The notes below the pieces were generated by a model, which was not told the DNA's origin, made no database searches, and was given only the letters and a program-made list of their open reading frames with translations. This document shows positions 1 to 42,281 of a DNA stretch of 42,281 nt, piece by piece. Origin of the DNA: a virus (taxonomy: Duplodnaviria > Caudoviricetes); IMG/VR virus record IMGVR_UViG_3300032212_000040, positions 1 to 42,281 of that record; one strand, given 5' to 3'. The first letter of the stretch is position 1. Each line of letters starts with the position of its first letter. A program made the position numbers and the translations under genes.

Positions 1-166
1 TGTTGCATATATTGCTTTCTTAATGCTTGAGCGCCAACTGTTACTGGTTCGGTTTGCATATCGTGAAGCAACCATTCTAAAAGCTTTATTGACTTTTCTT
101 TCTGTTTTTCAATTCTGCGATGTTGTTTCATTTCGTTTATATTGTATTCTGCTCGTGGATTGTATT
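1..166. repeat. Terminal direct repeat, left copy (assembly circularisation overlap)
   Basis: 1..166 equals 42116..42281 except G40 vs A42155. Confidence 0.95.
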
Positions 167-170
167 TCAT
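1..170 (-). CDS. Small basic hypothetical protein (58 aa, MKYNPRAEYN...KKAIYATT) spanning the circular junction; stop at 42110-42112
   Basis: Manual translation; ATG overlaps the TGA of 167..379 (ATGA coupling) and the frame continues across the junction. Confidence 0.65.
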   Translation of the reverse strand, partial: MKYNPRAEYNINEMKQHRRIEKQKEKSIKLLEWLLHDMQTEPVTVGAQALRKQYMQ

Positions 171-379
171 GATGCAAAACCCTTTCTGTTGCTGAATTTG
201 CGTATAAACTCTTTGCATTGCTCAAAAGTGAATCGTTTGTCTAAAGGGCTGTCTGCCCAATCAAAGATGATCAAATCACCATGATAGCCTTCACCCATGC
301 CTAAGCCGTGCCACCTACCATACTTAATTAAAGCAAGTGTTTCTTCATCTTCCTTATATTTTCTTCTGTAATCAAACAT
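167..379 (-). CDS. Hypothetical early protein
   Basis: ORF track; AAGGAA RBS upstream; operon context. Confidence 0.75.
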   Translation of the reverse strand: MFDYRRKYKEDEETLALIKYGRWHGLGMGEGYHGDLIIFDWADSPLDKRFTFEQCKEFIRKFSNRKGFAS

Positions 380-383
380 GTTC

Positions 384-722
384 TTAATTCCTTATTTGTT
401 CAATAATATACACATAGCCCATCTTGTATTTAATATCATACCATGCGTTTGCATCTATTGCAACACCGTTGTAATGTGGCACGCCTTTAATACTATTCAC
501 TTGTACACCCACGGCTTTTAAACGTTCTCTTGTTGTTGGTGTGTTCCATCCTGCAAGGGTGAAGCTAACATCACCTGTGCTTTGCTGCTTGTAAGCTATC
601 AAATTACCATGCAGGCGTAGTTCTACACCTATATCGTCACGCAGTTCAACCGCTGTGTTATCTTTCCTGAAAGCTTTACTTGTGTTAAAAGCTTCCCCTG
701 CTTGTTCTGTTATCTTTCTCAT
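384..722 (-). CDS. Hypothetical early phage protein (GWNTPTTRERL motif)
   Basis: ORF track; AAGGGAG RBS; downstream of a promoter. Confidence 0.85.
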   Translation of the reverse strand: MRKITEQAGEAFNTSKAFRKDNTAVELRDDIGVELRLHGNLIAYKQQSTGDVSFTLAGWNTPTTRERLKAVGVQVNSIKGVPHYNGVAIDANAWYDIKYKMGYVYIIEQIRN

Positions 723-766
723 AATCTAAACTCCCTTTTTAACTGCTTATGTTTATTTATATGTTA

Positions 767-795
767 AGCCTACCAAGGCTTATACATGTTGTCAA
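767..795 (-). promoter_or_regulatory. sigma70-like early promoter
   Basis: TTGACA-17 nt-TAGGCT with extended -10 TG. Confidence 0.7.
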
Positions 796-804
796 CTGTT
801 TTAT

Positions 805-1035
805 TTAATAAATAGTTATTCTTTTGAAGAACACCGTTGTACATCCTTCTTTAAATTCTACATCCATGGCTAACACTTCGCCTTCATCTACTCTGTTGAA
901 AGAGGCTAGGTCAGGTGGTGAGAAATATACTTCTTCGCTGAAATGATCCTCTAGTGCCTCGTTTATGGTGCTATGGTGTCTATCACCAATAGCTGCAATA
1001 ACTTCGCCACTCCCTTCTGTTATTAATGTGTGCAT
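805..1035 (-). CDS. Hypothetical acidic early protein
   Basis: ORF track; AAGGAG RBS. Confidence 0.8.
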   Translation of the reverse strand: MHTLITEGSGEVIAAIGDRHHSTINEALEDHFSEEVYFSPPDLASFNRVDEGEVLAMDVEFKEGCTTVFFKRITIY

Positions 1036-1067
1036 ACTCTTAACTCCTTTTCTTTGTTTATATAAGT

Positions 1068-1096
1068 ATTATGTGCTCATTCTAGCAGTGTGTCAA
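1068..1096 (-). promoter_or_regulatory. sigma70-like early promoter
   Basis: TTGACA-17 nt-CATAAT. Confidence 0.75.
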
Positions 1097-1144
1097 CACC
1101 TAATTTAATATTTATTTAATATTATGTGTTTTAGCTTGTTATGT
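1090..1144. repeat. 55-nt promoter-upstream repeat, copy 1 (copy 2 at 42020..42074)
   Basis: 49/55 identity by manual alignment; both copies include the -35 TTGACA on the - strand. Confidence 0.85.
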
Positions 1145-1201
1145 CCCTGCTAATTGTAACGTTTCGTTACATTGTATTACAATTACCATTATAAATCACA
1201 C

Positions 1202-1222
1202 TTATCCACAGACTTATCCACA
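1202..1222 (+). promoter_or_regulatory. Two tandem DnaA-box consensus sequences
   Basis: TTATCCACA at 1202-1210 and 1214-1222. Confidence 0.65.
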
Positions 1223-1268
1223 GGCTAGTTAGCTAGTGTGACAGCCAATAACTAGCATATTCTAGCTA

Positions 1269-1284
1269 TGTTTCACGTGTAACA
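1269..1284. promoter_or_regulatory. parS consensus site
   Basis: TGTTTCACGTGTAACA; its reverse complement TGTTACACGTGAAACA matches TGTTNCACGTGAAACA. Confidence 0.65.
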
Positions 1285-1495
1285 ATCTAGTGTTATTAGC
1301 AGTCTAAGCACTAGAGTGCTAACAGTGTCACTACTAGAGTGCTAGCATATTAGCATCTTCTAATATAGACTAACTAGTGGTTGGTGAGCTAGCCCCCCCC
1401 CATACCCGCAGGTGGTGTCTGTAGATGGTGGGTGGTAGGGAATTGGTATAGACCACTCTCAAACTATAGTGTGTTTCGGGAGATTATTTGGGCAT

Positions 1496-1520
1496 AAAGA
1501 AAGGGGCCTGTAGGCCCCCT
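1496..1520 (-). terminator. Intrinsic terminator downstream of 1583..1894
   Basis: GGGGCCT/AGGCCCC inverted repeat followed on the - strand by TTTCTTT. Confidence 0.55.
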
Positions 1521-1582
1521 ACATAACATATAATTATTTGTGTATTATTAGCTTATTTTAAGCTAGCGATAGAGAAATATAA

Positions 1583-1894
1583 TTATTCTGGCTTATTAGC
1601 TTCTATTTCTATGATTTCTTCCACCTCTAATTTGTTATTAATCATAGCTTGTTTTAAGCCATTATAAATGGTGTTATGCATGTCTTCTTCTTGGAAGACA
1701 TTTAAGTTGTCTACATCAACGTACGTAGCCACCTCTGTACCATGACAATCAGCTGATATACGTACAGCTGGTGGATCTACAGCATTGAAGTCAGCAATGA
1801 TGTAATTTAGATTAAGCTGTTTCAGCTTCTTGAATAATGTTCTAGACAACTGCTCAATAGGATGAGCATCTAGTAGTGTACCAGTGGATAACAT
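1583..1894 (-). CDS. Hypothetical protein, monocistronic
   Basis: ORF track; GAGGA RBS; own promoter and terminator. Confidence 0.8.
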   Translation of the reverse strand: MLSTGTLLDAHPIEQLSRTLFKKLKQLNLNYIIADFNAVDPPAVRISADCHGTEVATYVDVDNLNVFQEEDMHNTIYNGLKQAMINNKLEVEEIIEIEANKPE

Positions 1895-2008
1895 GTTAAT
1901 TCCTCATTATTAGTGTAATGCTTCTAACGAAGCCAACGAAGTGCTTCTAGTGCTCGAATATTGTTGTTAGACATAACAACGAACATTCTCGCCAACCTTA
2001 GTGAGGAC

Positions 2009-2037
2009 ATTATAACATTAATTCAGCCTAAAGTCAA
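2009..2037 (-). promoter_or_regulatory. sigma70 promoter (divergent pair, leftward)
   Basis: TTGACT-17 nt-TATAAT with extended TG. Confidence 0.85.
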
Positions 2038-2074
2038 GAGAATTAAAATAATTAAACGATAGTGCATTATTCTC

Positions 2075-2103
2075 TTGACAAACGAGTAAAAGTATGCTAT
2101 AAT
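2075..2103 (+). promoter_or_regulatory. sigma70 promoter (divergent pair, rightward), no ORF downstream
   Basis: TTGACA-17 nt-TATAAT with extended TG. Confidence 0.9.
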
Positions 2104-2109
2104 AACCTT

Positions 2110-2240
2110 GTCTTCGTCAAAGTGACATAAAGACTCAGCCAAGGAGAGGTGTAAGCCTCTCTCATAAGCTTAACAGCTTCTTCGTGCGGGACAGACTCTT
2201 GTAAAGAGCTGACCGCATTCGAGGCATCACAGACGAATAT
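2110..2240 (+). ncRNA. Candidate structured non-coding RNA
   Basis: Starts at the predicted TSS; closed multibranch fold (2113-2118/2232-2237) with three inner arms; no ORF. Confidence 0.45.
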
Positions 2241-2618
2241 GAATATACGACAGTATATTAACATTCTTAGTGTTTAACACCTCTAACATTAACATGTTTA
2301 TTTTTTTCTTAAAAAAGAAATAAACGTTATTAATATTAATAACACATTCCTTTAGGGGAATGTTATGTCTATTTAACAATTATTATATAAGAGGAGGACT
2401 TCGGCCTCCTTATTAACAACTAATAATATTAAATTGTTTAGCTGACCGACATACATGTCGCCCAGCATTTGTTTAACGCTCCGACATGGATGTCGAACCG
2501 TAGAGTTGTTTAGAAAGAAGCCTCGGCTTCAGCACACTCCTTTAACGTCGTATGCTGTACATCGCCTAGCTGCTCCTTTCTATTTTTAAAAAATAATGTA
2601 TTTTATTAAAGAAAACAC

Positions 2619-2647
2619 TTGACAAACACATTTTAATGTGTTATAAT
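2619..2647 (+). promoter_or_regulatory. sigma70 promoter of the packaging/structural operon with a spacer palindrome
   Basis: TTGACA-17 nt-TATAAT; AACACATT-TT-AATGTGTT at 2625-2642. Confidence 0.85.
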
Positions 2648-2654
2648 GTTGTCT

Positions 2655-3107
2655 ATGAAAGATAAAAGAGGTAAACCTCGTCGTTCAAATTCCCCCATTA
2701 GTTGTTTAAAGAAGAGGTATGTACGTGCCGTACACAAGGTTCCTACAATGGAAGCTTATTACGATTGCATGAAATACTACAGAGCTCTTAGGCGTTTAAA
2801 TACGTACAATCACCACAACACAAGGGAAGCAGCTATGGAGGCCATCTATAGCAAGGCCGAGGAAATAAAACGTATTGTGAGGGAACGTGTTATGAAGAAT
2901 TTTAAAGAGAAGCACATTGTTAAGGCCTATAAGAAGTTGTCAAAGAAAGAAGAGACAAAGCTTGTAGAAGTTTTAAAGAAAGTTATTAAAGGGAACGAGG
3001 TTCCCGGCTTCACAACAATTCCAACCTGTAAGGTGGAGGGTGCGCACACAGTGACACCTGTGTTCGATTTAAAGAATGGACGCACTTTCTGTATTAGCAA
3101 TGTCTAA
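2655..3107 (+). CDS. Basic hypothetical protein upstream of terminase, probably leaderless
   Basis: ORF 2646..3107; its first ATG overlaps the -10 box, so ATG 2655 is more plausible. Confidence 0.7.
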   Translation: MKDKRGKPRRSNSPISCLKKRYVRAVHKVPTMEAYYDCMKYYRALRRLNTYNHHNTREAAMEAIYSKAEEIKRIVRERVMKNFKEKHIVKAYKKLSKKEETKLVEVLKKVIKGNEVPGFTTIPTCKVEGAHTVTPVFDLKNGRTFCISNV

Positions 3108-3648
3108 GGACAAGCGTAAGAAGCTCGATTATGAGGTGTTTGCTATTAAAGTGGCTGAGGGAGCCACGAATATAGCAGCTTATAGAGCAGCTGGTGGAAA
3201 GTCTACAGGTGATGAAGCTAAAAAAGCATCATCTAGGCTCAGGAAGAGACCAGATGTAGATGTTATGATTAAAGATAATATTTACAAGTTGGCTATGAGT
3301 ACACAAGTGGAGCTCGTTTCTCTTGCTCCGGCAGCCTTACAAGTGAGACGTGATATATTAGAGAATAAAGAAACATTAGAGGATGGCTCACGCATCCCTA
3401 AGAATTATTCCGATAAGATGCGTAAAGATGTTTCAGATGCCGTTCTGGCAGATGTTCAGAAGATTCTCCCTAAACAAATCCAAACACAAGTGGTACATGA
3501 AGTAGGAGAGGGACTAGATGAACTCATTGAACAGCTTATCGAAGGAAGACCTTCAGAAGTTGCGAAGCTCATTGAAGGAGAAGTTGTCGAAGAATCCGGA
3601 GCTGACGAAGAAGCTTCAGGAGAGCTTGGCCCAGACAGCGACGCATAG
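3100..3648 (+). CDS. terS: Terminase small subunit
   Basis: FA..VAEG.TN.AAYRAAG...ASSRLRKRPDV is a typical TerS HTH N-terminus; lies before TerL; start could be 3076 or 3100. Confidence 0.8.
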   Translation: MSKDKRKKLDYEVFAIKVAEGATNIAAYRAAGGKSTGDEAKKASSRLRKRPDVDVMIKDNIYKLAMSTQVELVSLAPAALQVRRDILENKETLEDGSRIPKNYSDKMRKDVSDAVLADVQKILPKQIQTQVVHEVGEGLDELIEQLIEGRPSEVAKLIEGEVVEESGADEEASGELGPDSDA

Positions 3649-4972
3649 GCTCTCCCTATACGTCCCACACAAGAAACAAGCTGCATTCCATGCTGTTGGC
3701 TCCTCTCATCAGAATAGGATGTTTTTAGCTGGTAACCGTGTTGGTAAGTCTGAAGCCGGTGCAAACGAGGCAGCTATGCATTTAACAGGCATCTACCCTA
3801 AGTGGTGGAAGGGCAAACGTTTTGATAGCCCCATCCTAGCTATAGCTGCTTCTGTCACCAGTGAGACAACACGTGATATTCTACAAGTTAAATATTTAGG
3901 GTCGTTATTCCCAGAAGAGTTTGGAATAGGTACAATCCCTAAGGATTGCTTAGGCGACCACTCTAGACGACAAGGTATTGCTAACGCAATCGACACCATT
4001 AAAGTGAAGCACATCTCAGGTGGTTGGTCTACATTACAGTTTAAGAGTTATGACCAAGGACGAGCTAAGTTTCAGGGTGTAGCCCCAGACTTCATTCATT
4101 TAGATGAAGAGCCAGACATTCAGATTTATACAGAATGTAAACGTGGTACGATGACCACAGGTGGCCACATCATATTAACGATGACACCTCTTAGCGGTAT
4201 GACAGAAGTTTGTGAGTTGTTCCTTAAAGATGCAACAGGTAAGCTTAGTGTTACGACAGCTGGTTGGAATGATGCCACACACCTTACAGAAGAAGCTAAA
4301 GATGAAATGAGAGCTTCTCTCCCTCCTCACGAGATTGAGGCAAGGGAAAAGGGTATTCCCACCGTCGGTGTTGGTAAGATTTATACATTTAAACAAGAAG
4401 AGATTAGTTGTGAGCCTTTTGAACTACCTTCTTATTATCGCCTTGCTTATGGTTTGGATTTCGGGTGGAACAACACGGCAGCAGTGTGGGGAGCTTATAA
4501 CCCGGACACAGACACATGGTATGTTTACACCGAGTATAAATTGGGTCAGCTAGACCCAATAGCCCATACACAGAATATTATTCGTATTGGTGGTAAGGGT
4601 GTTAGGGGGGTTTGTGACCCCGCTGGTGGAAACAGTTCCCAAGCTGACGGTAAGAAAATACTAGAGCAGTTTCAGCACGAAGGGTTGTTCTTACAACCAG
4701 CAGACAATAGCGTTAGTGCAGGTATTAACGAAGTGTATGCCAGATTCAGAACAGGTAGGCTTAAAATATTCTCCACATGTAATGAGATTTTTAGTGAGCT
4801 TAATGTTTATGCCCGTGATAAGAAGGGTAAGGTTATTAAAAGAAACGACCACCTATTAGATGCTCTTAGGTATTTAATAATGTCAGGTGGTGAGGTTGCA
4901 AGACCTAAACATTCTAAGCTAAAGCGCATGTTTGGAAACAAACGAACAAAAACATCTTGGAAAACAGCATAA
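3518..4972 (+). CDS. terL: Terminase large subunit (P22-like)
   Basis: Walker A GNRVGKS, Walker B IHLDEE, coupling motif TMTP, nuclease GLDFG and DHLLDALRY. Confidence 0.97.
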   Translation: MNSLNSLSKEDLQKLRSSLKEKLSKNPELTKKLQESLAQTATHRLSLYVPHKKQAAFHAVGSSHQNRMFLAGNRVGKSEAGANEAAMHLTGIYPKWWKGKRFDSPILAIAASVTSETTRDILQVKYLGSLFPEEFGIGTIPKDCLGDHSRRQGIANAIDTIKVKHISGGWSTLQFKSYDQGRAKFQGVAPDFIHLDEEPDIQIYTECKRGTMTTGGHIILTMTPLSGMTEVCELFLKDATGKLSVTTAGWNDATHLTEEAKDEMRASLPPHEIEAREKGIPTVGVGKIYTFKQEEISCEPFELPSYYRLAYGLDFGWNNTAAVWGAYNPDTDTWYVYTEYKLGQLDPIAHTQNIIRIGGKGVRGVCDPAGGNSSQADGKKILEQFQHEGLFLQPADNSVSAGINEVYARFRTGRLKIFSTCNEIFSELNVYARDKKGKVIKRNDHLLDALRYLIMSGGEVARPKHSKLKRMFGNKRTKTSWKTA

Positions 4973-6763
4973 ATGAGTGATGTAGTAAAAACGGCTAAAT
5001 CTATCCTTAAAACGGATAGTGAGTCTAAAATCTATAAGAAATGGCTTGAAGAAGCCCGTAAAGCTTTTGATTTCTACGAAGGTGAACACTTCACAGAAGA
5101 AGAAATAGCTACGTTACAAGAAAGAAGTCAGCCTATAATTCCCGTCAACCGCATTGCTGTTAACGTGGATAATATTGCTGGACAAGAGATTAGCTCACGT
5201 ACACGTATTGGATTCGCCTCACGCTCTTTTGATGAAGACGAGAAGAGAACAGCAACAGCTTTAACAGCTGTAGCTCAATACATCCAAGAAAAAGAAGACA
5301 CGTCATATAAGCTGTCCATTAGAAATAAGCATAGACTTATTTGTGGACTGGGCTACATAGAACGTAGTGCTGAAGAAGAAAACCTATTCTATGGGAATGT
5401 AAATCCATTCGAGGTTGTGCCGGACAGCACAGACATGACACCAGACTACTCAGATAGCCGCCACATACACAGAATCAGGTGGGCTGATTTAGACGAACTT
5501 AAGAAAACATTTCCAGAAAAAGCAGAAGAGCTGACAGCCCTCCTTGGTAAGAGTAAGCAGGATGCTGTAAACATCGCTGCAAGCATGAATATTCAAAACC
5601 AAGACTTCAATGGTGTTAACACAAACAAATTCTGGTCTGATTTCAAGCGTAATCGCATCCGTATTGCTGAATATCAATACAAGAAGAGCGTAGATGCCTT
5701 CAGAGTTGTTACAGATGCTGGTCAGGTGTTAGAAACATTCGATAAGGATGAGGCTAATAAGCTTGCAGCTAGAGATGAGACAGGCAAGAAGCTAGAAAAC
5801 ACTGTCAAAGAGATTAAGAAGGACCAAATGTGGAGCCTTTTCTATGCTGAAGACATAGAATTAGCTAATGTACAGCAAGAAGTGCAGAATGAGACATTCT
5901 CTCTACAAGTTAGTGTCCTAAAACGTACATTAGAAGGTGTTCCTTACGGTATTGTTAAGCCAGCCATCCCTGTACAAGATGAATTGAACAAAAGACGCTC
6001 TAAAGCCTTACATTTAATGAACACCAACCGCGTGATTATGGATGTTGATGCTGTAGAGGACCTAGATGAGCTAGCTCAGGAAGTGAGCGACCCTTCAGGT
6101 ATTATTGTTAAGCGTCCCGGTAAGGAATTACAGTTTGCCGACATCAACCAACGTGAGATTAGTAATCAAATTGGTATGATGCAGCGTGCAGAGCAAGAAA
6201 TTGATATGGTGATGGGTATATTCCCTGAAAGCATAGGTCAGCCTACAAATGCTGTTAGTGGTATTGCTATTAGACAGCGTCAAGTTGGTAGTTCTCGTAA
6301 CCAAGTGGCAAGTTTAGACACACACAGAGCCGACCGTAAGAAATTCGGTAGGGATATGCTCTCTTCAATACAAAGCATCCTTACACAAGAACGTATTGTA
6401 GAAGTGATTGATGATGACGAAGTAGCTATGTCAATACCTCTCAACCAAAAGACAGAGAATGGTGTACAACACGATGTTAGAACAGTTGATTTAGACATCT
6501 ACGTTGAAGAGACACCAGAATATGATGCTCCACCAGAACAATTGGCAGAACTCGTACAACAAGTTATGATGAATGGGCAAGGTCATCTCCTAACACAACC
6601 AGACCTTCTCATCATCCTCGGTGTTCAGCCTACATACGCTAAGCGTATGGCGAATGCCGCACAAAAAGCTTTAGCAGCGTCACCTGAACAACAGGAAGCT
6701 GCTGGCCCTAATGCAGGGGGTACAACTGCAACTACACCGTCCCCAGATGGTCTGGGAGGATAG
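4973..6763 (+). CDS. Portal protein (P22-like)
   Basis: FDFYEGEH, N.I..NV.NI.G, QDELNKRRSK and SG.AI..RQ motifs; follows TerL. Confidence 0.9.
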   Translation: MSDVVKTAKSILKTDSESKIYKKWLEEARKAFDFYEGEHFTEEEIATLQERSQPIIPVNRIAVNVDNIAGQEISSRTRIGFASRSFDEDEKRTATALTAVAQYIQEKEDTSYKLSIRNKHRLICGLGYIERSAEEENLFYGNVNPFEVVPDSTDMTPDYSDSRHIHRIRWADLDELKKTFPEKAEELTALLGKSKQDAVNIAASMNIQNQDFNGVNTNKFWSDFKRNRIRIAEYQYKKSVDAFRVVTDAGQVLETFDKDEANKLAARDETGKKLENTVKEIKKDQMWSLFYAEDIELANVQQEVQNETFSLQVSVLKRTLEGVPYGIVKPAIPVQDELNKRRSKALHLMNTNRVIMDVDAVEDLDELAQEVSDPSGIIVKRPGKELQFADINQREISNQIGMMQRAEQEIDMVMGIFPESIGQPTNAVSGIAIRQRQVGSSRNQVASLDTHRADRKKFGRDMLSSIQSILTQERIVEVIDDDEVAMSIPLNQKTENGVQHDVRTVDLDIYVEETPEYDAPPEQLAELVQQVMMNGQGHLLTQPDLLIILGVQPTYAKRMANAAQKALAASPEQQEAAGPNAGGTTATTPSPDGLGG

Positions 6764-6784
6764 TAACTAACTAGGAGACTTAAG

Positions 6785-7570
6785 ATGTCAGACGAAAGAG
6801 AAGTGGTTCCTTTTGATACGATGTTTTCTGATTCCAGTGAAGTTGGTACAGCCGACGAAGCTGCAGAGAATGTTGAACAAGATCAAGAGCCCGTTGATGA
6901 AACGCCTGTAGAAGAACCTACAGAACAAGACGAGAAACAAGAAGCTTCAGAAGAAGTTGGTGATGAGCCAGCAGATGAAGAAGTGAATTGGGAAGAAAAA
7001 TACGCTAACGAAGAGAAGCGACGTAAGGACACCCAGAAATGGGCTAATGACCTTAAACAGCAGAACGCTGCTATTCTAGCAAAAATAGAAGCAGGAGAAG
7101 AACTATCAGCTGAAGATATAGCTGCCCTTAAAGAAGGCTCTATTGACACAGACAACCCGATGGCTCCAATCATGCAGCAGTTTGAAATTAGCTACCCAAT
7201 TCTTAAAGAAGACTATGTTGCTCGTGGTGAAGACCCGGATACGTACGTTAAAGCGTTCGATAAAATGGCTTCACAAGATGTTTTAGTAGAACTTCAAAGC
7301 CTACCAAGTAACAAACAGGTTAGCTTTATCTTATCTAAAGGTAAAGAGTTTTCAAAAGATTACAGTCTTTTAGAAAAACATAACGGTAGTATTTCAGAAC
7401 TTATCGAAGCCGCTAAAAAAGAAGCAATATCCGAATACAAGAAGGGTGCTAAAGAAGCTCCTAAGCAGGATGAAGCTCCTAAAGGCCGACCTAAAGTGAG
7501 AGGTACTAGTTCAAGTGGAGGAAAAGCATCAAAGGATGCAGTTCCTTTTAATTCAATGTTTATTAGTTAA
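6785..7570 (+). CDS. Capsid scaffolding protein
   Basis: Acidic coiled-coil protein (EKRRKDTQ) between portal and capsid; AGGAG RBS. Confidence 0.75.
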   Translation: MSDEREVVPFDTMFSDSSEVGTADEAAENVEQDQEPVDETPVEEPTEQDEKQEASEEVGDEPADEEVNWEEKYANEEKRRKDTQKWANDLKQQNAAILAKIEAGEELSAEDIAALKEGSIDTDNPMAPIMQQFEISYPILKEDYVARGEDPDTYVKAFDKMASQDVLVELQSLPSNKQVSFILSKGKEFSKDYSLLEKHNGSISELIEAAKKEAISEYKKGAKEAPKQDEAPKGRPKVRGTSSSGGKASKDAVPFNSMFIS

Positions 7571-7581
7571 GGAGTCAATTT

Positions 7582-8676
7582 ATGGCCGCACCAATTACTA
7601 ATGCTTCAGCTCTGAACAGCGATTTTGTTCAAAGTGAAGTTATGAAAGAAATGGTATATGAAAACACTCTATTCTTCCTAATGGGTTCTACAGCTAATTC
7701 ATCTATTCAGATGGTTAGCCGCCCTAAGAAGTCTGGAGATACAGTTCGTATTCCATTCCTAAACCAACTAAACGATTCTGCTACTTTGGGTTCTAGTCAA
7801 CTTCAAGGTAACACAGAAGACCTTAGTTATGTAAGTGACACAGTTACGATCGATTACGTTCGTTACGGTGTTAAAATCGAAGACTTAGATTTGACAGAAG
7901 AGCGTGCTCCTTTCCAAATCTTTAACGAAGCTCGTCCTCTTTTGGTTACAGCAGGTGCTCAGCACTTACGTGACCACATCATCGACGAACTTGGTGATGT
8001 ATCAGAAGGCCGTAGCCGTAACCGCTACCTATACGGTGCTGCTGATGCTAACTGGAATGCTACACATGCTACAGCTCTAGCTAACATCGACACTACAGCT
8101 GACAAGATGACTTTCGAAATCATCGATGAGATGAAAGAAAAAGCTGACCTTGGTGGTAACACATCTGGTTTAGCAGTTTCTCACCGCATCCGTCCTTACC
8201 GTCAGGTAATGGATAACGGTGCTATCTCTAACATGTACGTATTGCTTCTACACCCAACAGCTGCTCGTCAGCTTCGTGCAGACCCTCTATACCAAAACAT
8301 TGCACTCTACCGTAATGAGCAGAATGCTCCTAAATTGGTAGATGGCTCTCGTTACATGGGTCAGTACAACGGTGTACTACTTTACCAACTAGATGAGCTT
8401 GCTCGTCTTGCAGACAACACAGCAGTTTACAACGGTGGGTACACACGTACTGACTTGACAACTGCAGGTGCTTCTAGTTCAGCAGTTGTTCACAACTTGC
8501 TACTTGGCGCACAAGCTGTTGCTGTGGTACAAGGTATGATGCCTCGTTTTGATGAAGAAGCTACAGACTTCAAACGTAACCGTGAAGTTGCCTTCACTGA
8601 GTTGCGTGGAGTTGAGAAGCTTGTATTCAACAGTGTTGATAACGGTGTTCTACACTGCTTCACATCTAAAGGTTAA
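7582..8676 (+). CDS. Major capsid protein (N4 gp56/P22-coat-like)
   Basis: KSGDTVRIP, L.GNTEDL, YVLLLHP....LR.D, G.YNGV and LLGAQA motifs; strong AAGGAG RBS. Confidence 0.92.
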   Translation: MAAPITNASALNSDFVQSEVMKEMVYENTLFFLMGSTANSSIQMVSRPKKSGDTVRIPFLNQLNDSATLGSSQLQGNTEDLSYVSDTVTIDYVRYGVKIEDLDLTEERAPFQIFNEARPLLVTAGAQHLRDHIIDELGDVSEGRSRNRYLYGAADANWNATHATALANIDTTADKMTFEIIDEMKEKADLGGNTSGLAVSHRIRPYRQVMDNGAISNMYVLLLHPTAARQLRADPLYQNIALYRNEQNAPKLVDGSRYMGQYNGVLLYQLDELARLADNTAVYNGGYTRTDLTTAGASSSAVVHNLLLGAQAVAVVQGMMPRFDEEATDFKRNREVAFTELRGVEKLVFNSVDNGVLHCFTSKG

Positions 8677-8684
8677 TTGGGAGA

Positions 8685-9029
8685 ATGCTCATGCGTAAAT
8701 TGCTAAGTATTCTTGCTGTTGTTGGGGGCGTATTATTCGCCTCTGACTCGGCAGCCCAAGTAGCTGCTACAACTGTATTTGTTGACGCACCCTACAATGT
8801 AGGTGTACGCCCAACATTCACTACATACAGCGGTACTGCTACAGCCGCTTCTAACACAATCACTCTTGAAGTTCCTAACAGTGCTGCTGTTAATAGCTTT
8901 AACCTTGATGCACGTACCAGTGCAGGTGTTGGAAAAGCTGTGACAGCAACAATCAGTGCTGGCGTTATCACTGTGCAGGGAACTGCATCTGGTGACATCC
9001 TCACTGTATTTGCACCACTAAATTACTAA
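8685..9029 (+). CDS. Beta-rich protein with an N-terminal signal peptide, resembling the next gene
   Basis: MRKLLSILAVVGGVLFASDSAA|Q; GGGAG RBS (start may be ATG 8691). Confidence 0.7.
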   Translation: MLMRKLLSILAVVGGVLFASDSAAQVAATTVFVDAPYNVGVRPTFTTYSGTATAASNTITLEVPNSAAVNSFNLDARTSAGVGKAVTATISAGVITVQGTASGDILTVFAPLNY

Positions 9030-9041
9030 AGGAGTAATATT

Positions 9042-9359
9042 ATGTTACAAAACGTAACTCAAATCACTATGGCTGCTGGTGGAACAGAAGATTCTAGTTC
9101 TACAGAAGTTGGCGCTATGGAAATCATCAAAGTTGATGCAACAGCCGTTACAGGTACAACTTGTACGTTTGAAGCTCGCCACGTTAAAACAATCACAGGA
9201 GTTGTAGTTGTAGAACTTGACTCTGGTGGTAATGTTTCAACATCAGACATGGACGTAACTTGGAGCGGAAACGATGTAACAATCGCTGACGGTACATCTT
9301 ATGACCTATCTGCTACTGGTGATAACATCACACTATTGGTTTTCGGCGTAAGCAGTTAA
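9042..9359 (+). CDS. Putative capsid decoration/minor structural protein
   Basis: Thr/Val-rich beta protein after MCP; AAGGAG RBS; followed by a terminator. Confidence 0.65.
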   Translation: MLQNVTQITMAAGGTEDSSSTEVGAMEIIKVDATAVTGTTCTFEARHVKTITGVVVVELDSGGNVSTSDMDVTWSGNDVTIADGTSYDLSATGDNITLLVFGVSS

Positions 9360-9373
9360 TCTAATGGAATGGC

Positions 9374-9396
9374 AAGGCTGCTCTAAGCAGCTTTGC
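9374..9396 (+). terminator. Probable terminator after the capsid genes
   Basis: GCTGC-TCTAA-GCAGC hairpin followed by TTT. Confidence 0.45.
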
Positions 9397-9431
9397 TCTC
9401 TTCCTATTTATTCAATTTATACGAGGTTGTT

Positions 9432-10067
9432 ATGGACGTTAATTCAATAATTTCACAGATTGCCTACCTATCTCTAGATGAAGATAGTCCTAGCAGTGCA
9501 ATGCAAACACGTATCTTAGCATACGTTAATAATGCTTATAGAGAAGCTTTCAGACAAACTGCAGCTGCAAACAAGCAAAACCTCATGACTACAGAAACCG
9601 TTACAATCACGAGTGGAGCCGGAACTATGACGGCAAGTCCATTTAAGATTGAGCAGGTTGTGGATACAGGTCAAGACTTTGTCCTATCCCCTTCTACAAT
9701 ATTAGAAGTTGAGCAGAGAGACAGAGAACTAGATGACTCTGGTAATCCAACTGTCTACTACATGACTGGTGAGCAAGATATTAACACTCACCCTATTGAT
9801 TCTACATCGCTCCGTGTTAGGTACATCCCTGACTACGTTGAGCTTGCCGTTGACGGCGCAGAGAGCACTATTAAACTACCTAGGTCTTACCATGACCTAT
9901 TAGTTGATGGTGCTTTATTTTACATGTACCAAGACGAACGTGATGTTCGTGCAATACAGGAAATTAATGCAGCCAAGACATTATTTGATATTAAACTAAA
10001 TGACGTTAAGCGTTACTTAACATCACAGAACAAAAAGCGTAAGAGAGTGGTAGGAGCCTACTATTAA
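9432..10067 (+). CDS. Head-tail adaptor (tail tubular protein A-like)
   Basis: Y.N.AY, G.PT.YY, I..HP, LP..YHDLLVDGAL motifs; GAGG RBS before ATG 9432. Confidence 0.75.
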   Translation: MDVNSIISQIAYLSLDEDSPSSAMQTRILAYVNNAYREAFRQTAAANKQNLMTTETVTITSGAGTMTASPFKIEQVVDTGQDFVLSPSTILEVEQRDRELDDSGNPTVYYMTGEQDINTHPIDSTSLRVRYIPDYVELAVDGAESTIKLPRSYHDLLVDGALFYMYQDERDVRAIQEINAAKTLFDIKLNDVKRYLTSQNKKRKRVVGAYY

Positions 10068-11881
10068 TGAGTAAGCGTACTGGACTATTCAGACAGATAA
10101 ACATCCCTTCTCCAAAAGGGCTTATGAATACAGCAATATCCCCTCAAGTGTTAAACACAAAGTTTGCACGTTACATTGAGAATATGCTGCCTTCCTCTGC
10201 TACAGCAGGAGCTTTAGCTAAGAGGTTTGGAACGGCTACACTAGGTGATGTCATCACAGGTGAAGACATAGAACGTCTTATGTGGTATGTTAAGAGTGAC
10301 GGTACGTTACAAATCCTAGCATACACAGATGCTGGCGCTATTAAGACACTTAACGAAGGCACAGGTGCTTGGACTAATGTTAAGACAGGGTTGACAACAA
10401 CAGGTGTTGTTCGCTGGTGTCATTTTAACGGTAAGCTGATTATCTGTAATGGTGTTGATTTGTGTATGTCTTGGGACGGCACAACAATGACAGACTTAGC
10501 TGAATGGGTGGAAGATGCTGCCGCATCTAATTACACACAATCTAGTACGAGTGTCATCACTATAGACCCCGGAACTAGAGGTGGTGCTGGTGGAAATGCT
10601 GATTACCCAGATGGTAGAAATATTAGGGTTACGTTTGATACAGCTGGTGCAGTGGAAGCTGTTATTAGCAGTACAAGCTACGCAGACCCTACACTAACAA
10701 TCACTGCTACAGGAACACCATTCCCCTCTCCTAGTGAGACAATCACTAAAGTTGAATACGAAGATAATCCACCTGCATTTAGTTTCATCTACCCTCAGCA
10801 TGATAGATTGTGGGCCCTAGCCCCTAAACAACTTAAAGCCTCTGACTGGGATGCTGCAGAAGCAGATAGAATGGATGTATTCTTTACAGACATCTCTAAT
10901 TCTGAGAATGCTTGGTTTGATGCTACAACACAAGAAGTGGGCTTCCTAAATCTATTAGATAAGCACGCTGTCGCTGACCAACTAGAAGGTATTTCAGCCA
11001 TTGATGGTAATCTAATCTTCTTAGGTAGGAATAAGCTACAGATATGGGCTGGAGTAGACCCTACAGCTCTCGGAGACCTATCTTGGGTTAAAACAATTCC
11101 TGTTGGATGTATCCATGGTGACCTCATACAAGAGTTCCCAAGAGATGTCCTATTTATGACGCGCTATGGTGCTAGAAGTGTACGCACAGTGTTCCAGACA
11201 GAAGGTATTGAAGCCTCACCAGACATAGGAACAAACATAGACCCTACAGTTCAAGCAGATGTGGACACTCTCGTATCCTCTGATGCGAATTATAAGCTGG
11301 CTCGTTCTTTCTTCTACGAAAGGGATGGGTTCTTCGGATTTAGAATAGGATCAAAGCCTCTCATATACGTCCTAACCGAAGAAAGTAAAGGGTGGGTTGT
11401 TTTTTCTGGTACATTCGAAGACTTAGGAGACAGCCTGTCTCTTCCAGATGGACGACTAATCGTAGCTAAAGGAACCCAGCTTTACACCTACGACAATGGG
11501 GCAGATGGCGGAACACCGACATATGGTGATGACGGAACAGCTATTAGAACAGCTTGGTGGACTCCTTGGATTACTCCGGGCGGTACATGGTCAAACCGCT
11601 ACTTCCAACTTCTTATAGAACCGGGAAGCGCAGCTATAGATGCTATTCTTAGACGTTCTAAAGATAACAACTCTGCTCAAGTGAAAGACCTCACTATTGA
11701 GGTGAACACATCTCAACCTACATGGGGTGAAGCACAATGGGGAACCTCTACATGGGGAGCTCGTGAAGCACAAGCAGAAGAGCGAGATAAGTTTATAGCC
11801 TATTCATTCGCATTAAGACTTGAAACTAACACAACCACTGGCGGCATAGAAGTTGTCGGTATTAAATCATTAGGAACATAA
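10067..11881 (+). CDS. Tail nozzle/packaged-DNA stabilisation protein (P22 gp10-like beta-propeller)
   Basis: KR.GT, FNGKLIICNG and HDRLW motifs; size and position. Confidence 0.75.
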   Translation: MSKRTGLFRQINIPSPKGLMNTAISPQVLNTKFARYIENMLPSSATAGALAKRFGTATLGDVITGEDIERLMWYVKSDGTLQILAYTDAGAIKTLNEGTGAWTNVKTGLTTTGVVRWCHFNGKLIICNGVDLCMSWDGTTMTDLAEWVEDAAASNYTQSSTSVITIDPGTRGGAGGNADYPDGRNIRVTFDTAGAVEAVISSTSYADPTLTITATGTPFPSPSETITKVEYEDNPPAFSFIYPQHDRLWALAPKQLKASDWDAAEADRMDVFFTDISNSENAWFDATTQEVGFLNLLDKHAVADQLEGISAIDGNLIFLGRNKLQIWAGVDPTALGDLSWVKTIPVGCIHGDLIQEFPRDVLFMTRYGARSVRTVFQTEGIEASPDIGTNIDPTVQADVDTLVSSDANYKLARSFFYERDGFFGFRIGSKPLIYVLTEESKGWVVFSGTFEDLGDSLSLPDGRLIVAKGTQLYTYDNGADGGTPTYGDDGTAIRTAWWTPWITPGGTWSNRYFQLLIEPGSAAIDAILRRSKDNNSAQVKDLTIEVNTSQPTWGEAQWGTSTWGAREAQAEERDKFIAYSFALRLETNTTTGGIEVVGIKSLGT

Positions 11882-11882
11882 T

Positions 11883-12962
11883 ATGAGCACAAGATTTACA
11901 CGTCCAGCCGCAGCTTACGATAGTACATCAGTTACAACCAATAAAGATAAGTATCAGAATGATGATGCTAGTGAAGTGGCAATTGATGCACCAAAGGTTG
12001 ACGGGGATATTAACAACCTGATTGACGCGGTTAACGCTCTAGATGATGATGTAGGTGCTGTTGTTGCAGGGGCTCTTCCTTCTCAGAGTGGTAACTCTGG
12101 TAAGATGATTACAACCAACGGTACAACAGCTTCATGGGTTTTTGTAGACACAGCTAATATTGCAGCAGATGCTATTACAGCAGACGAGATACAAGACGGG
12201 TCTGTTAATGCTGCCGAACTTAACACTAATGCTGTTACAACAGTTAAAATAGCAGACGCTAATGTTACAACAGCTAAGATAGCTGATGATGCTGTAACAC
12301 TAGCTAAACTAGATGCTGGTACAGCAGGTAATTTGATTACATACGATGCTTCTGGTGACCCAGCAGCTGTATTAACAGGTAGTACTAACCAAGTGTTAAC
12401 AAGTAATGGAGCAGGAGCTGCTCCAACATTTCAAGATTTAAACCCAGGGTTAACATTATTAGCAACAGCGAGTGCCAGTGCAAGTGCATCTGTCGAATTT
12501 ACAAGCGGTATTGATAGTACATATGACCACTATATAATTGAGATTGCTAACTTAACAACATCAAACAATGGTGCTTTGGAGTTACACTACTCAACTGACG
12601 GCGGCTCTACTTACCTTTCCAGTGGCTATGGATATGCAAACCATCACATGTTTGCCTCTACAGGCGCGGCAGTAGCAAATTCTGCTTCTTTCCCGTATAT
12701 ACCTTTAACTAACAATTTAAGTACCACAAGTGGTCTAGCTTCTTCTGGTATCGTACACCTATTCGAACCCTCTAATACTTCTAGTGAAACTTATACGATT
12801 ATAGATTTTATAAACTGGTCTGGTTCTTCTGGTAACCTACTCATAAATCACGTAGGGGGTACAAATAGTACAACTTCCGCAGTAACGGCTGTAAGATTTG
12901 TTAAAACTTCTGGTACTATTACAACGGGTGGATTTAAACTATACGGGGTGAGGAAGTCATAA
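11883..12962 (+). CDS. Tail fibre protein
   Basis: AVTTAKIAD repeats, QVLTSNGAGAAPTFQ, C-terminal GIDSTYD.Y...G.FKLYG head. Confidence 0.85.
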   Translation: MSTRFTRPAAAYDSTSVTTNKDKYQNDDASEVAIDAPKVDGDINNLIDAVNALDDDVGAVVAGALPSQSGNSGKMITTNGTTASWVFVDTANIAADAITADEIQDGSVNAAELNTNAVTTVKIADANVTTAKIADDAVTLAKLDAGTAGNLITYDASGDPAAVLTGSTNQVLTSNGAGAAPTFQDLNPGLTLLATASASASASVEFTSGIDSTYDHYIIEIANLTTSNNGALELHYSTDGGSTYLSSGYGYANHHMFASTGAAVANSASFPYIPLTNNLSTTSGLASSGIVHLFEPSNTSSETYTIIDFINWSGSSGNLLINHVGGTNSTTSAVTAVRFVKTSGTITTGGFKLYGVRKS

Positions 12963-13225
12963 TGAAAAAAGCCATAGCAACACCGGTAGGTGAACCAACT
13001 AAACATGTTAATATGAAACAAGCAGAGGTGATTGCAAGAGCCGCTGAGGAAGCTGCTTCAATCGCAGCACAAGCTGAGGAGGCTCCTATTCTAGCCCGTA
13101 AGGCTGAATACGAGGCTAAGGGTTGGATTACAGCCTTTGATTTGGTTGAAGATATGCTCGACAGAGGTATTGACACTATCAAATCTGAAAGAGCTGCAAT
13201 AAAAGCTAAACATCCTAAGAAATAA
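12962..13225 (+). CDS. Putative tail fibre chaperone/assembly protein
   Basis: Follows the fibre; RKAEY and IKAKHPK end typical of such partners. Confidence 0.6.
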   Translation: MKKAIATPVGEPTKHVNMKQAEVIARAAEEAASIAAQAEEAPILARKAEYEAKGWITAFDLVEDMLDRGIDTIKSERAAIKAKHPKK

Positions 13226-13253
13226 AGTAATACATTTTTAATGTATTATTTCC

Positions 13254-13282
13254 TTGACAAATAGACATTTCTGTGATATAAT
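13254..13282 (+). promoter_or_regulatory. sigma70 promoter of the ejection-protein operon
   Basis: TTGACA-17 nt-TATAAT with extended TG. Confidence 0.85.
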
Positions 13283-13287
13283 GGCCT

Positions 13288-13692
13288 ATGTCTTGTTTAT
13301 CTAAGATGACCTCCACAGAACTTAATATTGTCAGAAATCGGCTAGATGCTGACCTATTCCCTAATTTAGGGGAAGATGGTGACAATGTCTTTAAAATAGA
13401 TGTTAATGGTGAATTAGCAGGAGCCATTAATATATCTCACGAAACAGCCAGCGATGTTTGTTATTTCGAGATATTTGTATTCCCTGAGTATGAGAGTCAG
13501 TGGGCTACGAGAGGTTTTCTAAAACAGCTATATTCTATAGCTTTCAATGATTTTAATGTGAATAGTGTTTGCACAGTGTCTAAAAACCCTAAGATTGGTA
13601 AGATGATGGCACAAGAAGGATACACAGCTTTTCATATAGACGAGACGGGGATTCACTTCGTCTTACACAAAGATAAATGTAGATGGATATAA
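13288..13692 (+). CDS. GNAT-family acetyltransferase-like protein
   Basis: EIFVFPEY..QWATRGFLK.L...AF and N......EGY pattern; usual position before podovirus ejection proteins. Confidence 0.65.
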   Translation: MSCLSKMTSTELNIVRNRLDADLFPNLGEDGDNVFKIDVNGELAGAINISHETASDVCYFEIFVFPEYESQWATRGFLKQLYSIAFNDFNVNSVCTVSKNPKIGKMMAQEGYTAFHIDETGIHFVLHKDKCRWI

Positions 13693-13695
13693 AAC

Positions 13696-14526
13696 ATGGG
13701 TAAGAAATCACCAAGCACTCCGCCACCACCACCACCAGTGGAAACACCAGACTTCATTAGTGAAATCTCAGGTGTACGCCGTAGAGTTGTTAAAGATGCT
13801 AGTGGTAGAGAGACAATCATTGAAGAACGTCTACCTCTAACACCAGAAGAACAAGCAGCAGCAGATAAGCTAACAGAACTACAAGAGAGCAATCTAGCTC
13901 GTATTGAAGAACTATCAGGTTTCACCTCTGCTTTAGACATCCCTGAGTTTCAGGACACTATTGAGGCTTTTAGAAGTCAACAATTACGTTCATTTGAAGA
14001 TACAGCAGAACTTGTGACAACAACACAAGAAGAAGCTCTAGCTCGTAGAGGGCTTTCAGAGAGCTCAGCAGGTATTGGCGTTAGAACAGCTCGTGAAGCA
14101 GAATTTAGACAAGAACTACGTGGTATTGACGAGAGTACTCGTCTAGCCGCTGAAGGTTTACGTCAAGAAGGTATTAGTAGAGCTCAGAATCTATTTGGTA
14201 TTGCTACAGGCAGAGAAGATGTTCTTTATTCAAGATTTGCAGAATCACTTGGTCGTGGGCAATCTGGAGCATTAGCTCAACAACAGATAATGGGCCAACA
14301 GCAACAGCAACAATGGCAGAATCAATTAGCTATTGCTCAGATGAAGCAGAAAGCTGCATTAGGTACAGCTAAACTTGTTGGTACATTAGCGGGGGCAGCC
14401 ATTGGTGGTCCTATTGGTGCCAGCATTGGTGGGAGCTTGTTTGGAGGCGGGGCTGGTGAAGCCGGAGCACCTAACGTAGACGTTGGTGCCTCTAAATTTA
14501 GCTCAAGCAGAACATTTGGTTTTTAG
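13696..14526 (+). CDS. Internal virion/ejection protein
   Basis: MGKKSP-polyPro start, LARRGLSESS, Gly-rich GAAIGGPIGASIGG end. Confidence 0.75.
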   Translation: MGKKSPSTPPPPPPVETPDFISEISGVRRRVVKDASGRETIIEERLPLTPEEQAAADKLTELQESNLARIEELSGFTSALDIPEFQDTIEAFRSQQLRSFEDTAELVTTTQEEALARRGLSESSAGIGVRTAREAEFRQELRGIDESTRLAAEGLRQEGISRAQNLFGIATGREDVLYSRFAESLGRGQSGALAQQQIMGQQQQQQWQNQLAIAQMKQKAALGTAKLVGTLAGAAIGGPIGASIGGSLFGGGAGEAGAPNVDVGASKFSSSRTFGF

Positions 14527-14534
14527 GAGACAGT

Positions 14535-15911
14535 ATGGCAGACAGTACAGCACAACTAATGAAGCTTTTATCTGAACGTGGTAAAGTTAAGACAGCAGAA
14601 GAGCTCCTAGGTGAACAGGCTACAGGTTTAGCTGAAGCAGCAGGTCCACAAGAAACAATTGGAGGAGCTTTAGTTGAAGGTGCTTTAGGTGGTTTTGGTG
14701 TAGCCAAAACAGCTGAAGGTGCTAAGAAACGAAGCAAGCGTCAAGAAGCTATTGATGGTAAGATTGAACATCAGCTATTAGTTCAAGCTCACACAGAACA
14801 AGAAAAAGCTAAAGCTGAACAAGTTATGAAGGCTAAGGCCGTTCAACTTAAGAATCAGGAATACATTGATGTTTCTGTTGGTAGTGCATTAGCACTCCCT
14901 GTAGCACAACAAGGTGATGCTATTTTAGGTAAGCTTATGGCTAATGATGAAATTAGGAACATAGCTGTACAAGACTTAGGCTTTAGCCCTACATCAGCAC
15001 GTAGCACAGGTAGGGACGGTGAGTTTGTATTTGAAGATGCTCAAGGGAATAGCGAAGTTATGTCTGTAATGAAACTTCTTAGCCCAGAGACACAAACACA
15101 AATTGCAGCTCTAAGAGCTAAACAGCAAAGTCTAACACTTGAAGGTAAGAAGACTTGGTTGGTGCAGGATGCTCAAGGCGGCACAACCACTGTATTTGGT
15201 TCATTAGAAGAAGCTACACAGCAGGGTAGAGTTATTGGTGAAACAGCCATTAAAACTGAGGCAACAGGTGAAGATGTAGGTTTGTTAGACCCTAAGAATA
15301 AGATTATTGGTGAGCAAGTTAAAGTGCTTACAGGTGCTAGACAATTAGAAGATGCTATTGCGAACGCAACCACTCTTATTCAAGAATCGCCTGAAGCAAC
15401 CACCTTTGCAGGTGTGTTACAGCGTACAGGAGCTCGTATTGGGGCATCTGTTGAAGCCCTCCTACCTATTTCTAAAGGTACGCCTTTTGAGGGCGCTCTT
15501 TCATTCATCAGCCAAGATGAGACTGGTGGAGAAGACTTTAATAAGGTGTTAAAAGCTAATTTAGCTGATAAAAAAGGTATGAAGAATAGCTACCAACTGG
15601 CTTTAGCTGAAACAACTATTGGTTACTTGAGAGCCGAAGCTCTCGACCCGGGTAAGAAAACAGATAAAGATATTGAACGTCTCTCTCCTAATCTAGCTGG
15701 TTTTGCTTCTCCAGAAGAAGCTATGGCTGGTTTAGACTTCATCACTAAAGAAGTACAGGGTAAGGTGGCTACAGCTATTGCTGTTGGTAAGGCAACAGAC
15801 CCCACCTTCGACCCTACACCGTTTGGTTACGGACCGAAGAGTGGATTTACAGATGAGAAGAGAAAGAGACTAGAAGAGCTTAGAGCTAAACAAGCAGCAG
15901 GAAAACTTTAA
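14535..15911 (+). CDS. Internal virion/ejection protein
   Basis: Ala/Gln-rich helical protein, position, AGGAG RBS. Confidence 0.65.
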   Translation: MADSTAQLMKLLSERGKVKTAEELLGEQATGLAEAAGPQETIGGALVEGALGGFGVAKTAEGAKKRSKRQEAIDGKIEHQLLVQAHTEQEKAKAEQVMKAKAVQLKNQEYIDVSVGSALALPVAQQGDAILGKLMANDEIRNIAVQDLGFSPTSARSTGRDGEFVFEDAQGNSEVMSVMKLLSPETQTQIAALRAKQQSLTLEGKKTWLVQDAQGGTTTVFGSLEEATQQGRVIGETAIKTEATGEDVGLLDPKNKIIGEQVKVLTGARQLEDAIANATTLIQESPEATTFAGVLQRTGARIGASVEALLPISKGTPFEGALSFISQDETGGEDFNKVLKANLADKKGMKNSYQLALAETTIGYLRAEALDPGKKTDKDIERLSPNLAGFASPEEAMAGLDFITKEVQGKVATAIAVGKATDPTFDPTPFGYGPKSGFTDEKRKRLEELRAKQAAGKL

Positions 15912-18574
15912 TGCCTTTAACAGAATCAGAAGAGTTAGAATTACTAGAGCTTGAGCTTCTAGAATCGGAGCAAACTGCTCCTGTGTCTAAAGCTATGATG
16001 GGTGAAATTAGAGCAACACCCACTTTCGGTGAGAAAGCATTAGGTGTTGGAGAAGAGATTGCTAAAACAACACCAGAGATTGTAGGCGGTATAGCTGGTG
16101 GTGTTGTTGGGTCTTTGGCAGGTCCGGGACCTTCTAGAGTGCTAGGTACTCTCGGAGCTACAGCCGGTAAAGAAGTACAGCAATACTTAGGTTTTGAAGA
16201 AGACCAATCATTCTTAGATAATCTAGGTGAATCAGCTGTAGAAGAAGCTATTGGTGTTGGAATCACTAAAATAGCTAGACCTATTGCTAGAGCATCCTAC
16301 CCATTCTTACAACCTACACTACAAAGACTTGGCTTTAAAAGAGCCGCCACAGCTTTTGATAATTTAGTTATTACTAATGCTGACCTCGACCCAACTAAAA
16401 CCGGTGGTCGTACAGTTATAGAAGCACAAGAGAATCTTTTAGGTGAACGTAACTTATTAGCCTTTGAAGAAGTGAGTGGTCGAGCTGGGGGTGTTGCAGA
16501 ACGTAAACTACTCAGTAAGATGCAGATATCTAGAGAATTTGATAATAGGGAAACAGCTTTCCAGAAAGTAAGGGAAGCTCGTAATAAAACTATAGCAACT
16601 CAACTTAGAGGTGGTGGTGTAGAACCTAGCGTTGTTCTAGGTAATACACGTCAATCATTAGATGATAACATCACTAAGCTTGGAAAAGACTTGGATGCTT
16701 TAGAACCTAAATTAGCTGCATTACGTGAATCTACACAAGTGGAAGCTAGAGGTGTTGTACAAGCTATAGAAGAGCAACGCTCTCTATTACAACAAGCTGT
16801 TGGTTCAGATAAGGCCAATGCCCTTGTTAATAAGATTGTAAATACATTTACAGACGAAGCTGGTAATCTAAAAGAAACAGTGAGTTTGGCTGACATTAAG
16901 ATTATGGAGAGTAGCATTAAAGAAGGGCTTCCGGCCTATAAAGATAATGCTGTTGTTCAGAGCCAACTCTCAGGCTTGTATGCTAAGAGGCTACAGCCGG
17001 TGATTGGTAAGCTTAAAGCAGGTGCTAACAGCACTGTTGCTGCACAAGAAGGTTTGTTTGCAAGAAAAGCAACTCTTAAGAAGAGTTTAGAGAACTACAA
17101 GAAACAAATTAATAAGTCTGGTGTTAAAGCTGCTTGGACTAAAACGCCTACACTCACAGCAGCCGAGAACTGGAAGAACTTCGAAACCACCATGCTGTCT
17201 GCTGGCGAAGACGAAGTTGTACGCCTAGCTAGACAAGACTTTAAGAATGATGTTGTTAAGAAACTATTCACTAAAGCAACACATGGTGCTGGTAGAGAAG
17301 TTAGTGCTGCAAGAGCAGATGTTCTTTTAAAAGACAGGGATGTTCTAGAAGCTGTAGCTGGTAACCAATACACACAATTATTAGAAGATGCTCGTTTAAT
17401 TGCTGAAGCACAGACAACTACAAGAGCCTTCATCCCGCGCATCACAGCTCAGGGAGAGCGTGAGAAGCTTGGAAGAGAAGCAGCTCGTACAGCTTTAGGT
17501 AGTGTGTTTAGTCGTATTAACCTCATCTCAGGTGTTTTTGATAAAACATCCAGAGAAATACTGTTTGGTGATGTAGCTGATTCTGCCGTACTAAAAGCTA
17601 TTACAGGTGCTAAAGGTCAAGCTATTATAGAACGTGCTATGGCTGACCCATTAGGGACACCACAAGCTTATAATAACTTCGTACAGATTGCTAGAGAAAT
17701 ATACAGAGCTAGTGGTAAGGCACACGAAGTTATGTCTTACAATGAGTTTCTACAGCTAAATAGTCAAGAAGAAGTTGATGCCGGCGTGGGAAAGATCAAT
17801 AGCCTTTCCACGACATTTGATGACAACCTAACTGTTAAGGAGTTTGATAATGAATTTACTCAAGAACCTGTGGAAGAGGTTATGCCAGCTGAAGGAGAGC
17901 GTATGTTCGACTTACCTCCGGTTGTTACAGGTCCCGATGGCCAACCCTCCTCTACCCAAGAACTCTTACAGCAAGAGGGCGCAGCAGGTGAGGTGGATAC
18001 AGGAAAACCACGAGATGAGATTGGAACGCTTATACAGCAACTCGAAACAGGTTTGGCCAAAGATGTAGAGCAACCACTTCTAGAACTCTTAGAGATGGAA
18101 GAGGGCGTAAGGCTCAAATCTTATAAAGACAAGCTTGGTGTTAAGACTGTTGGTGTTGGCTTCAACATGGAACAAGAGAATGCTAAAGGCTTATGGGATG
18201 CTGCAGGTGTTCAAACGTCATTTGAGGATGTTTTAGCTGGTAGGAAAGAGATTACGGAAGAAGAAAGCCGTAACCTTCTTAGAATCACAGCTGATAGCGC
18301 CTTAGAGAGTGCACAGAGCATTATCCCAGAGTTCGAAGAGCTAACCCCTAACAGACAAGCTATATTGATTTCTATGGTTTTCCAGTTAGGTAAAACTGGG
18401 GCGGACAAGTTTAAAGGTATGAAGGCTGCTATTGCTAAAGGTGATTATTCTAAAGCGGCAGATGAGATGCTTGATAGCAGGTGGGCTAAACAAACACCTG
18501 AAAGAGCACAAAGAGCAGCATTAATGATGCGAGAAGATATATCAGAAGCAGAAGCAAGGGAAAAGGTTGCGTAA
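15911..18574 (+). CDS. Large ejection protein with C-terminal T4-type (GH24) lysozyme
   Basis: EGVRLKSYKDKLGVKTVGVG (E-8x-D-5x-T triad), MVFQLG, SRWAKQTPERA. Confidence 0.88.
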   Translation: MPLTESEELELLELELLESEQTAPVSKAMMGEIRATPTFGEKALGVGEEIAKTTPEIVGGIAGGVVGSLAGPGPSRVLGTLGATAGKEVQQYLGFEEDQSFLDNLGESAVEEAIGVGITKIARPIARASYPFLQPTLQRLGFKRAATAFDNLVITNADLDPTKTGGRTVIEAQENLLGERNLLAFEEVSGRAGGVAERKLLSKMQISREFDNRETAFQKVREARNKTIATQLRGGGVEPSVVLGNTRQSLDDNITKLGKDLDALEPKLAALRESTQVEARGVVQAIEEQRSLLQQAVGSDKANALVNKIVNTFTDEAGNLKETVSLADIKIMESSIKEGLPAYKDNAVVQSQLSGLYAKRLQPVIGKLKAGANSTVAAQEGLFARKATLKKSLENYKKQINKSGVKAAWTKTPTLTAAENWKNFETTMLSAGEDEVVRLARQDFKNDVVKKLFTKATHGAGREVSAARADVLLKDRDVLEAVAGNQYTQLLEDARLIAEAQTTTRAFIPRITAQGEREKLGREAARTALGSVFSRINLISGVFDKTSREILFGDVADSAVLKAITGAKGQAIIERAMADPLGTPQAYNNFVQIAREIYRASGKAHEVMSYNEFLQLNSQEEVDAGVGKINSLSTTFDDNLTVKEFDNEFTQEPVEEVMPAEGERMFDLPPVVTGPDGQPSSTQELLQQEGAAGEVDTGKPRDEIGTLIQQLETGLAKDVEQPLLELLEMEEGVRLKSYKDKLGVKTVGVGFNMEQENAKGLWDAAGVQTSFEDVLAGRKEITEEESRNLLRITADSALESAQSIIPEFEELTPNRQAILISMVFQLGKTGADKFKGMKAAIAKGDYSKAADEMLDSRWAKQTPERAQRAALMMREDISEAEAREKVA
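17850..18068 (+). CDS. Candidate nested out-of-frame gene (72 aa) inside the ejection-protein linker
   Basis: TAAGGAG 7 nt before ATG 17850; amphipathic basic N-terminus MNLLKNLWKRL. Confidence 0.4.
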   Translation: MNLLKNLWKRLCQLKESVCSTYLRLLQVPMANPPLPKNSYSKRAQQVRWIQENHEMRLERLYSNSKQVWPKM

Positions 18575-18577
18575 TAT

Positions 18578-18817
18578 ATGGAAGAAAGGCTTAGAAAAGT
18601 GGAACTGAAGCAAGCAGAGCATTCAGTGAAGTTAGACGAACACGGTAAGATGTTTGATAATTTCATGGAGACTATGGATAAGTTTGGCCACAATTTAGAA
18701 GAGAACACTAAGTTGCTTAGAGAGAATGCAGCTGTCCGTAGATTTATTTGGAAAGCTACACCCATAGTGTTAACTATCGTTGCTGTAGTAATTGCAGCTG
18801 TTAAATTATTTAAATAA
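18578..18817 (+). CDS. Holin/antiholin-like protein (coiled coil plus C-terminal TM)
   Basis: C-terminal PIVLTIVAVVIAAV; located in the lysis cassette. Confidence 0.6.
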   Translation: MEERLRKVELKQAEHSVKLDEHGKMFDNFMETMDKFGHNLEENTKLLRENAAVRRFIWKATPIVLTIVAVVIAAVKLFK

Positions 18818-18830
18818 GGAGAATGAGAGA

Positions 18831-18995
18831 ATGAGTTTTATTATTGAAAATCTAGATGCTATTATAAGTGCTGTTGAGGCTATTATAGCTGCAGCTATTG
18901 CTATTGCTGCTGTAACACCTACAGAGAAGGATGATGGTATCCTCAATCGTATTAGCAATGTATTTGCTAAACTAAAAGCTGTATTTAAAAAATGA
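18831..18995 (+). CDS. Holin-like small membrane protein
   Basis: AIIAAAIAIAAVTPTEKDD motif; AAGGAG RBS before ATG 18831. Confidence 0.65.
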   Translation: MSFIIENLDAIISAVEAIIAAAIAIAAVTPTEKDDGILNRISNVFAKLKAVFKK

Positions 18996-19198
18996 ATTGG
19001 TTAAAGGCTCTTTTAAGAGCTTGGGAAGCTGTTAAATACGGGGTGGCTTTCTATTTGGGAAAGAACCAAGCAGAGCGGGACGCTGCTCTAGATGCCATAA
19101 AGAGGGCAGAGAAGAGGAATAAGCTAGATGCAGAAATCGATTCTAATCCTAACGGTGATGATGTTAAGCGGCTGCGCAAACGCTGGCGCGGGATGTGA
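18992..19198 (+). CDS. i-spanin (Rz-like)
   Basis: N-terminal hydrophobic segment ending YLGK, then helix; overlaps the o-spanin. Confidence 0.65.
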   Translation: MNWLKALLRAWEAVKYGVAFYLGKNQAERDAALDAIKRAEKRNKLDAEIDSNPNGDDVKRLRKRWRGM

Positions 19199-19295
19199 GT
19201 GGGTGAAACCCATTGTAATATCAGGGCCTGTTTCTGTTAATACAGAAACTCAGATATTAAAGCATAATAATGCTTGGGAGCATTTCTGTGAGTAG
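19128..19295 (+). CDS. o-spanin lipoprotein (Rz1-like), 55 aa, absent from the ORF track
   Basis: MQKSILILTVMMLSG|C lipobox then CEWVKPI...QILKHNNAWEHFCE; GAGGA RBS; +1 frame overlap with the i-spanin. Confidence 0.85.
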   Translation: MQKSILILTVMMLSGCANAGAGCEWVKPIVISGPVSVNTETQILKHNNAWEHFCE

Positions 19296-20181
19296 TTTAA
19301 CAACCCCGCAAAGACTCAGGAAATACTTAGCTGCGCTAAGACTTCCATTTAATAAGAGTATTAAAAATATATTAGTGTCTAATAATGTACAAGATGCTAT
19401 AGATGAGGTGACAGATTTGGCACGACTAGATTATATGTTTGAGGCAGCAAAAGGTAATATAGAAGGTGCTTCTATAATCCAGAAGTTTGGACATAGTGAT
19501 AGTATAGGGACAACACTTGCAGTGGTGTCTGAAGGTAACATCTACCAAACACCAACTACGGCTACAGCCTTAGAGATAGTGTCTAGTGATGCTAATGACA
19601 CAGATGGTGGTAGTGGAGCTCAAACTGTAACAGTGTATGGGTTAGGTGCTGATTGGAAAGAGCAGAGTGAAACTGTAACTATGAATGGTACTACAGCAGT
19701 GGCTCTAACGAAGAGTTACACTAGAATTTTTAGAGCATATGTTACTACATCTGGTACTTATGCAACAGCAACAGCAGGAAGTCATGCAGGAGAGATAACC
19801 ATAAGAACATCTGGTGCTGGGGCTTCGTGGGCTCTTATTAAGGTGAATGGTCTTGCTTTAGGTCAGACGGAAATAGGTGTCTACACCATACCAAAAGGTA
19901 AGACAGGTTATTTAGTCTCACTACATGCACATGTTGAAACTAATAAACAAGTGGATATTTATGGGTTTATAAGGGATAATGCAGATGATGTAGTGTCTCC
20001 CTACTCAGGTGCGTTACGTGTGTTTTACCAAGCACACGGTGTTACAGAAGATGAAGACTTATCACCAAGGTCGGCATTAGGTGGTTTTGTAGGTCCTTGT
20101 GACATTGGTTTTATGGCAGAAGTGACTACAGGTACAGCTGGAGTCGGTATAGAATTTGAATTAGTATTAATAGATAATTAA
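19270..20181 (+). CDS. Putative virion structural protein (start possibly GTG 19288)
   Basis: KFGH, SSDAND..G.GA.TV, E.VT.NGT and YTIPKG motifs seen in aquatic-phage structural proteins. Confidence 0.65.
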   Translation: MLGSISVSSLTTPQRLRKYLAALRLPFNKSIKNILVSNNVQDAIDEVTDLARLDYMFEAAKGNIEGASIIQKFGHSDSIGTTLAVVSEGNIYQTPTTATALEIVSSDANDTDGGSGAQTVTVYGLGADWKEQSETVTMNGTTAVALTKSYTRIFRAYVTTSGTYATATAGSHAGEITIRTSGAGASWALIKVNGLALGQTEIGVYTIPKGKTGYLVSLHAHVETNKQVDIYGFIRDNADDVVSPYSGALRVFYQAHGVTEDEDLSPRSALGGFVGPCDIGFMAEVTTGTAGVGIEFELVLIDN

Positions 20182-20192
20182 GGAAATAAATA

Positions 20193-20534
20193 ATGGCAAT
20201 TACAGTTAAAACAGATGATGGTTTGCTTGAAAAAGTAACAGGAATCACAACTGGTAATGAATACATCTTTAAGGTTGACCCAACTAAACCTGTAAAGATT
20301 ACAGGGTTTGCTACATCTACAGGTGATGCTCGCGTTATGTATAGCACAGATGCCTCAGTGACACCTACAGACCTCACAGCAGCTACAAGCTCTATGGTTG
20401 TTAGCTCTCTTGGTAGTTTCACAGATGAGATTGGTGAAGAGATGGGTGTTGGTATTGAATGGGTGGCTGTAGACGTTGTCTCAGGCACATGGACAAGCAT
20501 CATTACACAACCAGATTCACGCGCAACAAAATAA
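20193..20534 (+). CDS. Hypothetical structural protein
   Basis: ORF track; AAGGA RBS; tail module context. Confidence 0.7.
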   Translation: MAITVKTDDGLLEKVTGITTGNEYIFKVDPTKPVKITGFATSTGDARVMYSTDASVTPTDLTAATSSMVVSSLGSFTDEIGEEMGVGIEWVAVDVVSGTWTSIITQPDSRATK

Positions 20535-20550
20535 CCGTTAAGGAGCTACT

Positions 20551-21699
20551 ATGCCTTTTAACCACAGCATAAACTGGCCTATAAATTCTAGTATTAACAA
20601 TAGTATCAACTTAGAAGCTGGAGCATTTTCTCCTCTAGATCTTTCACCCGCCTTATGGCTTGATGCTAGTGACACTTCCACAATCACGGCTGCTACAACA
20701 GATTATATCACAGGTGATAGCTCTAACTTTGAAGGTGGTACTGTTGGTAGCTGGTCTGCTGCTGGTGTATCAAATGTTGCTTCAACAGATTCGCCTCTTG
20801 CTGGTTCTTATTCAAATATTGTTACCAACACTGGTGGTGGTGGTGCTCGTAGAACTGAATTAACTGTATCTGGTTTGGTTGTAGGAGAAACCTACACATT
20901 CTCATGTAAATCAGTATTGTTATCTGGTACTAATTATCGATTTGCTGCTTGGACTATATCTGCTGACCCTAATATTACAAAAACAAATACTACAGTTGAA
21001 GATGTTGAGTTTGATGTTGTTGCGACAGCTACGACAGGACTTATTCGTATATATGCTGGCCTTGATACTGGACATTCCTTTAAAATTGATGATGTAAAGC
21101 TCCAACGTAAGATTTATGTTTCACAATGGGATGATAAGAGCGGTAATGGTAATCACGCAGTACAAGGTACTGGTTCTTTACAGCTCACTACAGGCGCAGC
21201 CACTATGAATAGTTTGAATATACTAACATTCAACGGCACTGTTCAAAATGAGATGACTTTCTCAAACATTTCATCCGCAGAGATGACTATGTTCTTTGTA
21301 TTCAGAAGGGTTTCTGGTAATGAAATTGTTTTAGGCGGTAATAGTGGCGGTCAAGGTGATAATTATCTGATGTCTGCGACTAATAGAGGTGAGTTTAGGA
21401 TTGGTGGTTCAGATTGGAAAAATACGCCAGTAATATCTGACACTGATGTTGTTCTTGTTATCAGGGGTTCTGATACAACAGGTGATTTTGATTATGCTTT
21501 TGGTACTGACGCTCTAACAACTATAGCAGAGAACCCTTCATTCCCTATAGGTACCGCAACTATAAATACTATTGGTTCTAGTTTCTTTGATTCTGTTTCA
21601 ACTGGTGGGTTTGCTGAGATTATAGTTGTACCTTCTCTAGTATCTGAGTCAGATATAGCAAGCACCCAAGCCCTTTTGGTTAATAAATGGACACCTTAA
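20551..21699 (+). CDS. Tail/spike protein: LamG-like lectin with an inserted carbohydrate-binding-like domain
   Basis: LWLDASD...VSQWDDKSGNGNHA...AEIIV...L.NKW; insert from SNFEGG..W to IDDVKL. Confidence 0.7.
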   Translation: MPFNHSINWPINSSINNSINLEAGAFSPLDLSPALWLDASDTSTITAATTDYITGDSSNFEGGTVGSWSAAGVSNVASTDSPLAGSYSNIVTNTGGGGARRTELTVSGLVVGETYTFSCKSVLLSGTNYRFAAWTISADPNITKTNTTVEDVEFDVVATATTGLIRIYAGLDTGHSFKIDDVKLQRKIYVSQWDDKSGNGNHAVQGTGSLQLTTGAATMNSLNILTFNGTVQNEMTFSNISSAEMTMFFVFRRVSGNEIVLGGNSGGQGDNYLMSATNRGEFRIGGSDWKNTPVISDTDVVLVIRGSDTTGDFDYAFGTDALTTIAENPSFPIGTATINTIGSSFFDSVSTGGFAEIIVVPSLVSESDIASTQALLVNKWTP

Positions 21700-23466
21700 A
21701 TGAGCGTATACACATCAACAGTTAAGCAAGATGTTATAGATGCAGCCGATGCATTCTTTGAAGAAATGAAAGCAGTACATATCGCTAACGGCGGTGTTGT
21801 AACTAATGGAGTTATTATACATGTAGAAGGGAAACAAGGTACTGAGCGTTGGGATGTTGTTGAATCATCCCATGATGATACAGTACATTGGATAAAAGAA
21901 CCTCCTTCTTCTGTTATACCTACAGATAGAAAAGATGCTGCTTTAGTCGGTAAGAATCTAACTAAGAAAGTCGCTCCAGATGACGCTTGGAAGAAATTCT
22001 CTTTGGATGGTGGTCATTGGACATTAGCTTTAAATACAAGCATAAATGGTACAACAGGTGCAAATCAATGGACAGATGTTAGTGGTAAAAACAACCATGC
22101 TACAGAAGCATCTAACCCACCTTTATTAGGTGTCAATACATTAAACGGTCATCCTGTTTATAACTTTGATGGCTCTAAGAAAATGACCACCCCTAACGCT
22201 ATAGCAACAGCAGAAACTCCTCTGGAAGATGAAACGTTATTTATTGTTTGTAGAGGACAGTTTGATGGATACCAATATTCATATAACCCAGCTTTGGGTG
22301 TTTCAGGTAAGTCATACTTGGTAGGTTCTTCTGAAGGTGGTAGAGATTTAAGTTGGCTTGTAAATGGTCAAGGTATAGGGACATCAGCACTAAGAGCTAC
22401 AGGTAAGTTATTAGATAATAATAGGTGGACTACAATAACATGTAGACGCTCCGTATCTCTTAATATTATTGAGTGGTTTGAAAACGGTAAACTTCTATCC
22501 AAGCAAACACATAATAATGGTTCTTTAGATTCTGGCTCTTATCTGATTGGTACAGACCAATGGAATCATAAGTTTATAGGAGATATTGCTGCTATATACA
22601 CATCTCCAACATATATGCCAGAACATACCAGAAAAGGTGTGGAGGCAGAACTTGTGCGTACATTCCAACATTATACACATGCAGATGAAATTACTAATAT
22701 GCACATAGGTGTTCAGAGATACTTCCATAGGAACGGCTATACATCATTAGCACAATTACCTGCTGAGGAAACGCTTTCAGTTGTTGCAGGACAATCAAAT
22801 GCTGTTGGATGGACTAGCAGCCCAATTACTGGTTTACCTGCTGCACTACAATTAGAGCAAACAGATATAAAGATTTGGGATGGGACAACGTTTAGCAATT
22901 TACATGCAGGGGTAAACAATCAAGGGGCATCAAATTTATATCACGGTGCAGAGATGACGCTTATGCGTACACTTGTTGATGCTCGTGGCGGTACAGGTTA
23001 TTTAGTTAAGTATGCAGTAGGTGGTACTAATCTACATACTGATTGGAATGTTCCTGATGGTTATAGGTATGGTAAACTTATAGAAACAGTAGAAGGTGCT
23101 ATATACGATATGGGTGATACGAATGGGATAAGGATGAACTTATCTGAATTACTCTGGTATCAAGGTGAGAACGATTCTGTTACATTAGAGGCAGGACAAG
23201 CCTATCTTCAAAATGAAATAGATTTATTTAACGCTATAAGAAATGAGTTTGGTGCTGGTATTTCGTTTCTTAATATACAAATTGTTTGGAACTCTAGCAA
23301 TGCAGGATATGATGCTGTAAGACAAGCAAAAGCAAACCACGCTGCCTTAGATGCTAACGTACATTTAGTAACTGAATGGACTGAAAAAACAACAGGTGAC
23401 CATATCAGTAGCCAAGAATCGCAAGATGTTGGTTATTGGGCAGCTCAAAAAGCTTTAGGGGTATAA
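21700..23466 (+). CDS. Tail protein with a LamG-like domain and a SASA/CE6-like SGNH carbohydrate esterase
   Basis: W.DVSGKNNHA; GQSN, GGT and WYQGEND blocks; C-terminal His (GDH). Confidence 0.8.
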   Translation: MSVYTSTVKQDVIDAADAFFEEMKAVHIANGGVVTNGVIIHVEGKQGTERWDVVESSHDDTVHWIKEPPSSVIPTDRKDAALVGKNLTKKVAPDDAWKKFSLDGGHWTLALNTSINGTTGANQWTDVSGKNNHATEASNPPLLGVNTLNGHPVYNFDGSKKMTTPNAIATAETPLEDETLFIVCRGQFDGYQYSYNPALGVSGKSYLVGSSEGGRDLSWLVNGQGIGTSALRATGKLLDNNRWTTITCRRSVSLNIIEWFENGKLLSKQTHNNGSLDSGSYLIGTDQWNHKFIGDIAAIYTSPTYMPEHTRKGVEAELVRTFQHYTHADEITNMHIGVQRYFHRNGYTSLAQLPAEETLSVVAGQSNAVGWTSSPITGLPAALQLEQTDIKIWDGTTFSNLHAGVNNQGASNLYHGAEMTLMRTLVDARGGTGYLVKYAVGGTNLHTDWNVPDGYRYGKLIETVEGAIYDMGDTNGIRMNLSELLWYQGENDSVTLEAGQAYLQNEIDLFNAIRNEFGAGISFLNIQIVWNSSNAGYDAVRQAKANHAALDANVHLVTEWTEKTTGDHISSQESQDVGYWAAQKALGV

Positions 23467-23490
23467 AAAAGGGAGCTACATGCTCCCTTC
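23465..23490 (-). terminator. Terminator between the convergent gene blocks
   Basis: GGGAGC-TACAT-GCTCCC hairpin with T6 on the - strand. Confidence 0.75.
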
Positions 23491-23507
23491 TCCATTAGAT
23501 GTGTCTA

Positions 23508-23891
23508 TTAAAACTTAATAGCTGCTCCAACACCAATTAGAGCTGTACCACCACCCGATACGGCTGCACTTCCCTTAATACGGATGCGGTCGTTCAAGTC
23601 TTTAGTTGCGCCTACGGCGAACGCTTGTTTACCATTATGTGTACCAATACCAATTCCAATTGCACCATCAACTTCTGGTAGGTTGGCAGAAGCTACAGCA
23701 GCTGCTAAACCACGAGATAGGTTGTTACTTTCTCGTTTAGCATCTCGCTCACGTTCAAACTCCATAGTGAAGTCTAAGTTGGCGGGTGCTCCAGTGCGAC
23801 CATTCTGACGGAAGTCATTTAGGTTTTGCGCATTAGCTGCTCCTACAACCATTGTAGATAACAACGCTGCTGTCATAAGTAGTTTATTCAT
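23508..23891 (-). CDS. YadA-like trimeric autotransporter membrane-anchor protein
   Basis: Signal peptide ...GAANA|Q, GLAAAVA..NLP, G.G.G.HNG.QA.AVG, C-terminal Phe. Confidence 0.85.
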   Translation of the reverse strand: MNKLLMTAALLSTMVVGAANAQNLNDFRQNGRTGAPANLDFTMEFERERDAKRESNNLSRGLAAAVASANLPEVDGAIGIGIGTHNGKQAFAVGATKDLNDRIRIKGSAAVSGGGTALIGVGAAIKF

Positions 23892-23926
23892 ATTAGTTTC
23901 TCCTCATTTAATATTAAACTAAGTAC

Positions 23927-23955
23927 ACCCTAACATAAAATAATGGACTTGTCAA
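23927..23955 (-). promoter_or_regulatory. Promoter for the YadA-anchor gene
   Basis: TTGACA-17 nt-TAGGGT with extended TG. Confidence 0.55.
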
Positions 23956-23978
23956 CATGTTTTTTAAGTTATTACCAA

Positions 23979-24770
23979 TTATAATTCCGACGTTGCTTCT
24001 TCTCCATCTTGCAACGTGGCTGTTTGGGTGAGATGCTTGTCATACATCATCTCCACTTTGTAGTCTAACAGAGTGCCTTCAGGACTCTCCATCACTTCAT
24101 CACAATGAGACTCTGTAATACTTGTCTCAGAGCTATGGAAGTCTTTCGCAGCTAGGGCTGCTCTATTCAGCCACACCACTTTAAAACCAAACTCTTTTAA
24201 CATACGTAATTCATTAGGGAATCTAGCATCATCACATGTTAGGTTCCCTATTTTGTCTTTAAGTGCTTCTCTAGCCATGATGACGTGTACCTCATGGTTC
24301 CACTTACGCATCACGTCTGTACCAAGCTGCTGCATAACCCTACGTGGAGATGTACTCTCTTCATTAAGCCAATCAAATAGGGCTAGACGTACATCACCAT
24401 ACATCTGGTCACCTGTAAGTCCTTTTAACATAGCCATAGGTGTTTGAGGCTCATCCATAAGGCGAGCATTAGCTCCAAACTCACTACAACCTAAACGTGT
24501 CAGTATTCCCTTACATATAGCTATTGTCACTTTGTCCAATCCACCAAGCTCACCAGATACACGTCTAATAATCTTCTCTTTGTTAGGTGCTTGCTTGAAT
24601 TTAGGATTGTAACACTCATCGTGTGTAAGCACACCAGCTTCTATTAACACTTCTTTCATTGGTGTAGCAAAGCTAAACTTATCAGCATCAAACGACTGTG
24701 TAAACACATCCGCTGCTCTGCTCTTACCACTTCCAGCCAACCCACAAAATGCCACTCTTTTCTCTGTCAT
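23979..24770 (-). CDS. Deoxynucleoside monophosphate kinase
   Basis: GLAGSGKS, SFA.PMK, PRRVMQQLGTD, DARFPNE and HSSE motifs. Confidence 0.9.
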   Translation of the reverse strand: MTEKRVAFCGLAGSGKSRAADVFTQSFDADKFSFATPMKEVLIEAGVLTHDECYNPKFKQAPNKEKIIRRVSGELGGLDKVTIAICKGILTRLGCSEFGANARLMDEPQTPMAMLKGLTGDQMYGDVRLALFDWLNEESTSPRRVMQQLGTDVMRKWNHEVHVIMAREALKDKIGNLTCDDARFPNELRMLKEFGFKVVWLNRAALAAKDFHSSETSITESHCDEVMESPEGTLLDYKVEMMYDKHLTQTATLQDGEEATSEL

Positions 24771-24781
24771 AGTCTCTCCTC

Positions 24782-24810
24782 AAAAGGAAGCACGCCCGAA
24801 AGCGTGCTCC
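24782..24810 (-). terminator. Intrinsic terminator
   Basis: AGCACGC-TTTCGG-GCGTGCT hairpin followed by TCCTTTT on the - strand. Confidence 0.65.
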
Positions 24811-24813
24811 AAG

Positions 24814-26037
24814 TTAGATTACAATTTTATGCACAACAACGTCTGTGTGCGCCTTTTCTTCACTTCTAGCATTGTAGCTATGCAATTCACTGTCTGTTGG
24901 GTAACCACCCTCTAGAGCTTCTTGCAAGTCCACCTTAACACTATCAATACTTCCATCTTCAAATACGATGTGGTAGTTTTGGCTGGCTCTGCCAGCTAAG
25001 TTAAGCGCCTTGTCCGAGTAGGCATTATCGCCAACTGGACTACCTCCGCGAGAGAATTGGTCTGAGACATATGCCTCATGTATGTGACCCGAAAGCACAT
25101 AACGTACAATAATACCACGATTAGCATACTTAGACTTAACTTTAACAACTGCCTTACCTACATCTTTTTCCATGTTATGACCATGCACTAAAAGAATGTG
25201 TTGGCCGTGAATGTCGACAATGTGTTCTAATGGGTCTGTTGGAAGGGAGAATGTTACACCCTTACTACCTAAGAACAACTTACGTAATGACATGAAAATC
25301 ACTTCGTCATAGTTGTCTGAAGCTAGCTTACTAGAATGATGACAGTCTTTACCAACCCTACCTTCATTACCATTAATCCAACTCACTGTGACATTAAATT
25401 GTGTGTTGAGCTCTAGAATCAACTGTTGAAGAATATCAACTGCTAGGAATGTTGCTCTAGAACGGTTAGTGTGGTTATTTAAAAGCTCATCTAAACGGCG
25501 GTCGCTGTTCATGAAGTCACCTGTACCTGCAACTAGAACATGTTTACAACCTTCCATCTTGAAGTGCTTCATAGCCTTCTGTGTGAAATGACGCAAGCGG
25601 GCGCTTGCTATGTCGAAGTTATACTGGTTTTGGTCTAGATTAACCAGCTCGTTAAAGTGTATGTCTGTTAAGTGTAGGATTCCCACCGGTGTGCCCTTCT
25701 TAGAACGAAACACCTTAGTGCATTTAGACAGATTGTTGGTCTTGAAGGTCTCGTCAAGACTTCCCATGTATGCTTCTAAAGCATTATTAACTCTGTTCCA
25801 CTCACGTAGAGCTTTAGTGTTAATACGCTTCTCGTCTTGCATACGTTGGTTTTTTCTGGTGGTTACGATGTTTGCTTCGACTAGTTCTTCGTCAGAGCGT
25901 GCATCTATGCTCGCCACCCAGTTTTGAACTGTACGTGGCTTAGAGCCAATAGCCTTAGCTATTTCTGTACAATTACCTTTGTGAACCACAAGCAACTTAA
26001 TGAGTTGTTCGTTAGTTGGTTTCTTTACTTTAGCCAT
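24814..26037 (-). CDS. HTH-fused calcineurin-like metallophosphoesterase
   Basis: DIH, GD, GNE, HGH and GHIH motifs; N-terminal HTH; GAGGAGG RBS before ATG 26037. Confidence 0.85.
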   Translation of the reverse strand: MAKVKKPTNEQLIKLLVVHKGNCTEIAKAIGSKPRTVQNWVASIDARSDEELVEANIVTTRKNQRMQDEKRINTKALREWNRVNNALEAYMGSLDETFKTNNLSKCTKVFRSKKGTPVGILHLTDIHFNELVNLDQNQYNFDIASARLRHFTQKAMKHFKMEGCKHVLVAGTGDFMNSDRRLDELLNNHTNRSRATFLAVDILQQLILELNTQFNVTVSWINGNEGRVGKDCHHSSKLASDNYDEVIFMSLRKLFLGSKGVTFSLPTDPLEHIVDIHGQHILLVHGHNMEKDVGKAVVKVKSKYANRGIIVRYVLSGHIHEAYVSDQFSRGGSPVGDNAYSDKALNLAGRASQNYHIVFEDGSIDSVKVDLQEALEGGYPTDSELHSYNARSEEKAHTDVVVHKIVI

Positions 26038-26111
26038 GACAGCCTCCTCACTCTGTTGAGTGGTATAAATGTTTGGCAACATTTGCCTAAGATGTTTCTT
26101 ACTTAGACTCC

Positions 26112-26140
26112 ATTATACCACATATGTTGCTAAATGTCAA
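26112..26140 (-). promoter_or_regulatory. Perfect sigma70 promoter
   Basis: TTGACA-17 nt-TATAAT with extended TG. Confidence 0.9.
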
Positions 26141-26191
26141 AGAGTGTTTAGTTGTATTTTAGCACTCTTAAATATAACAACGGCTTATAAA

Positions 26192-26323
26192 TTATTTATT
26201 TTTCTTTACGTCCTCACACGTACCGACACTACCTACAATCTTGTCATGTAGGTCAGGGGTTCCTGCGAACATAATTAAGAACACCATTATTGTAGCAAAG
26301 AGCATAACATCTTCTTGGTTCAT
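26192..26323 (-). CDS. Small membrane protein (43 aa, TM plus FAGTPDLHD), absent from the ORF track
   Basis: Manual translation; ATGA coupling with the HNH gene; GAGGA RBS. Confidence 0.7.
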   Translation of the reverse strand: MNQEDVMLFATIMVFLIMFAGTPDLHDKIVGSVGTCEDVKKNK

Positions 26324-26715
26324 TTCTTCTTCCTCTCTTCATTTGTTTTTTTCTTGTGGCACGGCTTACAAAGGATTTGTAAATTACTCACGTCACACAG
26401 CAGTTTCTTTATAAACACTACTATGTCATCATATTCATTTAAAGAACCGCAAGGTATTATATGGTCCACTTGCACGTCTCTTGTCGGGAAGGACTTTTTA
26501 CATATAGCGCATTGGTATTCTTTCCTTGTACGTTTCAGGCCCTTCTTTTTCCCTGACTTGTACACTCCCCCTGTTTCAACCACAACACAAGACTTCTTCA
26601 TAATCTCGTTACGTGGTGGCCATCTTATAGTACGCAAACCACCACGTATCTTGGCGAAGTAGGCCGCTTTGCTCCACTGACCCCCAGCATATGGTTTATC
26701 TACTTTCCTACTCAT
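26320..26715 (-). CDS. HNH endonuclease
   Basis: CAIC...VDHIIPCG...NLQILCKPCHKKKT. Confidence 0.92.
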   Translation of the reverse strand: MSRKVDKPYAGGQWSKAAYFAKIRGGLRTIRWPPRNEIMKKSCVVVETGGVYKSGKKKGLKRTRKEYQCAICKKSFPTRDVQVDHIIPCGSLNEYDDIVVFIKKLLCDVSNLQILCKPCHKKKTNEERKKK

Positions 26716-27067
26716 CTAGTTTCCTAACCCACTTCAGTACTTCACCAAACTCTTCTCTGTGTATTATATCATAACTACAAGAAGTATAAGCATTATATCC
26801 ATAAGCCGTGTAGCTCCTCACTCCTTGATCTGTTTCATATAGTTCTACTTGCACCACTTCGTGTACTCCATCATTATTTGTGGCCATTTTAATAGGAATA
26901 ATTTTAACAAGCTCTTTAGTTTTTTCTTCTTCCTCTATTTTTTCTCTATAGTACTTTACTGCATTCTCTAGACGACTAATGTCTAATCTAAGGTCTTCTT
27001 TGATAACTTGATTATAAACTAGACATAAACATAAGATAACTACTATAACTATTAGTATATACATCAC
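26708..27067 (-). CDS. Hypothetical protein with N-terminal TM helix
   Basis: ORF track; GAGGA RBS. Confidence 0.75.
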   Translation of the reverse strand: MMYILIVIVVILCLCLVYNQVIKEDLRLDISRLENAVKYYREKIEEEEKTKELVKIIPIKMATNNDGVHEVVQVELYETDQGVRSYTAYGYNAYTSCSYDIIHREEFGEVLKWVRKLDE

Positions 27068-27378
27068 TCTTCCTCCTCAAAATCTAATAACACATCCACA
27101 CCTAAGAAACGTTCAACATCTGTCTCTTCTATGTCTTGTAACACTTCATCTAATTCAGCATCCCCAATCATACCAATGTTGTATGAAGCCCTAGCAGCTG
27201 CTTGATTTAGTATTTTCCACCAAGAGGGGTCTTGTTGTGGTAGTTCCCCTAACATTATAGCTAGCTCTTCTACAGTGCCCTCTAGGCTTGTCGTAACCGT
27301 CACTGTTGACGGGTTGTTTCTCTCCATAGCAGCATCCACCATTAGATGAGCATATTTATCTCCACCATCATAACACAT
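27064..27378 (-). CDS. Hypothetical acidic protein
   Basis: ORF track; GAGGAG RBS. Confidence 0.75.
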   Translation of the reverse strand: MCYDGGDKYAHLMVDAAMERNNPSTVTVTTSLEGTVEELAIMLGELPQQDPSWWKILNQAAARASYNIGMIGDAELDEVLQDIEETDVERFLGVDVLLDFEEEE

Positions 27379-27393
27379 ACATCACTCCTCTTC

Positions 27394-28266
27394 TTAACTG
27401 TCGCGGGTTTGATTGTCCTCAATCACAACTCGCACTTTATCAATTGATTGTTTAGTTTTCTTGTTGTTTGGCCAGCACTTATCCAAGTAATTGCATCTTG
27501 CGCAGTTCCAAGCCACTTGTAATTCCCCTGACCCATTCACGTATGGATTACCTTTATGCCAATGGTTTTGAGGGAACTGGCAAACTGGAATGTCTTCTAC
27601 ACTATCATACTTACGGCTCTCTGTCAAGCGATTTGTGAACTCATGCACCTCAAAATCAGCACTTTCTTCTAACCCCTTGAATGGTATGGCTTTAATATCA
27701 CCTGTATTTAGATTGTAAACATGCCAGCCTCCAGCAGGTAGGCCTGCTCCCTGAGCATATATAGATAATTGAGCCTTATACCCAAACGGGTCGCTCTCAG
27801 ATAACGACTTCGAGCTTTTAAATTTATCCTTGTAGTTTTCATCACTTGTACACTTGAAATCTACCACTTCACCATCTAATACATAGTCCCAGCTCCCTCG
27901 CAGTGTAATCTCTCCTAGGTTTGTCTCTGTACGTTCCTGACAGCGTTCAATAGGTATGCCAGCTTCTTTCATTAAATAGACGATGGTGTGCTCCGCAACG
28001 GAGGACACAATCATCTTCAATCTTGTAGCTTGTTTGAATTGGTCTCTATTGGTTGTTTCAACACCGTTCTCCATACACCACATTTGACGTTCCGTAGCTG
28101 ATGTACCAGAGGGGGAGAGCTTCTGTAACCCTCTCCCCTTCAGTTGTGCTCTAAGAGTGTCCTTAATAGCCCCCAGACACTCCTCAAGCAACTCCTCGTC
28201 AGCATCTACACCATTCCCCACCTTATCGTGTATCCACTGCTTAAAATGGGTTATGTGCTTCTTCAT
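27394..28266 (-). CDS. PD-(D/E)XK (Cas4/RecB-like) exonuclease
   Basis: GSWD...VVDFK, FGY.AQL..Y and C-terminal C..C.Y...CW motifs. Confidence 0.85.
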   Translation of the reverse strand: MKKHITHFKQWIHDKVGNGVDADEELLEECLGAIKDTLRAQLKGRGLQKLSPSGTSATERQMWCMENGVETTNRDQFKQATRLKMIVSSVAEHTIVYLMKEAGIPIERCQERTETNLGEITLRGSWDYVLDGEVVDFKCTSDENYKDKFKSSKSLSESDPFGYKAQLSIYAQGAGLPAGGWHVYNLNTGDIKAIPFKGLEESADFEVHEFTNRLTESRKYDSVEDIPVCQFPQNHWHKGNPYVNGSGELQVAWNCARCNYLDKCWPNNKKTKQSIDKVRVVIEDNQTRDS

Positions 28267-28775
28267 TACTTCTCTTCTCTCATGAGTCTTTCTATGATGT
28301 CCGCTGCTTGTTTTAACACTTTGGCATCACCTCTAACTTTCCAACTAGTCATGTGGTTGGCTTCGTGTATTAAATAACAACGCATATCTGCTAAGCGAGC
28401 TTCGCTGATTTTCTCTTCTTGGGCTTCTTCTAACTCTGAAATAGTATTTGTTGATTCCTCTAGCGCGTCTTGTAACTCTCCTACAATGTCAGCATGCTTA
28501 GATTCTAGTTCTAGCATATCTTTTTCCACTTGAGCTTTCTTCTTCTCAAATTCCTTCTCAAGCTTCTGTTCCATCTTCAACTCTTTAAGCTTTGTTTCAG
28601 CTTCAATGTTGTCTGAAATAGCCTCTAGTTTAGCCTCAGCACGCTTCTCCACTTCTTTATCTAAATATTCTAGTGTTTCCTTCACTTGTAAAGCCACATC
28701 TTTATGAGACACGCCAGTGTCCACCACTTTAGTTGTTTCTGTTACACTTGGTTCAATTTTAATTACATCAGTCAT
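28266..28775 (-). CDS. Coiled-coil hypothetical protein
   Basis: ORF track; heptad-rich acidic helix. Confidence 0.75.
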   Translation of the reverse strand: MTDVIKIEPSVTETTKVVDTGVSHKDVALQVKETLEYLDKEVEKRAEAKLEAISDNIEAETKLKELKMEQKLEKEFEKKKAQVEKDMLELESKHADIVGELQDALEESTNTISELEEAQEEKISEARLADMRCYLIHEANHMTSWKVRGDAKVLKQAADIIERLMREEK

Positions 28776-29587
28776 TATAATAATCCTTTTAGTTTGTTAA
28801 ATATTGTGTCTTCTCTTGGTTTAATTATATTTGGTTTCCACTCTGCAAAATCATAGGAGGGTGATGTTGTGAAATCCCCACTGCTATCAAAACATATTGA
28901 TGGAGACGGCTCTGCATTACTATAGAGTCCTCCTTCTTTATTGTCTTCTTCTTTAGAAGGTGTAACTAATTCTAATTCATCTTCATCAAAAGTGAGGGTG
29001 CACCATGTAGTGGTGCACAACCATTTGTCATATTCTTCAATATACTTACTTATTGTGTACTCATCACACCTATAGCTACCTACTCCTCCTATATACCTAA
29101 CCTTATCTCCAGCTTTAAACTTATTAGGTGTTTCTTTTGTTCCATATAATTTAATATCACCGTTAGATATATTACCTGTAGTTTCTGGTTCTAGTTGTTC
29201 CCAACTATCTAGCTCATAGTCAGCCCAATTAAAATCTCTCTCATCACCATCCCCAAGTTTGTTTATCCTATATTTAAACATCCTAGATTGGTCTGAGCTT
29301 ATCTCTATAATAGAACACCTACTACCACCTGACATAATAAATTCATCACCTATCTTATATTTATGAGAACTCTCTTGTTCAACAGAATTAGGGAATGGTT
29401 TTAAGAATTTAGCTCCTGTTTCATTATAACACCATGTGGACTCTCTATCTGGGGCAGTCATATCCATCACGTCTATGAAGCCTCCAGTACTAATCTCCAC
29501 TACTTTTAATTTATGATCTTGAAGTGAGCTGAAATACCCTGTATCTATAACAAAATCACCAATTTTAAATCCGTTCCGTTCTTCCAC
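28775..29587 (-). CDS. Hypothetical protein with three SH3-like FKxGDxV repeats
   Basis: FKIGDFV, YKIGDEF, FKAGDKV; AGGAGG RBS before GTG 29587 (track start 29641 also has an AAGGAG immediately upstream). Confidence 0.7.
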   Translation of the reverse strand: MEERNGFKIGDFVIDTGYFSSLQDHKLKVVEISTGGFIDVMDMTAPDRESTWCYNETGAKFLKPFPNSVEQESSHKYKIGDEFIMSGGSRCSIIEISSDQSRMFKYRINKLGDGDERDFNWADYELDSWEQLEPETTGNISNGDIKLYGTKETPNKFKAGDKVRYIGGVGSYRCDEYTISKYIEEYDKWLCTTTWCTLTFDEDELELVTPSKEEDNKEGGLYSNAEPSPSICFDSSGDFTTSPSYDFAEWKPNIIKPREDTIFNKLKGLL

Positions 29588-29687
29588 ATTTAACCTCCTC
29601 TCGTTTAAATAATATACAGGGACTACTGGTAAGATATACATCTCCTTGGGTAGTAATTACGTCAGATAGACAACCTGTACAACCAGC

Positions 29688-30251
29688 CTAGCTCTCTAAC
29701 GGGTTAGCATCGTCGAAAGGCTTGTCCTCTTCCTTAACCTCTAGCTTGGGCATCTCTGGGAAAGACCCATCACCACCTTTAAGCAGGTCGTCTGTAGACT
29801 TACGCACTAAACTACGTACATAAGCTAACATAGTTTCAGCATCCTTCATCATAGCCTTAGTGAGGCCACCATTCTCTGCAGCAACTTTAACAATCTCTAC
29901 AACAGCCATTGTTTGGTTCTGCTCAACAATAATGCGGTCCTTAACTGTTACATTGTATTTAGCTTGAGCTACAGCTTGTTGAGCTGGAGCCTGAGCTTGT
30001 ACAACTTGCTGTGATGTCGGAGCTGGTGCTCCTCCCGCGCTACGTACAACCAATGTTTTAGCTGTTAGGTATTGGTTAACATATTCACCTTTCTGTGATG
30101 TTGTATAATCAAATTCAACACTGTCACCCACTTGTGGTAGTGCTCCTTTGATGTAGTCTGATTTAGTTGTGTATTTACTATTATCCACTGTCACTGACAG
30201 AAAGCCGTTATTAACTTTAGCTTCTGTTACAATTCCTGATACATGACTCAT
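29688..30251 (-). CDS. Single-stranded DNA-binding protein (OB-fold-like)
   Basis: N-terminal beta/OB pattern (VGDSVEFDY), Ala/Gln linker, acidic tail EEDKPFDD; replication context. Confidence 0.6.
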   Translation of the reverse strand: MSHVSGIVTEAKVNNGFLSVTVDNSKYTTKSDYIKGALPQVGDSVEFDYTTSQKGEYVNQYLTAKTLVVRSAGGAPAPTSQQVVQAQAPAQQAVAQAKYNVTVKDRIIVEQNQTMAVVEIVKVAAENGGLTKAMMKDAETMLAYVRSLVRKSTDDLLKGGDGSFPEMPKLEVKEEDKPFDDANPLES

Positions 30252-30619
30252 TATTTATTCTCCTGTTTATCAAATTCTACTTTTAGTTCTTCCTTCACTG
30301 TGTTCAGGTTAATGTTAAACCCGTTCACAACGTCTTCTAGTGCCTTACAGATGTTCTCTGGTAGGTCGAACGCAAAGGACATAGCACTCTCTGCTTGGTC
30401 ACGATGTGTTTGGATTTCTCCAACATGACCAGCTGGTAAACGCGACTGCGCTGCTTCCAGTTCTTCCTTGTTAACATCTACAGGTGTTACATCGTTCTGT
30501 AGTTCCATTAGCATCTCCGCTGCATGTGCTAGGCACATTTCTGTCACTTCTGGTGTTGCAAGCAATGGCTTATGCTTCACTAGGTTTAGACAAGCTAACG
30601 CTTCATTTAGTTGTTTCAT
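30251..30619 (-). CDS. Hypothetical protein
   Basis: ORF track; GAGGAG RBS. Confidence 0.75.
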   Translation of the reverse strand: MKQLNEALACLNLVKHKPLLATPEVTEMCLAHAAEMLMELQNDVTPVDVNKEELEAAQSRLPAGHVGEIQTHRDQAESAMSFAFDLPENICKALEDVVNGFNINLNTVKEELKVEFDKQENK

Positions 30620-32641
30620 TTATTTAGTCTCCTCATACTCTTTAACATCAAACCAATTTACACCCCACTCCAAATCAACACCCATTGGTATTTGAATGTC
30701 ATATCCAAAGTAGGACTTAAATCTCTTATTCACTTCTACCATTTCTTTATACACTATATTCATGCACTTGTCAAGAACTTTTTTATGACAATCTAAAACA
30801 ATCTCATCATGCACTTGTCCAATGAAATGAATGTTAGGCTCATCCTTGACTTTCTCATAAACACCAATCATAGCACATTGCATAATACGTCCAGCAAATC
30901 CCTGCACAGGGTAGTTGAGCCCTTTGTTCTTCCACCCCTTACCTTTAGTGTCATAACCTCTATAAAAATTAGAATGTGTAGCTCCCTCGAAGTTGTAAGC
31001 GTACCCATCTAAAGCTGGGTCGGCATATTCTTGGTTGGCTCTAATACGCGCATGCACTTCATCATTCCAAGGCTTAACACGTTGGTAGTCATTATAGAAA
31101 GCTTTATGCATAGCTTCTTCTAATTCATCTTTAGGGAACAACCCAAATATTAGGCCGAAGTTAACATTCTTCTGATTACCACGCCATGTCTTACGTTCAT
31201 CATCTGTAGCTCCGTCCCACGTCCCTTGTCCGTGGTAGTAGTCAACAGCCCATTTAGCTTTGTCTGTATGGATGTCTACACCATCCTCATAATGTTGTCT
31301 ACCTGCTGCGTCATTAGCTAATTCTAACACCGCACGTAACTCTAGTTGCCCGTAGTCTGGGGCAACAATACAACCATCTTCTCCATACCTACTAACAATC
31401 ATCTGACGTATATTATTAGCACCTCCATTATTATGTTTAGCTGGTAGGTTCTGTAGGTTAGGTTGGCTAGAGCTGTAACGACCACTACGTGTCCCTGCTT
31501 GGTTAAAGCTCCCGTGAATACGACCATCGTCACTAATCTCATTAATAAGGCCGTAGTAGTTCTTGTCAAGCCATGTCTTCTTGCGAGACAGGTCTGTAAG
31601 AGCTGTAATGAAACGTTCAGCCTTCTGTGACAATCCACCACGTTCTTCTAATGCTTCAATTACAGTCTTACCTGCACCAAAGCCATTAACACCAACAAAC
31701 TTCTTAATAGGCTTAACATTAAACCCGTAAGGTAGTTTAACGAAACATTCATCCACAAGCTTATCAAAAGCCTTCTGCGTCTTACAACGCTTCATGTTCT
31801 CTTTCCAATAGTCTTTAGGCTTCGCCACGCCGTTAGCTATTTCTTCAGGAGTGAGGGTTCTAAACTCACGACTGTAAAGGAGCTTGGCCATTTCCATAGG
31901 ACTATTAAGCTTGAAGTTCTCAGGCTCAGGGTAGTTGTTCTCAATAGCTAAGTACACTTCTGTCTCAGCCGCAGCTACAAGCTTCTCGAAGTCATGTTTA
32001 ATCTCCTCAGCTTTGCCGATGTCGATACAGAAACCATTGTATTCCATTTCGGCTGTCACCTTGTTTAAATCACGATTAAGACGTAACATAGAATCAAATC
32101 TTTGCCGATCTTTTTGCCGATCTTGTTCAACGTATATTAAAGCTGTGTTGTACACGTCATAATACAAGTATTCTGACAATAGGCTGTAAGGTATTTCATC
32201 TGTATTAACACCATCTTTCCACATCTTTTTAATAATGTCTATTTTGTTTGTACCGCCGTATTCTGGGGCTAGCTTATCTAGGCCGAGCTTACTAAACACG
32301 TCCTTACCGCCACGTAGGATGTATTCTCTAATGAGTGTGTCATCAAGGGTGTGGTTGCGCCAGTCCCAACCACAACGACGTAACCAATTAGCATCATATT
32401 TAATGTTATGACCTACAATAGTCTTAAAGCCTTTCATGTATTCAAACAAATCATTTAAACGCTCAGGCTTCCATTCATAATATTGGCCTGTCTGTATGTC
32501 ACATGTGCCAACGAGAACAATCTTGTTGCCGTCATTATAAGGAGAGCCGTAATCGGTGAAGGCTTTGACTTTACCACCCTTGTATTTCTCTTTCATAGAG
32601 AAACACGTTTCGCTGTCTAACACTAATACACCATCATTCAT
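30620..32641 (-). CDS. polA: Family A DNA polymerase with 3'-5' exonuclease
   Basis: Exo DSET, HNIKYD, YYD; TRSGRYSSSQPNLQN, DYGQLELR, R...K..NFG, NYPVQG, VHDE. Confidence 0.97.
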   Translation of the reverse strand: MNDGVLVLDSETCFSMKEKYKGGKVKAFTDYGSPYNDGNKIVLVGTCDIQTGQYYEWKPERLNDLFEYMKGFKTIVGHNIKYDANWLRRCGWDWRNHTLDDTLIREYILRGGKDVFSKLGLDKLAPEYGGTNKIDIIKKMWKDGVNTDEIPYSLLSEYLYYDVYNTALIYVEQDRQKDRQRFDSMLRLNRDLNKVTAEMEYNGFCIDIGKAEEIKHDFEKLVAAAETEVYLAIENNYPEPENFKLNSPMEMAKLLYSREFRTLTPEEIANGVAKPKDYWKENMKRCKTQKAFDKLVDECFVKLPYGFNVKPIKKFVGVNGFGAGKTVIEALEERGGLSQKAERFITALTDLSRKKTWLDKNYYGLINEISDDGRIHGSFNQAGTRSGRYSSSQPNLQNLPAKHNNGGANNIRQMIVSRYGEDGCIVAPDYGQLELRAVLELANDAAGRQHYEDGVDIHTDKAKWAVDYYHGQGTWDGATDDERKTWRGNQKNVNFGLIFGLFPKDELEEAMHKAFYNDYQRVKPWNDEVHARIRANQEYADPALDGYAYNFEGATHSNFYRGYDTKGKGWKNKGLNYPVQGFAGRIMQCAMIGVYEKVKDEPNIHFIGQVHDEIVLDCHKKVLDKCMNIVYKEMVEVNKRFKSYFGYDIQIPMGVDLEWGVNWFDVKEYEETK

Positions 32642-32909
32642 CTTCTTCTTCCCAACTAAAATCACACTCTTCTATTAATTTTGCAACTTCTACGAGGTTA
32701 GCTGCCCAGCTCATATTGTACACCATAATCAAGAACGACTCATCATCTTTTGGTTCTATCTCTATGTGCAGGTCGTGCTCAAACTTCCCTAGCTTCTCAA
32801 CTACATCAAACACCTGCTCTTTATTGACAAATTTAAGCTCCAACGACCAAGTACATATACTGGCCGCATTCTTACTTTTGTGGTAATATTCCATATCATT
32901 CCTCTTCAC
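32634..32909 (-). CDS. Hypothetical protein
   Basis: ORF track; coupled to polA. Confidence 0.7.
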   Translation of the reverse strand: MKRNDMEYYHKSKNAASICTWSLELKFVNKEQVFDVVEKLGKFEHDLHIEIEPKDDESFLIMVYNMSWAANLVEVAKLIEECDFSWEEEDE

Positions 32910-32933
32910 TGAGATTTATCGAGGCAGAGGGAT

Positions 32934-34172
32934 TTATTCCTCTATCCATGTACATGTCATAGGTTCTAAATAAGCTACAAACTGCCCTTTAGGACCTTTA
33001 TTCTTACATATGTTAAAATAACGCTTATATGCTTGTATAAGCTGCCCTTCTTTATTTTGAACACTAACTAACAGGTCTTCTTTATCCATCCCCATCCCTA
33101 TAATAGTTCTGAATGCTCCCGGAACACCTGTCTTACTATAATCAATGTTCTCTATACCCACCCACTTACCAGCAGTTGCATCAGCCTGAGTTGCACATAA
33201 ATAGTGGTGATTATATTTCTTAGACAACCCTTTAATCTCTTTAACAATTTCTGTACGCATCTCTGTTTGGCTGTTGTGCTTCATTCTAATATTCTGGTAT
33301 TGGTCGTATATAACCAAATCTGGTGATGTTAGTTTTATTAAGTTCTCAATATCTGCAATATGGAGAGCCCCTCCATTATAGGTACACAACACATCCTCTG
33401 GGTTTACAACACCATAAGATAGATTAAAATCCCCCATAAACTTCTGCTCGTAGTGAGCTTGGTTAGACAATATAGTTGCTTCATCTACTTTGAAATAGCT
33501 GTTTAGGTAACGGATGATGAGGTCTGATCTACCATCCTCATCAATACATAAATGTAATACACGTTTACCAGATTTAAGCATCTTAACAACCTGCGGTACA
33601 ATCCACGACGTTTTACCTCCATCGGTTCTAGCTACAAACAGAGTACCCACTCCGCAGCGTAATCCTTTAACTTTCTCCTCCATTTGATCTAAGTGCCACT
33701 CACCTACACTACCGCTTTCATCAAGAGCCTCTCCAAGGCTCATAGATGTTAGCATAGTTTCTTCTGTGCCAGACTCCAGCTCTCTAAGTTCGGCTATTAA
33801 GTCAGCCAAGGTGTCTGTGTTCTCTCCGTCTTCTGATGCATCAGACAGCTTGAAACGAATAGCATTCTCTAACACGTGTTTGAAGAACACGTCTGTTGAT
33901 TCACCAAGCTCCATTTTATACATTTCTTTGTATGTTTCTAGGAGCTTCTCCTGTTGCTTTTCACTCTGTCCCATGAATGTTTCTTTATGTGTAGCGTACA
34001 AAAGCTTCAGGGGGACGTCTGAGGATGTCTCAGCATGTAATGTACGTAGCATATTTAATGCTTTAAACAACAGAGAACGTTTACCATTGTCAAAATGAGA
34101 CACATTAATATATTCATTGTATTTATTAAACGCTTCTTTTGTTAGAAGCTGTAGAATTATTTCTTTTTCCAT
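32934..34172 (-). CDS. DnaB-like (SF4) replicative helicase
   Basis: ARTDGGKTS Walker A, VIYDQ, ATQ, SKTG and KNKG motifs. Confidence 0.88.
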   Translation of the reverse strand: MEKEIILQLLTKEAFNKYNEYINVSHFDNGKRSLLFKALNMLRTLHAETSSDVPLKLLYATHKETFMGQSEKQQEKLLETYKEMYKMELGESTDVFFKHVLENAIRFKLSDASEDGENTDTLADLIAELRELESGTEETMLTSMSLGEALDESGSVGEWHLDQMEEKVKGLRCGVGTLFVARTDGGKTSWIVPQVVKMLKSGKRVLHLCIDEDGRSDLIIRYLNSYFKVDEATILSNQAHYEQKFMGDFNLSYGVVNPEDVLCTYNGGALHIADIENLIKLTSPDLVIYDQYQNIRMKHNSQTEMRTEIVKEIKGLSKKYNHHYLCATQADATAGKWVGIENIDYSKTGVPGAFRTIIGMGMDKEDLLVSVQNKEGQLIQAYKRYFNICKNKGPKGQFVAYLEPMTCTWIEE

Positions 34173-34181
34173 GCGTCTCCT

Positions 34182-34373
34182 TTAAAAGGGGATGTTTTCT
34201 TCCCATTCATCTTCATTTCTAAGCCCATCACGCTCTGCATCTGACATAGCCCTACGAAACTCTTCCATTTCATCGTCGTAGGCTTTCTCCTCAGCTTCAA
34301 TCATAGCTTCTATTTCTCCTACAAGAGCTAATAATTTAGCCACCACTTCATATAATAATTTATTACTATCCAT
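34182..34373 (-). CDS. Small acidic protein ending in an SSB-like tail (EENIPF)
   Basis: ORF track; GAGGAG RBS. Confidence 0.75.
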   Translation of the reverse strand: MDSNKLLYEVVAKLLALVGEIEAMIEAEEKAYDDEMEEFRRAMSDAERDGLRNEDEWEENIPF

Positions 34374-34534
34374 CAGTAGTCTCCTCTATCTATGTCTATG
34401 TTAATCTCTGAGGCTAATTCTTCATTAGCTTCTCGCTTCATACTCTCTGCACACCACGTATGTACAAACTCTCCGAAGTAGTATTCTTCTGCGTCTGCTT
34501 CCATCAGTGGTTCTCCACAATATTCACATATCAT
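34373..34534 (-). CDS. Small zinc-finger-like protein (53 aa, CEYC...HTWC), absent from the ORF track
   Basis: Manual translation; GAGGAG RBS; ATGA and TGATG coupling at both ends. Confidence 0.75.
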   Translation of the reverse strand: MICEYCGEPLMEADAEEYYFGEFVHTWCAESMKREANEELASEINIDIDRGDY

Positions 34535-35433
34535 TTCTCTAACTCCTCTTTACTTAAATAACGTGGCTTCTTATCGAATTGTTTAACTGTAACATGAAGC
34601 CCTTCATTTGTCAACTTCCTTTTAATCTTTTTTATTGTACTCCTAGCAACACCCATATCTGGGATGAACACAACATTAGTGCTCTGTAGCTTTCGGGAAC
34701 ATGACAAAATATTCGCAAGTTTTGTCTCCGTCAAGCTCAGACCCATCAACGCACACGTGGCTAACCCTTTTTCCCCTAAAGAAATTGCTGAGGTTGGTGC
34801 TTCCACGATATACAATGTCATCTTCTGCTCTCTTAGCCACTCTGTCGAACTCTCTGCTATCAATATGTTCGTGAATATTGCACCATCTGACGTCATATTT
34901 ACCCATTTTCTTCCTCCAGTTCTTTGAATAAGTCGGCTAACATACCCATCCATCTGTTGGTGTCTTGGTAGAGGGATGATAAGTCTTCCGTTAGCTGCGT
35001 CCCAACGCATGTCATAATCTGTGAACGCTGCTTGGCTGATGTTGTTTGCTTCAAGATACGCTCCACACTGTCTGGGACACCATCGTATAGCAGTTGGAGG
35101 AATAAGAAGGCGGACACTAGCTTCCTGTTCTTTATTCTCCACACCATGTCGAACTGGGACTCCAGAAGAAACTCCCCTTCCTCTAATTCCTTTGCTTCCT
35201 TCTCCGTTTTCAACACGTCCTCTACATTGACAAGCATCTGAGAAACAGTTGTATTTAATAACATCTCCATCTCTTCGAACCCCAAGCTCACACGAGCTAG
35301 GTGTCTCTCCACCGATTGCAGAGCGATAACATCTCTCGCCAACACTGCCGTGTGCCACGTCTCCATCATTTCTAACGTCGTCACTAAATGTGTCATATAT
35401 CCATTCCTCTTTACTATTACGTTTATTTCTCAT
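34531..35433 (-). CDS. DNA primase (Zn-binding plus TOPRIM)
   Basis: YNCFSDAC Zn motif, YL....I, RLIIP, R....KW, IVEAPTSA, ALMG, FIPD; upstream of the helicase. Confidence 0.8.
   Translation of the reverse strand: MRNKRNSKEEWIYDTFSDDVRNDGDVAHGSVGERCYRSAIGGETPSSCELGVRRDGDVIKYNCFSDACQCRGRVENGEGSKGIRGRGVSSGVPVRHGVENKEQEASVRLLIPPTAIRWCPRQCGAYLEANNISQAAFTDYDMRWDAANGRLIIPLPRHQQMDGYVSRLIQRTGGRKWVNMTSDGAIFTNILIAESSTEWLREQKMTLYIVEAPTSAISLGEKGLATCALMGLSLTETKLANILSCSRKLQSTNVVFIPDMGVARSTIKKIKRKLTNEGLHVTVKQFDKKPRYLSKEELEK
34586..34614 (-). promoter_or_regulatory. Candidate internal promoter in the primase 3' end
   Basis: TTGACA-17 nt-TACAGT with extended TG; palindrome ATGAAG-NN-CTTCAT in the spacer. 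Confidence 0.5.
34676..34906 (-). CDS. Overprinted gene B (76 aa) in the +2 frame of primase
   Basis: GGAGG RBS 7 nt before ATG; start overlaps the end of gene A. Confidence 0.55.
   Translation of the reverse strand: MGKYDVRWCNIHEHIDSREFDRVAKRAEDDIVYRGSTNLSNFFRGKRVSHVCVDGSELDGDKTCEYFVMFPKATEH
34899..35396 (-). CDS. Overprinted gene A (165 aa, acidic helical) in the +1 frame of primase
   Basis: AGAGGA RBS 8 nt before ATG; 165 open codons; protein-like composition. Confidence 0.65.
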   Translation of the reverse strand: MTHLVTTLEMMETWHTAVLARDVIALQSVERHLARVSLGFEEMEMLLNTTVSQMLVNVEDVLKTEKEAKELEEGEFLLESQFDMVWRIKNRKLVSAFLFLQLLYDGVPDSVERILKQTTSAKQRSQIMTCVGTQLTEDLSSLYQDTNRWMGMLADLFKELEEENG

Positions 35434-35755
35434 ACACTGTTTTAAGTTCTAAGCAGTTGTGTTTGTTGTCGTAATCAAACACATAAACTAATTTGTTGTA
35501 AACAAATTTATTAACACAACCTTTATACAACTCACCTTTCTCTAATGCCTGAACACCTCTAATACCTAACATCCATTTAGCATGAGCAGGTCTAATCTCT
35601 AATCCTCTAGGTGCGCACCACCTTTGGTGTAGCCTAAGAATAGTGTGTCCACAAACCCTTATCCTATGGTTTTTATTGCCGTAGAACACTGTTGGGTGAG
35701 GGGCTCCTATTCTCCACCTAAGTATTTTCTTAACTGGGTTTAATTGCTCGCCCAT
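35423..35755 (-). CDS. Hypothetical basic protein
   Basis: ORF track; GAGGTG RBS. Confidence 0.7.
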   Translation of the reverse strand: MGEQLNPVKKILRWRIGAPHPTVFYGNKNHRIRVCGHTILRLHQRWCAPRGLEIRPAHAKWMLGIRGVQALEKGELYKGCVNKFVYNKLVYVFDYDNKHNCLELKTVYEK

Positions 35756-35949
35756 ATTAATTCACCTCTCATACGTGTCCCTGTTTTATTAACGTAGTTC
35801 TCATACACTTCTATGTAACAACTTCCATCAGAGCACATGTCTTCTGCTTCGCGTAAGACAACATCTAAGTGGTTGTCCGAGACGGAGCTATGGCTCCCGT
35901 CGTTAGATGTTACATGTGTTTCATAACCTACGAATTTAATATCTTCCAT
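35740..35949 (-). CDS. Hypothetical protein
   Basis: ORF track; GAGGA RBS. Confidence 0.75.
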   Translation of the reverse strand: MEDIKFVGYETHVTSNDGSHSSVSDNHLDVVLREAEDMCSDGSCYIEVYENYVNKTGTRMRGELIWASN

Positions 35950-36024
35950 TATTATTCCTCATAATTCCATAATTGATATATTAGGCACATCATAATAACA
36001 GCCATTAACATCATTATTAATATT

Positions 36025-36228
36025 TCAACCATCATTCATCTCTTTAATTCTTTTAGTTGCAGCACGACGTGCTTTACCTCTATTACCAAAGACACCTACA
36101 TCAGCAACCTTAGTTAGTTCTGATTTAAACACCTTCTTTTTAATGTCAGATATAATATACACTTTACTAAACACTGTAGCAAGCCACGTTCCATTTACAT
36201 ATTCTGTATGTGGTTGAAGTATTCCCAT
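36025..36228 (-). CDS. Hypothetical protein, first gene of the replication operon
   Basis: ORF track; AAGGA RBS; promoter upstream. Confidence 0.7.
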   Translation of the reverse strand: MGILQPHTEYVNGTWLATVFSKVYIISDIKKKVFKSELTKVADVGVFGNRGKARRAATKRIKEMNDG

Positions 36229-36265
36229 TTCTAATATTCCTTCGTTTGTTAATTTCTATATATTA

Positions 36266-36294
36266 AATGTACATATTTAAAAAGCATCTGTCAA
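36266..36294 (-). promoter_or_regulatory. sigma70-like promoter of the replication operon
   Basis: TTGACA-17 nt-TACATT. Confidence 0.7.
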
Positions 36295-36577
36295 GAGGTT
36301 TTTTAATATTTATTTAAATTAAATGATAACTAATTGATTTCCCTAAAGAAATCATAATAGCATGTAGCCCGAAATTCGTTAAGAATTGAAGGGCTACTAA
36401 TATACAATATTCTTATCAATATTATAATGTCCTGAAAGGACATAATTATAGCGAGTAGTGATAACTATTGTTAATTAAATAATAAGAGCCGTTGGGCGGC
36501 TCTATTTAATGTTATTGTTAGGATGACTACACAACACTGTCGTGTTGTTAGTTATACTAACTAACCTAGTAATAGTT

Positions 36578-36606
36578 AAAATAGCATATTTTTAGAAATA
36601 AGTCAA
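36578..36606 (-). promoter_or_regulatory. sigma70-like promoter firing into the hairpin cluster
   Basis: TTGACT-17 nt-TATTTT with extended TG. Confidence 0.6.
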
Positions 36607-36652
36607 GAAAAAACGTACACTAAAATAAAATTAATTATTTTAAACTTTTCAC

Positions 36653-36681
36653 TTGACAAATCTGTCATTAACACCTATACT
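36653..36681 (+). promoter_or_regulatory. sigma70 promoter for the candidate ncRNA
   Basis: TTGACA-17 nt-TATACT. Confidence 0.8.
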
Positions 36682-36689
36682 TATTAATA

Positions 36690-36846
36690 GTGGTGGTGGC
36701 AAGTGCAGTATTATCAGCCAGCGGGTTCAATTCCTGCATCGTGTCCGTGAGACGGTTGGCTGTTGTTTTAACTGGCTACGGCGGTTTTAACAAACTCTAC
36801 TACGAGGCCAAGGAAGTAGCGCAGGATTAACGCCCTGCCCATCACT
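36690..36846 (+). ncRNA. Candidate structured tRNA-like ncRNA
   Basis: 7-bp end-closing stem stacked on a 5-bp arm, internal T-loop arm, cUACGg tetraloop; promoter upstream, T-tract downstream. Confidence 0.55.
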
Positions 36847-36905
36847 AAATAATAGAGGTTTTTTTTTATTTCCTTTTTCCCTCTATTAACACACGAGCGA
36901 GCGTG

Positions 36906-36932
36906 AAAAGAGCCTCTGTAAAGGCTCTTTTT
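36906..36932 (+). terminator. Intrinsic (possibly bidirectional) terminator
   Basis: AAAAGAGCCT-CTGTAA-AGGCTCTTTTT. Confidence 0.75.
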
Positions 36933-36934
36933 GC

Positions 36935-36963
36935 TTGACAAATAGATAAAAGTGTGATAGAAT
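36935..36963 (+). promoter_or_regulatory. sigma70 promoter for the tRNA
   Basis: TTGACA-17 nt-TAGAAT with extended TG. Confidence 0.85.
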
Positions 36964-37001
36964 GTACGTATTAACAAGAAACATTATTTAACATTTAACA
37001 T

Positions 37002-37075
37002 GCACCCGTAGCTTAGTGGTAGAGCGTTCCCTTACAAAGGGAAAGACGTTGGTTCGAGTCCAACTGGGAGCACCA
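37002..37075 (+). tRNA. tRNA with anticodon ACA (nominally Cys; identity uncertain)
   Basis: Complete cloverleaf: D arm GCTT/GAGC, anticodon stem TTCCC/GGGAA with loop TTACAAA, T arm GTTGG-TTCGAGT-CCAAC, encoded ACCA. Confidence 0.88.
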
Positions 37076-37157
37076 AACACTGCGTGTTTGTTTCTTATGA
37101 AATAAGACGCACCAATTTACTTGTAAATCTAACCAAACATTGTTTTCGGAGAAAATA

Positions 37158-37355
37158 ATGACCCCTTACACTAAAATTTTACGCGTTAAGCAAATAGGTA
37201 ATGTACGAATATACAAATGCTTACATGCTAACGGGATGCCTTGTGTTGTTGCCGTTAAAGGTGACAAACACGTAACAACTATTTCATCCTATGAGGATGT
37301 AGAAGACTTATGGAGGGCTTATGTCGGACATAACAAACAAAACAGAGAACATTGA
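37158..37355 (+). CDS. Hypothetical protein
   Basis: ORF track 37140..37355; GGAG RBS before ATG 37158. Confidence 0.65.
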   Translation: MTPYTKILRVKQIGNVRIYKCLHANGMPCVVAVKGDKHVTTISSYEDVEDLWRAYVGHNKQNREH

Positions 37356-37506
37356 TAAATGCCTTGGCTGCGGTCAAGAATGTTGTATTAATGAAATGTG
37401 TGGTAAAGAAACACCACTATGTGCTATTAATAACACACATAAACCATCATTAGACGAAGCTTATGACAGAGTTTTGAACGATGATGAGAATTTAGGTGAC
37501 TGCTAA
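37321..37506 (+). CDS. Small Cys-rich protein
   Basis: GGAGG RBS; CLGCGQECC motif; terminator downstream. Confidence 0.6.
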   Translation: MSDITNKTENIDKCLGCGQECCINEMCGKETPLCAINNTHKPSLDEAYDRVLNDDENLGDC

Positions 37507-37542
37507 TTGTCATCAGACAATTAACACCTAATTACTAACGAA

Positions 37543-37569
37543 GAAGCCCGCATTAGCGGGCTTTGTTTA
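37543..37569 (+). terminator. Terminator between convergent units
   Basis: AAGCCCGC-ATTA-GCGGGCTT followed by TGTTT. Confidence 0.75.
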
Positions 37570-37770
37570 TTAGTCCGTAGTGTATTTATATTTATAAGAT
37601 TCCATCATACGTATTAAAGAATCACCTTTATGCATAACTAGATCAGGTTCATGATTTAAAGGGTTTAGTGTTACAACAAACGTAACACCGTTTATAATGT
37701 AATATTTATCTACGTGCAAACCTTTAGGTTCACCATTCAGTCCTAAGTTACTGTTATGTTTAACCATCAT
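37570..37770 (-). CDS. Hypothetical protein
   Basis: ORF track; AAGGAG RBS. Confidence 0.7.
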   Translation of the reverse strand: MMVKHNSNLGLNGEPKGLHVDKYYIINGVTFVVTLNPLNHEPDLVMHKGDSLIRMMESYKYKYTTD

Positions 37771-37791
37771 TCTCCTTTCACTTATTCGTTT

Positions 37792-38019
37792 TCACTCCTT
37801 TGCTTTGTGTTTTTGTATTTTTTGTATTAGTTCTCTGTATTGAAGAAGGTCGTCCCAATTAGCGTTAATTTCACCTTCTGCTATTTCAACACAAAAGTTT
37901 AAAGCATCCACCAATGTGTCACGTTGTTCCTTTGTCTCCGCATTTTCTGCTTTAGCAGAAGCAAGTTCACTTGTTAACGCAGTCACTTGCTCTTGTAATT
38001 GGTCATTATATTCACTCAA
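37792..38019 (-). CDS. Coiled-coil hypothetical protein
   Basis: ORF track; coupled to the upstream gene. Confidence 0.7.
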   Translation of the reverse strand: MSEYNDQLQEQVTALTSELASAKAENAETKEQRDTLVDALNFCVEIAEGEINANWDDLLQYRELIQKIQKHKAKE

Positions 38020-38425
38020 TTTCTTCTATCTCCTTCATTACATCATCGGGAGCTTCTTCGTTAGAAGATGCAACCAACTCGCCCTCCTTATTAATATTGT
38101 CAGCATCTTTAGATGCATCCCCTAAATTGCGTCTTGTTTCTCTTACACATCCAAGAGCAGCACCTAGTCCGTGTTTAACATTCTCGTCTTCTATAGCCTC
38201 GTACACGCCATTTATGGCGTTGTGAACGACAGTGAACACCTCCTCCTGTCCGTCGGCTCTACCTCGTGAATAGGCTTCTTGTTGGGCTTGTTTTACTATC
38301 TCTTCGGCCTCTTCAAAGTCGATATGTTTTGAAACTGCTGGGCGAGAACCGTCAATAAAAACTTCCGTGATTCTTACCTCAACACACCCAATAACTTCTT
38401 TCGCAATTTCTTCTGCTTTTTTCAT
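38012..38425 (-). CDS. Hypothetical protein
   Basis: ORF track; AGGAGG RBS. Confidence 0.75.
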   Translation of the reverse strand: MKKAEEIAKEVIGCVEVRITEVFIDGSRPAVSKHIDFEEAEEIVKQAQQEAYSRGRADGQEEVFTVVHNAINGVYEAIEDENVKHGLGAALGCVRETRRNLGDASKDADNINKEGELVASSNEEAPDDVMKEIEEIE

Positions 38426-38427
38426 TA

Positions 38428-38568
38428 TTATTTAACCTCCTGTAATAGACAGCGATAGCCTTTAGCTCGCATTTCATCTCTAATTTCACTTAGAGGTGTG
38501 TCAGGGAAATTGTGATTGTAAAACCTCTCCACCTTCTCACCTTTAGTTATAATTAACACCCTTTTCAT
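38428..38568 (-). CDS. Small hypothetical protein (46 aa), absent from the ORF track
   Basis: Manual translation MKRVLIITKG...; AAGGAG RBS; ATGA coupling. Confidence 0.65.
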   Translation of the reverse strand: MKRVLIITKGEKVERFYNHNFPDTPLSEIRDEMRAKGYRCLLQEVK

Positions 38569-38993
38569 AACACCATCTCCTTGTTATAATTAGAAACATC
38601 ACTTCTAAATAATATTGTGACACCTCGCTCTTTAAATGTCAAGCTCTTATTTGTATGATTAACTATGGCCTCATGCCTCCACTTCCCCACAGCGTTGTTA
38701 AACGTACGCGTGTTCCCTTTGAGGTAGTAGCACCTATTAACATCTAATACATCCCGTATGGTCTTCTCCCATCGCTTACAAGGTTGTTTCTTTGGTTTAA
38801 TAGTGTTAGGCGTTAGCCTCACCCCTAAAAGAGGGCTTAATTTATAACAAACGCGCTGTGTTAGGCTTCTTTTACATTTATTTATCTGTCTCAGGTAGTG
38901 ATAGTCTATACCTGCGAGACGTGCAAGCTCTTTCATGTCCATAAGATTGTTACCACACAACTCTTTTATGAAGTCTGGTTTATAGCTGTTCAT
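38565..38993 (-). CDS. XRE-type HTH DNA-binding protein
   Basis: MKELARLAGIDYHYLRQINKCKRSLT...KLS.LLGV; likely start ATG 38993. Confidence 0.7.
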   Translation of the reverse strand: MNSYKPDFIKELCGNNLMDMKELARLAGIDYHYLRQINKCKRSLTQRVCYKLSPLLGVRLTPNTIKPKKQPCKRWEKTIRDVLDVNRCYYLKGNTRTFNNAVGKWRHEAIVNHTNKSLTFKERGVTILFRSDVSNYNKEMVL

Positions 38994-39186
38994 CTTCTCT
39001 ACCTTCCCACCAATTAAGTACGTCACGTTCAACTAAACCAGTGGTTCTATCAATAATCTGCATAACAGTGTGACTTGGTTTATAACAAGCTATAGCAGCT
39101 CGTTGTGCTAGATTAAAATTAGTGTGATGTGTTAATGTTGTTTTTCCATCACAGTCTTCTATTAATACATTGTATTTATACCTCAT
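38980..39186 (-). CDS. Hypothetical protein
   Basis: ORF track; AAGGAGG RBS. Confidence 0.75.
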   Translation of the reverse strand: MRYKYNVLIEDCDGKTTLTHHTNFNLAQRAAIACYKPSHTVMQIIDRTTGLVERDVLNWWEGREDEQL

Positions 39187-39209
39187 TATGAAAACCTCCT
39201 TGGTTTGAA

Positions 39210-39452
39210 TTATATCTCATATTCTTTCACCTCCTTCACCCTTAAACCTTCCCACTTTTTTATGTACTCTTTCACTTCCTCTAAGTCTTTAAAGGATGTA
39301 ATAAACCAGCAACCACCCATATAAGGAGTTTTAACCCAAAACCACCACAAGCCCCATTTCTCTTTTAAATTGTAGGTTTTATTTCCGTTGTTTAACGTTG
39401 TTTCTACAACTCTATATCTTGTCATTGTTCTGTTCCCTATACGGTGTACCAT
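39210..39452 (-). CDS. Hypothetical Trp-rich protein (start may be 39425)
   Basis: ORF track. Confidence 0.65.
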   Translation of the reverse strand: MVHRIGNRTMTRYRVVETTLNNGNKTYNLKEKWGLWWFWVKTPYMGGCWFITSFKDLEEVKEYIKKWEGLRVKEVKEYEI

Positions 39453-39651
39453 CTAAATTATACACGTTATTATAATTGTTGTCAACTTCTTCTACATCAA
39501 ACAGCTGAGGTTCTACGTTTATAGTGTTAACCCATCGCCTAGAACCATTTATAATGTGTTCTATACAAAGAGTGCCAGTACCTATACTAAAAACTACCCA
39601 CAACTTCCCTAAGTACACGACGTAGTCACCTATTTTATATGTATGTTTCAT
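39412..39651 (-). CDS. Hypothetical protein (YKIGD.V SH3-like start)
   Basis: ORF track; GAGG RBS. Confidence 0.7.
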   Translation of the reverse strand: MKHTYKIGDYVVYLGKLWVVFSIGTGTLCIEHIINGSRRWVNTINVEPQLFDVEEVDNNYNNVYNLDGTPYREQNNDKI

Positions 39652-39673
39652 AATAAGCCTCTTTTAAACTTGT

Positions 39674-39808
39674 TTAAAAAACTATTGTTAATGTTACAAG
39701 AAACACTAGCGATGCGAGCCATAAGTATAGCACTTCTTGTTTGTTAGCTCCTAGAATGTCATTATCCGATAGGGCATCACTAACCAGTTGTTTTATATAA
39801 TGTTTCAT
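39674..39808 (-). CDS. Small membrane protein (44 aa), paralogue of 40795..40956, absent from the ORF track
   Basis: MKHYIKQLVSDALSDNDILGANKQEVLYLWLASLVFLVTLTIVF. Confidence 0.7.
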   Translation of the reverse strand: MKHYIKQLVSDALSDNDILGANKQEVLYLWLASLVFLVTLTIVF

Positions 39809-39810
39809 GA

Positions 39811-40122
39811 TTAAAGCCCTTTCGCTTTGTTTATTACTGCTTTAATAGCAGCTATTTGTTCTAAATATTCATTATCCTCGGTGTTAATGTCCTCGCAAAG
39901 GTCGTCGATAATATACTCCGCACCTTCCAACGCTGCCAACATCTCGGGTGCGGCTGCTATTAGATTGGCGTTAGCTTCGTCTTCTTCTTCGCTAACATTT
40001 CCTTGATCTGCATACATCCCATTACTTGTGCTTGCTATGCTCTTATGCATATCGTGTGCAAGTTCTTTTGTTATGTGACCATCGGTATTGACCCATGGTG
40101 CTTTTGTGTGTTTGTTTGTCAT
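39811..40122 (-). CDS. Conserved hypothetical phage protein (HT..PW...ANANLIAAAPE family)
   Basis: Recognisable motif; AAGGAG RBS. Confidence 0.85.
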   Translation of the reverse strand: MTNKHTKAPWVNTDGHITKELAHDMHKSIASTSNGMYADQGNVSEEEDEANANLIAAAPEMLAALEGAEYIIDDLCEDINTEDNEYLEQIAAIKAVINKAKGL

Positions 40123-40126
40123 TGTC

Positions 40127-40294
40127 TTATTCTCCTTGTTCTAAATCCTCGATTGTACTTTGTAAGCTCTTTATGTATTCGCTGTTAGCTCCTTCACCCT
40201 CTAACCAGTCGAGGACATCATCTACATCTTTATTATATTTTTCGTTGAGAGCTTTAAGTCCTTGTTCGTAGTTTAAATCATCTAATACACTCAT
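40127..40294 (-). CDS. Small acidic protein (55 aa), absent from the ORF track
   Basis: Manual translation MSVLDDLNYE...; GGAGGT RBS; fills the gap exactly. Confidence 0.7.
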   Translation of the reverse strand: MSVLDDLNYEQGLKALNEKYNKDVDDVLDWLEGEGANSEYIKSLQSTIEDLEQGE

Positions 40295-40296
40295 TG

Positions 40297-40776
40297 TTAC
40301 ACCTCCACGTCAAATAACACTAACAGCTCATATCCGAGGGTATCAACGGCGTGCTGTGCCGCTTCTTTTGTTTTGAAGTATATGGCGCCTTGTGTTTGGA
40401 GGTGGCGGTAACTTTCAACACCTAAGCAGCCATGTTCGCTGTTATATTCCACACTAACCTTGGTTTGTGCTGAATCCTTCCAATCAGGATTAAACCCACC
40501 TGCAAGTACGCGCAGTTTCTGCGTCACTTCACGGCGTTTTGCTTCAAGCTCTGCTTCTTCTCCTGTTTTAAATACATTACCTTGGTTTATTCTTGCTTTA
40601 GTGGTGATACATCCTTCACTATAATAGTCTTCGTAAACCTCGCTTGTGTCTTCTATTCCAAAGTAGTCTTCACCTTCTTTAGGTTGCCAAACACCTTGTG
40701 GCTCTTGTTCTCTAGCTTTTTGTTCTAAGCTCTTTAGAGCTTCTTTCATGTCTTCTATTTCTTGTTGTATATTCAT
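40297..40776 (-). CDS. Conserved hypothetical phage protein (WQPKEGEDY...GNVFKT.EEA family)
   Basis: Recognisable motif; AAGGAG RBS. Confidence 0.85.
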   Translation of the reverse strand: MNIQQEIEDMKEALKSLEQKAREQEPQGVWQPKEGEDYFGIEDTSEVYEDYYSEGCITTKARINQGNVFKTGEEAELEAKRREVTQKLRVLAGGFNPDWKDSAQTKVSVEYNSEHGCLGVESYRHLQTQGAIYFKTKEAAQHAVDTLGYELLVLFDVEV

Positions 40777-40794
40777 TTTTCTATTCTCCTTTAT

Positions 40795-40956
40795 TTAAAA
40801 CACTATGTATAAGCCTACAATCATCACGATTGAGATTATCCATAATATAGCCACTTCTATCTTACTAGCTCCTAATATGTCGTTAGGCTCTAAGAATGCT
40901 TGTCTAAGTGTTTGTTTAATATAATCGTATACTTTCCCTTGCTTCGCATGGTTCAT
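40795..40956 (-). CDS. Small membrane protein (53 aa), paralogue of 39674..39808, absent from the ORF track
   Basis: MNHAKQGKVYDYIKQTLRQAFLEPNDILGASKIEVAILWIISIVMIVGLYIVF; TAAGGAG RBS. Confidence 0.75.
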   Translation of the reverse strand: MNHAKQGKVYDYIKQTLRQAFLEPNDILGASKIEVAILWIISIVMIVGLYIVF

Positions 40957-41043
40957 TTTATTTACTCCTTATTTATATGCATATACACTATCAGTAGAGA
41001 TATTAACTGACCTACAATTACACCTAAAATAAAATCTAGCATT

Positions 41044-41196
41044 TTACAACTCTCTCCTAAAATCTCTATTCATAGATGTTAAAACCTGTTTCACATAGAC
41101 ACCTATCTCCTCAACCGTATGTGATTTATACTTGTATTCAAAAAAATCATCTATTGTGTTGATTGCTGCCAATAAAATTCTTGTGTCTTTATCCAT
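41044..41196 (-). CDS. Small hypothetical protein (50 aa), absent from the ORF track
   Basis: Manual translation MDKDTRILLAA...; AGGAG RBS. Confidence 0.65.
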   Translation of the reverse strand: MDKDTRILLAAINTIDDFFEYKYKSHTVEEIGVYVKQVLTSMNRDFRREL

Positions 41197-41200
41197 AATA

Positions 41201-41386
41201 CTACACTCCTAAATAGTCTTTAACGTAAGCTTCACCTGCTTTAATAGCGTCGCCATATCGAGATAGAGCTACTACGCCCTGCATGTTCAACGTTTCACCG
41301 TTTGACAGCTTGGCTACTGGGTAGTATGTCCCATCATCAGCATTATAATCTTCTTTTGCTAATATTGATATAAGTGTTAGTTTCAT
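41201..41386 (-). CDS. Hypothetical protein
   Basis: ORF track; ATGA coupling. Confidence 0.7.
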   Translation of the reverse strand: MKLTLISILAKEDYNADDGTYYPVAKLSNGETLNMQGVVALSRYGDAIKAGEAYVKDYLGV

Positions 41387-41595
41387 TTTCTAAATCCTTT
41401 TCTTTCTCTTAAAGCTCTCACTTCATCCGGTGCGAGCTGTATTTCATTTAATAAAGCTACAAGTTGTATAGCTTGCCAATAGTCCATGTTTATTATAACA
41501 GTTTCATCGCCTCTATCGGAGGTAGAGCCTTTGCTGTATACGTGACAAGTGTTATTCTCTTCATTCTTGCTGTATGTGTCGTATGTGTAGGTCAT
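41383..41595 (-). CDS. Hypothetical protein
   Basis: ORF track; GAGGAG RBS. Confidence 0.75.
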   Translation of the reverse strand: MTYTYDTYSKNEENNTCHVYSKGSTSDRGDETVIINMDYWQAIQLVALLNEIQLAPDEVRALRERKGFRK

Positions 41596-41739
41596 TTTAT
41601 TGTTCTCCTCTGTTAAAGTATTTATTCATTGTTGTGTATACTCATAGCAAAGGTGCAGTGGTGTAGCCTCGTAGCACCATAACAGCAAGTAGCATCTCAT
41701 CACCAAAGCTCGCATAAGAGCTTTTCACCTCTTTATTTG

Positions 41740-41970
41740 TTATAGTCCTAATGTATAGACATAATCACCGTTAGGTAGTTGTCCAAACCCTGCACTAATT
41801 ACATTCCAACCCTTAGCCTCTACATAACGCTCTGCAAGAGCAAATGCTTGGTTGTTTAGGTTGGCAGAGTAGTTTACACTCTCTGTGATAGCTCCTGCCT
41901 CTGTGAACGCTTTTAGGCGTGCACCTAATGTGTTTGTAGCAGGTAGGTATTTAATTTGTATTGCTTTCAT
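41740..41970 (-). CDS. Conserved hypothetical early protein (KYLPATN..GAR.KA motif)
   Basis: ORF track; recognisable phage motif. Confidence 0.8.
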   Translation of the reverse strand: MKAIQIKYLPATNTLGARLKAFTEAGAITESVNYSANLNNQAFALAERYVEAKGWNVISAGFGQLPNGDYVYTLGL

Positions 41971-42019
41971 TGTTCTAACTTTCTATTAATTAGCTTTCTA
42001 TTAATCTCATTTCATCGGC

Positions 42020-42074
42020 GTGTCAACCCCTAAACTAACATTTATTTAATATTGTGTGTTTTAGTTTGTTATGT
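42020..42074. repeat. 55-nt promoter-upstream repeat, copy 2
   Basis: 49/55 identity to 1090..1144. Confidence 0.85.
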
Positions 42075-42115
42075 TTTGGTTCTCTTAAATATAAGTTTCA
42101 AAGTGCTCTTTAAGT

Positions 42116-42281
42116 TGTTGCATATATTGCTTTCTTAATGCTTGAGCGCCAACTATTACTGGTTCGGTTTGCATATCGTGAAGCAACCATTCTAAAAGCT
42201 TTATTGACTTTTCTTTCTGTTTTTCAATTCTGCGATGTTGTTTCATTTCGTTTATATTGTATTCTGCTCGTGGATTGTATT
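42116..42281. repeat. Terminal direct repeat, right copy
   Basis: Equals 1..166 with one mismatch. Confidence 0.95.

Follow-up and report, generated by a model that had tools for sequence, protein, structure and literature searches.

Can the gene of a small phage primase carry two further proteins in its alternative reading frames? The question is raised by one locus of the window, by which we mean the whole virus record of 42,281 bases, where terminase, portal and capsid are encoded on the plus strand and polymerase A, a DnaB-like helicase and nucleases on the minus strand, the replication proteins sharing about 25% identity with those of cultured podoviruses. The first-pass annotation had described a two-gene operon overprinted inside the primase, and its ORF coordinates, frames and lengths, the joint coverage of 721 of the 903 nt of the primase gene, and the coupled-type overlap of both ORFs, which is 8 nt long, were all recovered on re-derivation. 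Our reading is that this podovirus-like phage probably has a primase gene with two extra frames in tandem, of which one (ORF A) is very likely real and the other (ORF B) possibly so, and that both would be made in excess of the primase. The elements of the locus, in the direction of transcription, are the following.

35423..35755, minus strand: 110-aa gene upstream of the primase, with a strong Shine-Dalgarno (SD) sequence (ORF list, anti-SD pairing)
34531..35433, minus strand: stand-alone DnaG-type primase of 300 aa (homologs, structure model, fold search)
35405..35410, minus strand: SD-like AGAGGA of ORF A, 8-nt spacer (sequence, anti-SD pairing)
34899..35396, minus strand: ORF A, +1 frame, 165 aa (open frame, shuffles, codon usage, relatives' proteins)
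34913..34917, minus strand: SD-like GGAGG of ORF B, 6-nt spacer (sequence, anti-SD pairing)
34676..34906, minus strand: ORF B, +2 frame, 76 aa, a possible gene coupled to the stop of A (open frame, shuffles, codon usage)
32934..34172, minus strand: separate DnaB-like helicase downstream of the primase (phrog_19, E 2e-16)

The primase locus was found, with zero differences, in a single contig of public run X1, labelled as a microbial mat metagenome and possibly the sample from which the record derives; no RNA run with the locus was found. Upstream of the replication genes, the window contains divergent sigma-70-like promoters (36266-37090, 11/12 matches) and a two-way terminator-like hairpin (36485-36503). 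A further overlap is found at 3076-3648 (plus strand), where a 190-aa terminase-small-like gene with an acidic tail runs 131 nt into the start of the large terminase (3518-4972).

With its last 11 nt the upstream 110-aa gene runs over the primase ATG; it is the likely source of coupled primase initiation. The ATG of A is located 37 nt inside the primase start and is led by an SD, the AGAGGA reported 8 nt before it being borne out in the sequence and encoded within the primase codons of the K9-E10-E11 region. The ATG of B lies 8 nt ahead of the end of A, and its GGAGG, placed in the acidic tail of A and in a Gly-Gly-Arg-Lys-Trp stretch of the primase, is separated from it by 6 nt and not by the 7 nt originally given. 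Anti-SD pairing energies are -6.0 kcal/mol for A, -9.3 for B and -0.1 for the primase, while among 645 internal ATGs 10.2% reach -6 and 2.2% reach -9 kcal/mol. The absence of an SD at the primase start, claimed from the outset, is thus confirmed, but not as a peculiarity of this gene, several other starts of the window being weaker than -2. Start-site folding, compared among the primase, A and B, showed no difference.

The primase itself is conserved. A profile search retrieved 23 relatives of 26-38% identity, to which a second search added one, and in the alignment four cysteines, R167, K176-W177, E211 and D259 are fully or nearly conserved. The cysteines (C35, C48, C63 and C68), each kept in at least 90% of 24 rows, form the predicted zinc site of a Cys-ligand zinc-binding domain. 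In the structure model (pLDDT 84) this domain, at about residues 8-70, is followed by a disordered linker (74-107) and an RNA-polymerase/TOPRIM domain. A Foldseek search with the model gave Aquifex DnaG 2au3 (E 3.7e-7) among 26 PDB matches at E<=0.001, as well as small phage primases; the Pfam Toprim_2 match stayed below the cut-off. E211 and D259 are invariant, and position 261 is Gly in the window and in one relative (P0024) and Asp in 22/24 rows, so that the TOPRIM DxD, outside the A and B overlaps, reads D-M-G at 34651-34659 (minus strand, residues 259-261). Cellular DnaG carries a helical C-terminal helicase-binding domain; the model indicates that the window primase, with its 300 aa, ends after the TOPRIM core and does not have it. 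Given the relatives of the primase and the match of its model to the cores of DnaG and to small primases of phages, frame 0 is the older gene. A covers the zinc domain and the linker and extends over the first part of the catalytic domain, and beneath B the window primase has about 10 additional residues in a low-confidence loop.

The lengths of both frames, for which a codon-shuffle test had been proposed, exceeded expectation under three nulls of 20,000 sequences each, namely codon permutation, synonymous shuffle of the gene's own codons and resampling from genome usage. The +1 stop-free run of 176 codons (primase codons 1-176) was reached in 3, 5 and 0 cases, the +2 run of 86 codons in 10, 80 and 50, and both runs jointly in none of the 20,000 under any null. 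Repeat shuffles in two tests gave 0 and 0 of 3000 for the +1 and 4 and 13 of 3000 for the +2 run, and in none of the 39 other listed ORFs of the window does a run exceed 82 (+1) or 63 (+2) codons. At 27064-27378 (minus strand) there is a +2 run of 54 codons, reached in 6/1000 permutations and probably due to chance among 74 tests. The permutation and synonymous tests follow those described in the available part of PMC6188560, which puts the false discovery rate of the permutation test on single RNA-virus genomes at 0.16 for p 0.001 and at 0.40 for p 0.01; because of the former value, length alone is not proof of a gene. Stops at sites where a synonymous change could create them, counted in regions chosen after the runs were known, occur in the +1 frame at 0/23 sites within A and at 14/24 beyond it, and in the +2 frame at 0/23 sites in the run of B, 21/56 before it and 6/15 in the tail.

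Codon usage points in the same direction for A, whose score of -0.068 is above that of all 511 overlapping shifted-frame windows (maximum -0.183), a value midway between those of ordinary genes and of shifted frames. Over A, the primase codons score -0.108, below every ordinary gene (minimum 0.195). The score of B was reached by 10/776 windows, and the primase codons over it score -0.186, the ordinary genes having a mean of 0.63 (sd 0.21). The Gly/Arg/Ser-rich composition of the primase N-half, which had been taken as a mark of dual coding, is present (G/R/C/S 35% over A, 15% in the tail) but carries less weight than claimed. The primase of StenR_269 has 37% of these residues yet no long +1 ORF, its longest +1 run being 38 codons, and composition was consequently rejected as proof of dual coding.

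The description of A as an acidic helical protein stands: it has a pI of 4.7, is Pro-poor, predicted all-helical and amphipathic, and lacks a membrane segment. Its helical moment was reached by 15/2000 residue shuffles and 5/1500 synonymous shuffles. Judged from its predicted properties, the +1 frame very likely yields a soluble helical protein. No family above threshold was found for A by word search or in PHROGs, NCBIfam and PADLOC, Pfam gave nothing but sub-threshold helical matches, and tblastn against 50,697 phage records gave no match at E<=1. Dynein matches in the Atlas were rejected for low recognition, and the single-sequence structure model (pLDDT 44) was too poor for a fold search. 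Of the two hidden proteins put forward at first, A is well supported by shuffles, codon usage and relatives, and B is plausible but unproven. We regard A, with considerable confidence, as a real overprinted gene.

The conservation of A is judged from proteins, as no DNA of close relatives was found: the search for DNA of family members gave none in viral contigs, only the window's own contig in the metagenome scan and a single 44-residue partial match in the genome scan. The 33 loci from the viral-contig scans are distant primases, whose longest second frame is at most 67 codons, apart from an unrelated one of 969 aa (L006). The most informative protein is a database record, P0013, a frameshift chimera in which the hidden +1 ORF is fused to the primase core. 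Its first ~70 residues align to A with 34% identity over 68 positions, and its start is a +1 reading of the primase zinc domain, 51/71 positions being compatible with the relative P0002 (shuffles, maximum 33). The +1-read stretch is stop-free, which would occur by chance in about 5%. P0013 and A are identical at 16/43 positions, where 10.3 +/- 2.1 are expected and 47/6135 nulls reach 16, in a comparison built on one record and with P0002, 49% identical in the shared part, standing in for its hidden frame; P0013 is hence nearer to A than the conservation of the primase would lead one to expect. The fusion more likely arose from an indel in that record; a programmed frameshift linking A with the primase core, as P0013 might imply, was rejected, there being no slippery heptamer inside A.

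A second trace is seen at the start. The residue ahead of the conserved N-terminal E/D/G is H, N, Y or D in 14/23 relatives (N 6, H 4, Y 3, D 1), a set that excludes the window and P0013 and whose rows are related to one another. These four unlike residues share xAT among their codons, and so could spell a shared +1 ATG. Against a background of 12.7% for H/N/Y/D before E/D the column has a p of 1.6e-7, although it was noticed post hoc and the ATG requires xAT and not xAC codons at a column read from protein. A +1 ATG is possible within residues 2-13 in 20/23 relatives (random windows, mean 10.4, maximum 18); in the window the +1 start lies at codon 13 instead, and the region of the conserved Glu spells the SD. 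Met is scarce in the family N-halves (17/3603 versus 60/4182 in outgroup N-halves), and the pairs that force a +1 stop (Met followed by I, M, T, N or K) are 0/17 in the family and 16/60 in the outgroup (p 0.011), which comprises 27 mostly AT-rich rows, 14 of them viral-contig loci; DES1 was left out, as were nine cultured rows in which a second frame is long. The comparison of forced +1 stops in the family N-half with its own C-half gave only p 0.066. Taken at the protein level, A appears to be conserved across the primase family, with its ATG usually a few codons behind the primase start. In the tree the family forms a clade of weak support (84/84, 15/25 rows), which falls together with DES1, Zobellviridae and HMO-2011 in a group whose branching is not resolved.

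Among 24 cultured small-primase records, six, from four lineages, pass both tests at p 0.01 (DES1, Oiolarie, Paso, R8W, H4/4 and RHEph02), and the remaining 18, VpV262, HMO-2011 and 16 others, show no second frame at that level. In Xanthomonas phage DES1 (OK624832.1, L041:486-906) the primase N-half is overlapped by a +1 ORF of 133 aa that the record does not annotate, with a run of 134 codons from codon 0 that was reached in 2 and 4 of 3000 in the two tests. A single SD (-10.8) precedes a primase-frame ATT and the +1 ATG, 4 nt apart. From the upstream stop to the conserved first helix the primase frame has no ATG, GTG or TTG, only ATA and ATT, and the annotated TTG start truncates that helix; the primase start appears to be the ATT, an arrangement that would fit the idea of primase throttling. 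DES1 resembles the window in its related small primase (hhalign E 2e-22) and in a Leu-rich +1 ORF that covers the N-half from the primase start; it differs in that the protein is basic (pI 9.2, against 4.7 for A) and of 133 aa, and in the absence of a +2 ORF. No alignment is obtained between A and the DES1 protein (E 34), whose helical moment is not in excess (reached by 1496/2000). Its sister in the tree, StenR_269 (97/94), has no such ORF. The lack of a match to A, the opposite charge and this sister indicate that the DES1 ORF may be of independent origin. The Vibrio phage 'coil containing proteins' found under the DES1 match were discarded, as their genes lie upstream and are not nested.

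In the other lineages the second ORFs are located mid-gene or in the C-half, with no clear synonymous suppression. Oiolarie, RHph_Y48 and Paso (L003:2652-3056, L004 and L051) have a +1 ORF of 134-140 codons at the same site of the primase C-half, preceded by an SD of about -7 and open despite 54-63% third-position change; this change, 0.54-0.63 inside and 0.39-0.72 outside the ORF, is not lower inside. Oiolarie passes the tests in +2 too. The Alteromonas phages R8W (L059:601-1380) and H4/4 (L061:601-1383) have mid-primase +1 runs of 152 and 143 codons, with an ATG in common and 0/3000 in both tests, and in their relatives K437 and PhPV1.2 the ORF is absent. In Rhizobium phage RHEph02 (L053:19-1233) a 404-codon ORF, unannotated at that length, starts upstream and crosses 269 primase codons in +2.

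The arrangement of the signals suggests how one message could yield little primase and much A. Ribosomes finishing the upstream gene would restart at the SD-less primase ATG, fresh ribosomes would load at the SD of A, 23 nt further in, and those finishing A would restart at B, so that A and B would be made in excess of the weakly started primase. Such an excess, a throttling of the primase and a role as loader, regulator or anti-defence factor, all put forward in the first-pass annotation, are conjectural. As to function, the primase without the helical helicase-binding domain of DnaG suggests a replisome accessory, and A is tentatively viewed as a replication accessory or adapter beside the primase; our guess is that host takeover by A is nearly as likely. 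A broader picture, which we consider unlikely, is of an ancient phage family in which both folded halves of the primase, zinc-binding and catalytic, are double-coded. One ribosome-binding region would serve a weak start for the primase and, a few bases off, a strong one in +1, supplying in fixed ratio the primase and a helical adapter that replaces the helicase-binding domain of DnaG in trans, with a third tandem protein added in this phage.

B is less certain than A, and the chance that it is a real overprinted gene is set only slightly above even. A being a real gene, B could be its by-product, a view whose probability falls somewhat short of one half and in which the ATG comes from Lys-Trp, the SD from the tail of A, and a locally G-rich third position (38% G in the primase over B, against 16%) keeps the frame open. 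The ATG is an automatic product of the conserved Lys-Trp (AAA TGG), a pair also found in the primases of HMO-2011, CRP-2, Xp10, Stm18 and L007, which have no overlap or long second frame, and the acidic tail of A spells the SD; both signals could be by-products. The frame is longer than both tests expect (p 0.0005-0.004, uncorrected), and its p fails correction over ~76 gene-frame tests (0.004 x 76). B is hydrophilic, has no helical-moment excess (reached by 525/2000 shuffles), no homolog in PHROG or Pfam searches and no usable Atlas match, and the family proteins, forcing no +2 stops, are uninformative on its frame. A by-product would hardly explain the lack of stops at all 23 possible sites, where ~38% is seen elsewhere, nor the atypical primase codons over B, nor the extra loop residues beneath it. 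It is very unlikely that both frames are shadows of a Gly/Arg/Cys/Ser-rich, Met/Leu-poor zinc-domain half with few stops by chance. StenR_269 does show the same composition without an overlap, and false discovery rates of 0.16-0.40 apply to single RNA-virus genomes in the part of PMC6188560 cited above, but composition-keeping shuffles fail to give such runs, StenR_269 itself does not exceed 38 codons, and neither P0013 nor the start-codon column depends on composition.

Accepting A as a gene, its product, and that of B, may be host-directed, for takeover or counter-defence, the primase gene just providing early-middle expression and a tolerant sequence. Overprinted viral genes are often accessory, and the differing sites of the second frames across four lineages (6/24 records) speak against one fixed replisome role; apparent retention at 20-50% primase identity is long for a counter-defence gene, and we hold this role to be rather unlikely. 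PADLOC, PHROG and NCBIfam gave no match deciding between the replisome and the host. It is very unlikely that the second frames act as translated RNA only, diverting ribosomes to keep the primase low and producing functionless peptides. The SD-less primase start near an SD-led +1 start, the ATT and ATG of DES1 behind one SD, and the Oiolarie, RHph_Y48 and Paso ORF that is open without reduced third-position change would agree with it. However, a short decoy ORF would be enough for that purpose, and the 165 codons of A, its excess amphipathicity and the P0013 identity, higher than primase conservation would give, suggest that the protein itself is under selection.

In dsDNA phages it is rare for the folded domains of an essential enzyme to be overlapped over a long stretch, and such overlaps are dropped by gene callers. 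Were A real family-wide, all protein collections would lack a conserved phage protein of 130-170 aa, and the DES1 primase would carry a mis-annotated start. Small phage primases appear to be a recurrent site of nested genes, which makes the role of T7-type 4.1 and 4.2 testable in several cultured phages, and the nested arrangement would be a compact means to keep the primase scarce.

The window primase resembles DnaG (Aquifex 2au3) and the primases of ICP2, VpV262 and HMO-2011 in its zinc domain, linker and RNA-polymerase/TOPRIM core, and differs from the DnaG types in lacking the C-terminal helicase-binding domain and in the Gly that replaces the second Asp of DxD. Translation of embedded out-of-frame ORFs in a dsDNA phage is documented by mass spectrometry for mycobacteriophage Patience, according to the accessible part of PMC4324244, which places those ORFs outside the primase and describes them as generally not conserved. 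In the open-access main-text literature searched, no account of the overlap in the primase family or in DES1 was found, and the word 'overlap' is absent from the available portion of PMC10747016. T7 genes 4.1 and 4.2, nested in the gene 4 primase-helicase, are the precedent for nested genes in a primase gene; like 19.2/19.3 in the terminase gene, they are annotated as same-strand hypothetical genes (NC_001604), and homologs are tabulated in the accessible part of PMC4925675. By coordinates all four T7 ORFs are in +1 and they are not coupled to each other. A and B match no T7 family among the PHROGs, and homology to gp4.1 or gp4.2 was not seen, with no PHROG family at E<=0.01 and, for A, no tblastn match at E<=1 in the 50,697 phage records. 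T7 4.1 is like A in its +1 frame and its N-terminal position, starting 70 nt into 4A, but has only 40 aa. In the window, by comparison with T7, the primase is stand-alone, 80% of it is overlapped, and the +1 and +2 frames follow each other in tandem; the extent of the overlap, the use of both frames in tandem, the folded domains overlapped and the family-wide depth are what is new.
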